Made by a program: the position numbers and the translations under genes. From contig OY762897.2 in the NCBI GenBank assembly GCA_963666515.2, positions 2,656,001 to 2,720,000 of the forward strand: a DNA stretch of 64,000 nucleotides, read 5' to 3'. This document shows positions 1-64,000 of the stretch, one piece after another. Position 1 is the stretch's first letter. Every line of letters begins with the position of its first letter. This DNA comes from Candidatus Binatia bacterium (lineage in GTDB: Bacteria > Desulfobacterota > Binatia > UBA9968 > JAJDTQ01). Under the pieces are notes generated by a model. The model did not search any database and was not told where the DNA came from. It saw nothing but the letters and a program-made list of their open reading frames with translations.

Positions 1-634
1 TGACCAGGAAAATCCCTTGTGAATACAGGTGGTTGAGCCAACTGAAGTCCACGTAGCCCCGGTCCGCCACCAGGATGCTGCCCTGGGGCAAGGTCAGCGC
101 CCGCGCTCCATGGATGTCGGAAGTCTTGCCGTCGGTGATGTTGACGAAGGTCGGCAAATAACCGTCGTGGTCCAATCCCATGTGCACCTTCACCGCTCCC
201 TTGGTGGTACGGAACTTTGCCCACGGAAACAGCGACGGACACAAGTCGATGGTGCTCGCATCCAGTGAGTACAGCTTGTTCTTGAAGCGAAACTTGTGTC
301 CCGGCGCCTGACTCCGACAGCGGCCCAGCAACTTGCCGAACACCGCCTCGTATAACGTATACGGCTGCTTTTCGTTCACCCGCGCCAACGACGATCGGCT
401 CACCCCCTTCACCCCAAGGTGATACTGCTTGTCCGCTTGCACCTCCAGGTTCCCCACGATGTCCCGCAGACTGCTCCGCCCCGCCAATTGCCCCAGCACC
501 ATCGCCACGAACTGCCCCCACCGCGTCATCTTCCGCAGCCGCCGCCCCTCGTGGTGCTCCCGCGCCTCCCTCTCAAATTCATGTCTCGGCACCAGCTTGA
601 GTATTTGCCCCAGTACGGTATGATTGTATGCCAT
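1..634 (-). CDS. IS4-family DDE transposase (DUF4372 N-terminus), partial
   Basis: Not in ORF track. Manual translation from ATG at 634: MAYNHTVLGQILKLVPRHEF...SLRDI...LYSLDASTIDL...AVKVH...ILVADRGY (DDE motifs); runs off window. Confidence 0.9.
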   Translation of the reverse strand, partial: MAYNHTVLGQILKLVPRHEFEREAREHHEGRRLRKMTRWGQFVAMVLGQLAGRSSLRDIVGNLEVQADKQYHLGVKGVSRSSLARVNEKQPYTLYEAVFGKLLGRCRSQAPGHKFRFKNKLYSLDASTIDLCPSLFPWAKFRTTKGAVKVHMGLDHDGYLPTFVNITDGKTSDIHGARALTLPQGSILVADRGYVDFSWLNHLYSQGIFLV

Positions 635-734
635 GGACCTGAACCTCCCTGTTGATGGGGTTTGGATCATTCCATCATAACACAGGCGAGCTCTTCAGGT
701 CCTCCCCCGTTCGTATTTTTGTGGGACAGCAGTG
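1..734 (-). mobile_element. IS4-family insertion sequence, left end (continues beyond window)
   Basis: Transposase ORF on minus strand; candidate terminal inverted repeat CACTGCTGTCCCACAAAAA (minus strand) ends at 734; the other end lies outside the window. Confidence 0.8.
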
Positions 735-801
735 TTTTGGGATACACTGTTCCCGACGTCGTAGTGTAGTGGTAGCACAACTGCCGATTAGAGGAGTACC
801 A

Positions 802-1641
802 ATGCAGAAAGCGGAAAGCGCGGGTTCGATTCCCGACGGCGTTAACTCAGATGAGATTCCCATTTCGCAGCCGTTGCAGTTGCTGCTCAGAGATATCGGC
901 AGCGCCGTATTCGCACTCAATACCGCTGTCGTAGGATTAGACGCCGTAGAAAACGGCTACCAAAAGCCCGTTTCGTTAAATATCTCTTGGACGCCGCATG
1001 ATCGAAAAATTGCCGCCAGAAAATCGCGCAAATTCCTACTCGAAAGTGTATTGGTTCGCGTTTCAACCACGATCTATGAATATGTATCCGTGTTGAGCAA
1101 GCTAACTAGATTCGCGATTGTCCGGGAGAAGTGGCATAAGGACACTACAATTTCCGAACGAATTTCGACGATTGCAGCAGAAGTGCTGGACAAAGATGAC
1201 TACCTGATTCCTGGAGTAGTTTTGCTGGTTCATTGGCGAAACCGCGTTGTACATCCAAATTCAACCGCAAAACTCAAGCCGCATGAAAAACAAATTCTGC
1301 TAAAGAACGAGGACATAATCTCAGACAGATACAAGGGATTGAGGACAAGTGAACTTCTACAACACTTCGGAGATCAGCGGCCAAAGCTCAAAGATATTTC
1401 TTCCCTAATCTCGATGACAATCAATCTAGCGCGCAAAGTGGACAGAAATATGCAACTAAATCTTAACAAAGCTGATCTAGATGCGTGGTTAGAACATTAT
1501 CAACTGATTCCCATGTTGAAAAAAATAGAGATGGAAACGTCTCCGGACAAATACAGAGCGTCAGTTTGTCGACTTCTAAAGTCCCGGGCGCCACGCTTGC
1601 TTGATGCATATCTGCAATATCTGCACCACTACAAACCATAG
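802..1641 (+). CDS. Hypothetical protein with HEPN-like RxxxxH motif
   Basis: RBS GAGGAG before ATG 802; lower GC; WRNRVVH motif in a helical-looking protein. Confidence 0.6.
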   Translation: MQKAESAGSIPDGVNSDEIPISQPLQLLLRDIGSAVFALNTAVVGLDAVENGYQKPVSLNISWTPHDRKIAARKSRKFLLESVLVRVSTTIYEYVSVLSKLTRFAIVREKWHKDTTISERISTIAAEVLDKDDYLIPGVVLLVHWRNRVVHPNSTAKLKPHEKQILLKNEDIISDRYKGLRTSELLQHFGDQRPKLKDISSLISMTINLARKVDRNMQLNLNKADLDAWLEHYQLIPMLKKIEMETSPDKYRASVCRLLKSRAPRLLDAYLQYLHHYKP

Positions 1642-1771
1642 CCCCTCGTAGTCGTCTACAGGCCAACCGGCACCACGGGCGGCCACCCGGCATCCCGGCA
1701 CCGGACTCCAGCCTATCTTCTCAAGGGCTCGCCATCAAGCGTAACTAGCCAAGTCTGACCGCGAATATCAC

Positions 1772-2554
1772 CTATAGCCGATTAAGTTCAAGTTTTATGT
1801 AATTGAGGGACTGTCGCACCCAGTTCTCGATGTCTGCGAGACTGGTTGGACCGTGCACGTGTTCGTCGTGTGGTGGCGATTTCCACCATGCCGCTGCGCT
1901 GGCGAAATGGATCCGACTGAGCCTCTGGGCCGTCACCAAGTCACGTACATCGACGTTCGAGAGTTGCGGGTTGAACTCATGAATCTCTGGTTCTGCTTCA
2001 GTTTTGAGGTGGCTGAGCAACTGCGCGGCGCGTTGAGACAAGTCGTCATCCGGTAGACTGTCCAGGGCGTCAAACTGCCAATGCGGATGGCCGGCATCAG
2101 CAGCCTGGAAGCTGTAGTCATCACCACTCCACCTTGCCCAACCGGCCCATTCGGCTCGAAACATCTGCGGTTTGAAGGCATCGTTCCTCAGTCCAAAATG
2201 AATGGAAAGCCCGACTGACCTGAAGGAATATCTACGGATGCCATGGCTCCGCTGTTCTTCATCCCATTCCTCACGGTATCCGAGCCATACCCAGAGGCCT
2301 TGTCCAAGACTCAACACTGGCGCGACAGAGACAGGCCTCCCGCGATTCCGAGGAATAGTTTCACAACCGGACCCGCGCAGACCGCCTATCAATTGCCGAT
2401 GGGCGAATTCGGCTACGACCTGCAACAGGGCCGACCCATCGACCGCAGCTGCGAGAATTTTGCCACTCTGCTTGAAATGCGTATCGAGTTTCGATTCAGA
2501 GGCGATTAGTGGTGCAGGCACGCCGTCAAACCCGATCAAGGAAATCGCCACCAT
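1772..2554 (-). CDS. Hypothetical protein (FRAEW...GHPHWQ motif)
   Basis: 260-aa ORF overlapping the 3' end of the methyltransferase gene. Confidence 0.75.
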   Translation of the reverse strand: MVAISLIGFDGVPAPLIASESKLDTHFKQSGKILAAAVDGSALLQVVAEFAHRQLIGGLRGSGCETIPRNRGRPVSVAPVLSLGQGLWVWLGYREEWDEEQRSHGIRRYSFRSVGLSIHFGLRNDAFKPQMFRAEWAGWARWSGDDYSFQAADAGHPHWQFDALDSLPDDDLSQRAAQLLSHLKTEAEPEIHEFNPQLSNVDVRDLVTAQRLSRIHFASAAAWWKSPPHDEHVHGPTSLADIENWVRQSLNYIKLELNRL

Positions 2555-4979
2555 AGAGTTCGGTCGTGTTGCGATCTACCGAATCTCTCCAGCTATCTTC
2601 AGCAAAGCGAGGTTCTCGACCCAATTCGACTAACCTGGAAATCAAACGACCCTTTCGCTCCTCTCTGGCAAGATCGACTAAGTCGGGTATCGGAATGTGT
2701 CCAACGTACCTAGGGCTGAGATTGAATTGGCCACCCGCAACATGTGGTGAGAAGATTTCCAATACCCTGCTAAAGGGACGGGAATTCATGATGGCAGTGT
2801 AGGCGCACACTAGGTCGGCAACTGGAAGCACGGTCTCTTCCTCTTCATCGTATGGTTGCCCGGCCTTTAGAAACCAGACATACCCTTGGACGACTAAAAA
2901 ATCTGGCTTCAAATCAACTGCGAAACCACCTGATCCACCGAAGTATTTCGAAACCAAACGCGATGTAGAATTGAAGGCCCAGGTCGCTCGCCTTTCAGAA
3001 AGCCCCCACCAATCTTTACGGTCGGCACGTATGAGACTCCTTCTAGCGATCAATCCCTCACGTCTGGGGATCAGAAAACTCTGAGCATACGCGGGAACCG
3101 CTGCCAGCAATTCATCTTCCGTCTTGAAACGTGGACCTTCGATGTCGTAGGGAAAAAACACCCAATAGAGCCGCTGAAGCCGTCCATCCTGAATGGAATG
3201 GTTCATGACTGCTGGTTTGAAAAACGACTTTTCTTTCTTTGGAAGTGCCTCGAAGGCGTCCTTGTCGATGACGAAAGCCTTGTTGTCGCCGGTAAGCACG
3301 CCCTGGTGGACCTGGAAGAGATCGGACACACGTGCGGCGCCGGCATCAATGAGCTTGGACAGAGCTGCTTCAGTCTTGGGCGTCGTCAATCGCCATGTTC
3401 GGCGTGACTGCAATTTTGCGGTTGGTACCTCGAACAAGCGCCATGCATTATCCTCGCCACTGTCGAATGCTCCCCGGCGAAATCGGCGCAACGTGCGTAA
3501 CGCGTCACCCGTAGCTTCGGCACTGTTGGTCGTGACCAGGGCCGTGGTGGTGCCGCGACGCGCTACAGAACTGGTTGGCTTTAGCATGACTGCTGCCGCC
3601 ACCTGAACGAGCGCATGCGCAAAGAGCCCATAGTCGCCCAGCGAGGCAAGCAAACGCAAATCTGTCCTCTCCAGTAGATCCGCACGCCAAGCCTCTGCGG
3701 CCTGGAGAGTCAACAGACTGGAGGGCAGCAACACACCCATGGCGCCGCCGGTGGAGAGAATATCAATCGCGTGGCTAACAAAGGCCATGCTAAAATCGCC
3801 TCGTCCTTGGAGACGATTACCCAGCACTTGTCGCATTTGGTGGCGCTGCGCGTCATCAAGGGAAGGCCACGCGATGAAAGGCGGATTCATCAGCACAACA
3901 TCCGCGAGCGGAAGCGGTTCGGCCAGCGAGTCGGCGACCCGAACGTCGATCTTGACACCACGGTCGGGGGACCAATCCGCGGCAGCGTGACGAACGATGA
4001 AATTGGCCATCGAGATCGCGGCTCGCGACGTATCACGACCAACCATTACGATCTCACCAGCGAAATTTAGCCGCCGCAACGCCCGAAGCGCCTCATGAAG
4101 AAATGAGCCAGAGCCGCAAGCCGGATCAAGAACCGTAAGCCGCTCCCTACTGTCCAAGCCTTCAACTTGCAACAGCGTTTGCTCGGCGACACAGCGGGCC
4201 AGCGCCGCGGGCGTAAAGTGGGCGCCCCCACGTGTAACCGGTTTGACCTCTGCGGGTCCGGCATAGCTAAAGAGATCGAGGCTTGGAGCACGGACGAGCT
4301 CAAAATGAGCTTCCTGGAAGATTTCGCTGCCCGCGTGGCGCACGGCGAGGGATGGGTACAGGCGGAAAGGCCGTAGCGAAGTGGGTTCGCGAAGCTCCCT
4401 GACAAGGGAATTGACGCCATTCTTAGGTAACTCACGAAGAAGCTCGGCACCATCGTCAGCGTTCAGGAGTGCGATGCGGTCTCTACCGCTCGCTTCATGT
4501 CGGTCCTGCTCGATGATCTGCGTGAGAAAGGCAAGGAAGGCATCTGTGCTTTGTTCATCGGGAAGACCTGCGTCAGCCACTAAAGACCGCATACGACGGA
4601 ACAAGTTGAGCACATAATCAACCACTCTCTGGCTGGATTTCACACGATCGGTGGCGAGGTAGCTGTAGAACGATTCGATCTGGGCTTCGACGCTGGGTCT
4701 GGAAAGCACTTCAGTTCGGGAGCTATCCCAACGCGTAACAGCGACGACTTTGTCCGTCACCGTTACATGATGGGGCAAATCGCTTGACCAAGCCCAGCAG
4801 GCGGTTTTCTTGTCGAGCCAAAGCTCTTCGGCGGTTTCAGACATCGCAAAACTGCCGTAACCGCCGTCGAGCAGTACAGCATGAGAGCCTGCGGCATCCA
4901 CTTCTTCGGTCTCAAACAACGGCGTCAATGCTAAGCCAAACTGACCGGCCCAGCGTTGTGGCAGTCCATCCATAATCAC
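2526..4979 (-). CDS. N6-adenine DNA methyltransferase, gamma-class (Eco57I/TaqI-like) with C-terminal target-recognition region
   Basis: Motif X (GAHFTP), motif I (LDPACGSGSFL), motif IV (MNPPF), TRD-like GVLTGDNKAF. Confidence 0.88.
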   Translation of the reverse strand: MIMDGLPQRWAGQFGLALTPLFETEEVDAAGSHAVLLDGGYGSFAMSETAEELWLDKKTACWAWSSDLPHHVTVTDKVVAVTRWDSSRTEVLSRPSVEAQIESFYSYLATDRVKSSQRVVDYVLNLFRRMRSLVADAGLPDEQSTDAFLAFLTQIIEQDRHEASGRDRIALLNADDGAELLRELPKNGVNSLVRELREPTSLRPFRLYPSLAVRHAGSEIFQEAHFELVRAPSLDLFSYAGPAEVKPVTRGGAHFTPAALARCVAEQTLLQVEGLDSRERLTVLDPACGSGSFLHEALRALRRLNFAGEIVMVGRDTSRAAISMANFIVRHAAADWSPDRGVKIDVRVADSLAEPLPLADVVLMNPPFIAWPSLDDAQRHQMRQVLGNRLQGRGDFSMAFVSHAIDILSTGGAMGVLLPSSLLTLQAAEAWRADLLERTDLRLLASLGDYGLFAHALVQVAAAVMLKPTSSVARRGTTTALVTTNSAEATGDALRTLRRFRRGAFDSGEDNAWRLFEVPTAKLQSRRTWRLTTPKTEAALSKLIDAGAARVSDLFQVHQGVLTGDNKAFVIDKDAFEALPKKEKSFFKPAVMNHSIQDGRLQRLYWVFFPYDIEGPRFKTEDELLAAVPAYAQSFLIPRREGLIARRSLIRADRKDWWGLSERRATWAFNSTSRLVSKYFGGSGGFAVDLKPDFLVVQGYVWFLKAGQPYDEEEETVLPVADLVCAYTAIMNSRPFSRVLEIFSPHVAGGQFNLSPRYVGHIPIPDLVDLAREERKGRLISRLVELGREPRFAEDSWRDSVDRNTTELYGGDFLDRV

Positions 4980-5443
4980 CGCGACACCGCCATGACTGGG
5001 AAGAGGGATAACTGATCTGGACGTGCTAAAGACAACTTGGAAGCAAGGACTATGAGATGGGACTCCAGCGGCAGGATCAAGCCAGTCTGGCCAATCTTGG
5101 AGACATCATCGACGAGTAGGGCGGTTTGGCGGTTCGGAAAGAACACTGAGGAGCGCCAAAGCCGCGGAAATGCGGCGCTATCCAACTTCTCTCTGAGATT
5201 CTCTGCAGCCGGAGCCCAAGCTCCCACCTCGGCTGCGAATTCATTATGTAAGACGAGAAGGAGTCGCAGGACAAGCAGGGTCTGCCAAGTGTAGAGCGCA
5301 TGTCGGCCCGGGCCGTCTGGGCGGATATCTGGCGAGATTAACTCACGGCGCCCACGTCCCGTCCATTCGCGAAGTTGGCTGCGCGTTAGGCCGGTCGCCT
5401 CCAGCGCGTCGGCAGATTGAAAGAGTCTCATGGCGACTATCAT
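4976..5443 (-). CDS. MerR-like HTH DNA-binding protein (start may be 5431)
   Basis: ADALEATGLTRSQLREW...GRHALYT resembles a MerR-type winged HTH; GTGA overlap with the MTase start. Confidence 0.7.
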   Translation of the reverse strand: MIVAMRLFQSADALEATGLTRSQLREWTGRGRRELISPDIRPDGPGRHALYTWQTLLVLRLLLVLHNEFAAEVGAWAPAAENLREKLDSAAFPRLWRSSVFFPNRQTALLVDDVSKIGQTGLILPLESHLIVLASKLSLARPDQLSLFPVMAVSR

Positions 5444-5462
5444 ATTTTAGGAGTATCACACC

Positions 5463-5491
5463 TCCATAGTGGGTACAATACCCACTATGGA
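5463..5491. promoter_or_regulatory. Perfect 13-bp inverted repeat, candidate operator
   Basis: TCCATAGTGGGTA-CAA-TACCCACTATGGA about 20 bp upstream of the HTH gene. Confidence 0.7.
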
Positions 5492-5566
5492 CCTTGTATC
5501 GCCGTCTTCCTGCACGACAAACGGAGACCACCTCATCCAGCGCCGGCCTCCGGGGGCCAGTTGGAA

Positions 5567-5878
5567 GCGGCGGTTGATGGCGTCAAGAGGGCGGTAGAGC
5601 CAGTCGCCGAGATACATGGCCGCATACCGCCGATAGCCCCGCTCGGTGCTGGCTGCGCGACCGTGGCACGGACTCGATGTAGTCCATGCAGGCTTCGCCC
5701 AGTCGCGGCAGGGCGCGTGCGTCGGCGCGTTCCCCCGCAGGGTCGTCGCCTGCGGCGACGCGTCCGAGCAACTCCTGGGCTAGACGCCTTGCTTGGTCCG
5801 GGACGACCCGATCCAGGGCTCGTCTTCGACCTGAGAGCGTCTAATGTGCGCTTGGTCAGCGCGAGCTTTACCTTTGAA
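5567..5878 (-). pseudogene. Tyrosine integrase N-terminal remnant (arm-DNA-binding, DUF4102-like)
   Basis: Pieces in shifting frames: SKVKLALTKRTLDAL / EPWI / PDQARRLAQELLGRVAAGDDPAGER / YLGDWLYRPLDAINRR; no catalytic domain. Confidence 0.7.
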
Positions 5879-5935
5879 ACCCGCCCCTACATGGACATGA
5901 GACGCCCTGCCCACTGGCCACGGCCTCGCCGCAGC

Positions 5936-6931
5936 CTACTTCATCCGGTGCAGCACGTTCTCCGCCAGGGCCTGCAAGTATTCCTTCCGTCCCGACAGGT
6001 CCTTGGGCATGTTGAGCAGGGTCATGCCCACGTACTCCACGCCGTCCTCGGCGAGGCGGCTCAGGTCCTCCAGGCAGTCGTCGCCGTTGCCGGTGACGGC
6101 CCAGGCGCTGACTTCGGAGTCGGAGGCGATGTTGATCTTGACCATGGTGTCTTCCTGCATGTTCCAACTGCTGTACATCTTGTAGGAAGACGCCGCGGAC
6201 TCGCGCGCCTGGGCGATGGCGGTCTCGCGGTCGGGGGCATAGGCCACGCCCCGGGAAATGGTGATGTGGCCGGCGTCCTGGCCCGTGACGCTGCGCTCGT
6301 CGCGGTAGATGGAGATGAGACGGGCGACGTCGTCGAAGCCCACCTGGGGTGCCAGGTAGGCGGCGTCGGCGATGCGGGCGGATCGGCGCACCGCGCCTTC
6401 GCTCTGGCAGGCGATCCAGATGGGGGGATGGGGCTTCTGAATGGGCGTGAATCCCATCTTGGCGCCGTGCACGGTCCAGTACTTGCCCTCGTGGTCGATC
6501 TCCTCGCCGGTCCAGAGCTTCTTCATCACCTCGATGGACTCGGTCATGCGCGAGGCCCGCTGCTTGCGGTTGGAGCCGATGGCCTCGAGCTCGGTGTCGC
6601 GGTAGCCGAGGCCCACGCCGAGCACGAAGCGGCCCTTAGCGATGTGGTCCAGGGTGGCCACGTCTTCCGCCACCTGGAGCGGGTTGTGGAGCGGCAGCAG
6701 CACGATGCCGGTCTGGAGCCGCATCTCGCCCACCTCCGGGGCCAAGCGCGCCAGCATGGGGAAGGGCTGCGGCCAGATGGTGGGGTGCGACACCCAGTGC
6801 TGGGGCATGGTGATGGCGGCGAAGCCGCAGTCGCGGGCGACGTGGCAGATTTCCACGGCGTCGTCGATCTGTTCGTGCAGCGGGCGCGCGGGGTTGGTGA
6901 AGAAAGAACGGAAATAGATGCCAAGTTCCAC
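5936..6931 (-). CDS. LLM-class flavin-dependent oxidoreductase
   Basis: PQHW, LLPLHNPLQVAEDVATLD, GRFVLGVGLGY, PIQKPHPPIW; GTG start after AGGAGG. Confidence 0.9.
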   Translation of the reverse strand: MELGIYFRSFFTNPARPLHEQIDDAVEICHVARDCGFAAITMPQHWVSHPTIWPQPFPMLARLAPEVGEMRLQTGIVLLPLHNPLQVAEDVATLDHIAKGRFVLGVGLGYRDTELEAIGSNRKQRASRMTESIEVMKKLWTGEEIDHEGKYWTVHGAKMGFTPIQKPHPPIWIACQSEGAVRRSARIADAAYLAPQVGFDDVARLISIYRDERSVTGQDAGHITISRGVAYAPDRETAIAQARESAASSYKMYSSWNMQEDTMVKINIASDSEVSAWAVTGNGDDCLEDLSRLAEDGVEYVGMTLLNMPKDLSGRKEYLQALAENVLHRMK

Positions 6932-7005
6932 TGGAGTCCTCCTGAAGGGTGAACCTACTTCATGGCAAGTGGGGCCTGTCCTTGTCAAACTGCGCCCCGC
7001 CCCAC

Positions 7006-7033
7006 CTGGATTCCGGCTTTCGCCGGAATGACG
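7006..7033. repeat. CGTC-type REP palindrome
   Basis: CTGGATTCCGGCTTTCGCCGGAATGACG, recurring at 9.7, 35.8 and 37.0 kb. Confidence 0.85.
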
Positions 7034-7115
7034 GGAGGGAGGCCGGGAATGACAGAGGGGCGGGGCGGGATCGGCAAGTTGACAGAAACCGGCACGTCCA
7101 CTAACACGTAGCGGC

Positions 7116-8522
7116 ATGGCTTCATCATCCACTGGAGGGGGTCCCGAGGTTGACGTGCTCATCGCGGGCGGGGGGAACGCGGCGATGTGCGCGGCCATCA
7201 TGGCCCGTCACGGGGGCGCCAGCGTGCTGGTGCTGGAGGCGGCGCCCAAGGCGTTTCGGGGCGGCAACAGCCGGCATACGCGCAACCTTCGCTACATGCA
7301 CGAGGGCGAGGACGGGTTCCTCACGGGCACGTATCCGGAGGACGAGTTCTACGAGGATCTGCTGCGGGTGACCGGCGGCGACACCAACGAGGAGCTGGCG
7401 CGCTTCTGCATCCGCGAGTCCCAGGACGCGGGCGAATGGATGTCGGCCCACGGGATCAAATGGCAGCCGTCGCTGCGCGGCACGCTGCAACTTTCGCGCA
7501 CCAACGCCTTCTTCCTGGGCGGCGGCAAGGCGCTGGTGAACGCCTACTACGACACCGCGGAGAAGATGGGCATCCAGGCGGAGTACGAGACCGAGGTGCG
7601 GGACCTGAACATCGAGGACGGCGTGTTCCGCTCCGCGGTGGTGGAGCACAAGGGCCAGACGCGCGAGGTGGCGGCCAAGGCCTTCATCGGCGCCTCCGGC
7701 GGCTTCGAGGCCAACGTGCCGTGGCTCAAGGAATACTGGGGGGACGCCGCGGACAACTTCATCATCCGCGGCACGCCCTACAACAAGGGCCGGGTGCTGC
7801 GGCAGTTGTTCGACGCGGGCGCCAAGCCGGCGGGGCGGGCCAAGGGCTTCCACGCTATCGCGCTGGACGGGCGCGCGCCCAAGTTCGACGGCGGCATCGT
7901 GACCCGGCTCGACTGCGTCCCCTTCGGCGTCGTGCTCAACAAGAACGCCGAGCGCTTCTACGACGAGGGCGAGGACTTCTGGCCCAAGCGCTACGCCATA
8001 TGGGGCACGCTGATCGCCGGCCAGCCGGAGCAGGAGGCCTATTGCTTCGTGGACGCCAAGTCCATCGACCTGTTCCTGCCTTCGGTGTTCCCGCCCTTCC
8101 AGGCGGACTCGGTGCGGCAACTCGCCGCGGCCCTGGACTTGAACCCGGCCAAGGCGGAGGAGACGGTCAACGCGTTCAACGCCTCGGTCAAGCCCGGCGC
8201 CTTCGACCCCACGATCCTGGACGACTGCTCCACCGAGGACATGGACCCGCCCAAGAGCCACTGGGCGCGGCCCATCGACACACCGCCGTTCTACGGCTAT
8301 CCGCTCAGGCCGGGGATCACGTTCACCTACATGGGCGTGGCCGTGAACAAGCAGTGTCAGGTGCTGTTCGGCGAGGACCGGCCGTCGCCCAACATCTTCG
8401 CGGCCGGCGAGATGATGTCCGGCAACATCCTCGGCAAGGGTTATCTGGCGGGATTCGGCATGACCATCGGCACGGTGTTCGGCCGCATCGCAGGAAGGGA
8501 GGCCGCGCGTGCCATCGCCTGA
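7116..8522 (+). CDS. tcuA: FAD-dependent tricarballylate dehydrogenase TcuA
   Basis: GGGNAAMCAA, GGNSRHTRN, RAPKFDGGIVTRLDCV, GNILGKGYLAG. Confidence 0.92.
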   Translation: MASSSTGGGPEVDVLIAGGGNAAMCAAIMARHGGASVLVLEAAPKAFRGGNSRHTRNLRYMHEGEDGFLTGTYPEDEFYEDLLRVTGGDTNEELARFCIRESQDAGEWMSAHGIKWQPSLRGTLQLSRTNAFFLGGGKALVNAYYDTAEKMGIQAEYETEVRDLNIEDGVFRSAVVEHKGQTREVAAKAFIGASGGFEANVPWLKEYWGDAADNFIIRGTPYNKGRVLRQLFDAGAKPAGRAKGFHAIALDGRAPKFDGGIVTRLDCVPFGVVLNKNAERFYDEGEDFWPKRYAIWGTLIAGQPEQEAYCFVDAKSIDLFLPSVFPPFQADSVRQLAAALDLNPAKAEETVNAFNASVKPGAFDPTILDDCSTEDMDPPKSHWARPIDTPPFYGYPLRPGITFTYMGVAVNKQCQVLFGEDRPSPNIFAAGEMMSGNILGKGYLAGFGMTIGTVFGRIAGREAARAIA

Positions 8523-9627
8523 GCATCTCAAGGAAGCCGACCGGGTCATGACCATCTGCAACGCCTGCCGCTACTGCGCGGGCTTCTGCGCGGTGTTCCC
8601 GGCCATGGAGCGGCGCCGCACCTTCGACACCAAGGACCTGGTCTACATGTCCAACCTGTGCTTCGAGTGCCGCGCCTGCTACTACGCCTGCCAGTACGCG
8701 CCGCCCCACGAGTTCGCGGTGAACGTGCCCCAGGCGCTTTCCCGGCTCCGCGCCGACACCTACGAGGACTACGCCTGGCCCCGCGTGCTGAAGGGCTTCT
8801 ACAAGAACAACGCCTTCCTGGTGGGGCTCGTCACCACGGTGTGCATCGTCCTGGCCTTCGTGCTGACCCTGGCGTTCAAGGGGAGCGACACGCTCTTCTC
8901 CGCCCACCAGGGCGAGGGCGCGTTCTTTGCCGTGGTTCCCTACGGTGCCATGGTGTTCCCGGCCATGGTGATGTTCTTCTACGCCATCTTCGCGCTGCTG
9001 GCAGGTTTCGTGAGCTTCTGGCGCCGCACCCGCGGCAGCATCTCGGACCTGATCGACGTGCCCGCGTTCGCCCGCGCCGTGAAGGAAGCCTTCGGCCTGC
9101 AGTACATGAAGGGCGGGGGCGACGGCTGCAACTACCCCGACGAGAAGTTCTCCAAGAGCCGCATGTGGCACCACCACCTGGTGTTCTACGGTTTCGCCCT
9201 GGACTTCTGCGCCACCAGCATCGCGGCCTTCTACCACAACGTCCTCCACTGGCATTCGCCCTACCCCTACCTGAGCCTTCCGGTGGTGTTCGGGACGGTG
9301 GGCGGCGTCATGATGTGCATCGGCACGGTGGGGCTTCTCTACCTCAAGTCCAAGAGCGACCTGGACCCGGCCGAGGAGAAGATGCTCACCCTGGACAAGA
9401 CCTTCCTCTGGATGCTCTTCTGGACGAGCTTCACCGGGCTGCTGCTGCTGGTGTTCCGGGAGACCGCGATGATGGGGACGCTGCTGGTGATCCACCTGGG
9501 AGTGGTGGCCGGTCTGTTCCTGACCATCCCCTACAGCAAGTTCGCCCACGCCGTGTACCGCTACGCCGCGCTGGTCCAGAACGCCATCGAGGTGCGGGAG
9601 GACGAGAGCAAGATCGTCCTGGGGTGA
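8509..9627 (+). CDS. tcuB: Tricarballylate utilization 4Fe-4S membrane protein TcuB
   Basis: ICNACRYC, CFECRACYYACQYAPPHEF, PYSKFAH; overlaps tcuA. Confidence 0.92.
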   Translation: MPSPEHLKEADRVMTICNACRYCAGFCAVFPAMERRRTFDTKDLVYMSNLCFECRACYYACQYAPPHEFAVNVPQALSRLRADTYEDYAWPRVLKGFYKNNAFLVGLVTTVCIVLAFVLTLAFKGSDTLFSAHQGEGAFFAVVPYGAMVFPAMVMFFYAIFALLAGFVSFWRRTRGSISDLIDVPAFARAVKEAFGLQYMKGGGDGCNYPDEKFSKSRMWHHHLVFYGFALDFCATSIAAFYHNVLHWHSPYPYLSLPVVFGTVGGVMMCIGTVGLLYLKSKSDLDPAEEKMLTLDKTFLWMLFWTSFTGLLLLVFRETAMMGTLLVIHLGVVAGLFLTIPYSKFAHAVYRYAALVQNAIEVREDESKIVLG

Positions 9628-9659
9628 AGCGGTCGGGGAAGTTGCGAGCGGTGCCGCCC

Positions 9660-9745
9660 CGGATCCGTCATTCCGGCGAAAGCCGGAATCCAGAAACATG
9701 ATGGATGGACTCTGGATTCCGGCTTTCGCCGGAATGACGGATCCG
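9660..9745. repeat. Inverted REP doublet (REPIN-like) between convergent genes, likely terminator/stabiliser
   Basis: GGATCCGTCATTCCGGCGAAAGCCGGAATCCAG ... CTGGATTCCGGCTTTCGCCGGAATGACGGATCC. Confidence 0.85.
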
Positions 9746-9756
9746 AAACGCTATCA

Positions 9757-10755
9757 TTAATACGTATCCAGCACCCGCTGAATCGCATCCGGGTCGCCGG
9801 TCACGCTGAGGGCCAGCGCCATCAGCACGCGGGCCTTCCAGGGCTGGAGGTTGTCGGCGGCGACGAAACCCCTGGCCCGCAACGACGGGCTCCGCACCAC
9901 CCTCCCGGAACCCACCCTGCTGCTGAGACACATGATGACGCCCTGGCGGCCGGCGCGGTCGAAGGCTTCGTCCTGCGCCGGGGTCGGCCGGCCCGCGCCG
10001 GTGGCGGCGCACACGATGCCCCTGGCGCCCGCGGCCACGCAGGCGTCGATGATGGCGCCGTCGGCGCTCGCGTGGGACAGCACCACGTCCACCCGCGGCA
10101 GCGACTCGACCCCACTCACGTCGAACTCGGTGGCGGTGGTGTGCGGCATGACCGTGCGGTGGTAGTAGCGCACTTTCCCGTCGGCGTCGGCGAAGCCCAG
10201 GGGACCCAGGTCCCGTCCCTGGAACGCCTCGACCCGAAAGGTAGCCGTCTTGGTCAGGTCCCGGGCGCCGTAGATGCGGTCGTTCATCACCGCCAGCACG
10301 CCCTGCCCGCGGGAGGCCGGTTCCGCCGCCACCCGCACCGCGTTCAACAGGTTCAGGTAGCCGTCTGCGCCCAGCGCCGACGCCGGCCGCATGGACCCCA
10401 CCAGCACCACCGGCCGGTCGGTCTTGAGCACCAGGTTCAGGAAGTAGGCGGTCTCCTCCAGGGTGTTGGTGCCGTGGGTGATGACCGCGCCATCCGCCTC
10501 GTCCCGATCGAAGATTCCATGCAGCAGCCCCGCCAAGTCGAGCCAGTCCCGGTCCACCAGCGCATGGCTCGGCAACCGCCGGAACGGCACCTGCTCCACC
10601 GTGGCGATGTCCGCCAGCTCAGGCACGGCGCCCACCAGCTCGCCGTCGCCCAACCGCTTGTTGTTCTCGATGTACCAGGCGAGGTCCAGACGGTCGGCGC
10701 CCACGGAATCGATGGTGCCTCCGGTCAGGATCAGGGCGATTCTGGGTAGGGTCAT
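9757..10755 (-). CDS. Asparaginase
   Basis: TGGTI, HGTNTLEETA, VGSMRP motifs. Confidence 0.9.
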   Translation of the reverse strand: MTLPRIALILTGGTIDSVGADRLDLAWYIENNKRLGDGELVGAVPELADIATVEQVPFRRLPSHALVDRDWLDLAGLLHGIFDRDEADGAVITHGTNTLEETAYFLNLVLKTDRPVVLVGSMRPASALGADGYLNLLNAVRVAAEPASRGQGVLAVMNDRIYGARDLTKTATFRVEAFQGRDLGPLGFADADGKVRYYHRTVMPHTTATEFDVSGVESLPRVDVVLSHASADGAIIDACVAAGARGIVCAATGAGRPTPAQDEAFDRAGRQGVIMCLSSRVGSGRVVRSPSLRARGFVAADNLQPWKARVLMALALSVTGDPDAIQRVLDTY

Positions 10756-10838
10756 CTCATAGTCCCGGCTTGGAGAGCAGAAGCACGCTCAAGGAATGCC
10801 GAAGTCGGGCAGGAACGTATCCGACTGACCGGAGGCTG

Positions 10839-12725
10839 TCAATTCACCAGGCGCAGCCGGACGATGATCGGGTCGTGGTCGCTGGCTCTTGCCGCGGTCT
10901 CCGCGAACTCCGCGTTGACGTGCACGATGTCCACCTCGGCCGAAGCCCTCAATGACGGGCTCACCAGGATGTGGTCCAGGGTCTGGGCGTTGCCCTCGAA
11001 GATGTAGCTGTAGCGTTCGTCGGCCGGCAGATCGTTGGTGAGGTTGTGGAGACGCTCTTCGAGAATCCTGAGCGGGGACACGAACGCGAACTCGTTGAAG
11101 TCGCCCAGCACGACGATACCGGCGTGGTCCCGCGCCGCCGCCTGTATTCTCGCGACGAAGTCGCGGACCGCGCGGGCCTGCCTCCGGCGGTGATCCACCC
11201 CGCCGTTGACCGCAGGGTCCTCCTGGTGCTCCGCGAAGGGCTGCACCTGCCCGAACAGCGGAGTGCTGCCGCGCTTGGAGTTGAAGTGGTTGTTGACCAC
11301 CGTCACGGGAGCGCGGCCCGGAGCGCGGGGACGGAAGGCGGCCGCCAGCGGCAGGCGGCTGTCGAAGAACGGGTTCTTGGGATTGGTCCGCTGGTCGGCG
11401 GGGTCGGTAACCGTGGCCAACGAGCCGGGAATCAACTCCACGCGCGCCGGGTTGTAGAGGAAGGCCACGCGGATGTTGCCGCCGGGTTGGCCGCCGCTGG
11501 TGTCGTCGCCGATGAACGGGTGATCGACGAAACGGTAGCGGACGGGGCCCAGGGCGGCGATGCGGTTCACGAGCAACCGCAGCGTCGCGTCCGCGGCCTT
11601 GACCCCGGTCTTGGCGGAGCCGTCGTTGTCCTGGACTTCCTGGAGCGCGATGATGTCGGGATGCCGCAGGTTGCGGGCGATGACGGCCGCCACCGCGTCG
11701 AAACGGCCGCTTGCCACGTCGGTGTCTCCGTCGGCGTCGTTGGGGTCGAGGTTGAGCACGTTAAAGGACGCGATGGTCAGGTACCCGTCGCCGGGTTTCA
11801 AGCGGGTGGTTCCCGGTCTCAGCGGCCCCGGCTTGGCCGAAAACGCCTCGGTGAAGCGCACCTCGTAGTTGCCGAAGCCGTAGCTCATCACGCCGGTGAC
11901 GTCGCCGAGTGAATCCCCGACCTTCACGTGCGGCGTCGCCATGGGACTGAGCCCGAAATCGTCGTCGATCTGAATGCGCTCCGGGTTGAAGTCGTCCGGG
12001 CGGAGGGTGAGGGTGCCGCGTGGGCTCAAGCCCGAAGGGGACGTGCCCCGGGTGCGCACGAAAATCTCGCCGAAGCGGCTTGTGGGGCTGACGGCCACGG
12101 CATCCCTGACCGTGACCCGCATGCCTTCGAGGGTTTCGTAGAAATCGATGCCGTCTTCTGCCGGGTCGAAGACGGCGAAGCCGTCGTTGTCGATGATCCG
12201 GTCCGGTGGGATGCGTCCGTCCACCCCTAACACCACAGGAGCGGGAAGCGGGTTGCGACGGGACAAACGCGTGAGCTCCGAGCGGGTGATCTGCGTGATC
12301 GTCAGGTTGTTGGTCTTGGCGCCACCGGGCTGGAACTCCGCGACCACGCCATGCACGCGCAACGCGTCGCCCACGGCAACCGCCGGAGTCCGGCGTGTGA
12401 AGACGAAGACGCCGTCCGAGGTAGCGGGGTCGCCGTCTCCTGCCGGGTCCTGAAGGTAGAACCCATCGGTATCGACCGCGGTCACGGTCCCGGTGGTCGT
12501 GACCTGTTGCCCGCGGAAGGGCGAGATGTGGCTCCGGCCCTGTATGCGCCCGACGGGCGTTACGCCGGCCGCCCTGGAAACGCGTGTCTCGCGAACGGAA
12601 TCGGCGCTGCCGGACCGGACGGAACCGTCCACCGTACTCGCCAGCAGCAGGACGCAAAGCGCCGCATGGCAGCCCGGCACCAGGACTGCGCGGATCGGGC
12701 GTTCCGCCATCGTCGAAGACCTCAT
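10839..12725 (-). CDS. Extracellular endonuclease/exonuclease/phosphatase-family nuclease (OB-fold plus EEP domain)
   Basis: Signal-like N-terminus, IQG..H.SP, SDGVFV, ASFNVLN, LQEVQD, LGDFN, TLDHILV, SDHDP. Confidence 0.88.
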   Translation of the reverse strand: MRSSTMAERPIRAVLVPGCHAALCVLLLASTVDGSVRSGSADSVRETRVSRAAGVTPVGRIQGRSHISPFRGQQVTTTGTVTAVDTDGFYLQDPAGDGDPATSDGVFVFTRRTPAVAVGDALRVHGVVAEFQPGGAKTNNLTITQITRSELTRLSRRNPLPAPVVLGVDGRIPPDRIIDNDGFAVFDPAEDGIDFYETLEGMRVTVRDAVAVSPTSRFGEIFVRTRGTSPSGLSPRGTLTLRPDDFNPERIQIDDDFGLSPMATPHVKVGDSLGDVTGVMSYGFGNYEVRFTEAFSAKPGPLRPGTTRLKPGDGYLTIASFNVLNLDPNDADGDTDVASGRFDAVAAVIARNLRHPDIIALQEVQDNDGSAKTGVKAADATLRLLVNRIAALGPVRYRFVDHPFIGDDTSGGQPGGNIRVAFLYNPARVELIPGSLATVTDPADQRTNPKNPFFDSRLPLAAAFRPRAPGRAPVTVVNNHFNSKRGSTPLFGQVQPFAEHQEDPAVNGGVDHRRRQARAVRDFVARIQAAARDHAGIVVLGDFNEFAFVSPLRILEERLHNLTNDLPADERYSYIFEGNAQTLDHILVSPSLRASAEVDIVHVNAEFAETAARASDHDPIIVRLRLVN

Positions 12726-12877
12726 GTCCGACCCGTGTAGCAGGACCGCGAGACGGACCTCAAACGCCCGGTGGCCGTCATTTTCGCATTGCCTATTCCC
12801 CGTCCTGTAGTATGCTCAGGATGTGACGTGAGTGATGCTCGGCATACCGTTCGTCAATAGCGGAAAGGAGGCCCGTC

Positions 12878-13693
12878 ATGTCCGTCATCGTGATCTACGA
12901 AGGCATTTCCGGGGCTGAGGAAGTCGCCAACCGGGTTGCGCAGTCCCTGGACTACAAGTTGTTCGGCCGCCAGGACCTGGCCGCCACTCTGGCGAACTAC
13001 GGCGTGCCCCGCGCCAAACTGGACGAGATCACCGAGAAGGAGCCGCACTGGTGGGACCAGTGGCTGCATGACCTGCGGCCCTACCGCATCGCGCTCCAGG
13101 CCGCCATGTGCGAGATGGCCCAGGCCGGCCCGATGGTCTACCACGGACACGTGGGACACGAGCTGCTTCCCGGCGTCGCCCACGTGCTGAAGGTCTTCGT
13201 GACCGGCTCCATGGAGCTGCGCGTCGATCGGCTCCGGTCGCGCCTGGCGGTGGACGAGGGCACCATCCGCAGGCAGCTAGAGCACACCGACCGGGCTCGC
13301 AGCCGGCGCCTGATGGCCCTGTTCGGCAACGACTGGCAGGACGCGACCCGGTACCACCTGGTGCTCAACCTGGCCATGGGCACCGAAGCGGCGAGCGAGG
13401 TGATCACCACCGCGGCCCGGCAGGGAGCGTTCGCGGAGACCTCGGATTCCAGGCAGGCCTTCGAGGACCTCGCGCTGGCCAGGAAGACCCAGGCCACGCT
13501 GCTCCGCTCCGACCTGTACCGCGACCTGCCCATCGACGTGAAGGCGCACGGCGGGGCCATCACCGTATCCGGCATGGTCGCCTCGCCGGTGACCGTGGAA
13601 GGCGTGGTGGCGACCATCAAGGCCGTCCCCGATGTCTCGGAGGTCACGGCGAACCTGGTGGTGATGCCGCGAAGGCATTCGGACATCGAATAG
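12878..13693 (+). CDS. Cytidylate kinase-like family protein with C-terminal BON domain
   Basis: Cytidylate_kin2-like N-terminus; IDVKAHGGAITVSG...VPDVSEVTANL is BON-like; RBS GGAGG. Confidence 0.8.
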   Translation: MSVIVIYEGISGAEEVANRVAQSLDYKLFGRQDLAATLANYGVPRAKLDEITEKEPHWWDQWLHDLRPYRIALQAAMCEMAQAGPMVYHGHVGHELLPGVAHVLKVFVTGSMELRVDRLRSRLAVDEGTIRRQLEHTDRARSRRLMALFGNDWQDATRYHLVLNLAMGTEAASEVITTAARQGAFAETSDSRQAFEDLALARKTQATLLRSDLYRDLPIDVKAHGGAITVSGMVASPVTVEGVVATIKAVPDVSEVTANLVVMPRRHSDIE

Positions 13694-13703
13694 CCGAGCG
13701 GAC

Positions 13704-15149
13704 ATGCCCAAGAGCCTGAGCAGCTTCCTGGAGGACTGCCGCCGGGAGATCCCCAACGAGGTGGTGCACGTCGAGCGGGAGGTGGACCCCGCCCGCTACG
13801 ACGTGAGCGCCATCATCAAGCACCTGGGCGCCGCCAGGAAATTCCCGCTGCTCGTCTTCGACCGGCCGCGCAACCTGCACGGCCGGGTCAGCGATTTCAA
13901 GCTGGTGATGAACTTCACCATCTCGCAGCGCAAGACCCAGATAGCCTTGGGGCTGCCCAAGGAGATGACCCGCGCGCAGATGGCCGAGGCGTGCGTGGAC
14001 ATCGAGCGCAACCGCGTCGCCCCGGTGGTGGTGGACAACCGCGAGGCGCCGGTGATGGAGAACGTCCGTAGCGGCGAGGCGGTGGACCTCTACGAGCTGC
14101 CCATCATGCGCCACCACTACATGGACGGCGGCCCCTACATCACCCTGTGCACCATCGCCAGGGACCGCCGGCAGGGCATCTACAACGCCTCCTACCACCG
14201 CATGGAGATCAAGTCCCGGAACCTCACCACCCACTACCACTCGCAGCACCACCAGTGGATCATCTTCCGGGACCACGAGGACCAGGGGCTGGAGTGCCCG
14301 GTGGCCACCGTGCTTGGGCACCACCCGGCGTTCTACATGGGCGCCTGCTACACCGGGCCGTTCGAGGTGAGCGAGTACGACGTCATCGGCGCCTACCTGG
14401 GCGAGCCGCTCAGGGTGACGCCGTCCACCACCTGGGGCGACGACCTGCTGATCCCCGCGGACGCGGAGATCGTCATCGAGGGCGCGCTGATTCCCGGCGA
14501 GCGCATAGTGGACGGCCCCTTCGGCGAAGCGCCGGGCTACCTCGGCCCCCAGCGCTTCTTCTCGGCCTGCCGCTACGAGGTGCGCGCCATCAACTGGCGC
14601 CGCAACGCCATGTACCAGTCGGTGATCACTCCCGAGGGGGACAAGCCCTGGCTGGACCTGCCGCGTGAGGGCGCCTACCTGCGGCGCATCCGCGAAGCCG
14701 TGCCCGGGGTCACCGCGGTGTGCAAGGCCGGACGCCACGCCCACTACAACATCTTCATCGCCATGAAGAAGCTGTCCGAGGGAGACCCCGGCCGCGCCGC
14801 CGGCGCCGCCCTCACCGAGTTGCACGCCAAGCACATCTTCGTGTTCGACGACGACATCGACGTCTACAACCCCACCGAGATCCTGTGGGCCCTGGCCACC
14901 CGCGTGCAGCCCCACCGGCAGGTGTCCATCATGCAGCCCACCTTCACCGGCAACTACCTCGACCCCACGGTGGTGGACGAAACCAAGACCTCGGTGATGA
15001 TCATCGACGCCACCCGCCCGCTGGACCGCCCCTTCTCGCCCGTGTCCAAGGTCCCCGACGAGGCCATGGCCCGCATCAAGGTGGAAGACTACATCCCCGG
15101 CGAGGTGCTGGCGCACATCCCGGTGGACCGCACCACGTACTGGTCCTGA
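13704..15149 (+). CDS. UbiD-family decarboxylase
   Basis: DGGPYIT, YHRME, PADAEIVIEG, GPFGE, VFDDDIDV, WALATR. Confidence 0.92.
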   Translation: MPKSLSSFLEDCRREIPNEVVHVEREVDPARYDVSAIIKHLGAARKFPLLVFDRPRNLHGRVSDFKLVMNFTISQRKTQIALGLPKEMTRAQMAEACVDIERNRVAPVVVDNREAPVMENVRSGEAVDLYELPIMRHHYMDGGPYITLCTIARDRRQGIYNASYHRMEIKSRNLTTHYHSQHHQWIIFRDHEDQGLECPVATVLGHHPAFYMGACYTGPFEVSEYDVIGAYLGEPLRVTPSTTWGDDLLIPADAEIVIEGALIPGERIVDGPFGEAPGYLGPQRFFSACRYEVRAINWRRNAMYQSVITPEGDKPWLDLPREGAYLRRIREAVPGVTAVCKAGRHAHYNIFIAMKKLSEGDPGRAAGAALTELHAKHIFVFDDDIDVYNPTEILWALATRVQPHRQVSIMQPTFTGNYLDPTVVDETKTSVMIIDATRPLDRPFSPVSKVPDEAMARIKVEDYIPGEVLAHIPVDRTTYWS

Positions 15150-15251
15150 ACGTCCCCGCCTCGGGTCCCCTTGTCGCCGCGCGCCCGGCGATCTGCTACA
15201 GATGAACCAACCCGCCGCGACTACCCGCGAGCCATCCGCATCGAGGAACCC

Positions 15252-17996
15252 ATGAACGAAATCGAGATTCAATTCGAGCTGAACGGCCAGGCGCACGCCG
15301 CCAGCGTGGCGCCGGAGCTGCTGCTGGCGGACTTCCTGCGCAACGACCTGGAGCTCAAGGGCACCAAGACGAGCTGCGGGGTGGAGGTGTGCGGCTCCTG
15401 CACGGTGCTGCTGGACGGGCGGCCGGTTAGCTCCTGCACCACCCTGACCCACGAGATCGCCGGGCGCTCGCTGACGACCATCGAGGGCCTCGGCGACGAC
15501 GACGGGCTGGACCCGGTGCAGGAGGCGTTCTGGGAGGAAGGCGGCTTCGAGTGCGGCTTCTGCACGCCGGGCATGATCCTCGCCGCCCGCGCGCTGCTGG
15601 ACGAGAACCCGGACCCCTCGGAGGAGGACATCAAGACCGCTCTGGACGGCAACATCTGCCGCTGCACGGGCTACCTTTCCATCATCCGGTCGATCGACCG
15701 GGCCGCGGAATTGCGGCGCGGTCAGGATGCGTCGGCCCCGAGGCCCCTCGACGAGCGCCGCTTGGACGGCGCCGCCAAGGTGCGCGGCGAGCCCGTGTAC
15801 ACCGCCGACCTGACCTATCCCGGAATGCTCTACGGGCGCGTCCTGCGCAGCCCCCACGCCCACGCCCGCCTCCTCGACATCGACACGTCCGCGGCCGAAG
15901 CCCATCCCGGTGTTGTGGCGGTTCTCACCTCCGCGGACCTCACGGACATCGCGCAGTTTCACGGCCCGCTGGTGAAGGACACCCCGATCCTGGCCATGGA
16001 CAAGGTCCGCTACGAAGGTGACGCGGTAGCCGCGGTGGCAGCCGAGACGCTGGAGGCCGCCACCGCGGCCCTCGCACTCATCCGGGTGGACTACGAGCCG
16101 CTGCCGGCGCTGATGACCATGGATGAGGCGCTTGCCCCCGATGCCCCGCCCCTCCACGAGTCCGTCAGCGACGATGCGCCGAGCTTTCCGGGATATCCCG
16201 GCGTCGACGACGAGGCCAGGAAGTACGCCAACGTGAGCTTCCACTACGAGCGCGCCCAGGGCGACGTCGACGAGGGGTTCGCGGCCTCGGAGCGTATCTT
16301 CGAGCACACCTTCGACTTCCCCAAGATCGCCCACTACTCCATGGAGCCGCAGCTCGTCGTGGCCGAGTGGCGCGAGGACGGGTTCACGTTGTGGTGTTCC
16401 ACCCAGCACCAGTTCATCGTCCGCAACGAGCTGGCCGAGATGTTCGGAGTGCCGCGGGAGAACGCGCGGGTGGTGGTGCCGCTGGTGGGAGGCACCTACG
16501 GCAACAAGAACCACACCAAGCTGGAGCCCGTGGCTCTGGCCCTGTCCCGCAAGGCCGGGCGGCGGGTGTTCCTGCACCTGTCGCTCGAAGAGGAGTCGCG
16601 CACGGTGAGCAAGCCGGCCGCGCGGGTGAGGCTCCGCACCGGCGTCAGCCGGGACGGCCTGATCGTGGCGCGGGACTGCCTCGTGCACGTGGACGGCGGC
16701 GCCTACTCGGACTCGGGTCCCCGGGTCGCCCAGAAGACCGGCTTCCGGGCGCCCGGCCCCTACCGCATCCCGCACGTCCGCTCCCACGCCTACTCGGTGT
16801 ACACCACCACGGTGCCGGCCGGCGCCTTCCGAGGCATGGGCACGCCCCAGGTGGCGTGGGCCTACGAATCGCAAATGGACATGATCGCCCGGGAGATGGG
16901 ATGGGACCCGGTGGAGTTCCGGCTCAAGAACCTCCTGGACAAGGGCGAGGAGTTCGCCCCCGGAGAGACCCCTCTGGACACCGACCTGAAGGAGGGACTG
17001 CTGCGAGCCGCCAAGGAGATCGGCTGGGGCGAGGAGCTGGAACCGGACTGCGGCATCGGCGTCAGTTGCGCCTGCAAGGACGGCGGCGGCAACTTCAAGA
17101 TCTCGTCCGCGCGGGTGGAGGTGGACGACCGCGGCGCGGTCACCCTGCACGAAGGCACCATAGAAATCGGTCAGGGCTCCAACACCGCCCTCGCGCGCAT
17201 CGCCGCGCAGGAGTTGGGCGTGCGGCCCACGGCGGTGGAGGTCGCGCCCCTGGACACCGACTGGACCCCCTTCGACATGGGCACCTACGCCAGCAGCGCT
17301 ACCACGGTCATGGGGCTCGCGGTGCAGAAGGCGGCCGTGGCCGTCCGCGAACAGCTCGTCGAGGCCGCCCGTTCGATGGGGAAGAGCCCCGACGCCGCCG
17401 CGACCCTCGCCAACGGCGAGGTGCGCCTGGGGGAGATCGCCTTCCCCTTCTCTGCGCTGGTGCAGCACGCCAAGGGCGCGGGCGGCGTCATCACGGGAGA
17501 GGGCCGCCAGGAGACTCCGCGCGTCCCCGAGGCCCCGCTCGGCGCCCGGTCGCCTTTCTGGGAAGTGGGATGGGGCGCCGCCAAGGTCCGCGTGGACCGG
17601 GACACCGGCGAGGTGAAGGTGCTCAAGTACGTCTCCATCGCCGACGCGGGCAAGGCCATCAACCCCCAGGTTTGCCACACCCAGGAGCAGGGCGCCTTCC
17701 TGCAGGGGCTGGGGCAGGCGCTGTTCGAGGAGACCGTGTACGAGAACGGCCTGATGCTCACGCCCGACGCCCTCACCTACCGGCTGCCGAAGATCTCCGA
17801 CCTGCCCGACGAGCAAGTCAACATCCTCTTCGAGAACGGCAACGGCGCCGGCCCCTACGGCGCCAAGGGCCTGGGCGAGAGCGGCCTCATCCCCGTACCC
17901 TCGGCCATCGCCAATGCGGTGGACCACGCCGTGGGCGTGAGAGTCACCGATCTGCCGGTGACGGGCGAGAAGATCTGGCGCGGACTGAGGAAGTGA
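15252..17996 (+). CDS. Xanthine dehydrogenase/aldehyde oxidoreductase-family molybdoenzyme with fused N-terminal [2Fe-2S] domains
   Basis: CGVEVCGSC, CGFCTPG, CRCTGY, then Mo domain GAFRGMG and GAKGLGE. Confidence 0.9.
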   Translation: MNEIEIQFELNGQAHAASVAPELLLADFLRNDLELKGTKTSCGVEVCGSCTVLLDGRPVSSCTTLTHEIAGRSLTTIEGLGDDDGLDPVQEAFWEEGGFECGFCTPGMILAARALLDENPDPSEEDIKTALDGNICRCTGYLSIIRSIDRAAELRRGQDASAPRPLDERRLDGAAKVRGEPVYTADLTYPGMLYGRVLRSPHAHARLLDIDTSAAEAHPGVVAVLTSADLTDIAQFHGPLVKDTPILAMDKVRYEGDAVAAVAAETLEAATAALALIRVDYEPLPALMTMDEALAPDAPPLHESVSDDAPSFPGYPGVDDEARKYANVSFHYERAQGDVDEGFAASERIFEHTFDFPKIAHYSMEPQLVVAEWREDGFTLWCSTQHQFIVRNELAEMFGVPRENARVVVPLVGGTYGNKNHTKLEPVALALSRKAGRRVFLHLSLEEESRTVSKPAARVRLRTGVSRDGLIVARDCLVHVDGGAYSDSGPRVAQKTGFRAPGPYRIPHVRSHAYSVYTTTVPAGAFRGMGTPQVAWAYESQMDMIAREMGWDPVEFRLKNLLDKGEEFAPGETPLDTDLKEGLLRAAKEIGWGEELEPDCGIGVSCACKDGGGNFKISSARVEVDDRGAVTLHEGTIEIGQGSNTALARIAAQELGVRPTAVEVAPLDTDWTPFDMGTYASSATTVMGLAVQKAAVAVREQLVEAARSMGKSPDAAATLANGEVRLGEIAFPFSALVQHAKGAGGVITGEGRQETPRVPEAPLGARSPFWEVGWGAAKVRVDRDTGEVKVLKYVSIADAGKAINPQVCHTQEQGAFLQGLGQALFEETVYENGLMLTPDALTYRLPKISDLPDEQVNILFENGNGAGPYGAKGLGESGLIPVPSAIANAVDHAVGVRVTDLPVTGEKIWRGLRK

Positions 17997-18019
17997 ATCC
18001 GTCGTTCCCGCCCGGCTTC

Positions 18020-18115
18020 CGTCATTCCCGCGAAAGCGGGAATCCAGGAGGGGCCGGGGCGGGGGAGCACGGCCGCTGATCTCTCCCCCTGGATTCCCGC
18101 TTTCGCGGGAATGAC
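18020..18115. repeat. Inverted REP doublet (variant)
   Basis: CGTCATTCCCGCGAAAGCGGGAATCCAGG and its reverse complement. Confidence 0.85.
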
Positions 18116-18142
18116 TCAGAGGCGACCCACACGCCCAATTTC

Positions 18143-18892
18143 ATGCGTAACGTGAACGAACCGGCGCGCCAGGACCGCTTCTACTTCAAGCTCTCTGAGC
18201 GGCTCGACAAGCCTGGATGCCCCATCTGCGGCATCGTCATCGACGACAGCCGCGCCTACCTGGACAGCGTCCTGTACGAACGCGTTACCGACGTGCCCAC
18301 GCGGGAGGGGCTGCGGGAATCCTTCGGCCTCTGCAACCCGCACACGTGGCTGTTGCGTGACCTGCCGGCATCCAGCGCACCGGACCTGGGCTTCGCCATC
18401 ATCGCCAGGGACCTGCTGAATCGGTTCCGTGACACGGCCGGCACGCCGCCCGTCACCGGATGGCGCGCCCTGCGGGGTTGGCTCGGTCGGGCCGGCTCGG
18501 GATTGCGCGCCCGGCTCAAGAAGACGACCTGTCCCGCCTGCGTGGTTGCCGGGCGGTCGGAGTCCGTCCACCTCCGGCAACTGCTGGACCTGCTGGGAGA
18601 CGAGGCTTTCTCCGAGAAGTACCGCAACTCTTCCGGCATCTGCATCCCGCATTTCCTCGTGGCCGGGGAAACTCACGCCAGCCACCCGCACTTCGCCGAC
18701 CTCCGGGAACTCCAACTCCATGCCGCGCAAGCCCTGCACGACACCCTCGACCGGTTCACCGAGAAGCACGACCACCGCGCCCGCGAGGAAATCACCCCGG
18801 CCGAAGCCAGGGCCTGGACCGACGCCATGGAGTTCCTGGGCGGGAAGCGGGGCGTGTTCGGCAGCGAGATGCGCCGGCCGGGACTGCGATAG
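18143..18892 (+). CDS. DUF6062-like protein (two CxxC/CxxH repeats)
   Basis: CPIC...GLCNPH and CPAC...GICIPH. Confidence 0.75.
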   Translation: MRNVNEPARQDRFYFKLSERLDKPGCPICGIVIDDSRAYLDSVLYERVTDVPTREGLRESFGLCNPHTWLLRDLPASSAPDLGFAIIARDLLNRFRDTAGTPPVTGWRALRGWLGRAGSGLRARLKKTTCPACVVAGRSESVHLRQLLDLLGDEAFSEKYRNSSGICIPHFLVAGETHASHPHFADLRELQLHAAQALHDTLDRFTEKHDHRAREEITPAEARAWTDAMEFLGGKRGVFGSEMRRPGLR

Positions 18893-18933
18893 GGTTACAG
18901 CCTCCAAGACCTACCGGGACAGGTGTTAGCCTC

Positions 18934-19003
18934 ATACCCTATAGCGTATTTCTTGACCTTATACTAAAAACCGTTTATTTCCTATTTATCCCTTATCGCG
19001 TAT
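18934..19003. promoter_or_regulatory. hipBA promoter region with imperfect palindromes (candidate HipB operators)
   Basis: ATACCCTATAGCGTAT and ATCCCTTATCGCGTAT flanking TTGACC in an AT-rich stretch. Confidence 0.45.
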
Positions 19004-19046
19004 GCTGCATCACTACGATAGATTGTTTCGAGAAGAGAGGCGCCCT

Positions 19047-19295
19047 ATGGAACAGATCGTCCGAACCCCGAAACAGATGGGTGCGGCCATTCGCCGGCGG
19101 CGGCGGATACTCAAACTGAGTCAGCAGGAAGTCGGGGACCGGGTTCGTCTGCGACAGGCAACCATCTCCGCCTTGGAGAACGGTGAGCCGGGTACGCGGA
19201 TGCGCACGTTGCTGGACGCGATGACCGCGCTCGGCCTGGAGATCGTTGTGCGCGAGCGTTCAACGAGCGGGAAAGACATTGAGGAGTTGTTCTGA
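19047..19295 (+). CDS. hipB: HipB-like XRE antitoxin
   Basis: LSQQEVGDRVRLRQATISALENGEPG; stop overlaps hipA start. Confidence 0.88.
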   Translation: MEQIVRTPKQMGAAIRRRRRILKLSQQEVGDRVRLRQATISALENGEPGTRMRTLLDAMTALGLEIVVRERSTSGKDIEELF

Positions 19296-20596
19296 TGGCG
19301 CGCAGGCGGACCCGAGTTCCCCTTGATGTCTACATCAACTCCCGTCTGGTTGGACAACTGCGGCGTCTCCCGACCGGAGCCATCGACTTTCGATACGACG
19401 AGGGCTGGCTGGGTTGGGAAGACGCCCTGCCCATTTCGATTTCGCTGCCGCTACGCGAGGACCGCTACACCGGCGATCCCGTGATCGCGGTATTCGACAA
19501 CCTTCTCCCGGATAACGTACAGATCCGACGCCGCATCGCCGAACGTGTCAAGGCCGACGACTACGGCACCTACAGCCTGCTGGCCAAGGTCGGCCGTGAC
19601 TGCGTGGGCGCGATGCAACTTCTCCCGGAAGGGCAACCGCCCGGCCCGGCAGGGGCAGTGGAGGGTCGAGAGGTCAGCGCCGACGAGATGGCCGGAAAAA
19701 TCCGCGAACTGGCTCTGGCTCCCCTTGGCGTGACCGGGGATGACGAGTTCCGTATTTCCATAGCTGGAGCGCAGGACAAGACCGCCTTTCTGTATTGGAA
19801 GGACAAGTGGCACATCCCGCATGGCGCCACAGCGACGACACACATTGTGAAACCCCAAATCGGCAGGCTGGCCGACGGCATCGATCTCACCCGGAGCGTC
19901 GAGAACGAATACCTGTGCCTTCGCCTGGCGGCCGCCCTCGGCCTGCCGACCGCCAGGACCGAGGTCACGGACTTCGGCGGCGAACGCGTCCTGGTGGTCG
20001 AGCGCTTTGACCGGAGGTGGACAAGGGACGGGCGGCTGCTGCGCTTGCCGCAGGAAGACTGCTGCCAGGCGCTTTCGGTGCCGCCCACCTTGAAATACGA
20101 GTCAGACGGCGGCCCCGGGATCCGCGATGTATCGACGCTGCTGAAGGCAAGCGACGAGCCCGCCGTGGATCAAGGGACGTTTCTCAAGGCACAGATCGTG
20201 TTCTGGCTGCTGGGCGCGACCGACGGCCACGCCAAGAACTTCAGCATTTCCCTGAGACCGGGCGGAGGCTTCAGCCTCACGCCCCTCTATGACGTGATGT
20301 CGTCGCAACCTGCCATGGACGCCGGACAACTACGGAGAAACCAGTTCAGGCTCGCAAACGCGGTCGGCAACAACCGTCACTACGTCATCGACGGGATCAT
20401 GCCGAGGCATTTCGTTCAGTCCGCCGAGAACAGCGGCGTGCCTCCGGCCGTGATAGAACAAATCTGCGCCGACTTGGCAACATCCGCCGAAACGGCGATC
20501 GACGAGACCCTCAATGCCCTCCCTGACGATTTTCCGGCAGAACTTGCCGACTCCATCGCAGGCGGGATGCGGAAGCGCCTGCGGCTCCTCGGCTAG
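19295..20596 (+). CDS. hipA: HipA kinase toxin
   Basis: GRDCVGA, RISIAGAQDKTA, QEDCCQA, ATDGHAKNFS, LTPLYD. Confidence 0.93.
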   Translation: MARRRTRVPLDVYINSRLVGQLRRLPTGAIDFRYDEGWLGWEDALPISISLPLREDRYTGDPVIAVFDNLLPDNVQIRRRIAERVKADDYGTYSLLAKVGRDCVGAMQLLPEGQPPGPAGAVEGREVSADEMAGKIRELALAPLGVTGDDEFRISIAGAQDKTAFLYWKDKWHIPHGATATTHIVKPQIGRLADGIDLTRSVENEYLCLRLAAALGLPTARTEVTDFGGERVLVVERFDRRWTRDGRLLRLPQEDCCQALSVPPTLKYESDGGPGIRDVSTLLKASDEPAVDQGTFLKAQIVFWLLGATDGHAKNFSISLRPGGGFSLTPLYDVMSSQPAMDAGQLRRNQFRLANAVGNNRHYVIDGIMPRHFVQSAENSGVPPAVIEQICADLATSAETAIDETLNALPDDFPAELADSIAGGMRKRLRLLG

Positions 20597-20624
20597 ATTC
20601 ACCGTCAACTCGCATTGGTGCGCG

Positions 20625-21809
20625 TCACCGCTCAAGGAACGGCATGACGCGGCGCAGGTAGGCGTCGAACAGCGGAACGGTGAAGGCGGTGTCGCCGTGG
20701 GCGGGACTGTAGATCATGCCTTTGCTGATGAGCTTCGCGCGGGTCGGGGCTACGACGCGGACGGACTGGGCGAGGACTTGGGCGATCTCGCCGGAGCGGT
20801 GCGGGCCGCCGCCAAGCTCGGCCATGGCGCGCAGGTAGCGTTTTTCGGACGGCGCCAAGCGATCGAAGCGGGCGCGAAAGAAGCTGGCGTCCAACTCGGC
20901 CGTAGCTTGGCGGGTGGCGGACTCGACGTCTGAGGCCGTGACCGGTGAGGATGTGGCGCAGTCCCAGCAGTGCTTGCCCCACTCCTGGAGAAAATATGGG
21001 TAGCGCTGGGTGTTTTGCAGCACCGTCTCCAGGGCGTCAGGTTGGAAGGCAACGTCGAGGCGCCTCGCCGGCGCTTCGATGGCGCGCCTTGCGGACCCCG
21101 CATCCAGCGGACCTATCTCCGGGAAGGTGAAGAGCCGTTCGGCGTAGGTCTTGGCGGATGCGGTGCGGGCCACGAGTTGCGGCAGGCCCGCGCCAACCAG
21201 CGTTACCGGCAACCGGCTCTGGGCGGCGCGGTGGAGGGCCGCGATCAGCGCGGCCAGATCGCGTTCCGCGACGTACTGCAACTCGTCGATGAAAAGCGCG
21301 ACGGCCGTGTCCTGATCGCGGGCGGCCTCGCCCACGGATTCCATGAGCGCCGTCAGGTCGGCGTCCAGGTCACCGCTGTCGGCGAGGCCCGGTTCCGGGG
21401 CGAGGTCCAGGCTGATGTTGAGGTTACCGCTCCCAAGCTTGATCGCGCTGACGAATCCCGCCAGCGCCTTCAGCGCCCGGCGCGCCGCATCACTGGCGGC
21501 GGCGAGGCGGTTCATGCGCACCAGCGCCGCGTGTAACGGCGGGACGAGCAGAACCGGCAGCGACCTGTCTTCCGGCGCCTCCAGGAGAAGCGTCGTGAAA
21601 CCGCGACATCGGGCGTCCTGGCAGATGCGGTTCAGGAGCACCGTCTTGCCTACGCCCCGCAAACCCACCATCAGCATGCTCTTTGCCGCCCGCCCGTTGC
21701 GGATTCGGTCCAGGGCGATGGATGCCTCTTCGATCAGCACGTCCCGCCCTGCCAACTCCGGCGGCGGGGTCCCTGCTCCGGGCGCATAGGGGTTCAGTCG
21801 TGGGTCCAT
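20625..21809 (-). CDS. AAA_16-type ATP-binding protein with C-terminal winged helix
   Basis: NPYAPGAG..PPELAGR, GLRGVGKT, FIDELQ. Confidence 0.85.
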   Translation of the reverse strand: MDPRLNPYAPGAGTPPPELAGRDVLIEEASIALDRIRNGRAAKSMLMVGLRGVGKTVLLNRICQDARCRGFTTLLLEAPEDRSLPVLLVPPLHAALVRMNRLAAASDAARRALKALAGFVSAIKLGSGNLNISLDLAPEPGLADSGDLDADLTALMESVGEAARDQDTAVALFIDELQYVAERDLAALIAALHRAAQSRLPVTLVGAGLPQLVARTASAKTYAERLFTFPEIGPLDAGSARRAIEAPARRLDVAFQPDALETVLQNTQRYPYFLQEWGKHCWDCATSSPVTASDVESATRQATAELDASFFRARFDRLAPSEKRYLRAMAELGGGPHRSGEIAQVLAQSVRVVAPTRAKLISKGMIYSPAHGDTAFTVPLFDAYLRRVMPFLER

Positions 21810-21923
21810 ATCAAGTGAAGTTACCCAAGGTTACCTGAAATCGCAAACTTTCGACATGCCGGCGTCTCGTCGATCCATGTCCGCAGGCCGCGCATGTCCC
21901 TGGAGGATGACGGCGACGCGGGA

Positions 21924-23054
21924 TCAGTCGCTGATGTCCTGCAGAAACCAACTCAGCGGCAGCTTCCGTCCCAGGCTCTGCCTCCGGGCGCCCTCGTACA
22001 CTTTGTACGCCGACGCCGCGAACTGGATGGCTATCCCTTGCGTGACGAAGCAAGTGATCTCTTCGGGGTCCGCCCGACCGGGGTAGCGGCCGAGGATTAC
22101 GTCGGACAGGAAGACCCGCTTGTCGTCGTCCAGCAGGCGCTGTTCCCGTTCCAGCCACTCGGTGTCGATGGGCTCGTAGCCGACGGCGGGCCGCCGGTCC
22201 GGGTCGGCCACGTGGTAGTCGGTCCTCGTGGTCCGCGAGTAGACGTACCGGTGGCAGCGGCGGAAGACCTCGTCGTCGATCTCGTTGGGGAGCACCGACA
22301 GCAGGTGTGTGCCCGGCTCCAGCCACTCGCCCTTAACCACCGGCGCCAGCGAGTTGGTGCAGGCGGCGACGATGTCGGCCCCCTCGGTCACCTGACGCGG
22401 ATGGTCCACCGCGGCCACCGGGATTCCCATGAGTTGGCTCGTGCGTTCGGCGAACGCCGCCCGGTGGTCGGGATTGGGGCTGTAGACCGCGATGCGCTTG
22501 ATGGGCCTCACCTTGGCGATGGCCAGCGCGTGGGCCGTGGCCATGCCGGCGGTGCCGTAGATGCCCAGGGTGGCGGCATCCTCGCGCGCCATGTGCTTCA
22601 CGCTGATGGCCCCGGCCGCGCCTACCCGCATGTGCTGGATGTGGCCGTCGTTCATGATCGCCAGCGGGGCGCCGTCCTCGGTGCTGAACAGCACGATCAG
22701 GCCGCAGAACTTGCCCGGCGCGACGCAGTACTTCTTCACTTGGGCTCCCGACGGCGGCAGGATGTCGGACTTCATCCTGATGGCGAGAGCGCCCATGCCG
22801 GGAAGCGCCGAGGCCATGGGGTCCCAGGTGTACCAGCCCTCGCCTCCGGGCCGGGGCACCGAGTGGGTCGCGCGCGTGGCCGTGGCCCGTCCCAGCCCGT
22901 ACTCCCGGTAGGCTTCCTCCACCGCGTCGATGGTGTCCTCCATCGTCAGGACTTGGGCCGCGGTCCGGTTGTCGATGAAGAGCACGCTCCGCCCTTCGAT
23001 GTCCTCGTCCGCCTGAGCGTTGCCGTGGTAGGTGACGTACGCGTCGTGGTCCAT
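21924..23054 (-). CDS. Ornithine cyclodeaminase/mu-crystallin family protein
   Basis: MRVGAAGA, GIYGTAGMA, ADIVAACTNS. Confidence 0.88.
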   Translation of the reverse strand: MDHDAYVTYHGNAQADEDIEGRSVLFIDNRTAAQVLTMEDTIDAVEEAYREYGLGRATATRATHSVPRPGGEGWYTWDPMASALPGMGALAIRMKSDILPPSGAQVKKYCVAPGKFCGLIVLFSTEDGAPLAIMNDGHIQHMRVGAAGAISVKHMAREDAATLGIYGTAGMATAHALAIAKVRPIKRIAVYSPNPDHRAAFAERTSQLMGIPVAAVDHPRQVTEGADIVAACTNSLAPVVKGEWLEPGTHLLSVLPNEIDDEVFRRCHRYVYSRTTRTDYHVADPDRRPAVGYEPIDTEWLEREQRLLDDDKRVFLSDVILGRYPGRADPEEITCFVTQGIAIQFAASAYKVYEGARRQSLGRKLPLSWFLQDISD

Positions 23055-23141
23055 GTTGCGTCCCCGCTCCTTCATTCATGTGTCCTCAATGGCATTGACC
23101 CTTCATTTCGGCTATAGATCGTCGGTGTAAAGGACACAAGC

Positions 23142-23381
23142 GTGATACGAGTTGACCCCCACAAATGCGACGGCTGCGGCATCTGCGTGTACGACTGCGG
23201 CGCCGACGTGTTCCGCTTCACCAACAAGAAGGACAAGGTCTTCCCTTTCGGCAACAAGTACTGCGTCAACTGCTTCCTGTGCGAGCTGGTCTGTCCGGAA
23301 GACGCGGTCGAGGTGGTGCTGCAGCCCAAGAAGAGAAAGGCCGCGGCGGCCACCGAGCCCACCCCCTCGGCAGACACATGA
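23142..23381 (+). CDS. 2x[4Fe-4S] ferredoxin
   Basis: CDGCGICVYDC and CVNCFLCELVCP; ATGA overlap with next gene. Confidence 0.88.
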   Translation: MIRVDPHKCDGCGICVYDCGADVFRFTNKKDKVFPFGNKYCVNCFLCELVCPEDAVEVVLQPKKRKAAAATEPTPSADT

Positions 23382-25054
23382 GCGACGCCATCCCCACCAC
23401 CGACTGCGACGTCCTCATCATCGGCGGCGGCTTGGCCGCGTGCATGGCCGCGCTGGAAGCATCCAAGCGCAACATGGACGTGGTGCTGGTGGACAAGGGG
23501 CGGCTCGGCCGCAGCGGCTCCAGCCCCACGTCCGGCGGCGTACCCCAGGCGGCCTTCGCCCACGCCGACCCGCGCGACAGCAAGGACCAACACTTCCGCG
23601 ACACCATCCTTGGCGGCGACTACATCCCCAACCAGAAGATCGTCCGGGCCATCGTCGACGAGGTCACCGACCGGGTCATCGAGCTGGAGGAGATGGGGCT
23701 GCACTTCAAGAAGACCCCGGACGGCAAGCAGTTTTACCAGGAAAAGCGCCTGGGCAGCTCCTACGCCCGCAGTTGCCCGCCGGTGGGCGGCAGCGTGGGC
23801 ATGCTGGGCTCCCTCCGCAAGGAGGTCTTCAACCGCGAAGTGCAGGTACACCAGTGGACCATGGTCACCAAGCTCCTGCGCCGCAACGGCCGCGTCACCG
23901 GGGCCTTCGGCATCAACGTGCAGAAAGGCACGTACCACGCGTACCGCGCCCGCGCCGTGGTGCTGGCCGGGGGGAGCGCCATCGGCATCCAGAAGTACAC
24001 CAGCGCCAACTTCCTCACCACCGGCGACGCCTACGTCGCCGCCTTCGACATCGGCGCGCCCCTGGCCAACCTGGAGTTCCTGGAGTTCACCCTGATCCCC
24101 GCCCCCGGCGGCCAGGCCATCTCCATGGCCGGGCTGTCCCCCTTCACCAGCAAGGGCGGCCGCTTCTTCAACTCCCTGAACGAGCGCTTCCTGGAACGAT
24201 ACGACCCCGAGCGGCTGGAAGGCACCACCCGCGCCATCCTGGTGGGCGCCACCTACAAGGAGATGCTCGAAGGGCGCGGCCCCGTGTACATGGACCCGTC
24301 CTACATCCCCGACGAGAAATGGGACGACGAGATCCAGTTCGAATACACCCCCAAGCTCGGCAAGGCCGGCATCAACCCCCGCTCCGACCGCTTCGAGTGG
24401 GTGCCCGCGCTGCACACCTTCCTGGGCGGCCTCGACATCAACGAACGCTGCGAGGTGGCCGGAGTGGAAGGGCTCTACGCCTCGGGCGAATCCGCCACCG
24501 GAACCCACGGCTCCAACCGCCTCAGCGGCAACGCCATCGCCAGCGCCTTCGCGCTGGGGGCCCGGTCAGGGAAGTACGCGGCCATCTACGGGGCGGACGC
24601 GGAGATGGGAGAGGTGGACCCGGGCGAGCTGTCCGCCGAGGTCGCCAGGATCGAAGCTTTCAAGGGCGAGGACGGGCTGAACCCGACCGAGCTGCACGAA
24701 GAGATCAAGGACATCGCCTGGGAGAGCACCGGCGTGGTGCGCAACGAGCCCGGCCTCACCTCCGGAGTGGAACGCTTTCGGGAAATCCGCCGCGAAAAGG
24801 TCCCCCGGCTCAAGGCCGGCAACCTCCGCGACCTCATCAAGTCCCTCGAATGCGCCAACCTCTCCTGGGTCGGCGAAATGGTCGCCGCCTGCGCCCTGGA
24901 GCGCAAGGAATCCCGCGGCCAGCACACCCGCGACGACTACCCCGAGCGGGACGACAGGAACTGCCTCAACTGGATCTCGGTGGAGAAGGACGGAGACGGC
25001 GTGAAGCCGGTGGTGAAGCCGATTCCGTTCGAGGATGGGGATTTGAAGCCGTAG
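23378..25054 (+). CDS. FAD-binding SdhA/FrdA/AprA-superfamily flavoprotein
   Basis: IIGGGLAA, GRSGSS, GLYASGE, HGSNRLSGN, RKESRG.H.R.DYP. Confidence 0.88.
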   Translation: MSDAIPTTDCDVLIIGGGLAACMAALEASKRNMDVVLVDKGRLGRSGSSPTSGGVPQAAFAHADPRDSKDQHFRDTILGGDYIPNQKIVRAIVDEVTDRVIELEEMGLHFKKTPDGKQFYQEKRLGSSYARSCPPVGGSVGMLGSLRKEVFNREVQVHQWTMVTKLLRRNGRVTGAFGINVQKGTYHAYRARAVVLAGGSAIGIQKYTSANFLTTGDAYVAAFDIGAPLANLEFLEFTLIPAPGGQAISMAGLSPFTSKGGRFFNSLNERFLERYDPERLEGTTRAILVGATYKEMLEGRGPVYMDPSYIPDEKWDDEIQFEYTPKLGKAGINPRSDRFEWVPALHTFLGGLDINERCEVAGVEGLYASGESATGTHGSNRLSGNAIASAFALGARSGKYAAIYGADAEMGEVDPGELSAEVARIEAFKGEDGLNPTELHEEIKDIAWESTGVVRNEPGLTSGVERFREIRREKVPRLKAGNLRDLIKSLECANLSWVGEMVAACALERKESRGQHTRDDYPERDDRNCLNWISVEKDGDGVKPVVKPIPFEDGDLKP

Positions 25055-25130
25055 CCGGCCGCAGCCCCGTGAACGTCACTCCTTATCCCTGGCTACGAGG
25101 TCGTCTACGTCAACACCTAGGGCGCGTGCC

Positions 25131-25278
25131 AAGGCCGCCAGCAACTTGCGCAAACACGGCGTTGACTTTCGTCTAGCGGCCACCGTGTTCCGGGACCCAC
25201 TCGCATTGACCGTGCGCGACGAAGAGCATAGCACCGGCGACACGTAGAGAACGACGCCAATACGAATCAGGCCAATGA
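25131..25278 (+). pseudogene. brnT: BrnT-family toxin remnant (5' truncated, internal deletion)
   Basis: KAASNLRKHGVDFRLAATVFRDPLALTVRDEEHS, then a frame switch to PATRRERRQYESGQ*. Confidence 0.75.
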
Positions 25279-25350
25279 AACGCGAGTACGACTTCTCCAA
25301 GGGCGAGCGCGGCAAGTTCTATCGACCAAACACCACACTCAATCCGCCGC
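25275..25350 (+). pseudogene. BrnA-type antitoxin N-terminal remnant
   Basis: MKREYDFSKGERGKFYRP with ATGA overlap to brnT; the rest of ORF 25275..25559 looks unrelated. Confidence 0.65.
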
Positions 25351-25653
25351 GTCCCAGCGAAAAGCAAGATCAATCGCCTGCTTCCTCGATCTCATCAGGT
25401 TCCCCGATCATTGATACGAGAATGGTTGGAGGCGTTAGTGAAGGGACACAAGGGGACGGACGCAATCAACGCGTCAAAAGTTGCTGTCATGGTCGCGGCA
25501 ACGATTCCCGAGGAAAAAAGAATGAGGAGGATGGGGGGCCTATCAAGTTAGGTATATAATTCCCACTGGGAACTATCGCGGAACGCTACACGCACGAGGT
25601 TGAGAAAGCCAGTGCAAGGTTGGGCCGGCTGTTGCGCAACGGGGGGAGAGACT

Positions 25654-25869
25654 ATGAGAGCAAGGCACAAGGAAAAGGCGAGGGGTTGGACGAACTGCGA
25701 AATTCACTTGGGGGACTCATCATGGGACAGCTCAGAGAGCTCCGCGAAGTTCGCATGGCCGGACAAGAACGGCAAAATGGCTCGTGGGGGCGAAGTTCCG
25801 GTGGAAGCTCTACCCCAGCTCCTTGAGGCTGCAATTCGGGAGGGATACTTGAGGATCAAGTCCGGTTGA
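25654..25869 (+). CDS. Small hypothetical protein (71 aa)
   Basis: RBS GGGAGAG, ATG; plausible composition. Confidence 0.55.
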   Translation: MRARHKEKARGWTNCEIHLGDSSWDSSESSAKFAWPDKNGKMARGGEVPVEALPQLLEAAIREGYLRIKSG

Positions 25870-25941
25870 TTAGTCAAGTATAGAATTCCCTTTGCTAGCT
25901 ACTATCGGCGATTGATGGGCCTCGCCCGGTTCCGGCCATTT

Positions 25942-26946
25942 TCATTGGGATGACTGTTGACGATGGTGGGCGGCAAGCGAGGCACACATTTCCGCAAGCC
26001 GCCGGCGAAGGCCGGAGGACTCCAGCACGGTCACGCTCTCCCCCCAAGTCACCAGATGCCAACAGATTTCCTCGGTGCCTCCGGCCCTGAAGCGCACCGT
26101 CAGGGAACCGTCACCGCTCTTGATAGTCGTCTGGCTTGGATGGAATCGAAACGCCTTGGCGTCCGGCGCTACGTCGGCATCGAAGCGGAGCACAACATCG
26201 ACGGGTTTCTCCTGGAAGGTGCCGAATGAACGCTCGGCATAGCGCCGCAGGTTGAACGCCGGTTCGCGCTCAAATGTTTCGTCAGTGATCCTGACCTGAG
26301 TAACGTTCGCGAGCCGCCACAGCATGGGGTCCTTTCCCCGATCCGTTCGCCCAACCAGGAAGGCGCGGTTGCCGTAAAGCACTCCGTAAGGCCGCACCCG
26401 CCGCCGTCTCCGCCGTCCCGTTCCTCGGGAAAGGTAGTCGAACTCGATCTTGCGGCGCGCCGTGATCGCATCCCGCACGAGCGAAAGAAGTCCCTCTTCA
26501 AGACATTCCCTCGGGCCTGCGCGCATGGCAAGCCCTTCCGCCTCCATGAGGCTCGCCAGGGCGCTGTTGAACTCTTCGGGGGAGTGGCGGCGTGATGCTG
26601 CCCGCAGCTTGACCACGAGGTCGCGGAGCTTGCCGGCACGTTCCGGGAGTCCAGCATTGTCCAGGCTTCCAGCCGCTGCCTCGATGTCCGCCAACTCGTC
26701 GGGTGAGATTTGAACAAAGGAATGCAGGGCGCGCGACCGAAGTCGCCACCGAATGCGCCGGTCGCCGGTCTCCACGTCCACAGTCTCCAGCGGTCCGAAG
26801 ACCGCCTCAACGGCGTCACGCATCCGCTCCGCCGTGCGCCGACTGACGGAGAACATCTCCTGGATGTCGGCGATGGTCATGCCGCCATGTGCACCCTGGA
26901 GGTGCATGGCGAGGCGAACGTGATCTACGAGGCGTTCGTAACGCAT
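25942..26946 (-). CDS. WYL-domain transcriptional regulator, DriD-like (HTH-WYL-WCX)
   Basis: VSRRTAERMRDAV HTH as recalled for Caulobacter DriD; VRPYGVLYGNRAFLVG; FNLRRYAERSFG; FHPSQ. Confidence 0.88.
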   Translation of the reverse strand: MRYERLVDHVRLAMHLQGAHGGMTIADIQEMFSVSRRTAERMRDAVEAVFGPLETVDVETGDRRIRWRLRSRALHSFVQISPDELADIEAAAGSLDNAGLPERAGKLRDLVVKLRAASRRHSPEEFNSALASLMEAEGLAMRAGPRECLEEGLLSLVRDAITARRKIEFDYLSRGTGRRRRRRVRPYGVLYGNRAFLVGRTDRGKDPMLWRLANVTQVRITDETFEREPAFNLRRYAERSFGTFQEKPVDVVLRFDADVAPDAKAFRFHPSQTTIKSGDGSLTVRFRAGGTEEICWHLVTWGESVTVLESSGLRRRLAEMCASLAAHHRQQSSQ

Positions 26947-27083
26947 GGGACGTGTCCACTTACGACGCTGCACGGAGCGCGCAAGACCGCAAACGAGAAT
27001 CTTTCACCGTACAAGACAGTCGCTGGCGGCGTACCGGGATCCACACGTCAGCTTGTCATCGAAACAACGTGAGGTTTCCTCGC

Positions 27084-27686
27084 CTAAATCCGCAACCCAT
27101 CCCAAGGCGTGAAGCCGATCGTCCGAGGAAGCACCGGCCGTTTCCTGGGGAATTGAAGGGGTTCCCGTCCGAAATGGTTCCGAATCGCGAGCGCAGACGT
27201 CGGAGTATAACGAGCGCCCGCATCGCCAATCATCCCATCCACCGTGATACCGACGTACTGCTTGAGCGCTTCCTGAAGCACGTATTCCACGTTCTCAATG
27301 AGGTGCTCTCGTGGGCAGGTCACTTCCGCCCAGCAGAACCACGTATTGTTCACTATCGCCTGTGCGATCTCCTTCCTTTCGGCGAGATTCTTGGCAACCG
27401 CATTTCGGTTCAACTCCGCTATCGGAGCCTGAAGGAAAGCTTTCAGGTCGGTGGGAAGATAGTACGTTTCGAGGTCACGCAAATGTTCCCACCAGCGCTT
27501 ACCGATGTCGTCGGACTTCCCGACGCCATAGCCCACATAGTTGCCACCGTTGCCACCGGTGGTTGCCAATACCCATAGGTAGACACCTTGGCCGAGGTAG
27601 GGACAGTACCAGTCCGAGAAGGACTGAATCGCCCCCATCGGGATCGATTTCCAATGTAGCTCGTAGGTCGTGGGCACGTCTGTCAC
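27084..27686 (-). CDS. Hypothetical protein with GIY-YIG-like nuclease motifs
   Basis: GVYLW...YVG.GVGKSDDIGKRW.EH and downstream NVEYVL; RBS AGGAGGAG. Confidence 0.6.
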   Translation of the reverse strand: MTDVPTTYELHWKSIPMGAIQSFSDWYCPYLGQGVYLWVLATTGGNGGNYVGYGVGKSDDIGKRWWEHLRDLETYYLPTDLKAFLQAPIAELNRNAVAKNLAERKEIAQAIVNNTWFCWAEVTCPREHLIENVEYVLQEALKQYVGITVDGMIGDAGARYTPTSALAIRNHFGREPLQFPRKRPVLPRTIGFTPWDGLRI

Positions 27687-27822
27687 CTCCTCCTTGGTAA
27701 TTCGTTCACCGTTCCTGAAAAGCCGTCAGCACCCTCGGTAGTCGTCCCAACCGGATATAATGGGAAATCAATGGAAACCATCCTCTTCGGTTCGCTCTCC
27801 CATCGTCCGTCGAACTTCACGT

Positions 27823-29910
27823 TCACGTCCGAAATCCCAGCACTTTCGGCGTATCTGGCTTCGTCTGACTTTCCGCCCACAGCATTGCCGCGAGTGCCTG
27901 CGGATCACTCAAGCATGCGAGAATCTCCGCCTTGCGGTGCACGACGGCGAAGTCTCCAGGCGTCAGTGTAGTAATGTCAGCTACATGAACTACCGGTTCA
28001 AAACCGAAATAGTTGCGGAACGCCTCCTTTGCCTGCTCAGGCGACAGATAATTTAGCACGATCTTGAACGTAAATCGCCGCAGAGTCGCCGGGTCAAGAC
28101 GCTCGCCGAAGTTGGTCGTGAAGGCGACGGGGAGAGGGTGGCTTTCCATCCAGGTCAGCATCTCGTTGACTTGGCTCACCTCCCAGCTTCTTTCGGCGAG
28201 ACGCCGGTCGGCCAGCAGTGAATCGGCTTCGTCGAAGACCAGGAATGCTTCGGCGTCGCGGGCTTCGGCAAAGGCTTCGGCGATGTTCCTCTCGGTTCCA
28301 CCGACCCACATCGACATGAGGTCGGATGCGCGCTTCTGCACGACTTCGAGACCGAGGCGATCCGCGAGATAGCGGACGAACGCGCTCTTTCCGGTGCCCG
28401 GCGGCCCTTGAAGGCACAGGGAGAAGTGATGCGCGCCGGATGCGACGAGGCGGTCCGCGAGTTGCAGCGGGTCCACGTCAGCGCGGATCAGCGCGGGATC
28501 GTACTTGTCGGGCGGCCGTTGAGCCGGCGGTTTGTCGCCCGACAGCACCCGTGCGAGTCCACGCACGCCCCGGCGTACGTCGGTGACGGTCCCGCCACCG
28601 AGCCCTGCAGCGGCGGTGACCCCGGAAGCAACGCCCGGCGTCACGTCGAACTCTCGTGTAAGGGCGTGAGCGTCCTCCTCGGTCGCCTCGATCCCATGGT
28701 GTGCGAGTTGTCGCGCCCAGATCCGCGCTCGGACCTTGGGTGGGGGTTGGCGGAGTTCCAGCGCGAACATCATGCGGCGCAACAGGACCGGGCTGGTCGT
28801 CCCGGCGGCATTCGACGTCCACAGGATGGGCACTGGAGTCTGCTCCAGGAGCCGGTTCATGAATACCTTCGAACCCCCTGCCGAACGCGCGGGAGCCCGA
28901 CGGGACCCCAACAATGCCGCCAGCACTTCTCCCTGCCCGGAAAGCAAATCCTCCATCTCGTCGAAAAGCAGGATCGATCGCCGGTCTTCGGCAAGCAAAC
29001 GTTGGGCCAGTCGGAGTTCCTGTATCCTCTCCTGGCGGGAAGGTTCGCCGCCGGCGGCATCCGATTCTCCCACCACGTACAGCGGTGCTTCCAGGCGGGC
29101 GGCAAGAGTCTTGCAAAACTCGGTCTTGCCTGTCCCCGGCGGCCCATAAACAAGCACATTCACGCCCTTCTGGCCGTTCCGTAACGCCCCACCCAGGATC
29201 CGTTCGAGATGGTCGCGGTCGCCGGCGACATGGTCGAAATCGGGCCAGCACAACTCGCCAGGGCCAGCCTCGTCAAGCAGCAGGCGTTGCACCTCGAAGC
29301 CGCCCTCCCTCGGAACCCAGTGGAGTCGAGTCATCCGGGTGATCAGCGTCAAGTCGCCATCGTCGTCGATGGATACAAGCCCCGATGCCAACAGAGGCGC
29401 GTCGGGCGCCAACCGACGATGGACCGTGGCGGCGGACAGACCAAGCAAGCGCGGGACAAAGGGGTTGTTCACTCCGAAGCCGTTCCTCCTCCAGTGCAAA
29501 TCCTCGAAGAGCGCGTCGATCATCATGGCCACAAGAGACCCAGTGCGGCGGTGCAGCAACAACTCCAAGATCGCGGTATCGGTCCGGGAAAGACGCGTAG
29601 TCCTTGCGAGATGTCTGAGGCGCCTCGCCGTCCGATCCGGGCGTACGTGTCTGGCTGCTGCCAAGGCGGTCCTCGAAGCCAACCCCACACGTTGCCACAC
29701 CCGCGCGGGCACGTCCTGGTCTCGCAACCCCTGTGTCAGCACGCGTGCGGCCTCGTCGTCCTCCCTCAGCAGGTACGGAAGGCCCAGTTGGTCCTCATGC
29801 TGGCTGAGCCAAAGCAGCAGGTTTTTTGCCTCCTCGTCGCGGCCGCGGAGGTGCGGAACAACATTGGACAAGTAAAGGAGGAGGAGACGGCGTTCGTAGG
29901 AAGACAACAT
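27823..29910 (-). CDS. Tandem AAA+ ATPase (two AAA domains)
   Basis: GPPGTGKT/LLFDEMED and GPPGTGKS/LVFDEADS, TTN...LDPATLRRF. Confidence 0.92.
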   Translation of the reverse strand: MLSSYERRLLLLYLSNVVPHLRGRDEEAKNLLLWLSQHEDQLGLPYLLREDDEAARVLTQGLRDQDVPARVWQRVGLASRTALAAARHVRPDRTARRLRHLARTTRLSRTDTAILELLLHRRTGSLVAMMIDALFEDLHWRRNGFGVNNPFVPRLLGLSAATVHRRLAPDAPLLASGLVSIDDDGDLTLITRMTRLHWVPREGGFEVQRLLLDEAGPGELCWPDFDHVAGDRDHLERILGGALRNGQKGVNVLVYGPPGTGKTEFCKTLAARLEAPLYVVGESDAAGGEPSRQERIQELRLAQRLLAEDRRSILLFDEMEDLLSGQGEVLAALLGSRRAPARSAGGSKVFMNRLLEQTPVPILWTSNAAGTTSPVLLRRMMFALELRQPPPKVRARIWARQLAHHGIEATEEDAHALTREFDVTPGVASGVTAAAGLGGGTVTDVRRGVRGLARVLSGDKPPAQRPPDKYDPALIRADVDPLQLADRLVASGAHHFSLCLQGPPGTGKSAFVRYLADRLGLEVVQKRASDLMSMWVGGTERNIAEAFAEARDAEAFLVFDEADSLLADRRLAERSWEVSQVNEMLTWMESHPLPVAFTTNFGERLDPATLRRFTFKIVLNYLSPEQAKEAFRNYFGFEPVVHVADITTLTPGDFAVVHRKAEILACLSDPQALAAMLWAESQTKPDTPKVLGFRT

Positions 29911-29942
29911 GACAATCCCCCATTTTGTGACGTTCTATGGGG

Positions 29943-29977
29943 AGGTTACCGGAATCGTGCGTCAGATTCGGACGCAC
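29943..29977 (-). promoter_or_regulatory. WYL-activator-type promoter: 7-7-7 inverted repeat plus -10
   Basis: GTGCGTC-N7-GACGCAC; on the minus strand TGACGC-N10-TAACCT upstream of the AAA gene. Confidence 0.65.
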
Positions 29978-30024
29978 TTCGCTGTCGTCGAGACAGATTT
30001 GTTCTAGAGTCGAAGCACTTGTTC

Positions 30025-31032
30025 TCAGACCCGCGGCAGCACCGCCGCCCCGAACAACTCCATGGCGTCCAGGATGTCCTTCTGATCCAGGCCTGGAGTC
30101 CAGTCGAAACGCAATAGCAGCAGGTCGGGCTTGAGGGATTCCTCGTAGGAACGGATTTCCTCGACGCAGTCCTCGGGGGAGCCGAGGATGAAGCGGTGGC
30201 GGGCCAGGCGGTCGAAGTCCCAGGTGAGCTCGTCGGGGTTGGTCATGGCTTCGTCCTGGCCCCACTTGACGTAGACGTCGCGGTAGAGCTTGTCGAGGCA
30301 GGGGCGGGCTTTCGCCACGGCATCTTCGCGGGTGGGGGCGACGAAGCACTCGCGGACCATGACCAGGGCGCCGTTGCCGGGCTTGCCGGTGTCGGCCCAG
30401 GCTTGGCGGAACAGTGCGGTCTGGTCCTTCAACTCCTCGATTGCCGAGTGGGGTCCCACGAGCCAGCCGTCGCCGATGCGGGCGGCGCGGCGGACGCCCT
30501 TGTCGCCGTTGGCAGCGATCCATACGGGCGGGCGCGGCTTCTGCAGCGGGCGCGGGGCGATGGTGACGTCCTTCAACTCGAACGCCTTGCCGGAGAACGA
30601 GACGTGTTCTTCGGTCCACAGGCGCTGGACGATCTCGACCCCTTCCACGAACCGGTCGAACCGTTGCTTCTTGGTGAGGTTGAAGGCGTCCAGTTCCTGC
30701 TGCCGGTAACCCAAGCCAAAGGAGAAGACGGAGCGGCCCTCGTTCATGACGTCGATGGTGGCCAACTCCTTGGCGATGACCACGGGGTCGTGGAGGCCCA
30801 GCAGCGTGGTGGCGGTGCCGACGCTGGCCTGTTTGGCCTCGGCGCAGAGCCGGCCCAGGAGCGGAACCTGGTGGAGGCGCTGGAAGCCGGGGATATTGTA
30901 GTGCTGGCCCATGGTGATGGCCTCGAAGCCCGCCTCGTCGGCCACGCGGGTCTGCTCCGCGAGCGTGGGGAGGAGAGTTTCGGGCGGCTTTTCGATGGAG
31001 ACCTGGGGGTTGAGTTGGATGCCGAACTTCAT
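30025..31032 (-). CDS. LLM-class flavin-dependent oxidoreductase
   Basis: MKFGI, GQHY, AKELATID, RPLQKPRPPVW. Confidence 0.9.
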   Translation of the reverse strand: MKFGIQLNPQVSIEKPPETLLPTLAEQTRVADEAGFEAITMGQHYNIPGFQRLHQVPLLGRLCAEAKQASVGTATTLLGLHDPVVIAKELATIDVMNEGRSVFSFGLGYRQQELDAFNLTKKQRFDRFVEGVEIVQRLWTEEHVSFSGKAFELKDVTIAPRPLQKPRPPVWIAANGDKGVRRAARIGDGWLVGPHSAIEELKDQTALFRQAWADTGKPGNGALVMVRECFVAPTREDAVAKARPCLDKLYRDVYVKWGQDEAMTNPDELTWDFDRLARHRFILGSPEDCVEEIRSYEESLKPDLLLLRFDWTPGLDQKDILDAMELFGAAVLPRV

Positions 31033-31106
31033 GATGCTCTCCTGTGGTACGTTCGCCGGGACGCGGGCAGATTCCAACCCGCGCCTATGAGTCTTTCCGA
31101 GTGAGC

Positions 31107-31224
31107 GAACTGCCCTTCGACTTCGCGACGCTTGCGCGTCGCTACGCTCAGGACGAACGGAGAAAAGGCTACCTCATCCGTTCGTCCTGAGCGTAGCGGA
31201 GCGCAAGCGGAGTGAAGTCGAAGG
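31107..31224. repeat. Second palindromic repeat family, inverted doublet
   Basis: CCCTTCGACTTCGC...GCTACGCTCAGGACGAACGG and its reverse complement; also at 33563 and 34939. Confidence 0.8.
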
Positions 31225-31258
31225 ACGCGCTTTAGTTTAGCCCGCTCTACCCCGGCCC

Positions 31259-33625
31259 TTAACCTTTTCCGTTGAGAGCCCGCCAGACCCGCTCCGGCGT
31301 CAAGGGCAACTCGCGAATTCGTACGCCGGTTAGCCGGGCGATGGCGTTGGCCACCGCGGGCGCCACCGAGACGATGCCGGACTCGCCCATGCCCTTGGCA
31401 CCCCAAGGGCCGGGGCCGTCCTGGTTCTCCACCAGCGCCACCTCGAAACGCCGCGGCATGTCCGCGAATCCCGGCACCTTGTAGTCGATGAGGTTGGGGT
31501 TGAGGGGCTGGCCGCGGTCGTATTGCAGGCTCTCGCACAGGGTGTGGCCCATGCCCATCATGGCGGCGCCCTCGTCCTGGGCCTCGGCCTGGAGGCGGTT
31601 GATGGCCTTGCCCACGTCGGCGACGCTGGCGTAGTGCGGCACCCGCACTTCGCCGGTCTCCTCGTCCACGGTGACCGCCGCGGCGCCCATGCCGGTCTCC
31701 CAGAACACCGGGAACTGCGCGGGAATGCCGCCGCCGGCGCGCACGTAACCCCGGCCGATGAACTCGCCGCCGGGCATGGCGAAGTAGGCGCGCACCACGG
31801 CGCCGTAGTCCATGCGTTGAACGGGAGGCACGCCCGGAGAAGACCGATCCGTGCCGTGCGCCTGCGCCCGGCCGGCTTCGGCCCACCCGTTCTCAAGGAA
31901 CACGTCGGCCGGATCGCAGCCCATCGCCTCCGCTGCGGCCGCGCGAATCTGCCCGGCGAGGTCCTCGGCGGCGAACTTGACCGCGGTGCCCATCACGGTT
32001 GTGGAGCGGCTGGCGCCGGTGGAGCGGTCGAACGGAGTCACGTCCGTGTTGGTCGCGCGCATGACGATCCTCTCCGGCGGAAGTCGCAGTTCCTCGGCCG
32101 CCACCTGGCCCAGGACCGTGCGCGCCCCCTGCCCCACCTCGGTGCTGCCGGCCATGAGCACGACGCTGCCGTCGCTCAGGAGGCGCAGGATGGCGGTGGA
32201 CACGGGCATGGCCTCGGAGTCGGTGACGCCCACGGCGATGCCGAGGTTGTCCGCCGGCGCGCCCAGCTCCTCGTCCCAGTCCACCATGGAGGCCAGCTTG
32301 CGCAGGTCCATGTGCAGGTCCGCGTCCATGGGCTTGGCGCCGGGCTTCAACTCCTCGTCGGCGTGCAGCAGGTTCTTGAGCCGGAACGCCAGCGGGTCCA
32401 TCTCCAGGCCCCGGGCGACGTCGTCCATGTGGGACTCCAGCGGGAAGATCGACTGGGGTCCGCCGATGGAGCGCATGGAGCCCGCAGGCGCGGTGTTGGT
32501 GTACACGGCGTAGACGTCGATGCGGTAGTGGGGGATGCGGTAGGGGCCGTGGATGCGGGTGGCGACGCGCTTGGCCACCCGCGGGCCGTTGTCGGCGTAG
32601 GCGCCGGTGTCCAGGTGGACCTGCGCTTCTCGCGCCACCACGGTGCCGTCACGGAGGACGCCCGTCCTGACGCGGCAGCGCGCCGAGTGGCGCCGGATGG
32701 TGAGCATGGACTCGGAGGCGCTCTGGGCCAGACGCACCGGGCGGCCGGCGGCGGTCCGCGCCAGCGCTACGGCCAGGGGCTCGATCTTGAAGTAGGACTT
32801 GCCGCCGAAGGCGCCGCCCACGTAGGGCACGGTCACCCGCACGTTGGGCATGGGCACCCGGAACATCTGGGCGATCTCGGCGCGGATCAGGAACGGGTGG
32901 GCGGAAGATGTCCAGAGCGCGATCTCGTCGCCCTGGAACCGGGCCACCGCGGTGTGGGGCTCCAGGGAGTAGTGGCAGATCATCGGGAACTCGAAGGTGT
33001 CCTCGAAGACCGCGTCCGCCTGCTCGAAGCCCGCGGCCACGTCGCCGTCCTCCAGCCGCTCGTGGTGGCAAACGTTGCGCGGCGCTTCCTCCTCCACGGC
33101 CGCCATCTCGTGGTATTCCCCGACCAGGGCGTTGGTGTCGTGCAGCACCGGGGCGTCCGGCGCCAGGGCCTCGTCCATGGTGGCCGCCATCGGAAGGTCC
33201 CGGTAGCGCACCCGCACCAGCGACAGCGCTTCCTCGGCGACGTCGCCGCTTTCGGCAGCCACCGCCACCACCGGCTCGCCGACGTAGCGCACACGGTCGG
33301 TGGCGATGAGCGGCCGGTCCCGCAGGCAGTGGCCGTAGTAGGGGTCGATGTCGCGGACGGATTCGCGGGTGAGGACGCCGTGGACGCCTGGAAGCGCCTC
33401 GGCGTCGCCCACGCCGATGCTTTCGATCAGCGCGTGAGGAAACGGGCTGCGGAGGACCCTGCCCTCCAGCAGCCCGGGGAAATCGAGATCGGCCGTGAAC
33501 CGGGCCTTGCCGGTGACCTTCTCCACCCCTTCGGCGCGGCGGATGGATCGGCCGATGGTGGTGAACTGCCCTTCGACTTCGCTCGGCTGCGCCTCGCTAC
33601 GCTCAGGACGACCGGATGGTCTCAC
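31259..33625 (-). CDS. Xanthine dehydrogenase-family molybdopterin-binding subunit
   Basis: KVTGKARF, RSPFPHA, GGAFGGK, GAKGMGE. Confidence 0.92.
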   Translation of the reverse strand: MRPSGRPERSEAQPSEVEGQFTTIGRSIRRAEGVEKVTGKARFTADLDFPGLLEGRVLRSPFPHALIESIGVGDAEALPGVHGVLTRESVRDIDPYYGHCLRDRPLIATDRVRYVGEPVVAVAAESGDVAEEALSLVRVRYRDLPMAATMDEALAPDAPVLHDTNALVGEYHEMAAVEEEAPRNVCHHERLEDGDVAAGFEQADAVFEDTFEFPMICHYSLEPHTAVARFQGDEIALWTSSAHPFLIRAEIAQMFRVPMPNVRVTVPYVGGAFGGKSYFKIEPLAVALARTAAGRPVRLAQSASESMLTIRRHSARCRVRTGVLRDGTVVAREAQVHLDTGAYADNGPRVAKRVATRIHGPYRIPHYRIDVYAVYTNTAPAGSMRSIGGPQSIFPLESHMDDVARGLEMDPLAFRLKNLLHADEELKPGAKPMDADLHMDLRKLASMVDWDEELGAPADNLGIAVGVTDSEAMPVSTAILRLLSDGSVVLMAGSTEVGQGARTVLGQVAAEELRLPPERIVMRATNTDVTPFDRSTGASRSTTVMGTAVKFAAEDLAGQIRAAAAEAMGCDPADVFLENGWAEAGRAQAHGTDRSSPGVPPVQRMDYGAVVRAYFAMPGGEFIGRGYVRAGGGIPAQFPVFWETGMGAAAVTVDEETGEVRVPHYASVADVGKAINRLQAEAQDEGAAMMGMGHTLCESLQYDRGQPLNPNLIDYKVPGFADMPRRFEVALVENQDGPGPWGAKGMGESGIVSVAPAVANAIARLTGVRIRELPLTPERVWRALNGKG
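33563..33611. repeat. Family-2 palindromic repeat inside the 5' end of the CDS
   Basis: GAACTGCCCTTCGACTTCGC...GCTACGCTCAGGACGA. Confidence 0.8.
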
Positions 33626-33658
33626 GGTGGCGACGACTTCCGTTGGCCACGGCGCCCG

Positions 33659-34015
33659 TCACTTCTTGTCGTAGTAGCGCAACTCGAAAGTGATGCAGCC
33701 GTTGGGACTCTTGTAGGGTCCGTGCACCATGCCCGGCGGGCGGCAGCCGTACATCCCCTTGGTGAACTCCTGGTTCAGGCGGGTGTCGATGAGGCTGCCC
33801 TCGATGATGATGACCTCTTCCCAGAAATCATGCACCACGGTCTCGTCGGTTTCCACGCCTGCCGGGAAGTTGACCATGCGGGCGTAATCTCCCGTGTCCG
33901 GGTCCTCGCTCAGGATCTTCTCCATGATCCCCTCGGCCGTGGCTCCCGATCCGGCCCCCGCGGGGCGCCAGTCGATGGTGTCGGTGTCGAAAAACTCTCT
34001 TTCTTCCTTCGGCAT
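33659..34015 (-). CDS. Cupin-domain (ChrR-like) protein
   Basis: HDFWEEV, RPPGMVHGPY; RBS GGAGGAG. Confidence 0.85.
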   Translation of the reverse strand: MPKEEREFFDTDTIDWRPAGAGSGATAEGIMEKILSEDPDTGDYARMVNFPAGVETDETVVHDFWEEVIIIEGSLIDTRLNQEFTKGMYGCRPPGMVHGPYKSPNGCITFELRYYDKK

Positions 34016-34078
34016 CTCTCTCCTCCTACGGTAGTGTGCGGGCGGGTTCGAAGCCCGTCCCCCAAATTCCACGAGACG

Positions 34079-34876
34079 TCAGTCGATCAGCACCCTGTCG
34101 TTGAACGCCGAGAACGTGGTGCGGATACTCGGGATCTGCGCCAAGTCCAGCTCGCCGCGCACGACGCACTCGCCGTCGCCGCCGGCCGCCAGCGCCGTAC
34201 CCCAGGGATCGGCTACGGTGCTGTGACCGACGAAAGCCTTGCCCCGGTTGCTCCCGGTGCAGTTGCTGGAGACCAGGTAGCACTGGTTCTCCAGCGCGCG
34301 AACGCGGTTCAGCAGGAGCCAGGCCTCAAGCCGGGGGTACGGCCACGCCGACGCCACCAGGAAAACCTCGGCTCCGGCGACGGCCATCTGGCGGTAAAGC
34401 TCCGGGAAGCGCAGGTCGTAGCAGGTGGACAGCCCGAACTTGCCCAGCTCGGTATCCACCACCGTGGGCGTCCGGCCCCGTGTCAGCAGGCGCGCCTCCT
34501 CGGACTGGTACCCGAAGAGATGGATCTTGCGGTAGCTGCCGATGATCTCGCCCTGCCGGTCGATCAGAACGCTCGTGTTGTAGTACGCGCCGCCGTCCTC
34601 TTCCACGAAGCTGCCGCCGAAGAGGTAGACGCCCTTGGCCGCGGCCTTCTCGCACAGCATGGACACGGTGGGGCCGGACAGGCTCTCGCTCTCGGCGCTG
34701 TAGTCGTCAAAGGCAAAGTAGCCGACGTTCCAGATCTCGGGCAGCAGGATCAGGTCGGCGCCGTCCACGCCGTCGATCAGCGCCGCGGCGCGCCGGACGT
34801 TGGACTCCTTGCCGCCGTCGTCCATGCCCATCTGAATGGATGCGACGCGGATCCGTCGTTCTCGATTGTCAGTCAC
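34079..34876 (-). CDS. Carbon-nitrogen (nitrilase-superfamily) hydrolase
   Basis: E-K-C triad: LPEIW, YRKIHLF, TCYDLRFPE. Confidence 0.92.
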   Translation of the reverse strand: MTDNRERRIRVASIQMGMDDGGKESNVRRAAALIDGVDGADLILLPEIWNVGYFAFDDYSAESESLSGPTVSMLCEKAAAKGVYLFGGSFVEEDGGAYYNTSVLIDRQGEIIGSYRKIHLFGYQSEEARLLTRGRTPTVVDTELGKFGLSTCYDLRFPELYRQMAVAGAEVFLVASAWPYPRLEAWLLLNRVRALENQCYLVSSNCTGSNRGKAFVGHSTVADPWGTALAAGGDGECVVRGELDLAQIPSIRTTFSAFNDRVLID

Positions 34877-34938
34877 CCTCTCTCTCCGTTCTTATGGGTC
34901 CTTCCGCAGGCTTGCGGCACAGCCCTCTTCTGCCGTCA

Positions 34939-34980
34939 GTCCTGAGCGTAGCGACGCGTAGCGTCGCGAAGTCGAAGGGC
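34939..34980. repeat. Family-2 palindromic repeat
   Basis: GTCCTGAGCGTAGCGACGCGTAGCGTCGCGAAGTCGAAGGGC. Confidence 0.8.
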
Positions 34981-34986
34981 GCGCGT

Positions 34987-35685
34987 CTACGCCAGCCAGT
35001 CAATGGGACGTATGCTGTAGCGGAACGACAGCTCGCGCCCGAGCACGTCGTCGGAAAGACGGCCCTCGAAGGTGGGCGAGAACAGCAGCTCTCCGCCCAG
35101 GCTGGGCATCGTTCCCATGTAAAGCACCATCCCGTCCAGCGCCCCGTCCTTCACCACGGACCTGACGCCGTCGAGAAAGTCGTCGATGGTCAGGAAGTCG
35201 GCCAGGGACCCCTCCTGGTAGAGCGTTCGCTGCCCGCTGACCTCGATCCAGCTCTGGAGCTTCAGCCTTTCCCAGTGTGGCCTCACGTCCGCGAGCTTCC
35301 ACACATCGCGGGACACCACCTTGGGGCAGATGACCTTGGACTTGGGGATGCTGTCCTTTTCCAGCTCACGGTCGGTGTGATCGCTGCCCACCGCGATGTA
35401 GGTCTCATCCCCCTTGAACAGGAACACCACCTCCACCTCGCCGGAAGTGTCGTCGCCCAGCACCTCTATCTCGTCGTCGGTGGTGACCAGCTCCCGGGTC
35501 ACCGCGAAATAAGCGGGGATGCGGTCCGGCGCGGCCACGCCGTGGGCCTTCAGCTCCTCCACGTGCTTCATGGCCCCTTCCCGGTTCTTCCCCGTGAACC
35601 CCGCGTCCAGGATCCGCGCCACCGGGAACTCCAGGTCGGATCGGCCGCCGTCGGCGTCAACTACCGTCAGATTAAGGGTACGCAA
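34987..35685 (-). CDS. DUF2848-family protein
   Basis: AGFTG...HVEEL, TSGEVE, GSDHTDRELE, SKVICPK; TTG start after AGGAG. Confidence 0.82.
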   Translation of the reverse strand: MRTLNLTVVDADGGRSDLEFPVARILDAGFTGKNREGAMKHVEELKAHGVAAPDRIPAYFAVTRELVTTDDEIEVLGDDTSGEVEVVFLFKGDETYIAVGSDHTDRELEKDSIPKSKVICPKVVSRDVWKLADVRPHWERLKLQSWIEVSGQRTLYQEGSLADFLTIDDFLDGVRSVVKDGALDGMVLYMGTMPSLGGELLFSPTFEGRLSDDVLGRELSFRYSIRPIDWLA

Positions 35686-35715
35686 CTTTCTCTCTCCTGT
35701 AACGTGAACATATGT

Positions 35716-35827
35716 CGAGCCCGTCATTCCGGCGAAAGCCGGAATCCAGGGGTGGCGGGGCGAAGGGTCCGCTGAACTCTCCCGGCCCGGTCCCTGGATT
35801 CCGGCTTTCGCCGGAATGACGGGCTCG
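35716..35827. repeat. Inverted REP doublet
   Basis: CGAGCCCGTCATTCCGGCGAAAGCCGGAATCCAGG and its reverse complement. Confidence 0.85.
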
Positions 35828-35865
35828 GGCATTTGTGGGCTATTTTCATTGTATTGATGGGACCG

Positions 35866-36861
35866 TTACGAAAAGTGCGGCGCGATCTTCTCCGCGATCA
35901 GGTCCACCTGTTCGATGTCGGGGCCGGCAGGTTGCAGCGTGACGTGCTCCATGCCGGCGTTCTCCAGTATCTTCAGCTTATCCACGATCTGGTCGACGCT
36001 GCCCACCATGTAGCACTCCTGGAGGTGGTCCCAGCTCCGGTTGCTGCCCATCATGCGCTCGACGTGGGGACGCTGGAGCCGCAGCGCCTCCTCGGGGTCC
36101 TGGGTGTCCACCACGTAGATGGCCTGCACGTGGGCGAAGCCCAGGGTGGCGGGGTCCCGGCCCGCGGATTTGAGGAACTCGCTGACGGTCTCCAAGTCGC
36201 GCTTGACCCATTCCAGCTTGCCCGAGGCGCGGCAGGTGAAGACGTCGGCGTGCTTGGCGATACGTTGCATCACGGTCTTCACCATGTAGGGCTTGTCCGG
36301 CGACAGTGCATCGGGGATGCGCGAGCCGCCGGCCACCCACACCTCCGGGTACTTGGGCGGCATGGGATCGATGGTGACGTCGTCGAACTCGAAGAACTCG
36401 CCCTTGAAGGAAACGTGCTTCTCGGTCAGAAGCAGCTTGCACGCGTCAAGGATCTCGTCAGTGCGGCGACCCCGCTCGCGCAGGTCGATGCCCATGGCGT
36501 CGAACTCGGGCTTGCTCCAGCCCGACCCCACGCCGAAAAAGAAGCGCCCGCCCGAGATGTAGTCCAGGGTGGCGATCTCCTTGGCCAGCAGCACGGGATG
36601 GCGCAACGGCAACACCAGGATGTGGGTGCCCAGCTTGATGCGCTCGGTGCACGCCGCCGCCGCCGACAGGCAGATGAGCGGGTCCATCCACGAGCCGCCG
36701 TAAAGCCCCGGCGCGTCCGTCAGGTGGTCCCACACGGTCAGGGACTCGAACCCCAGTTCCTCGGTCCGTCTGGAGTAGTCCTGCACCACGGTGTGCGCCA
36801 TCCGGTAGTCCATGTCCGGCCAAGTGTAGGTGGGGATGGTGATGCCAAGCTTGAGACTCAC
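35866..36861 (-). CDS. LLM-class (possibly F420-dependent) oxidoreductase
   Basis: VWDHL, LPLRHPVLLAKEIATLD, GVGSGW; GTG start after AGGAG. Confidence 0.9.
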   Translation of the reverse strand: MSLKLGITIPTYTWPDMDYRMAHTVVQDYSRRTEELGFESLTVWDHLTDAPGLYGGSWMDPLICLSAAAACTERIKLGTHILVLPLRHPVLLAKEIATLDYISGGRFFFGVGSGWSKPEFDAMGIDLRERGRRTDEILDACKLLLTEKHVSFKGEFFEFDDVTIDPMPPKYPEVWVAGGSRIPDALSPDKPYMVKTVMQRIAKHADVFTCRASGKLEWVKRDLETVSEFLKSAGRDPATLGFAHVQAIYVVDTQDPEEALRLQRPHVERMMGSNRSWDHLQECYMVGSVDQIVDKLKILENAGMEHVTLQPAGPDIEQVDLIAEKIAPHFS

Positions 36862-36889
36862 GTTGACTCCTGTTGTTGCAGCGCATTTG

Positions 36890-36986
36890 GTCATTCCGGC
36901 GAAAAGCCTGCCCCGTACTTGATACCGGGCCGGAATCCGGAGCCCGTTCGTGAATTTTCTGGATTCCGGCTTTCGCCGGAATGACG
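36890..36986. repeat. REP doublet with a nested second palindrome
   Basis: GTCATTCCGGCGAAA[AGCCTGCCCCGTACTTGATACCGG]GCCGGAATCC ... CTGGATTCCGGCTTTCGCCGGAATGACG. Confidence 0.8.
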
Positions 36987-37246
36987 GGTCCGCGGAACGG
37001 CGGGTTGTTGCCGTTGACCAGAGTTTCCTTAGAAAGACTCACCCGCAATGTCAAGGAACGAGGGCGGCTGCATTTCTCCATGACTGATTGAATATTGCAG
37101 GCAATTCTACAATTGCTAATCCAATCGGAGATACGTCCGTCCGCCCCTTCCTCTTGCTTTCCTCAAGCAATCCGATACCTTGTCGCTTGTCGCCGCAGGG
37201 AGTTCGGACTCGACTACGCTCGGTGGCGAGAGAGGAGGACCGCAAC

Positions 37247-38284
37247 ATGGCAAACGTTCCGATCATCGACGCCGACGGACACATTCTCGAGGAAAACGAC
37301 GAGATCGAGGAATACTTCGAAGGGCCGTACGAGGGCCATCGCCGGCACAAGGTGTTCGGGCTGTTCCCGTCGCTGGACGGCTGGCCCCGGGGCGCGGTCA
37401 AGGGGGTCAGGAAGGCCAGCCGGACCTCGCCCGAGAGTTGGCTGGAGTTCATCGACGGGGCCGGCATCGAGGCCGCGGTGCTCTATCCCACCGCGGGCCT
37501 GGGCTTCGGGCTCATCCAGGACTCCGATTGGGCCTGCGGGCTGGCGCGGGCCTACAACAACTGGTTTCACGACAAGTACACGCGGACGAGCCCGCGCCTC
37601 AAAGGCGTCGCCATTCTGCCGGTGCACGACGTGCCGCAGGCCGTGGAGGAGCTGCGCCACGCGGTGGCCGAGCAGGGGATGGTGGCGGGCCTCCTGCCCG
37701 CGGTCAACGTGCTGCACAAGGGATTCGGTCACTCCGACTTCCACCCGCTCTACGAGGAGGCGCAGAACCTGGACTGTCCGCTGGCGATCCACGGCGCGCC
37801 GAGCCAGGGGCTCGGGTTCGACTACCTCCAGACCATGTCCATGATCCATACCCTGGAGCACCCCATCGCCCAGATGATCCAGATGGCCAGCATGGTGCTG
37901 GACGGCGTGTTCGAGCTGTTCCCGAAGCTGAAGGTGGGCTATCTGGAGGCCGGGGCCGGCTGGGTGCCGTACATGATGGAGCGCATGGACGACAAGTTCC
38001 ACGTGGACCGCAAGCGCAAGCACTTCCCGCTGAAGAAGCTGCCCAGCGAGTACGTGAAGGAAGGCAACGTCTTCGTCACCTGCGAACTGGACGAGAAGAT
38101 CCTCGACGTGGTGGCGCGGGAGATGGGCGAGGACGCCCTGATGTACCCGTCGGACTATCCGCACGAGAAGGCGGTGACGGAGTTCGGCACCGACATCCCT
38201 GAATTCCTGGAACGCCCCGACCTGTCCCAGAGCCTCAAGCAGAAGATCCTGTACGACAACGCCAAGCGGTTCTACCGGATCTAG
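37247..38284 (+). CDS. Amidohydrolase family 2 protein
   Basis: IDADGH, YNNW, LAIH, LEAGAGW, PSDYPH. Confidence 0.9.
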   Translation: MANVPIIDADGHILEENDEIEEYFEGPYEGHRRHKVFGLFPSLDGWPRGAVKGVRKASRTSPESWLEFIDGAGIEAAVLYPTAGLGFGLIQDSDWACGLARAYNNWFHDKYTRTSPRLKGVAILPVHDVPQAVEELRHAVAEQGMVAGLLPAVNVLHKGFGHSDFHPLYEEAQNLDCPLAIHGAPSQGLGFDYLQTMSMIHTLEHPIAQMIQMASMVLDGVFELFPKLKVGYLEAGAGWVPYMMERMDDKFHVDRKRKHFPLKKLPSEYVKEGNVFVTCELDEKILDVVAREMGEDALMYPSDYPHEKAVTEFGTDIPEFLERPDLSQSLKQKILYDNAKRFYRI

Positions 38285-38303
38285 GCCCCACCGTCACCCC
38301 ATT

Positions 38304-38367
38304 CTGGATTCCGGGTCAAGCCCGGAATGACGGAAAGCGTCACCCCGGACTTGATCCGGGGTCCAGG
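38304..38367. repeat. REP variants between convergent genes
   Basis: CTGGATTCCGGGTCAAGCCCGGAATGACG and CGTCACCCCGGACTTGATCCGGGGTCCAG. Confidence 0.8.
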
Positions 38368-38386
38368 GGCAGGGGGGGAGCGGCGG

Positions 38387-39832
38387 CTAGCCCAGACGCA
38401 CCGACAGGTCCGGCCGGCGGATGTAGATCTGCTTCGTCTCGGCGCGCTCGGTGAGGGACTTGATCAACCCCACGAGATTGCTGGCGCCGTTCTGGGTTCG
38501 GGGCGGCGCCTGCTGCATGGCGCGCACGTCGTCCTCGGAGGTGAAGTAGCGCAGCAGCAGCTCGTCGTCGGACACGCCGGGGCCGCCGATCTTTGTCCGC
38601 AGCTCCTTGAGCGAGGTGTCGGGCGGCTGCCAGCCGGCGAGCTCCCTGGCTCTTGGCCGGTCCAGGATGCGGTCACGCACGTCCGGGTCCATGGACGTGC
38701 ATTCCTCCTCGCCCCACACGCCCATGGCGTACTGGATCACCTCATCGGTGACCTGCTCGTAGCGCTTGCCCAGGATCACGTTGATGGCGCACTGGCTGCC
38801 GACGAACTGGGAGTACGGCGTCACCATGATGGGATAGCCGAACTCCTCCCGCACCCGGCAGGCCTCGTCCAGCACCTCGCCCAGGCGGTCGCCCATGCCG
38901 ATGTCGGCGAGCTGGTGGCGCAGGTTCGAGATCATCCCGCCGGGGACCTGGTGCTGGAAGTGGTAGGTGTCGTAGTGAAGCGGCTCGCCGATGGGGAAGC
39001 CTTCCTCCTTCGCCACCCGGGTGAAGTGCTCCGACACCGGCCGGAGGCCCTCCTCGTCGATGACCGGATCGTAGCCCAGGGCGCGGGCGTTTCGGGTGAT
39101 GTTGAACAGCGACGGATTGGACGAGCCGTCCGACAGCGGCGGCAGCGCCGCGTTGATGATGGGGATGCCTGCCTCGATGGCGTCCAGCGTGCACAGGGGT
39201 CCGAGGCCGCTGTTGCAGTGGGTGTGGAACTCCACCGGGACGCCGGCGGCGTTCTCCAGCACCACCGGGGCCAGCGAGCGGGTGCGGTCCGGGGTGAGGA
39301 GCCCGCCCGGGTCCTTGAGGCAGATGCGCTTCACCGGCAGCTTCACGGCCTCGCGGGTGCGCTCCGCGTAATACTCGTCGGTGTGCTTGGGCGAGATGGA
39401 GAAGATCAGGTTGACGATGGTGTCGAGGCCGGCCGCGGTGGCGGTGCGGACCTGCTCGGCCCACACCGCGGGCGTGTTGGAAGGGTCGGAGGTGCGCGCT
39501 TCGCTGATGCCGTTGGCCGCCAGCCGTTCGAGCCAGAGCTGCTGGATCGCCGGCGGGGTGTGCTGGAAGGCGGCCATGTAGCGGTTTCGGATGAGCCGGA
39601 GCGGCGTCCTGGGAATCTTTTCCTTGACCCGCCGCACGCGCGCCCAGGGGTCGTCCTTCAACTCGCGCACGCACTTCTTGAAGAAGGCCGAGGCGATGAT
39701 CTCCATGCCCAGGAAGCCGGCCTCGTCCATCCTGGCAGCCACCGGCAGGATCATGTCGGTGCGGATGCCCATGGCCCAGAGGCTCGACGGGCCGTCCCGC
39801 AGGGTGGTGTCGACGAAGTGGATCTCTTTCAT
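38387..39832 (-). CDS. Pyruvate carboxylase B/oxaloacetate decarboxylase alpha-like carboxyltransferase (no biotinyl domain)
   Basis: DTTLRDG, CLKDPGG, HTH, HQVPGGMISN, MVTPYSQFVG; no AMKM motif. Confidence 0.85.
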   Translation of the reverse strand: MKEIHFVDTTLRDGPSSLWAMGIRTDMILPVAARMDEAGFLGMEIIASAFFKKCVRELKDDPWARVRRVKEKIPRTPLRLIRNRYMAAFQHTPPAIQQLWLERLAANGISEARTSDPSNTPAVWAEQVRTATAAGLDTIVNLIFSISPKHTDEYYAERTREAVKLPVKRICLKDPGGLLTPDRTRSLAPVVLENAAGVPVEFHTHCNSGLGPLCTLDAIEAGIPIINAALPPLSDGSSNPSLFNITRNARALGYDPVIDEEGLRPVSEHFTRVAKEEGFPIGEPLHYDTYHFQHQVPGGMISNLRHQLADIGMGDRLGEVLDEACRVREEFGYPIMVTPYSQFVGSQCAINVILGKRYEQVTDEVIQYAMGVWGEEECTSMDPDVRDRILDRPRARELAGWQPPDTSLKELRTKIGGPGVSDDELLLRYFTSEDDVRAMQQAPPRTQNGASNLVGLIKSLTERAETKQIYIRRPDLSVRLG

Positions 39833-39987
39833 GGCGGGCAGCATATAAAATTCCCCAAGCTAAGGACAGCGGCGCGGTCCCCGCCGGCCGCGTTGTGGAT
39901 TCCCACGGGACGTGTTACCCGTTCATCTGGCTACGGAAGCGATCCGAACCCTCGCCTTTACAGCCCGCACACCGGGCGCCGACGAGC

Positions 39988-40863
39988 ATGGCAACAACTG
40001 AATCGAGCAAGAAGCGATGGCTCGCGGGCACCGCGGCCGTCATGCTGCTGGCCATCGCGGCCTTCGGCGTCTGGGTGTGGTCGTCGCTGGGCTACATCAC
40101 CACCGACGACGCCCGGATCAAGGCCGACATCATCACCATCAGCACCGAAGTGCCGGGCAGGATTGCCTCCCTCGGGAAAGACGAAGGCGACCCGGTGAAA
40201 CCCGGCGAGGTCATGGTGCAGCTCGACACCCGCGAGATCCGCATCCGCATCGAGCAGCACAAGGCCGCGGTGGACTATGCCCGCAGCCAACTGTTGCAGG
40301 CGGAGCGGCGGCTCGGCCATGCGGGCGACGCGCGCCGGCGCGAGATCGGGGAAGCCGGCCTGCTGGCGAGGAAGGCCCGGGTGCGGGAGGCCGAGGCCGC
40401 GTTGCGTGAGCTGGAGTTCCGGCTCGGGCTGATGACGCTGCGCAGTCCGGTGAAGGGCGTGGTGGTCAAGAAGAACGCCCATCCGGGCGAGTTCGTGCAG
40501 CCGGGCCAGCCCGTGTTCATGGTGGTGGACTCCAGCCGCTACTGGGTGGAAGCCAACGTGGACGAGACGCAGATCCGCTTCGTCAGGCCGGGCAGCAAGG
40601 CCACGGTGCGGCTGGATTCGTATCCCGGCGTCCAGTTCGACGGCGAGGTCACGGACGTGGGCGGGGCCACCACTTCCGAGTTCTCCCTTTTCTCGCCGCA
40701 GAAGCTGACCGGAGTGTTCATCAAGTCCACGCAGAAGCTCCCCGTGAAGATCGCGGTGAAGAACACCGACGGCATCCTCCGCGTCGGCATGCTCGCCGTG
40801 GTGCGGATCGAGAAGCCCGAAGGCCGGCAGGACGGACTGCAGGCCGGTGGCACAGGCCGGTAA
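39988..40863 (+). CDS. EmrA/HlyD-family membrane fusion protein
   Basis: N-terminal TM, TDDA, LRSPVKG, WVEANVDETQ, QKLPVKI. Confidence 0.88.
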   Translation: MATTESSKKRWLAGTAAVMLLAIAAFGVWVWSSLGYITTDDARIKADIITISTEVPGRIASLGKDEGDPVKPGEVMVQLDTREIRIRIEQHKAAVDYARSQLLQAERRLGHAGDARRREIGEAGLLARKARVREAEAALRELEFRLGLMTLRSPVKGVVVKKNAHPGEFVQPGQPVFMVVDSSRYWVEANVDETQIRFVRPGSKATVRLDSYPGVQFDGEVTDVGGATTSEFSLFSPQKLTGVFIKSTQKLPVKIAVKNTDGILRVGMLAVVRIEKPEGRQDGLQAGGTGR

Positions 40864-40881
40864 CGACCGGCCCGCCGCGCC

Positions 40882-42474
40882 ATGACGCCCGAGCCCCCCG
40901 TCCAGGTCTACGACCCCGCCCGGAAGTGGCCCGTCACCATCACCCTCTCCCTGGGGATGATCAGCGTCGGTCTGGGCATCACCGGCGTCGACACCGCCAT
41001 CCCGGCGATGATGTCGTCCCTGGGCACCTCGCTCCACCGCATCCAGTGGGTGCTGATCGCGTTCATGATCACCCGCACCGTGCTGATCCCCTGCGTGGGC
41101 TGGCTGGGGCAGCGCATCGGCGACCGCAACCTGTTCATCCTGAGCGCCGCCACCTTCGGCGCGGGTTCCTTCCTGTGCTCCATCGCCTGGGACGTCAACT
41201 CGCTGATCTTCTTCCGCATCATCCAGGGCATGGGCGTGGGGCCGCTCATCGGCGTGTCCATGTCCATCATGTACGAGGCCTTTCCCCGCAACGAGCGCGG
41301 CCTGGCCATGGGGCTGTTCATGACCGGCTGGTCGCTGGGGCCGTTCTTCGGACCTCCCGCGGGCGGCTACCTGGCCCAGTACATAAGCTGGCGGACGATC
41401 TTCTACCTGCCGCTGCCGACGCTGATCCTGGCCGTCATGGCGGCCCTGTTGATCCTTCCCCGGCGGTCCGCGTCCCACAAGCCGTCCGCCTTCGACCTGC
41501 TCGGTTTCCTCACCCTCACCGGCGGGCTGGTGGTGATGCTCCTGGGCCTCACCCAGGGGCAGACGGAGGGCTGGACCAGCCAACGGATCCTGGCGCTGTT
41601 CGGCGCCGCCGGGCTGCTCATCGCGGTCTTCATCATCGCCGAGCTTCGGGCCGAGCACCCCTACGTCCAGATCCGCTATTTCAGGAACCTCAACTTCAGC
41701 ATCTCCAGCATGATCGTGCTGATCCGGGTCATGGGCTTCCGCGGCACCAGCTTCATCCTGAACTTGTTCCTGCAGAAGGCGCTCTTCTACCCGCCCCTGC
41801 AGGCCGGCATCTTCATGCTTCCCGCGGCCGTCGCCGTGGGCATCGTGTCGCCCTTCGCCGGCATGTTGTCGGACCGGTTCGGGCCCAAGATCCTGCTGGT
41901 GACCGGGCTCGTGCTCCTCACGGTGACGCTGTTCAGTCTCGCCAACGTCACCATCTGGACCGGCATGGCCGTGATCTACTTCCTGGTGATCCTCAAGAGC
42001 ATCGGCCAGTCCACCATCAACGCGCCGCTCAACTCCATCGCCCTGGGCGCGCTGCCCGAGGGCGAGTCGCGCATGGGCAGCGGCATCCTGGGCCTCGCCC
42101 GCGGCCTGGGCGAAGCCTTCGGCATCGCCACCCTGAGCTTCCTCCTGGAACGCCACATCTTCTACAAGGTCGAGGCAATGACCCCCGCCCTCGGCGCCCG
42201 CCTGACCGAGAACCTGCGCGACGACGTCATGCTCCAGATCCACGCCCTGCTCCAGCACGCCGGCCAGTTCGGCATCGGCCTGGAGGAGCGCGCACAGTCA
42301 CTGTTGGGATTCAGCCTGCTGAGCGAAGGGGTGACTCTGGCCTACCACCAGCTCTTCGTCCTGATCGGGCTCATGTACCTGGGGCTGGTGGTGATGGTGG
42401 GGTTTCTGAGGACGCGGAGGGGTGAGGAGAAGCCTGCGCTGGGGACAGGGATGGCGGAGGCGAGGACCAACTGA
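40882..42474 (+). CDS. DHA2 (EmrB/QacA) MFS efflux permease
   Basis: 14-TM pattern, FRIIQGMG, GPFFGPPAGG. Confidence 0.9.
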   Translation: MTPEPPVQVYDPARKWPVTITLSLGMISVGLGITGVDTAIPAMMSSLGTSLHRIQWVLIAFMITRTVLIPCVGWLGQRIGDRNLFILSAATFGAGSFLCSIAWDVNSLIFFRIIQGMGVGPLIGVSMSIMYEAFPRNERGLAMGLFMTGWSLGPFFGPPAGGYLAQYISWRTIFYLPLPTLILAVMAALLILPRRSASHKPSAFDLLGFLTLTGGLVVMLLGLTQGQTEGWTSQRILALFGAAGLLIAVFIIAELRAEHPYVQIRYFRNLNFSISSMIVLIRVMGFRGTSFILNLFLQKALFYPPLQAGIFMLPAAVAVGIVSPFAGMLSDRFGPKILLVTGLVLLTVTLFSLANVTIWTGMAVIYFLVILKSIGQSTINAPLNSIALGALPEGESRMGSGILGLARGLGEAFGIATLSFLLERHIFYKVEAMTPALGARLTENLRDDVMLQIHALLQHAGQFGIGLEERAQSLLGFSLLSEGVTLAYHQLFVLIGLMYLGLVVMVGFLRTRRGEEKPALGTGMAEARTN

Positions 42475-42518
42475 GCGGGAACCCGCGGTTGATGCAGCCG
42501 CATTGCCAGGAGGCACCC

Positions 42519-43547
42519 ATGAAACGCATCGTCATTTGTGCGGACGGCACCTGGAATCGCCCGGAGAAAGACCTGAAAGAAGATGTTCCCACCAACGTGC
42601 TCCGACTCGCCCGTGCAATCGAGCCGGTTGACGGCAACGACACGCCGCAGCAAGTGTTTTACGACTGGGGTTTGGGTTCGTACCACGATGAGTGGACCGC
42701 CGGGACGACCGGCAAAGGCATTCACAAGAACATCATGGACGGGTACCGTTACATCGTTCAGAACTACTCACCGGGCGACGAGTTGTTCTTCTTCGGTTTC
42801 AGTCGGGGTGCCTACACCGTCCGTAGTCTCTGCGGACTGATCAACAACTGCGGCATTCTCAAACGCCCGGACGCGCGCCTGATACAAAGGGCCTTCAACC
42901 ACTACAAGCGGCCGGGACCTGCCTACGCACCTCAGGGACAAAGGTCGAAAGCATTCCGGAATCGGTACGCCCACGCGTCCAATGATGTTGCGTTCCTTGG
43001 CGTGTTCGACACCGTCGGCGCCCTCGGAATTCCGTTTTCCTTCCTGGGCTTCCTGAACTCCGAGGACGAGTTCCATGACTCGAAGGCGGGTCCAAACGTG
43101 CGGATCGCACGTCATGCCTTGGCCATCGACGAGAAACGTTATGACTTCAAGCCAACCATTTTGCGGCCACGCAGGAACCTCGACTTGAAGCAAGTGTGGT
43201 TCGTTGGATGCCATTCCGACGTAGGAGGAGGCTACAAACCGGACAAGGACGGTTCGCTTTCGGATATCCCGTTGGATTGGATGATTGCTGAAGCCAGAAA
43301 AGCGGGCCTTGCCGTAGAGTCGCACTTACAGAGAGGCTTGAAGCCGAAACCCACTGCTACGCTGCACGATTCCTCCAGTCTCAAGTTTCGTTCCTGGAAA
43401 GACACATGGCGTCCAATAAAGCGTACGGCAGAGATTCACGACTCCGTGCAGCAACGTTGGAATCGAGATCCCAACTACCGGCCCGCAAATCTGGCAAAGC
43501 ACATCCAACAACACGGCGGGTGGAACAACGTGGCAGTCGTCTATTAG
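42519..43547 (+). CDS. DUF2235 alpha/beta hydrolase (Tle1-like catalytic domain)
   Basis: ICADGTWN, GFSRGA, GVFDTVG, HALAIDE, WFVGCHSDVGGG. Confidence 0.9.
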   Translation: MKRIVICADGTWNRPEKDLKEDVPTNVLRLARAIEPVDGNDTPQQVFYDWGLGSYHDEWTAGTTGKGIHKNIMDGYRYIVQNYSPGDELFFFGFSRGAYTVRSLCGLINNCGILKRPDARLIQRAFNHYKRPGPAYAPQGQRSKAFRNRYAHASNDVAFLGVFDTVGALGIPFSFLGFLNSEDEFHDSKAGPNVRIARHALAIDEKRYDFKPTILRPRRNLDLKQVWFVGCHSDVGGGYKPDKDGSLSDIPLDWMIAEARKAGLAVESHLQRGLKPKPTATLHDSSSLKFRSWKDTWRPIKRTAEIHDSVQQRWNRDPNYRPANLAKHIQQHGGWNNVAVVY

Positions 43548-43603
43548 AGCAGGGTATTGGTCCAGCCTCGCCAGTTCGGTTTCACATTGTCCGCAACGCA
43601 GCG

Positions 43604-43782
43604 TCAGGTCTTGAGATTCCGGCGGAACCAGTCGGCAAGATCGGCCTGAGTCGGTAGCCCCCGTCCGGGGCCTCGGTGAGATAGAGCGTATCGCCCTTCT
43701 TCACCTTGAGGCGCGCCATCGCCTCCTTGGTGAGAATGACACCGGGGGATGCACCGACCGTGGTCACTTTGAATGACAGCAT
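43604..43782 (-). pseudogene. Collapsed AbrB-antitoxin/Doc-toxin module
   Basis: AbrB N-terminus (KVTTVGAS.GVIL.KE...GDTLYLTEAPDGGYRL) joined out of frame to a Doc-like tail QADLADWFRRN*; near-palindrome TTATATAATTACATAA upstream at 43792. Confidence 0.62.
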
Positions 43783-43840
43783 CCGAACCTCTTATATAAT
43801 TACATAATCCCTGAAGGGCCAAGTCGACCGACGACGCTGT

Positions 43841-44173
43841 CTATTGGAGGATGGTGGCGAGCCGGGCAAGTGCATCATCGATGATGTGTTCGGGGACAGC
43901 TTCAAGGCGTCTTCCCTTCCGCGCGAACAGGTCGAGGGTCCGGGGCTGGTCGCAACGGATCACACCGGTGGTGCGGGTTCCTGCGCCCTCGAGAGAAACT
44001 GCAAAGCCACGCCGGCGCGCGAAGCCCCCGCCCGTGGTGATGGGCAAGACGACTGGCGCCCGGGTCAACTCGTTGAAAGGGGCCGGGGAAACGATCAGAA
44101 CCGGGCGGGTACCCTGCTGTTCATGGCCGGCAACGGGATCAAGGCTGACGAGCCAGATGTCGCCCCGTTTCAC
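43841..44173 (-). CDS. pemK: PemK/MazF toxin
   Basis: RGDIWLVSLDPVAGHEQQGTRPVLIVS, DQPRTLD. Confidence 0.92.
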   Translation of the reverse strand: MKRGDIWLVSLDPVAGHEQQGTRPVLIVSPAPFNELTRAPVVLPITTGGGFARRRGFAVSLEGAGTRTTGVIRCDQPRTLDLFARKGRRLEAVPEHIIDDALARLATILQ

Positions 44174-44430
44174 TACAGCAGCTCTTTGCCGACCGGCTTG
44201 GCGTCAATCCAGGCGCGATCCTCGGCGGAAGGGGCTTCGTTTTCGTCGCACTGCGCCAGAAGCTCATCGAGCGAGTAGCGGGGACGGGCCTTGGGCTCGA
44301 TGACGAGGCGACCGTTGTCCACGTCCATATCCACCTTGGCGCCGACGCTGAGATTCAGAAGGTCGAGTAGGGCCGGGGGCACCGCGAGCATGATGGAACC
44401 GCCGACTTTGCGCAGGTTTGTTGTATGCAT
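44173..44430 (-). CDS. pemI: PemI/MazE (AbrB-type) antitoxin
   Basis: LRKVGGSIMLAVPP, RYSLDELLAQCD, W...PVGKELL. Confidence 0.9.
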   Translation of the reverse strand: MHTTNLRKVGGSIMLAVPPALLDLLNLSVGAKVDMDVDNGRLVIEPKARPRYSLDELLAQCDENEAPSAEDRAWIDAKPVGKELL

Positions 44431-44443
44431 GGGCACCCTCCAG

Positions 44444-44463
44444 AGTTATACATCCATATAACT
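44444..44463. promoter_or_regulatory. pemIK operator palindrome
   Basis: AGTTATA-CATCCA-TATAACT just upstream of the antitoxin. Confidence 0.7.
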
Positions 44464-44515
44464 AACAGGGGTCCGCAATGCAACTCCCTTAAGCCGGCTA
44501 TGAGCGAACCCGTAG

Positions 44516-46051
44516 TCACCGCACGTCTTTCGCCGTACGCTCTTCTTTCACCGTGGTCTGGTAACGCACTCCCCTCGGCACCGGCACCGCCTGATGTACC
44601 GTGGTGCCGTGCTTGCCTTCGGTGCGCCGGCTCGCGTCCACGGCGAGGAAGGCGGTGTAGTCGGACATGAGGCGGCCGTACTCCAGCGCGGTCTTCTTGA
44701 TGGCCCCGGCCAGCTCGTCGTGGGGGTCGTGGGTCCAGACCTGGCGGTCCGCGAGATCGGCGATGCGAAGCCGCGCCCAGATGTTCGGGATGAAGGAGTG
44801 AGCGTTTTTGTCGCCGTGGCGGGACACCTCATACTTGACGCGCTGGCCGCCGGCCCGGCCCGACACTTCCGGCTCGGACGGCTCACCCGCGAACTTGCCG
44901 GTGACCACGACGGCGCGGCCGACGAAGAGGTCGGGAAGCCGCTTCGGGTAGACGCCGGTCACCTGCATGTTGCCCCCGGTCCCGGGACCCGTGCGGTCCT
45001 CGTCAATCCTGTGGCTGGACTCGATGGACTCGATGGCCACGCCGGCGTCGAGCTTCACGGTGATGCCGATGTCGTGCCCCGACCGCTCGCCCGGACGCAG
45101 ATAGCGCACGCCGGCGCCGGTGGAAACGGGCTGGACGTGGGAACGCGGCAGCGCGCGCACCGGCTCCCTGGAGCCGGGCGGGTTGTAGCGGGGGCCCACC
45201 ACCGTCGGCAGCACGAACGTGTACCAGCCGTCGCGGTACGCCAGGGAGTGGAAATACCGGATGTTCACGTCGATGCGCTTGCCGGGCTCGATGTTGGCCA
45301 CCTTCTGCTCGAAGACGTTGGGCCGGTGCTGGGTCAGGAGGCTGGCCTGGTAACCCTGGGCACGCGCCTCTCGATAGATGGCCTCGGCTTCCTCCTTCTC
45401 CCTCAGGATGCCGCGTATGCGGCGTTGGCCGATGGTCATGACGAACTCGCTCACCGCCGCCCTCTCGGGCAACGGGAACATGTAGACGGCTTCGATCTTC
45501 TCGTCGAAGGGGTTCTGAAACTGCTGGGTCACGTCCACCGTGCCGTCGTAGCCGGTGACGGCCGCGTGGACCTCGGTGTGCTTGAGGGGCAACGGCACCT
45601 TGGTCTTGTCTTCCCCGTCGGACAGACCGGTCGCCATCAGCGCGCCCGATCCCGGATGGTCCGGCTCTTCGGGTTGCGCCGCGGAAACCGCGGAGCGGCG
45701 CGCGACGATGATCCACAACTCTTCGCCCGGCGCCGGGGAACGCCACGCCGAGAGTTGGGGAGACGCCATGCGAGCATGTATGCCCGCCGGGACGGACGGA
45801 GCCGACAGTGATTGGAGCATCCCTGTGCCCCATGCGCGCTTTGCCCTCACGCGACCACGCTCCATGGCGGCCGGCGCCGGCGGAGACGGCACCCCGGGAA
45901 GCCGCTCCATGACGTCCCCGGGCGAAGTCGGTATGGACGGAACACGCCCCTTCCTGGGGCCGGGTTCCTGGACAGAGCAGGCCCCTGCAATCAACGCCGT
46001 GCACAAGGCGGCCAGGGTCATCCATGAGTTGGCGATACCGGGCTTGTTCAT
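44516..46051 (-). CDS. VIT-domain lipoprotein, vWA domain apparently deleted
   Basis: Lipobox IAGAC; VIT motifs LPLKHT, VTQQFQNP, EAVYMFPLP; C-terminal LPDLF.G and MSDYTAFLAVD; no MIDAS DxSxS. Confidence 0.8.
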   Translation of the reverse strand: MNKPGIANSWMTLAALCTALIAGACSVQEPGPRKGRVPSIPTSPGDVMERLPGVPSPPAPAAMERGRVRAKRAWGTGMLQSLSAPSVPAGIHARMASPQLSAWRSPAPGEELWIIVARRSAVSAAQPEEPDHPGSGALMATGLSDGEDKTKVPLPLKHTEVHAAVTGYDGTVDVTQQFQNPFDEKIEAVYMFPLPERAAVSEFVMTIGQRRIRGILREKEEAEAIYREARAQGYQASLLTQHRPNVFEQKVANIEPGKRIDVNIRYFHSLAYRDGWYTFVLPTVVGPRYNPPGSREPVRALPRSHVQPVSTGAGVRYLRPGERSGHDIGITVKLDAGVAIESIESSHRIDEDRTGPGTGGNMQVTGVYPKRLPDLFVGRAVVVTGKFAGEPSEPEVSGRAGGQRVKYEVSRHGDKNAHSFIPNIWARLRIADLADRQVWTHDPHDELAGAIKKTALEYGRLMSDYTAFLAVDASRRTEGKHGTTVHQAVPVPRGVRYQTTVKEERTAKDVR

Positions 46052-46065
46052 TACAGCTATCTCCC

Positions 46066-46518
46066 TCACTGGATGTTGAGGTGGACGATGGCCGGGACGG
46101 GCTTGCCCGTGGCGTTGCCCGCGGTGACCAGCCGGAGGACATAGTCGGGCCGGGAATCGCCGGTGAGACGCACGTGCACGGTGGCGATGCGGACCGTGCC
46201 CGCCGGCAGCTCGGCCGCTGGCCGTAACGTGAAATCGGCGACGATGATGCGGTCGGCGCGCCCGTCGTTGACCGCCTTCCGATCGTAGTAGGGCGCCTTG
46301 GCGAACGCCGGGCTGTCACCGTTCTCCACTCCCACCACGCGCATCCGACCGCCCGCTTCCGACAGCTCGAACTGCCACGCCGCCACGGGTTGGGCGGACT
46401 CCAGGTGGACGTCGAGGGCGGCGAACCGGACCTTCATTTCGTCCGCGCGGGACGGGCCGGGCCATGCGGCGGCCCACAGGACCAGGAAGAGCAGGAACTT
46501 GAAGCACCGGCCGTTCAT
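46066..46518 (-). CDS. Secreted beta-rich protein, cohesin-like
   Basis: Signal peptide; DVHLES.QPVAAWQFEL pattern resembling cohesin strands. Confidence 0.55.
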   Translation of the reverse strand: MNGRCFKFLLFLVLWAAAWPGPSRADEMKVRFAALDVHLESAQPVAAWQFELSEAGGRMRVVGVENGDSPAFAKAPYYDRKAVNDGRADRIIVADFTLRPAAELPAGTVRIATVHVRLTGDSRPDYVLRLVTAGNATGKPVPAIVHLNIQ

Positions 46519-46979
46519 AATTTCCCCGCAGAACTGTCCAGCACCACGATGCTGGCGGCCAAGGCGTCGATCCTCGCCTGCACCGCGGCGGTGCGGTTGC
46601 CGCGCTCCATCCGGGCCAGGGCGAACGCGTCGAGTATGTCCACGGCTCCGGAGCCGTCGATGTCGTTGGGGATGCGGGCCACCGTGGCAACCATGAGCTC
46701 AGGGGGATCCACCGGGGTGTACGTCCGCCAGAAAAGGACCCCCACCAGGAGACTCGCGGCCAGACTCCCGGCCATGGCCCAACGACGCTTCGCCGTCGGG
46801 GCACCCCGCGACGGCCGCACCCCGAAATGTACCCTGGCGGCCTCAGCGATGCGCCTGTCCGCCTCCGGCGACAGGACGGCCACGGCCTTGTCCGAACGGG
46901 CGAGGCCCTCGATCAACTCGCCGGGCAGGTCGAGTTCTTCTTCGCCGCTCAGGCTCGTCGTGTCGTCATCGGGCTGCAT
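46515..46979 (-). CDS. Putative anti-sigma factor with one TM helix and a dockerin-like repeat
   Basis: TM WAMAGSLAASLLVGVLFW followed by NDIDGSGAVDILDAFALAR. Confidence 0.7.
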   Translation of the reverse strand: MQPDDDTTSLSGEEELDLPGELIEGLARSDKAVAVLSPEADRRIAEAARVHFGVRPSRGAPTAKRRWAMAGSLAASLLVGVLFWRTYTPVDPPELMVATVARIPNDIDGSGAVDILDAFALARMERGNRTAAVQARIDALAASIVVLDSSAGKL

Positions 46980-47017
46980 GGTTTCACCCCGTTAAGCGCG
47001 CGGCAGCGTGAAAAGGT

Positions 47018-47599
47018 TCAAGGCTTGCCGAAGTCCTTGATCTCGGGGCTTTCCCGCAGCTCCCTGACCGCGGTGTGGAGCCGGGACTTGACGGTGCCCA
47101 GGGGAATGGAAAGGGTGTCCGCGATGTCCTGCAGGGACATGTCGTCGACGAAGCGAAGAAGCAGCACCTCCCGGCGCTCGGCGGGCAGGCGGGCCACGGC
47201 CGCCGACAAGCGCGCGGGGTCACGCTCGGCCGGGTCGTCGACCGCCGGAGCCGGCAGCCGGTCCGGGTCGAACTCCTCGGAACTGTCGATTCGTCCGCGC
47301 TGGCGCAGGGAGTTCAGGGTCAGGTTCTTGGCCACCGGATAGAGCAGCGACCGGAGCTGCGCCGTCAGCACCAGCCCGTCACCGGCCGGGGGAAATTTCT
47401 TCAGGAGATAAAGAAAGGTCTCCTGCAAAACGTCGACGGCCGTTTCCCGGTCGGCGCCGAACCGCAGGGACACGCGCGTGACGTAGTCGCGATGCCGGCG
47501 ATACAGCGTTTCGAAGGCCTGGACCGCCTCATCGCGGTCGCCGCGGTTGCATAGCTCCACGAGTTCCCTGTCGCTGCGTCGATCCCATCCACGTGCCAT
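47018..47599 (-). CDS. ECF RNA polymerase sigma factor
   Basis: AFETLYRRH, DVLQETF, LPAERREVLLLR, GTVKSRL. Confidence 0.92.
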   Translation of the reverse strand: MARGWDRRSDRELVELCNRGDRDEAVQAFETLYRRHRDYVTRVSLRFGADRETAVDVLQETFLYLLKKFPPAGDGLVLTAQLRSLLYPVAKNLTLNSLRQRGRIDSSEEFDPDRLPAPAVDDPAERDPARLSAAVARLPAERREVLLLRFVDDMSLQDIADTLSIPLGTVKSRLHTAVRELRESPEIKDFGKP

Positions 47600-47650
47600 G
47601 AAAAGTCCAGTATAGGCATTGCCGGACAGCAGGGAAATTCAATCTCGCCG

Positions 47651-48073
47651 TCACTCATGGAAACCTGACTTTCCGGCCATCCACAGACCGACCTTGCGCA
47701 ACCGCCGAAACCACGGGTAGACGAATCGTGCGCGTTCCGAGCTTGAGCCGACCCATCTGGTCAGCCTGTTGACCCAGCCGGGCTCCGTCGCCATGGCGCC
47801 CAGCACCTCCATGGCCTCGGCTCCCTGGTAACGCCGCCCCTCCAGGACGAGGATCATGCCGTTCTCGATGTCGCACCCGTCCCGCCGAAGCTCCTCCACG
47901 AGTCGGGGCGCCTTCCTGCCGTCGATGAACCGCAGCCGTTCCCCGGCCGAGGTCCTGATCCTGGCCTTCCGCGCATACGTCCGGCAGTAGACGCATTCGC
48001 CGTCGTAGAGCAGGAAGTCGTCCTGCGAGGATGAGGCGGCAGGTCTGTCACGGCCAGTTTCTTGTAGGGTCAA
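47651..48073 (-). CDS. DCC1-like (DUF393) thiol-disulfide oxidoreductase
   Basis: LLYDGECVYC; TTG start after GAAGGAGG. Confidence 0.8.
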   Translation of the reverse strand: MTLQETGRDRPAASSSQDDFLLYDGECVYCRTYARKARIRTSAGERLRFIDGRKAPRLVEELRRDGCDIENGMILVLEGRRYQGAEAMEVLGAMATEPGWVNRLTRWVGSSSERARFVYPWFRRLRKVGLWMAGKSGFHE

Positions 48074-48293
48074 GAGCCCTCCTTCAACGGTCTCGACAGA
48101 CGTTACATCTGAACCCTGCCTCATATTAATGGAAGCCACCTCAGCGTTCCACGATAAGGGTTGGCAAGTTTCTTGCGGAGGAGGGTCACGAGCTTGTGAG
48201 CGATTCGGAAAGTTGATAGACAAAGATGCCTGGAAGAGAGCCTCCTTGCTCCGTATCCGTGGACGTGGTGAGTCACAAGAAAGAGTTGGCAGG

Positions 48294-48719
48294 ATGCCAA
48301 AGCGTCAAAGCAACAATCCCAAGCGTCGAATCGCTCCGAGGGATGAAACCGAACCGCAGTTTCTGAGCCGAGTTGCCGCCACGGCCGTCTACACCGGTCA
48401 CGCTCAACATAAGAGCAAGCCTGCTGACTACGGGTTTCACCCGCCAGCAAATCCGCGGCCGAACAAATCACTTTGCGACGGCAGCCGAATCATCAAGCTC
48501 GCGGAAGCCACAGCGCTTTTTCGGGAAGGCATCCGGCGAGGCATGATCAGCACGTATCGCGTGGATGGACTGCCGAAGTACGTCTGGGCAGTGGATGCAT
48601 ATGGCCACGTGTACGAGGCGAAGCTCTCAAAGAATAGCCAGAACTACCACGGATACGAGCTTGGCTGCAACGAAAGCGCCATGAAGAAAATTGTCGCCAA
48701 GGAGTGGCCGCTAAGATGA
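48294..48719 (+). CDS. Small basic hypothetical protein (C-terminal YHGY)
   Basis: 141 aa, ATGA-coupled to the next gene; YTGHAQHK, PKYVWAV, YEAK, YHGY. Confidence 0.7.
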   Translation: MPKRQSNNPKRRIAPRDETEPQFLSRVAATAVYTGHAQHKSKPADYGFHPPANPRPNKSLCDGSRIIKLAEATALFREGIRRGMISTYRVDGLPKYVWAVDAYGHVYEAKLSKNSQNYHGYELGCNESAMKKIVAKEWPLR

Positions 48720-50083
48720 ACGGCCAAGTGACAGTGTCGCTATCTTCCGAAGTTCTCGATTCCGGATCGCCGGAAGAACGAGCGACGTTCGGTTCGTTTG
48801 CGGTGACGGCCAATGATCACCTGCTGACCTCTGGTGAGGATGTAGAACAAAAGGAGCTGCGCCACGGTCCGTATATTTCCGGTTATCCTATCGCCGAATG
48901 GCTCGCGTGGAACTGGTGGCGGCTTCGCTGGGAGGTCGGCCGTCCCTCCGATCGGGATGCCATGTCGCGTTGGGACTTCGCGCATTGTATGGCGACCATC
49001 GGCGAAGGTTACGTGTGGCCCAACATCACGATCTCCTCGGACGGAATGCAATCTTTCTTGATCTCCGAGCCTTCCCGTAACACCGAAAAGGTCTTGTTCC
49101 GTTACTCTGGAGCGCCGGGGCGCCAGAGGGTTCCAGCAGCCGAACTGGAAACTGCAATCGACGATTTCGTGGAAGATATACTGAACAGGCTCGATAGCGC
49201 GACAGTCCGAGAAAGCAATCTCCATCATCTTTGGAACGAACTGAAAAGCGAAAGAGCCGATCCTGAACTCGCGCGTTTTCGACGACTGGAAGCGCAACTA
49301 GGACTCGAACCGGATGAAGCGGACGAGAATGAGGTGCGCCGATACCTTGCCGACGCCGCCGAACTCGGGGAGGAGGCATTAGGTGAAATCGCTGCTGATG
49401 CGGTGCTGGGCGGTGGAAATTCGCGAAATATGTTTCGGGCGGCGGACTTTGCTCGGATCGCAAAGACAACCGGCTTCGACGCCGATCCGAAAGACGCGAT
49501 AGGGTTGAACGATGCAAAAGACCTTCTACCACCTTGGCAAGTCGAGGCCTGGAGCTTGGGAGAGCGATGCGCAAGAAAAATTCGTGGTCAAGAAAAACTG
49601 GGCGGGCAGCCAATTGACGACAAGACCTTGGCCGGCTTTGCAGGAATCGTTGGTGATGCGGTCTCGCTGGAAACACTGGATTCCGGGACAATGCCCATTT
49701 CCTTCGCACTGGACGCGGAAAGCGGCCATTCCAGAGTAGCGCTTCGGTCACGATGGAATACGGGGCGACGCTTTGACCTCGCCCGTCTGATTGGCGATCG
49801 TATGATGTGCACACGGTTTAGCAAGTCCCTCGAATGGCTCCTCCCCGCCACACGCGCTTCCAGCTATCGTCAGAAGATGCAGCGCGCATTCGCTGCGGAA
49901 CTCTTGAGTCCCTTCGCGTTCGTGGACAACATGATGGACGGCGATTATTCCGAAGAAAAACAGAACGAAGTCGCAGAGTACTTCAAGGTTTCTCCCATGA
50001 CTATTCAGACTCAACTAGTAAATCACCGTCGTATCGACCGCGACGATGCACCGGACGTCGTCAATCGTGACTGGGTCACTTAG
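48716..50083 (+). CDS. Protein with C-terminal degenerate ImmA/IrrE (M78)-like domain
   Basis: RRFDLARLIGD in place of RFxxAHExGH; QRAFAAELLSP; VAEYFKVSP HTH-like tail. Confidence 0.7.
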   Translation: MNGQVTVSLSSEVLDSGSPEERATFGSFAVTANDHLLTSGEDVEQKELRHGPYISGYPIAEWLAWNWWRLRWEVGRPSDRDAMSRWDFAHCMATIGEGYVWPNITISSDGMQSFLISEPSRNTEKVLFRYSGAPGRQRVPAAELETAIDDFVEDILNRLDSATVRESNLHHLWNELKSERADPELARFRRLEAQLGLEPDEADENEVRRYLADAAELGEEALGEIAADAVLGGGNSRNMFRAADFARIAKTTGFDADPKDAIGLNDAKDLLPPWQVEAWSLGERCARKIRGQEKLGGQPIDDKTLAGFAGIVGDAVSLETLDSGTMPISFALDAESGHSRVALRSRWNTGRRFDLARLIGDRMMCTRFSKSLEWLLPATRASSYRQKMQRAFAAELLSPFAFVDNMMDGDYSEEKQNEVAEYFKVSPMTIQTQLVNHRRIDRDDAPDVVNRDWVT

Positions 50084-50136
50084 GAGAGGCCTGAGGTGGT
50101 CCCGGAAAATCATCCTCCTCTATACCACACCACCAC

Positions 50137-50622
50137 TTACTCTATAGAACCTGCCCGAACCTGCCAAAAACGATCACCCTCTTCATCTTTGGTCACATAC
50201 AAAAGAAAATGACGCACCCCTTTTTGAACCCTCATCTTTCCGACACAAAACAACACAATCTCACTAGATTCATCCAACACATCCTTTGCCACCAACCCTG
50301 GCATCGCAAGAATTTGTATCGACTCTTCCCAACTCAGGGAAGAGCTTCTTCTTCCTAAAGCCGAACTCACCTGTATAGCCTGTATAGTCAGCGAAATCTT
50401 CTGCCTCAAGGCTACTAAATCCTCATGGCTATTATTTTTCCTCCTCATTTCTTTATACTCTCCCGTCCTATCTTCCACCTGCTTGTACACCTTCAATGCG
50501 TTGTATTTTTGCTTCAATTGAGGAGTAACTTCCGATATCCAATCATCACAAGACTTCTCTTCCCCGTACGCCGAACCAAACCCAAAAACCAACGCCAACC
50601 CAAGAACTCTTAATAACCTCAT
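50137..50622 (-). CDS. Low-GC secreted hypothetical protein
   Basis: Signal peptide MRLLRVLGLALVFGFGSAYG; purine-rich RBS. Confidence 0.6.
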   Translation of the reverse strand: MRLLRVLGLALVFGFGSAYGEEKSCDDWISEVTPQLKQKYNALKVYKQVEDRTGEYKEMRRKNNSHEDLVALRQKISLTIQAIQVSSALGRRSSSLSWEESIQILAMPGLVAKDVLDESSEIVLFCVGKMRVQKGVRHFLLYVTKDEEGDRFWQVRAGSIE

Positions 50623-50661
50623 CGTCCTTTTCCCTCCCTATTACCTATGGCCTTGCATATT

Positions 50662-51537
50662 CTATCTACTCCCCAAGCCTCGACCTGGTACAATGCGAGG
50701 CGGAGCGAACCCCCAGGCGAGTTCTTGGTCCGAAAACAGTAACCCGGCCAGATTACGGTTTCCCCCTTTGTGGTGAACCCAATAGGAACCGATCGCGGCG
50801 TCCATTTGTCGAGCAAGGTCGTCCATTAATGCCCAAAACTGACGTTGCGAGTCCTCGTTCTGGCTACCCATTCCATAAACGAACAGGCAGGCAATCCCAG
50901 GCTGCCCGCTATTGAAATATGGTCTTAGCCCGTATTCCAGTAGGTCGAAATCTGAGCGGTGCAGCTTATCATCATTCTCTCGGCCGCATTCCGAATATCT
51001 CATCGGGTCCATCGAAAACAGCCATGGCTTGTCGAGGCGGTCGGGGCAGCCCAACACGCCGTCCGGACTCAGTTGCTCGCGCCATGATGATGGGGATGGG
51101 GGGACAACCATTCTCGAATCGGCCCAAGTCTCCGCGAGTTTCTGATGCTTGGCTTCGTCCGTTTCCGTGATGCCGCCAGACAGCCGGTCAGCCCCAATGA
51201 CCGCCCGCAACAGTTCCGCGGAGTTCGGGTAGTGCTTTCCTGTCTTCAACTCATCGAACAGATTTACAATGTCGGGCCGGTACGCCTGCGATTTCCATGA
51301 CGCCCGGTACGCCTTCACAATCTCCCGTTCATTGCATTTAGGTTCGCCGGAAGCCTCAACCAAAGCATCGTATAGGAGATTCTTTTGGACATTCGATTCT
51401 TCGAGCTCTTCAAACGGCTTCATGCCATGAGTCAAAGCGACATGGAGCCTGCGGCGGCGATCGGCTTGCGCGAGACGCGCCGCCGCTTCGATTTCAACGC
51501 AATGCTGCAGGTAGTTTCCGTCGTTACCCTTTGCCAA
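50662..51537 (-). CDS. Hypothetical protein, divergent RlmJ-like SAM-methyltransferase fold
   Basis: GNDGNYLQH, LTHG, YPNS, ETD, SMDPMRY occur in RlmJ motif order. Confidence 0.5.
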   Translation of the reverse strand: MAKGNDGNYLQHCVEIEAAARLAQADRRRRLHVALTHGMKPFEELEESNVQKNLLYDALVEASGEPKCNEREIVKAYRASWKSQAYRPDIVNLFDELKTGKHYPNSAELLRAVIGADRLSGGITETDEAKHQKLAETWADSRMVVPPSPSSWREQLSPDGVLGCPDRLDKPWLFSMDPMRYSECGRENDDKLHRSDFDLLEYGLRPYFNSGQPGIACLFVYGMGSQNEDSQRQFWALMDDLARQMDAAIGSYWVHHKGGNRNLAGLLFSDQELAWGFAPPRIVPGRGLGSR

Positions 51538-52036
51538 GTGAGGCGTCTCCGTTGAGCCCGAAAGAGTCGTGCCATTGACGCTACCTTAACATCTGCCTGA
51601 TCGTTTCCGCCACCCGCTCGGCAGCTTCGCTCAGCGATGCGTCGTCGAGGTGGACGGTTCGTCGTGCTGACGCGGCGAAGCCCGAGCAGGCGTCCCGCGA
51701 CATGCAGGCCCTCCCCCCGCTACCTTACGAATGGATTGCCGGCGACTGGTGGCCGATCGGCCACAGTCGGGCTGAACGAGGAGAACACTGGAAAGTCGCG
51801 TCGGCAGAGTCTCTTGTAGTTGTGTCGATGAACTTCCGTTGCGGAGTTGTACTTTTTCGTCATACAAAACGTGCGCAATCATCGATTCTACCGAGGACAG
51901 ACCGACGGAAGCCAGTGCCGACCGCGTTGACGAGGCCATCTATCGAGGCAGCGACGCGCCGCCGGGAGCGGCCCTCCGTTACCACCACGACATTGATTGT
52001 GTTGACCACCCTTCCCAGCCGGCTTATTATTTTCTC

Positions 52037-52672
52037 ATGTCGAAGCGCACCTTCACCCGGCGCGGCGCCTTGATTGCCGTGGCAGCGGCGGGCGTCACAA
52101 CCCTGTCTTGTCTGGCCCGGACGCGGGCAACGCTCCTGGTCTATCCTTTTTCCGGACCCGCCGCCGGCCGCTCCCTCGGGCTCGCTCCGCCGCTTGCCTG
52201 CACGCGCGCCATACCCGAGCTGACCGATGGACCGTTCTACACCCCGGGGACGCCGCTTCGGACCAATCTGCGGGAACCGGGCACGAGCGGCCGGCCACTG
52301 GTGGTGCAGGGGCTCGTGCTCTCGCCGGACTGCCGCCCCATCGGCGGCGCCGTGGTGGACATCTGGCATTCCGACGAGCGCGGCCGCTACGACAATTCCG
52401 GTTTCCGGTATCGCGGCCACCAGTACACCGACGACGCCGGGGCGTTTCGTTTCGAGACCATCCGGCCCGTGCGGTATACCGGGCGCACGCCCCATATCCA
52501 CGTCAAGGTTCAGGGCCCGTCCACGCGCCTGCTCACGACGCAGCTCTACTTTCCCGACCTGCGCGACGAGAACGCCCGGGACTCGATCTACCACGACGAC
52601 CTTCTGCTGGACCTGAGCCGCACCCCGCAGGGCTGGCTCGGGCGCTTCGACTTCGTGCTCGCCCCGGCCTGA
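52037..52672 (+). CDS. Intradiol ring-cleavage dioxygenase-like protein with Tat-type signal
   Basis: TRRGAL; GPFY, DIWH...GRYD, RYTGRTPHIH, TTQLYF. Confidence 0.85.
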   Translation: MSKRTFTRRGALIAVAAAGVTTLSCLARTRATLLVYPFSGPAAGRSLGLAPPLACTRAIPELTDGPFYTPGTPLRTNLREPGTSGRPLVVQGLVLSPDCRPIGGAVVDIWHSDERGRYDNSGFRYRGHQYTDDAGAFRFETIRPVRYTGRTPHIHVKVQGPSTRLLTTQLYFPDLRDENARDSIYHDDLLLDLSRTPQGWLGRFDFVLAPA

Positions 52673-52757
52673 TGGCGACCGCCGGCGCAACGCATTGACC
52701 TCGCGGCGCCGGACCACGGACTCCCGGTTTCGACAGTCTCGTGCCCTGCGTCACGGC

Positions 52758-53090
52758 CTACCTCACGTAACGGAACTCCAGCGTGGTACAGCCTTCCTCG
52801 GTCCGGTAGGGACCGTGCTTCATTCCCGGGGGACGGCAGGCATACATCCCCTTCCTGAGAAGGCGGTCGCCATCCCACTGGCTCCCCTCCACGATGTACA
52901 CCTCCTCCCAGAAATCGTGGACGAAGGTCTCCGTGCTCGCCCCGCCGGGATCCACCTTGAGCATCCGGGTGACGAACCCGATCTCCGTATCCTCGGTCAG
53001 GATCTTCTGGTAGTGGCCCGGCGGCGCTCCCTCCACCGGCACCCAGGGCAGGTCGTCCACCGGAAAGAATTCGAGTTCTGGCTTGGGCAT
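52758..53090 (-). CDS. Cupin-domain protein (paralog of 33659..34015)
   Basis: HDFWEEV, RPPGMKHGPY. Confidence 0.85.
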   Translation of the reverse strand: MPKPELEFFPVDDLPWVPVEGAPPGHYQKILTEDTEIGFVTRMLKVDPGGASTETFVHDFWEEVYIVEGSQWDGDRLLRKGMYACRPPGMKHGPYRTEEGCTTLEFRYVR

Positions 53091-53171
53091 GGCGGACCTC
53101 CTTCGTTCATGGCGTTTCTATGCGCCGATGTGTTTCTATGCACCGGCGGCACCTATACTATCATACGAGGT

Positions 53172-54407
53172 ATGGGGCGCGGCACCGGGGAAATATTCAT
53201 CATCGCGGTCTTCTGCCTGGCGCAGTCGCTGGCGCAGATCGGCGCCATGACGTTCGCGGCGCTGCTGCCGGCCTTCTTCGCGGAATGGTCGCTCAGCCAC
53301 GCGGAGGCGGGCTGGCTTTCCGGCATCATGTTCGGCGCCTACGCCGCCGCGGTGCCGATCCTGTTGCCGATGACGGACCGCGTCGATGCGCGCAGGGTCT
53401 ACATGTGCGCGGTGTCCGTGACCATGCTTTCCCATCTCGGCATGGCCTTCCTTGCGGACGGCTTCTGGACCGGCCTTGTCTTTCGCGCGTTGAACGGCAT
53501 CGGCTGGGCCGGGACCTACATGGTGGGGCTCAAGGCGCTTTCCGACCAGGTGGAGGGGCCGGCGCAATCGCGCGCCGTGGCCGTTCATGGCGCCAGCACC
53601 GGCATCAGCAGCTCGTTCTCCTTCGTCATCGCCGGCGCGGTGACGGCGCACTTCGGCTGGCAGGCCGCGTTCATGGTGGGAGCGGGCGGGGCTTTCGGAG
53701 CGCTGCTGGTGGCCTTGACCCTGTTTCCGTCAAGTCCTCGGAGGGAGAGACCGGCTCCGCCGGTGCGGCTCGTGGACTTCAGGCCGGTGCTGCGCAACGC
53801 CTCGGTCATGGCCTATGCGCTGGGCTACTGCGTGCACACCTGGGAGATGTTCGTCGTCCGCTCCTGGATGGTGACCTTCCTGACCTTTGCGGCGGCCCAA
53901 GGGGACGGTGCGCCGAACTTTCTGGTCCCGACCATGGTGGCGACCCCGGCGAGCCTGCTCGGCACGGCCTCCAGCGTCCTCGGCAACGAGATGGCGCGGC
54001 GCATCGGGCGCAAGCGCTGGATACTGCTCGTCTTCACGGTGTCCATGGCGCTGGCGCTGTTGGTCGGGTTCACCGCGGGGATAGGATACGGCACGGCCGC
54101 TACCATCTGTCTCCTCTACAACGCGGCGATCTACGCGGATTCCTCGTCGCTCACCGCCGGCACGGTCGGCAACGCCGACCCGGAGAGGCGAGGCGCCGCG
54201 CTGGCCGTGCACGCGATGCTGGGCTACGGCGGCGGCTTCGTCGGACCGTTGATGATGGGCCTGATCCTGCACATGCTGGGCGGCGAAAGCGTCCTCAACT
54301 GGGGCATCGGCTTCGGCCACATCGCCATCGTGCTGCTGGCGGGGCCGCTGGCCATCCGGATCCTGAAGCCGCGTGACCTGCCCGGCGACCGCCCGAGCAC
54401 AGGCTAG
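53172..54407 (+). CDS. MFS transporter
   Basis: 12-TM pattern, MTDRVDARR. Confidence 0.88.
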   Translation: MGRGTGEIFIIAVFCLAQSLAQIGAMTFAALLPAFFAEWSLSHAEAGWLSGIMFGAYAAAVPILLPMTDRVDARRVYMCAVSVTMLSHLGMAFLADGFWTGLVFRALNGIGWAGTYMVGLKALSDQVEGPAQSRAVAVHGASTGISSSFSFVIAGAVTAHFGWQAAFMVGAGGAFGALLVALTLFPSSPRRERPAPPVRLVDFRPVLRNASVMAYALGYCVHTWEMFVVRSWMVTFLTFAAAQGDGAPNFLVPTMVATPASLLGTASSVLGNEMARRIGRKRWILLVFTVSMALALLVGFTAGIGYGTAATICLLYNAAIYADSSSLTAGTVGNADPERRGAALAVHAMLGYGGGFVGPLMMGLILHMLGGESVLNWGIGFGHIAIVLLAGPLAIRILKPRDLPGDRPSTG

Positions 54408-54417
54408 TGCGCGACCA

Positions 54418-55239
54418 TCAGGAGAATCGCCGCAAGGAAGTAGCGAGCCCCATGAGGGAAAGACTGTAGATCAGCCATTTTGATGGATCGAAATTGTACC
54501 ACTGGGGGCCGTTCCGATAATCACTTTGATACCTGTGGTGGTAGTTGTGGTAGCCCTCTCCGAAGGTGACGAGCGAGACCCACCAACTGTCACGGCTGGA
54601 ATCGGCTGCTCCGTGAGGCTGGGAGCCCCACAGATGGCAAATGGAATTGATGCAAAACGTGGAGTTCAAGACAAAAAAGGTCCGCCCGACTCCGGCGAGC
54701 AAGAAGCATCCGAGCCCCCCGAACCAGCCGTCGTACAAGAAGCCCACCACGAACGGAAGCGCCAGGCCGGAAAGGACGATGGGAATGTAGTAACGATGCT
54801 GCCACATGACGACGGCGTCCTGTTGCAGCTTGCGGGCGAACCTGTCGTCCTTATGGGGATCCTTCCAGAACAGCCAACCACAATGACTATGCCAGAATCC
54901 TCGCGTGGCGCTATAGGGGTCTCCTTCCCGGTCGCACCGGGCATGATGGCGGATATGATCGGCCGTCCATCTGAAGCCTGAATTCTGCAGAGCCCATCCT
55001 CCTGCGATCAAGAGGAGGCCTTTCACCCAATCGGTGCAAGCGAAACTCCGATGAGCCAGCAAGCGGTGGTACCCCACGGTGACGCCCAGTCCCGTGATGA
55101 TATAGAGCATCACGAACATGACCCAATCGAGCCACGAATAACCGTAAAAGTACGCGTACGCGGGCAACCCGACGACTGCACCGCCCACGACGCTGGCAAA
55201 CAACGTGATGTTCAAACGATTGGGGGTCCGTGTTGTCAT
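54418..55239 (-). CDS. Delta-9-type fatty acid desaturase
   Basis: His boxes HRLLAH, HIRHH, EGYHNYHH. Confidence 0.92.
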   Translation of the reverse strand: MTTRTPNRLNITLFASVVGGAVVGLPAYAYFYGYSWLDWVMFVMLYIITGLGVTVGYHRLLAHRSFACTDWVKGLLLIAGGWALQNSGFRWTADHIRHHARCDREGDPYSATRGFWHSHCGWLFWKDPHKDDRFARKLQQDAVVMWQHRYYIPIVLSGLALPFVVGFLYDGWFGGLGCFLLAGVGRTFFVLNSTFCINSICHLWGSQPHGAADSSRDSWWVSLVTFGEGYHNYHHRYQSDYRNGPQWYNFDPSKWLIYSLSLMGLATSLRRFS

Positions 55240-55268
55240 TCAATACTTCCTCTTTCCTTTTTCCTGCT

Positions 55269-56720
55269 CTACCCGCCTTCCACGATGCTTCCCCGCTCGA
55301 TGACGAAGGTCCGGTCGAGAAGCCTCGCGATGTGGACGTCGTTGGACTCGGCCACGAGCACGGAGGCGCCTTCCTTCTTGAGGTCGTCGAGTATCTCCAC
55401 CATGCGCTGGGCGAAAATCGGCGCGATGCCCTCGCCGGGCTCGTCCAGCAGCAGCAGCCGGGTGCCGCACATGAGCGCGCGGGCGAAGGCGACGAACTTC
55501 TGCTGGCCGCCGGACAGGCTGGTGGCGCCGCGGTGGCGGAATTCCTCGACCTCGGGCATGAGGCCGTAGATCCATTGGAGGCGTTCTCGGGCGTTTTCCG
55601 CGCCGGTGGCCCAGACCGGCAGCAGGATGTTCTCCTCCGCGGTCAGCTCGGGCACCAGCCGGCGGTCCTCGGGCATGAAGCCGATGCCCAGGTGCGCCCG
55701 GCGATGGGCCGGGGTGGCGGCCAGGTCGACGTCGCCGAGCCGTACCGTGCCCCGCTGGATCGACAGCGCGCCCATGACCGCCCGCATGAACGTGGTCTTG
55801 CCCGCGCCGTTCCGGCCGATGAGGCCGCACATGGAACCCGACGGGACGCTCAAATGGACCCCACGCAGGATCGGCGTGGCGCCGATGCCTACGTCGAGGT
55901 CGTCGACGGCGAGAGTCTCCTCCACGGATGAAGAACGCCCGGATGCCGCCGGCGGCGCTTCCGCACCCGCGTCATGACCCCGGCCCAGCACGTACTCCCG
56001 TACGCCTTCGTCCTGCATTGCCTGCACGGTGGGGGCGTCGCAGATGATTTCCCCCTGGTAGAAGGCGAGCACCCGGTCCACGTACCGCTCAACGATCTCC
56101 ATGTCGTGCTCGATGAACAATACGGTGGTGCGTTCCTCCTTCAGCGCCTGCATGAGGATGTCCATGATGGCGAACTTCTCTTCCGCGCTGATGCCGCTGG
56201 TGGGCTCGTCCAGCATGAGCAGCCTGGGCTTGCGCACCGTGGCCATGGCGATGTCCAGGAGCTTGCGGATGCCCTGGGGCAGCGCCGAGCCGATGACGTC
56301 CCGGTAGTCCGCGATCTGGTAGCGCGCCAGATGAGCTTCCACCCGCGCCGCCCGCTCTTCCTCCATGAGCGGCGTCAAAAGGCCCGCCCCGTCCTCCTCG
56401 GCGACGCCGAAGGCCATCATCAGGTTGTCGAAGACCGTCTCCGAGAGGAAAACCTGCGGGACCTGAAAGGAACGGCAGAGGCCCAGGCGCGTGATGGCCC
56501 GCACAGAGAGGCCGAGGATGTCGCGGCCCATGAACTCCACCGTGCCGCCGCCGGGCGGGAGGTGGCCGGTGACCAGGTTGACGAAGGTGGTCTTGCCGGC
56601 GCCGTTGGCGCCGATGACGCCGATGGTCTCGCCCTCCTCCACCACGACGTTGATGTCATGGGCGGCCACCACCGCGCCGAAGGACTTTTCCAGATCGTGG
56701 ACTTCCAGGACCGCGGACAT
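55269..56720 (-). CDS. Fused LivG-LivF ABC ATPase (two nucleotide-binding domains)
   Basis: GANGAGKTT/MLDEP and GRNGAGKTT/LSGGQ/LLDEP in one ORF. Confidence 0.88.
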   Translation of the reverse strand: MSAVLEVHDLEKSFGAVVAAHDINVVVEEGETIGVIGANGAGKTTFVNLVTGHLPPGGGTVEFMGRDILGLSVRAITRLGLCRSFQVPQVFLSETVFDNLMMAFGVAEEDGAGLLTPLMEEERAARVEAHLARYQIADYRDVIGSALPQGIRKLLDIAMATVRKPRLLMLDEPTSGISAEEKFAIMDILMQALKEERTTVLFIEHDMEIVERYVDRVLAFYQGEIICDAPTVQAMQDEGVREYVLGRGHDAGAEAPPAASGRSSSVEETLAVDDLDVGIGATPILRGVHLSVPSGSMCGLIGRNGAGKTTFMRAVMGALSIQRGTVRLGDVDLAATPAHRRAHLGIGFMPEDRRLVPELTAEENILLPVWATGAENARERLQWIYGLMPEVEEFRHRGATSLSGGQQKFVAFARALMCGTRLLLLDEPGEGIAPIFAQRMVEILDDLKKEGASVLVAESNDVHIARLLDRTFVIERGSIVEGG

Positions 56721-56726
56721 GGCCGG

Positions 56727-57713
56727 CTATGCCTCTTCTTTCCCGGTCCGAAGCGCCGCGCCCGCCCTTCTCCTGCTGCGCCACCGGTCCACCAGCGACC
56801 ACAGGCCGTTGGGCAGGAACATGATGATGGCGAGCAGCGTCCCGCCCATGATGAGCTGCCAGATTTCGGGGAACTTGTCGAAGGCGTAGGTGCGGATCAG
56901 CTCGTAGATCAAGGCGCCGATGAAGGGTGCGGTGACGTTGCCGGTGCCGCTCAGGATGGCGATGAAGACGAAGTCCCCGGACACCGGCCAGTACACCATG
57001 GAGTCCGGGTCTACGTGGCCGATGGTGAGGGCGGCGATGGCGCCGCCGAAACCGCCAAGGAGTCCGGAGACGACGAACTTGGCGTGGACCGCCCGTTCCC
57101 CGGAGTAGCCCAGGTAACCCAGCCGGATCTCGTTCTCGCGCACCGCGGTGGTCATGTTGCCCAGGGTGGAGCGCAGGTAGAGGTGCACCAGCACCGCCAC
57201 CCCCCAGGTCAGGATGACCGCGAACACGAACAGCGCGGTCTTGTTCTCCGCTCCCAGCGGCGCGTACCAGAGGTAGGTCGTCGTCTCCAGGCTGATGCCG
57301 TCGGTGGATCCCAGCTCCTCCAACTTGGCCAGCACGCCGTAGAGGATCATGGAGAACGCCATGTTCAACAGCGCGAAGAAGATGCCGCGGTACTGCCGCA
57401 GCAGGAACCCCAGGCCGTACGCAAGCAGGCCCGCGGTCACCACCGCGCAGGCGATGGTCAGGAAGGCGTCGGTGATGCCCAGGTACCGGCTCATCAGGCC
57501 CACGGTGTAGGCGCCGACGCCGAAGTAGAGCGCGTGACCGAAGGAGATCAGCCCGCAGCGCCACAGCACCAGGAGACCCAGCGCCACCGAACCCCGGGCC
57601 AGGGAAAGGGTAAGGATGGAACGGAACCAGTCCGGCACCACGAAGTTGAGCAGCAGCAGCGCAACGAGGCCGATGGTCAGGCCCCAGAGGGTCTTGTCCT
57701 GGCGCCAGGTCAT
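56727..57713 (-). CDS. Branched-chain amino acid ABC permease (LivM-like)
   Basis: ISFGHALYFGVGAY, AVRENE. Confidence 0.9.
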   Translation of the reverse strand: MTWRQDKTLWGLTIGLVALLLLNFVVPDWFRSILTLSLARGSVALGLLVLWRCGLISFGHALYFGVGAYTVGLMSRYLGITDAFLTIACAVVTAGLLAYGLGFLLRQYRGIFFALLNMAFSMILYGVLAKLEELGSTDGISLETTTYLWYAPLGAENKTALFVFAVILTWGVAVLVHLYLRSTLGNMTTAVRENEIRLGYLGYSGERAVHAKFVVSGLLGGFGGAIAALTIGHVDPDSMVYWPVSGDFVFIAILSGTGNVTAPFIGALIYELIRTYAFDKFPEIWQLIMGGTLLAIIMFLPNGLWSLVDRWRSRRRAGAALRTGKEEA

Positions 57714-58612
57714 ATGGTCCTCGGCTTGGCGGGCGCGAACAGGCCCTGGGGCCGGACGATGAGCACCGCAGCCATGATCAGGTAGATGACGAACAGCTCC
57801 AGGGCCGGCTCCTGGTGCACCGCGAACGCCCGCGCCACGCCCACGATCACCGAGCCGATGAGGGCGCCGGGAATGCTGCCCATGCCGCCGATGACCACCA
57901 CGGCGAAGGCCAGCACGATCACCTCCACCCCGATGCCCGGCTGCACCGAGATCGCCGGCGCCTGGTAGGCGCCGCCCAGCGCCCCCAGGAACGAGCCCAG
58001 CATGAAGGTCAACAGGAAGATCCGGTTGACGTTGATTCCCATGGCCTGGGCCAGCTCCCGGTCATAGATCACCGCCAGCAGAAGCTTGCCGAACTGGGTC
58101 CGGTTGAGCCCGTACCACAGCACCGCGGCCACCACGGCCGACAACAGCACCATGGACAGGCTGTAGTTGTCGAAGGGAAGTCCGGCGATCTCCGTCGAGC
58201 CCAGCAGCCCGAGGGGCTCCGGCGCGAGGTAGGGGTCGGTGCCCCAGATCAGCAGCAGCACGTCCTCCAGCACAAGGAACGCCGCGAAAGTCGCCAGCAC
58301 GATGATGTGCTCGTCCTCGTGATAGAGGTGGCGGAGCAGGCCGCGCTCGATGATGACGCCGAAGAGCACGCCGAGGAAGGCCGCGGCGAACAACATCACC
58401 GCGAAGGCGCCGAACTGGGGCCAGTCCACCTGGAAATAGAGGATCAGCAGCGTGGCCGTGAGATAGGCGCCGAACGCGTAGAGCGCGCCGTGGGTGACGT
58501 TGAGGAGCTTCTGGACCCCGCAGATGACGGTCAGGCCCACGGCGACCATGAACAGGTACGAACCGTAGACCAGACCGTCAACGAGGATGATCAGTAGGAG
58601 CTCGGGATCCAA
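57710..58612 (-). CDS. Branched-chain amino acid ABC permease (LivH-like)
   Basis: GLTVI.G...LNVTHG, VVIGGMGS. Confidence 0.9.
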   Translation of the reverse strand: MDPELLLIILVDGLVYGSYLFMVAVGLTVICGVQKLLNVTHGALYAFGAYLTATLLILYFQVDWPQFGAFAVMLFAAAFLGVLFGVIIERGLLRHLYHEDEHIIVLATFAAFLVLEDVLLLIWGTDPYLAPEPLGLLGSTEIAGLPFDNYSLSMVLLSAVVAAVLWYGLNRTQFGKLLLAVIYDRELAQAMGINVNRIFLLTFMLGSFLGALGGAYQAPAISVQPGIGVEVIVLAFAVVVIGGMGSIPGALIGSVIVGVARAFAVHQEPALELFVIYLIMAAVLIVRPQGLFAPAKPRTI

Positions 58613-58619
58613 CGGTTCC

Positions 58620-59933
58620 TCAGTCGCACTTGGCGCCCTTCATGCCGCCCTTGACCCAGTCCGCGGCATTGACCCCTTCCGGCGGGTTCACGCACTCGGC
58701 CTTGAACTCCACCACGTCCTTGACCACGATCTCGCCCTTGGCGTCGTCCCACTCGGCATAGCCCCAGCGGTCCGAGGTGACCGCCTGGTGTCCCTTGCCG
58801 AGGGACATCTTGACCTTGGCGGCCAGGATGTCGTAGGTGGCGTGCTCCAGCGCCTTGATGACTTGGTCGGTGGACGGGAACTTGCCGCCGTTGGCCTTCA
58901 TGGCCGTGTCGTAGGCGTACTTGGCCGCCACGATGCCGTCGGCGTAGTGATAGGCCGGCGACGAAGGCGGCTGCTTGTACGCCTTGCGGTATTCGCTCCG
59001 GAACCACTTGTTGAGCGGGGTGTCGATACCCTCCGCGTACAATCCGTAGGGACCGCGGGCGAGCTGTCCCGGCGGGAACTTCTTGCCGATCCGGTGGGCC
59101 GTTATCTCACCCACCGTGAAAACGAACGTCTTGCGCTTGAACAGCCCCCTGGCTTTGCCCTGGGCGATCAAGGCCTCGATGTCGCCGCCCCAGAAGCTGG
59201 AGTGCACCACCTTCTGCTTGGCCCTGAGCAGCACCGAGATCTCGGTGCCGTACTGGCCGGAGAACAGCTTGGGGAACTGCTGCTTCTTGGCCGGCTTGAG
59301 TTCCGACGCCAGGGTCTGCACGCCCAGGTTGAAATCGCGCCAGGCATCCTGGCCCCAGGCGTAGTTCTGGTTGATGCCCATGTAGCCGTCCTTGGCCTCG
59401 TTCCGGAGCTTCTTGACGACGTAGTGCGCGGCGCCCACGTTGCCGGCGGTGCTGTGGTTGATGATGCGGAAGAGGTACTTCGGCTCCTTCACCAGCTCCT
59501 CGAAGATGCGCGGCGTGCCGCATACGGTCAGCAGGGTCAGGACTCGAAGCTCCTCCACCACCCGGGCGATGGCGGCGCAGCTCCCGGAGGAGACGTAGCC
59601 GACCACGACGTCCACGCCCTCCTTCTGCACCTTGTTGCGCAGCTCCGTCACCTGCTTGGTGCCGCCGCCCGACTCGTCGTAGACCACGAGATCGATCTTG
59701 CGGCCAGCCAGCCCGACGCTGTTGTAGGGCGCCGGCAGGGTGCCTTCGTTGATGGCGCGGACCACCAGCTCCACGCCGTTCTTGGACGCGGTGCCGTATG
59801 TCGGCGCGCCTCCGCCGGTAAGGAACGTCGGAACCGCCACCTTGACGGTCTGCGCCGAGGCGGCGCCCGCCGCCAGCAACACCGCCAGGGCCGCGGCCAA
59901 CGCCATGAATCTCTTGCGAGGTATTGCGTTCAT
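58620..59933 (-). CDS. Branched-chain amino acid-type ABC substrate-binding protein
   Basis: Signal peptide; VGYVSSG, NYAWG. Confidence 0.88.
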   Translation of the reverse strand: MNAIPRKRFMALAAALAVLLAAGAASAQTVKVAVPTFLTGGGAPTYGTASKNGVELVVRAINEGTLPAPYNSVGLAGRKIDLVVYDESGGGTKQVTELRNKVQKEGVDVVVGYVSSGSCAAIARVVEELRVLTLLTVCGTPRIFEELVKEPKYLFRIINHSTAGNVGAAHYVVKKLRNEAKDGYMGINQNYAWGQDAWRDFNLGVQTLASELKPAKKQQFPKLFSGQYGTEISVLLRAKQKVVHSSFWGGDIEALIAQGKARGLFKRKTFVFTVGEITAHRIGKKFPPGQLARGPYGLYAEGIDTPLNKWFRSEYRKAYKQPPSSPAYHYADGIVAAKYAYDTAMKANGGKFPSTDQVIKALEHATYDILAAKVKMSLGKGHQAVTSDRWGYAEWDDAKGEIVVKDVVEFKAECVNPPEGVNAADWVKGGMKGAKCD

Positions 59934-60087
59934 GTCAGCCTCCCGTGTTTTCCATGTTTATCGATCGCCACGATACATGTTCGCTCTCCGCGTGCTGATT
60001 GAGCTATACCGTATAGCGCAAGTCACCCCCAAAGCAAGCGCAATGTGCCGGCGCCGAACGCCGCGGCCGTCATGGAGGGAATCGAAC

Positions 60088-60708
60088 ATGGCACGAAACA
60101 TGACCCAACGAGGCAAGGTCGATCTGGAGGGGCTGCACGGTCCCGAAGTCCAGGCGATGAAGGGCGTCCAGCCGCCGGCCGACATGCCCTTCCGCATCGG
60201 CAACATGAGTCACGCCGTGCTGGTGGTCCGGGACATCGACGCCTCCGTCCGGTTCTACACCCAGGTGCTCGGCTTCAAGGTCTCCGACGTCTACCCCGAA
60301 AGCATGGTGCCGGGCCGTATGGTGTTCATGCGCTTCAACCAGGACCACCACGGCCTCGGCCTCATCGGCCAGGCCGAGGAGGCTTCGGCGGGGCGGGAAC
60401 TGCATCACCTGGCGTTCGAGGTCCCCACCCTCGACGACGTGTTCCGCGCCAGAGACCACCTGGAGAAGCACGGCGTGGCCATCGACTTCCACGGCCGCAG
60501 GCGGGCGGGCTGCCAGGTGTCGGTGGAGTTCCGCGACCCCGACGGCCACAGCCTGGAGATATTCTGGGGACTCGACCAGGTGGACTGGGACGGTGAAGCT
60601 CGCCCGCCCGAGGAGTGGGCGCCGAGACCCTCGCTCGAAGAAGCCCTCGACGAAGCGCCGCCGGGACAGGACACCACCCTCGCCGATTCGGGCTTGCGGA
60701 GGAAGTAG
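60088..60708 (+). CDS. VOC-family (glyoxalase/extradiol dioxygenase-like) protein
   Basis: HAVL.VRD, FYTQVLG, HHLAF, FRDPDGHSLE. Confidence 0.88.
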   Translation: MARNMTQRGKVDLEGLHGPEVQAMKGVQPPADMPFRIGNMSHAVLVVRDIDASVRFYTQVLGFKVSDVYPESMVPGRMVFMRFNQDHHGLGLIGQAEEASAGRELHHLAFEVPTLDDVFRARDHLEKHGVAIDFHGRRRAGCQVSVEFRDPDGHSLEIFWGLDQVDWDGEARPPEEWAPRPSLEEALDEAPPGQDTTLADSGLRRK

Positions 60709-60758
60709 CTGGCGGCCGTCACCGGCCCGGGGTCCAAACCCGACCGTGCGACCGACTG

Positions 60759-61598
60759 CTACGCGGACGATTGGCGCGCCGCCACGACACCCGCCTGTTC
60801 GTCGCCCGGGTTGACGATGAAGGCTTCACCGCGTGAGAAGAAGTCGCGGACCAGGGCGACGAACCGTTCCGGCTGATCCACCTCGATGTTGTGGCCCGCA
60901 TCATAGACGTATACCAGCTTGGCGTGGGGAATCTCGCGCGCCAGAAGCTGGCCGCTCTCCGGCGGCATCATGCCGTCTTTGGTGCCCTGCAGAACCAGCG
61001 TCTGCTGCGTGATTTCGGGCAATCGGGCCACAAGCGCCTCGTCGAGTCCGACGGACTTGTGGTAGTAATCCGCCCACCCACGGCTCTCGGCAAGCTGCTC
61101 CGGAGTCTTTTCGCCCGGAGGAATCCGCTCCGGGTGGGCAAACATCCTGCTTCGCATCTCCTCCGGACTGCCCGCCGGTTTCTGCGGGATGTGCGGCGGG
61201 CGGAAGCCCGACGGGCACTGGAGCACCACGGAGCTTATCTTCTCGGGATTACACACGGTCACCCACGCCGACAGGAACCCGCCGAAAGACTGGCCTACCA
61301 GGTCGCAAGGCCCTCCGATGACCGAATCCACGAACTGGCCGGCGAGATCGGCAAGCGCCGGCATGGTGTCGAGACCCTCATGGGCCGGGGTCCCGTCGAA
61401 CCCAGGGGCCACCATCATGTGGATCCGGTGATCGCGCGACAGCTCGTCCAGCGCGTAGGTGAAACGGATGCCGCCCGCGCTGTGCAAGTACAGCACGGGC
61501 GGCCCCTCGCCGGCGACGTGGTAGGTCACCGGGCCGGATGGGAGAGCGGCGGTGAGCCTCTGGAAGGGCTCGCCCGCGGGCCCCGATGTTCCAACCAT
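60759..61598 (-). CDS. Alpha/beta fold hydrolase
   Basis: GQSFGG nucleophile elbow, GTKD, AGH. Confidence 0.88.
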   Translation of the reverse strand: MVGTSGPAGEPFQRLTAALPSGPVTYHVAGEGPPVLYLHSAGGIRFTYALDELSRDHRIHMMVAPGFDGTPAHEGLDTMPALADLAGQFVDSVIGGPCDLVGQSFGGFLSAWVTVCNPEKISSVVLQCPSGFRPPHIPQKPAGSPEEMRSRMFAHPERIPPGEKTPEQLAESRGWADYYHKSVGLDEALVARLPEITQQTLVLQGTKDGMMPPESGQLLAREIPHAKLVYVYDAGHNIEVDQPERFVALVRDFFSRGEAFIVNPGDEQAGVVAARQSSA

Positions 61599-61634
61599 GA
61601 TTGCCTTTCGCGTCCAGCCGCCGGGACGGCGGAA

Positions 61635-62666
61635 TTATTTTTCGCGCAACACCGCGCGGAATACCTTGGTCAGCCGCGCCTCGTTCTTCATGCGCCAGTC
61701 AAAAGGTATGTCAAGAACCTTTTTGCCCTGGACATAGTTGTACATGTAGGTGCCCTTCGAAGTGACGAGCGAATAGCCCCGGACATCGTGGATGGTCTTC
61801 TGGCCGGCGGGAGACACCACCCAGTAGCCCCACAATTTGGCGATGTTCGGCGCTTTGGTGTCCTTGATGATATAGGCGCCACGGGCGGCGAGGATCACGG
61901 TGTCGATGTCCGGATGCTTCACCGGAGCGCCCTTGGCGATCTCGGCCCAGGCATCGGTGCCGAACCCGATGGCGAATTCGCCGCCGATGACCCGTGACCG
62001 CACGTCCGGATACCGGGCCAACGTCTTGACCTCCTGTTTCCGGAGCAGAGTCTCCAGGAACTTCTTCGCCTTTTCTTCGCCGAATGCGAAGGCGAAATAG
62101 TTCCAGGGTGACGGCGAGCGCGGTATGGCGATCCGGCCCTTCCATTTCGGGTCGAGCAGGTCGTCGTAGGTCTTCGGTTCGTCAGCGGGCTTCACCAGGT
62201 TGGTGTTGACGGTCACCATGGTGAGATAGCTGTCACTCGTCTTGACCCCGTATTCACCTTCCATCAGTTTTTCCGGCAGACCGAATTCGCCGGCCCAGTC
62301 GAACTTGATGAGGGCGTTGCCCTCAATCAAGGCACGGGGGCTCGTCGTCCAGAAGAGGTCGAGTCCCGTCGGCACTTTCTTTTCCAGCGCCCGGATGACT
62401 TCCACCCTCTTGCGCGTATGGCGGCCGCCGATCTGGTTGAGCTTGATCTTGGTGCCATAGAACGAATTGAAGCTTTCGTTCATCATCGCGACTTGGCGGG
62501 GGTTCATGGTGACACCGAAGACGGTCGCCTCGCCTTCCGCCTGCGCCGGCTTGACGAGCTTCTTCACGGCGTCCGGCAGATCCGCGCCGGTGGCCATCGC
62601 CGGTACGCCGAACAAGACGGCTGCCACGGCGAGCAGCCCAACCCATGTCGTGAGTATCTGTTTCAT
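61635..62666 (-). CDS. ABC transporter substrate-binding protein (Fe3+/AfuA-like cluster)
   Basis: Signal peptide; PKTYDDLLDPKWKGRI. Confidence 0.85.
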   Translation of the reverse strand: MKQILTTWVGLLAVAAVLFGVPAMATGADLPDAVKKLVKPAQAEGEATVFGVTMNPRQVAMMNESFNSFYGTKIKLNQIGGRHTRKRVEVIRALEKKVPTGLDLFWTTSPRALIEGNALIKFDWAGEFGLPEKLMEGEYGVKTSDSYLTMVTVNTNLVKPADEPKTYDDLLDPKWKGRIAIPRSPSPWNYFAFAFGEEKAKKFLETLLRKQEVKTLARYPDVRSRVIGGEFAIGFGTDAWAEIAKGAPVKHPDIDTVILAARGAYIIKDTKAPNIAKLWGYWVVSPAGQKTIHDVRGYSLVTSKGTYMYNYVQGKKVLDIPFDWRMKNEARLTKVFRAVLREK

Positions 62667-62723
62667 CTGCTCCTCTCCTTTGTCCTTTCGCCAACGATAC
62701 ATCCGGCCTCCCGCCGGATCCGT

Positions 62724-64000
62724 TCAACTGCCATACTCGAGCCTTCGTTTGCGGGCGGGTCTTGCAAGCTCGGCCACCCAGCCGGACAGCCGGCTCAGCA
62801 GACCGTTGCGGCGGGCAACGTCGTGGCCGCGGATCTCCTGCATCCCGGTCATGCGCCGTGCCACCAGCGCCAGGATGGAGAGAACGAATATCATGTAGAA
62901 GGCCACCGCCGCGGCGGCGTTCTGTTCGCCGTTGGTTTGAAGATTGAAGATGAGGGTGGCGACGACCTCGGAGTTGCCGGTGTTCATCACCAGCGGCAAG
63001 GTCAGGTCGCGCGCCGCGAGCATTCCGACCATCAGGGCGGAGTAGAAGATCGCCGGCGCCATCAGGGGCAGGAAGATGCGCCGGAACGTCTCCAGCATCG
63101 AGACGCCCGAGACATAGGCGGCCTCGTCGAGCTCGAAATGGATCTGCAAGGAAGCCGCGTTCATGGTCCGGGTGCAGTAGGCCAGCATCCGTGTGCCCAT
63201 GGCGATGGCCACCAGCCAGATGGTCCCGAACAGCGGTATCCAGTGATACATCTCGATGCCGATGAACTGGAACGCGACGCCGGTCACGATGGTGGGCACC
63301 GCCGGAGCCAGGAACACGATGTTGTCGGCCCAGCGCGCCGTGCCGTTGCGGCTGCGCGTGACCACCCACGTGACGCTGGTGGCCAGCGACGCGGCTACCA
63401 CGATGGAGCCCGCCATCAGGATCAGCGTGTGACGTAGCGGCTCGCCGATCCATGCCAACGCGTCGCGGAAGCTGTCGAGGTTGACCGTATCCAGCGCTGC
63501 AATCGACGGCGGCTGGAAGTAAGGCACCAGCGCCACCCAGACGATGGTGACCACCGGAATCCCGATGCTGACCATCACCCAGACGCCGACCCAGAAATAG
63601 GCGGCCCAGCGCCAGCGGCCGAGGGGCTGCGGCGCCGACGCCCGCACCTTGCCGCCCACCACCGCGTACTTCCGCGCCTGCTTGAGGAACCGCGCGTAGA
63701 ACAGGATGGCGACGCCGCAGATGACGAACAGGACCACACCCGCGGCACCCGCGAAGCCCAGGTTGGGCGGACCGTCCGTCTCCGCGATGGCGTCATAGAT
63801 CCACAGGACCAGCACGTCGCCTGGCATGCCGATGATGGCGACGAAGTCGAACATCTCCACGCCGAGCACGAAGTAGAAGATGCAAACCGCCACCATGCTG
63901 GGGCCCAGCAGCGGCAGCACGATGCGAGAAACCGTATAGGTCTTGGACACCCCGCTGACCCAGGCGGCCTCTTCCAACGAAGCGTCGAGGTTCCTGAAGG
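62724..64000 (-). CDS. ABC permease (FbpB-like, two BPD domains), 5' partial
   Basis: Two EAA motifs (LEEAAWVSG, LDEAAYVSG); frame open to the window edge. Confidence 0.88.
   Translation of the reverse strand, partial: FRNLDASLEEAAWVSGVSKTYTVSRIVLPLLGPSMVAVCIFYFVLGVEMFDFVAIIGMPGDVLVLWIYDAIAETDGPPNLGFAGAAGVVLFVICGVAILFYARFLKQARKYAVVGGKVRASAPQPLGRWRWAAYFWVGVWVMVSIGIPVVTIVWVALVPYFQPPSIAALDTVNLDSFRDALAWIGEPLRHTLILMAGSIVVAASLATSVTWVVTRSRNGTARWADNIVFLAPAVPTIVTGVAFQFIGIEMYHWIPLFGTIWLVAIAMGTRMLAYCTRTMNAASLQIHFELDEAAYVSGVSMLETFRRIFLPLMAPAIFYSALMVGMLAARDLTLPLVMNTGNSEVVATLIFNLQTNGEQNAAAAVAFYMIFVLSILALVARRMTGMQEIRGHDVARRNGLLSRLSGWVAELARPARKRRLEYGS

Follow-up and report, generated by a model that had tools for sequence, protein, structure and literature searches.

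Which protein supplies the effector in a methyltransferase operon that has no recognisable restriction enzyme? The question is raised by a three-gene cassette in a Candidatus Binatia bacterium (GCA_963666515.2, contig OY762897.2), which encodes an HTH protein, a large DNA methyltransferase (MTase) and a partner protein. The cassette was analysed within a 64-kb window, the whole stretch of DNA under study, and in related loci from other genomes.

Organization and genomic context of the cassette

The three cassette genes lie on the minus strand and are coupled, as seen in Table 1. The stop codon of the HTH gene and the start codon of the MTase gene fall within one GTGA (4976-4979), and the ATG of the partner ORF at 2554 overlaps the end of the MTase gene by 29 nt. 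This layout bears out the operon structure and the GTGA overlap described in an earlier, sequence-only reading of the locus. The HTH protein likely starts at ATG 5431 (MRLFQ...), since the HTH proteins of relatives begin at this Met. The likely start of the partner is GTG 2521, 5 nt past the MTase stop, because the family's N-termini align with V12.

Table 1. Features of the cassette and its surroundings (positions within the window)
Feature	Position	Strand	Basis or remark
IS4-type DDE transposase gene, 3' part	2..670	-	Pfam DUF4372 and DDE_Tnp_1; edge of low-GC island
Convergent neighbour ORF, ~280 aa, RNRVVH (Rx4H) motif	799..1641	+	Outside conserved module
Partner gene	1772..2554	-	260-aa ORF, likely 249 aa from GTG 2521
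MTase gene	2526-4979	-	817-aa ORF, GTG start
MTase C-terminal target-recognition region (TRD)	2529..3554	-	PADLOC MTase_II, CamA alignment
MTase catalytic domain, gamma-class N6-adenine	3555..4244	-	Pfam N6_Mtase, MmeI_Mtase, Eco57I
Motif IV NPPF	3876-3887	-	Within MTase catalytic domain
Motif I DPACGSG	4107-4127	-	Within MTase catalytic domain
Helical domain, MTase residues ~113-245	4245..4643	-	VIA; like N-terminal domain of HsdM and Type ISP enzymes
Restriction-endonuclease-like (PD-(D/E)xK-fold) domain, MTase residues 1-~112	4644..4979	-	Model, VIA, Foldseek
HTH gene	4976..5443	-	155-aa ORF
Inverted repeat, proposed operator of HTH protein	5463..5491	.	13-bp arms, 3-bp spacer

The three-gene cassette is horizontally acquired. 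It sits in a low-GC island (~500-5500; GC 43-61%, vs 63-71% to the right) whose neighbours are an IS4 element, a PIN gene and a Type I R-M system; the full 392-aa gene of the IS4-type transposase is found in locus L051. Among the relatives' loci, mobile-element genes lie at most two genes from the cassette in 13/43 and defence-type genes in 8/43. No conserved ATPase or sensor gene was found in the relatives' flanks. A homologue of the convergent neighbour ORF adjoins the cassette only in L001, and the ORF has no match in Pfam, PADLOC or NCBIfam. Separately, Atlas gave this ORF weak leads to HEPN_RiboL-PSP (0.80-0.84).

The methyltransferase core and target-recognition region

Judged by its sequence, the 817-aa protein is a gamma-class N6-adenine MTase. 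Pfam N6_Mtase matches residues 250-471 (E 3e-17) and PADLOC MTase_II (PDLC03226) residues 249-766 (E 4e-28). In motif I, D285-P286-x-C288-G289 is invariant across 34 MTase homologues, with S290 and G291 kept in at least 90%, and NPPF (N365-P366-P367-F368) is invariant in the same set. The cassette thus has one feature of classical Type II R-M, an MTase whose SAM-binding and catalytic motifs are intact.

Among solved structures, the core and TRD are most closely related to M.BseCI (7qw5, E 2e-14) and CamA (7lni, E 3.4e-8), the CamA alignment spanning MTase residues 313-706. The matches to these relatives begin at MTase residue 251 (BseCI chain residue 16), so the 250-residue N-terminal region, with its nuclease-fold and helical domains, lies outside them. 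The C-terminal region is about as conserved as the remaining protein, and the TRD is not hypervariable.

The lack of TRD hypervariability, and the presence of the orphan CamA among the closest solved cores, would suit a cassette that does not restrict at all. An orphan MTase borne by a mobile element could shield that element from host restriction or act epigenetically, with the partner assisting or regulating methylation without being toxic. The integrative elements and plasmids that carry the cassette agree with this explanation, which we nonetheless consider unlikely; the cassette sits in a defence island of the window's own genome, and the domain described next is conserved and hard to explain in a pure methylase.

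A nuclease-fold domain that seems to lack its usual catalytic residues

The N-terminal domain of the MTase was modelled at pLDDT 82.6. With VIA, residues 1-~115 matched HsdR (3h1t, 2w00), BpuSI (3s1s) and DrdV (7lo5) and, in the same range, Hjc (1hh1/1gef/2wcw), TT1808 and Can2, at modest Z values of 5.3-6.0 with top matches consistent in kind. DrdV and Hjc also ranked top in Foldseek (E 0.017-0.03). The helical domain matched 2okc, 5ybb, 2ar0, 7vs4 and 4xqk at similarly modest Z values of 4.5-4.9 (residues 118-233 to HsdM N-domains at 4.6-4.9), again consistent in kind, and it terminates in an invariant RHAGxxxFQEAH motif (R214, H215, A216, Q222, E223, A224 and H225). The nuclease fold is therefore supported at modest Z in the model.

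The sequence-only reading had made much depend on whether this N-terminus would prove to be an ordinary Type IIG nuclease domain. The restriction-endonuclease-like fold and the helical domain are both present in the model, but the domain is not ordinary. Only G15, G39, G42 and S65 are invariant across the 34 homologues, among which neither an invariant D, E, K or H nor the canonical D...(D/E)xK catalytic motif was found. By secondary-structure register, as opposed to residue-level superposition, the canonical catalytic positions of the modelled domain would be held by H33, S43 and S47. MmeI_N (PF20464) does not match the MTase, while it does match another gene in the same genome, and hhalign of the N-domain with MmeI_N gave 0.55%. 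The domain seems to be without its usual catalytic residues.

These observations bear on an alternative in which the MTase alone is a complete Type IIG-like R-M enzyme with a non-canonical His/Asp-based cutting site, and the partner is an accessory subunit such as an activator, a dimerisation or loading factor, or an infection sensor. The fold matches BpuSI and DrdV among others, and the N-domain is under purifying selection (conservation 0.57, vs 0.63 for the catalytic domain). Candidate residues exist, with H33, D38, H70, H71, R83 and D85 each kept in at least 90% of the 34 sequences. His-containing active sites occur in nucleases of this fold, as in Vsr. For the accessory role there is a precedent in MANTIS, whose MtsB is reported to be an accessory protein of unknown fold required by the defence MTase (10.64898/2026.09.23.753747). 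Against this alternative, the candidate residues are not invariant; H33, H70/H71 and R83-D85 have each disappeared from L038/L044 or L045/L046, divergent clades that still have the partner. The failure of MmeI_N to detect the domain also counts against it, and we regard it as improbable.

The domain order of Type IIG/IIL enzymes (BpuSI, DrdV and the MmeI family) is the same as that of the cassette MTase: nuclease fold, helical domain, gamma-class N6-adenine MTase and TRD. The cassette MTase differs from them in having no D-x9-ExK motif and no invariant charged residue in this domain, and from the MmeI family in escaping the MmeI_N model. Type IIG/IIL enzymes are 100-200 aa longer. They also work alone, whereas the cassette MTase invariably comes with a separate 250-aa protein encoded directly downstream.

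The partner is a conserved protein without a recognisable nuclease fold

The partner family comprises 365 clusters and has no relative in Pfam, PADLOC, NCBIfam, PHROG or PDB sequences. Both parts of the FRAEW...HPHWQ signature noted earlier were found again, with RAEW at 2147-2158 and HPHW at 2078-2089 on the minus strand. Across 48 members with identities down to 22%, W97, R133, E135, W136, P157, H158, W159, P236 and W245 are invariant, and Q130, D162, H216 and H232 nearly so. This is the conservation pattern expected for a catalytic protein, and it argues against a mere accessory of a Type IIG-like enzyme.

The partner model reached pLDDT 78. No Foldseek match was obtained at E <= 1e-3, and the best VIA scores (Z 6.9 to Med17C and 6.8 to a capping protein) fall within the tool's stated background. 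None of the endonuclease classes considered (PD-(D/E)xK, HNH, GIY-YIG, PLD or half-pipe) was matched, in a model whose C-terminal half is of low confidence. The family, PDB, Foldseek and VIA searches together agree with the earlier view that the partner belongs to no recognisable nuclease family. Residues 160-235, in the most conserved, C-terminal half, were modelled at pLDDT 50-67, so a small catalytic motif could hide there. The lack of a nuclease-fold match would also suit the non-toxic cofactor of an orphan MTase.

That the partner resembles DUF2290/DUF6516 proteins, as had been suggested, was not borne out, since neither PF10053 (DUF2290) nor any other Pfam model detects the family. PF10053 did not match 31 + 38 partner members at E <= 10 and <= 0.01, nor anything in the window's own genome in a whole-genome scan. 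Kinship with DUF2290 was likewise not supported by hhalign of the two profiles, at a probability of 0.24% (E 0.25). The likeness is superficial, an R-x-(D/E)...HP..H pattern; the Atlas feature score is 0.86 at rank 26. Both are small proteins of unknown function whose genes adjoin that of a large DNA enzyme in a defence setting, but DUF2290 adjoins a helicase and the cassette partner a methyltransferase. DUF2290 is the helicase partner in the 'Helicase+DUF2290' antiphage system (Rousset 2022, as listed in PMC10952713).

Conserved polar residues without a matched fold would also fit an effector that does something other than cut DNA. Such an effector could attack RNA, nucleotides or a modified base once the MTase meets unmodified foreign DNA, following an abortive-infection logic. 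Methylation-linked defence with non-classical effectors does exist in BREX and MANTIS. Nothing positive points to any particular chemistry, and an ATPase or sensor gene is not conserved nearby. We hold this explanation to be very improbable.

The methyltransferase and partner are inherited together

An MTase of this family lies directly upstream of the partner, in the same orientation, in 44/46 genome loci. The two exceptions are a contig edge (L029) and a 40-aa fragment (L040). Conversely, wherever the MTase is present, the partner gene follows directly downstream (44/44 loci). In a survey of the phylum both genes occurred, adjacent, in the same 2/401 genomes, and in another order both were present in the same 1/221 genomes. 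The earlier expectation that partner homologues would be linked to methyltransferases is upheld by these counts. Two plasmids carry the trio or the pair, with 'N-6 DNA methylase' and 'hypothetical protein' as the only annotations. The distribution of the cassette is sporadic and extends over at least nine phyla. Over 666 pairs, divergence of the MTase is correlated with that of the partner (r = 0.95), so the two proteins diverge together. Such strict pairing with a partner that keeps its invariant Arg, Glu and His speaks against an orphan MTase.

In five loci (L017, L030, L034, L039 and L041) an intact partner stands beside a broken MTase, although MAG assembly errors may account for some of the MTase frameshifts. 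The MTase of L030 has lost its catalytic domain, and the partner there is intact. These loci fit a partner that does no harm unless the MTase is there, and they fit a harmless partner that is no effector equally well, as an orphan MTase with a cofactor would have it.

The HTH protein and its candidate operator

The 13-bp inverted repeat that the sequence-only reading had called perfect is TCCATAGTGGGTA-caa-TACCCACTATGGA, and its arms are 13/13 complementary. It is one of two perfect inverted repeats listed for the window. Its core, TAGTGGG-N7-CCCACTA, was found a single time where chance predicts 0.08 occurrences, and both arms contain a -10-like TATAGT/CATAGT.

The HTH gene is present in 20/44 loci. 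In 10/20 related HTH-bearing loci (L001, L002, L003, L004, L006, L009, L011, L016, L020 and L022) the dyad occurs at the 5' end of the HTH gene, twice in L022, and the start codon of the relatives lies 4-6 nt past it. The dyad was not found at that position in the 24 MTase-partner loci without the HTH gene. This co-occurrence in relatives supports the predicted pairing of the HTH protein with its own operator. An alignment of 20 sequences gives a MerR-like winged HTH at the N-terminus (~residues 5-65) and a conserved ~85-aa domain. The match to Pfam MerR_1 is weak (E 0.007, below the Pfam cut-off), and the nearest PDB sequence is Alr3614 (7xn2, E 1.4e-4).

By analogy with controller-regulated systems, the HTH protein and operator likely let a potentially toxic pair regulate its own expression. 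Tight autoregulation by a dedicated operator, which we infer to be typical of toxic gene pairs, weighs against an orphan MTase.

Comparison with known systems

Systems of the PvuII, AhdI and Esp1396I type, classical Type II R-M governed by a controller (C) protein, likewise have a small HTH gene at the head and a palindrome at its own promoter. C proteins are XRE-type and ~80 aa, whereas the cassette HTH is MerR-like and 150 aa with an extra C-terminal domain. The spacing from operator to start leaves little or no leader in the relatives. The cassette HTH also heads an HTH-M-partner operon in place of the C-R layout, is found in only 20/44 loci, and is followed by an 'R' gene without a recognisable nuclease fold. 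A single HTH-M-partner operon is not the usual controller-regulated layout, which counts against our preferred explanation.

In Type III (Mod/Res) and Type I systems, the nuclease subunit relies on the methyltransferase for DNA recognition. The dependence proposed for the partner is like this, and the intact partners beside broken MTases are consistent with it. Unlike in those systems, the cassette partner has no helicase/ATPase domain and the MTase has its own TRD, and neither in sequence nor in fold was any relation to them found.

BREX PglX models scored only 35-39 bits on the MTase (cut-offs 500-900), and MADS MAD2 scored 38 (cut-off 720). PglZ, BrxC/L, MAD proteins and MtsA/B/D were absent from the 150 flanking ORFs of 43 loci. 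The cassette MTase is gamma-class, whereas that of MANTIS is reported to be alpha-class (10.64898/2026.09.23.753747).

A proposed mechanism

We favour a mobile, self-regulated, methylation-based, restriction-like module in which the partner supplies the effector chemistry in trans and depends on the MTase, a proposal to which we give not quite an even chance. In this module the MerR-like HTH protein would bind the 13-bp dyad overlapping its own promoter/start region, and so may control the HTH-MTase-partner operon in one direction or the other. The 817-aa MTase would be active and, through its own TRD, mark host DNA at its target site. It has a Type IIG architecture whose nuclease-fold domain, without canonical catalytic residues, probably has a scaffold role. 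The ~250-aa partner would contribute the effector chemistry, most likely metal-dependent DNA cleavage, and would act only when docked on the MTase, which would provide DNA recognition, much as Res needs Mod in Type III systems. The effector role of the partner and its docking are entirely our inference.

A bolder form of this proposal is tentative, and we would sooner doubt it than accept it. Here the partner would found a class of DNA-targeting effectors with a new catalytic fold, armed by docking on the catalytically dead nuclease-fold domain of the Type IIG-like MTase. Its site would be R-x-E ... H-P-H-W ... D ... H ... H, and the partner by itself would not recognise DNA.

In either form, the partner may well be the effector that a restriction-like defence system not described before would otherwise lack. 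If the bolder form is true, the cassette would represent a previously undescribed two-protein type of R-M, spread by mobile elements through at least nine bacterial phyla and equipped with its own MerR-like controller.

Organization and conservation of the cassette

The sequence-only reading of this region had described three coupled genes with a GTGA overlap, FRAEW...HPHWQ motifs in the third product and a perfect inverted repeat. All of these features are present, with the three ORFs on the minus strand. The GTGA at 4976-4979 is common to the HTH and methyltransferase (MTase) ORFs, and the partner ORF starts 29 nt within the MTase ORF. The module spans 3.7 kb and has two or three genes. A simple promoter and terminator scan gave zero matches on the strand of the cassette genes, and no RNA run carrying the cassette was among the sequencing runs listed.

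Features of the cassette and its left-hand neighbor
Feature	Position	Strand	Remarks
Convergent ORF	799-1641 (listed from 652)	plus	about 280 aa; between IS element and cassette
Partner ORF	1772-2554	minus	260 aa
MTase ORF	2526-4979	minus	817 aa; GTG start
HTH ORF	4976-5443	minus	155 aa
Perfect inverted repeat, TCCATAGTGGGTA-caa-TACCCACTATGGA	5463-5491		upstream of HTH gene

Across 185,579 species genomes, 46 loci were retrieved, and their ORFs were then searched by HMM. The partner is present in 45 of them, and in 44 the MTase lies directly upstream of it on the same strand. The two exceptions are a locus that ends at a contig edge (L029) and a fragment (L040). Of 401 genomes in the window's phylum, two carry the family of the MTase N-domain; these are also the two with the partner family, and the genes are adjacent there, and among 221 genomes of another order both were found in the seed genome only. 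Pairwise divergences of the MTase and the partner are strongly correlated (r = 0.95, 666 pairs). No other gene is conserved in the flanking ORFs of the relatives' loci, and a search for a conserved third or fourth downstream gene found none.

Carriers belong to the Alpha- and Gammaproteobacteria, Desulfobacterota, Gemmatimonadota, Acidobacteriota, Verrucomicrobiota, Planctomycetota, Spirochaetota, Actinomycetota, Chloroflexota and Poribacteria. Cultured examples include Qipengyuania aquimaris, Hyphomonas oceanitis, Roseomonas elaeocarpi, Methylobacterium sp. GXS13, Sphingomonas segetis and Roseitranquillus sediminis. The same cassette is borne by two plasmids, where it is annotated as "N-6 DNA methylase" plus "hypothetical protein". 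Integrases, resolvases, transposases or relaxases lie at most two genes from the cassette in 13 of 43 relatives' loci. Defence-type genes (AbiEii, HEPN, KAP NTPase, AAA_15/21, HsdR, Eco57I-type MTase) lie as close in 8 of the 43.

Several loci show decay. A broken MTase stands beside an intact partner in L017, L034, L039, L041 and L030; in the last (5789-6984), the MTase catalytic domain has been lost entirely (profile positions 220-657), and the HTH and partner genes are intact. The reverse, a truncated partner with an intact MTase, was seen in L027. One deletion runs across both genes in L026, and a DDE transposase gene (IS element) lies between them in L011 (5779-6972). An orphan methylase of mobile elements, with the partner as its cofactor, would fit the plasmids and neighboring integrases, and we consider it unlikely. 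The survival of intact partners next to broken MTases and the strictness of the linkage both favor the partner as the effector.

The methyltransferase has a predicted nuclease-like N-terminal fold

The Pfam models N6_Mtase (3e-17), MmeI_Mtase and Eco57I match MTase residues 250-471, and the best PADLOC model is Type II MTase (residues 249-766, 4e-28). The BREX PglX and MADS MAD2 models scored 35-39 bits against cut-offs of 500-900. The closest solved sequences are M.BseCI (2e-14) and then CamA. Across 34 homologues, motif I has D285, P286, C288 and G289 invariant, with S290 and G291 conserved in 90% or more, and the NPPF at 365-368 is invariant too.

The N-terminal 262 residues match no Pfam family and have no sequence relative in the PDB; a PDB sequence search with the N-domain profile returned designed helical proteins only. 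In an AlphaFold model from the 34-sequence alignment (pLDDT 82.6), residues 1-93 form a small alpha/beta domain, and a helical bundle comes after it. The N-terminus was compared with 48,161 chains using VIA-align. Residues 1 to about 115 matched HsdR 3h1t (Z 6.0), the Type IIG enzyme BpuSI 3s1s (5.9), EcoR124I HsdR (5.9), Hjc resolvases (5.4-5.7) and DrdV (5.5), and also TT1808, Can2, Card1 and McrC. Residues 118-233 matched HsdM N-terminal helical domains (Z 4.6-4.9) and also Type ISP LlaBIII. Foldseek placed DrdV and Hjc in its top rows, both weak. Because the top matches, each modest in Z, agree in kind and all point one way, the MTase is, by its predicted fold, of Type IIG architecture.

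The N-terminus had been read as showing no obvious nuclease motif. This stands, since the canonical catalytic motif is missing from the N-domain; by fold, the N-domain matches restriction-endonuclease-like domains in VIA (Z 5.4-6.0). Only G15, G39, G42 and S65 are invariant in the N-domain. Judging from strand register rather than a superposition, H33 and S43/S47 would occupy the D...ExK positions. H33, D38, H70, H71, R83 and D85 are well conserved, and each is missing from some divergent members in which the partner is retained. Conservation is 0.57 in the N-domain versus 0.63 in the catalytic domain. From these sequence comparisons, the N-domain is probably functional yet no canonical nuclease. 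It could instead cut DNA through a non-canonical site, with the partner as an accessory; the fold and the well-conserved residues are compatible with this, but we think it improbable. The partner keeps invariant charged residues and the N-domain keeps none, which favors the partner as the effector.

The MmeI_N alignment has a canonical D-x9-ExK, and hhalign of the N-domain profile against MmeI_N gave 0.55%. The Pfam MmeI_N scan of the window's genome matched a different gene and not this MTase. The matching gene is a 918-aa ORF at L060, elsewhere in the same genome (G000:C1:2114204-2114680; E 4e-34). Its row in the MmeI_N family alignment has neither the D nor the ExK, both of which the other members keep. 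The genome may thus encode a further methylase whose nuclease domain is degenerate.

The partner is a family of conserved hypothetical proteins

The partner has zero matches in Pfam, PADLOC and NCBIfam and is annotated as hypothetical in RefSeq. A word-indexed search found 226 homologues, and an exhaustive profile search found 365 clusters at 50% identity. Nearly all are 230-280 aa long and, where named, "hypothetical". Among longer proteins no fused forms were seen, which is weak evidence by the tool's own account. No PHROGs family was found, and a PDB sequence search with the partner profile gave 0 matches. In 48 members, down to 22% identity, W97, R133, E135, W136, P157, H158, W159, P236 and W245 are invariant, and Q130, D162, H216, W223, H232 and E256 are nearly so.

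In the partner model (pLDDT 78), a helix at the N-terminus precedes a large antiparallel sheet (residues 43-137), and the C-terminal part is helical; the stretch 160-235, which carries the H216 and W223 motifs, is poorly modeled. Foldseek on the PDB gave nothing at E <= 1e-3, and a BFVD search gave no match. The wide VIA comparison was led by Med17C (Z 6.9) and TriTu (5.9), and a second VIA look gave Med17C (6.9) and capping protein (5.1-6.8), all inside the background level of the tool. Among the fold matches listed, none was a nuclease, PabI-type or HNH entry. The partner could be an effector that does not act on DNA. This is compatible with these fold searches, and it seems quite improbable to us.

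A loose resemblance to DUF2290 and DUF6516 proteins had also been suggested. ESM Atlas placed DUF2290 at rank 26 (0.86), but the kinship was not borne out: hhalign against a collected DUF2290 profile gave 0.24%, a run with a single sequence was as low (0.2%), and none of the partner members scanned (31 + 38) contained a Pfam domain, of DUF6516 or any other family. A DNA-mimic anti-restriction protein was rejected as the partner's identity, since its pI is about 6.3 and it is not strongly acidic.

A MerR-like regulator with a predicted operator

Of the 44 paired loci, 20 encode the HTH protein; among the other 24, three are too short upstream to judge. It is MerR-like (MerR_1, E 0.007, below cut-off; 7xn2, E 1.4e-4) and carries a conserved C-terminal domain. 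Two perfect inverted repeats are listed for the 64-kb window, and the one before the HTH gene is among them; its core pattern occurs once versus 0.08 expected by chance. With up to 2 mismatches tolerated, 10 of the 20 HTH loci have the dyad TAGTGGG-N7-CCCACTA at the gene's 5' end, and zero of the loci without HTH have it at the corresponding position, in keeping with the earlier proposal of an HTH gene with its own operator. The remaining 10 HTH loci encode HTH proteins that diverge more, and other palindromes are present in some of these loci.

The ATG of MRLFQ follows the end of the dyad by 4-6 nt in L002, L003, L004, L006, L009 and L020. Therefore, the message there would have little or no leader, and the true HTH start in the window is probably the ATG at 5431. 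A -10-like TATAGT lies within the dyad arms. Because of this, its position near the ATG and its co-occurrence with the HTH gene, the dyad is a well-supported predicted autoregulatory operator of the HTH protein, acting by repression or MerR-type activation. At L022, the dyad occurs twice before the HTH gene (3891-3963), its copies 52 nt apart, and the cassette adjoins mercury-resistance genes (MerT, MerR).

Genomic context

GC content is 43-61% across roughly 500-5500 of the window versus 63-71% rightward. Leftward from the cassette lie, in order, the convergent ORF without family, an IS4-type transposase, a PIN gene and a Type I R-M system. The latter, within L051 (G000:C1:2641001-2656700, left of the window), has hsdM, hsdS and hsdR; between hsdR and hsdS lie DUF4365, a pair of DUF1828/DUF1829 genes and further small ORFs. 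Together with the cassette, the R-M locus, PIN gene and transposase form a defence island.

The convergent ORF has no Pfam, PADLOC or NCBIfam match. It contains an RNRVVH (Rx4H, HEPN-like) motif, Atlas gave weak leads to HEPN_RiboL-PSP / EC042_2821 (0.80-0.84), and the closest relative, L001, is the one locus with a homologue next to the cassette. In the 5' part of the convergent ORF (755-844, plus strand), ARAGORN called a "tRNA-???" whose anticodon has four bases (atta), probably a false positive.

Right of the operator, 5492-5935 holds no evident gene. A 511-aa ORF (5417-6952, plus strand) is probably a spurious antisense frame, in high-GC DNA, of a luciferase-like oxidoreductase gene (5936-7201, minus strand). 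Two large hairpins lie further on: 9660-9745, with 35-nt arms of 100% complementarity and containing GTCATTCCGGCGAAAGCCGGAATCC-type sequence, and 31114-31224, with 48-nt arms of 90% complementarity. The translation SGFRRNDG / RHSGESRNP of GTCATTCCGGCGAAAGCCGGAATCC-type sequence recurs in several ORFs, near 7000, 8330 and 9690, a pattern suggestive of a dispersed REP-like element.

Discussion

The best-supported reading, which we hold tentatively, is that the cassette is a mobile R-M-like module with the partner as its predicted effector. The MTase would mark and recognize DNA, its nuclease-fold domain would serve as a scaffold, and the partner would provide the effector chemistry in trans, dependent on the MTase. 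Because the partner shows no catalytic fold, its role is one that we infer.

PADLOC does not recognize the MTase-partner pair as a system, and our literature search, supplements aside, found no description of it. MANTIS (Gao_RL) was rejected as its identity: that system has four genes and an alpha-class MTase (10.64898/2026.09.23.753747). A partner without a recognizable fold and a MerR-like controller would be the distinguishing features of the cassette.

Defence-system finders miss such systems because they are annotated as a lone "N-6 DNA methylase" and a "hypothetical protein". Since the module is small (3.7 kb) and present in cultured strains, the effector hypothesis is directly testable. 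New folds and reagents have classically come from restriction enzymes. Should the partner prove to be the effector, the cassette would be a restriction-like system with a cutting component outside the known nuclease families. It would also add evidence for "Type IIG" methylases with dead nuclease domains as hubs that recruit different trans effectors.
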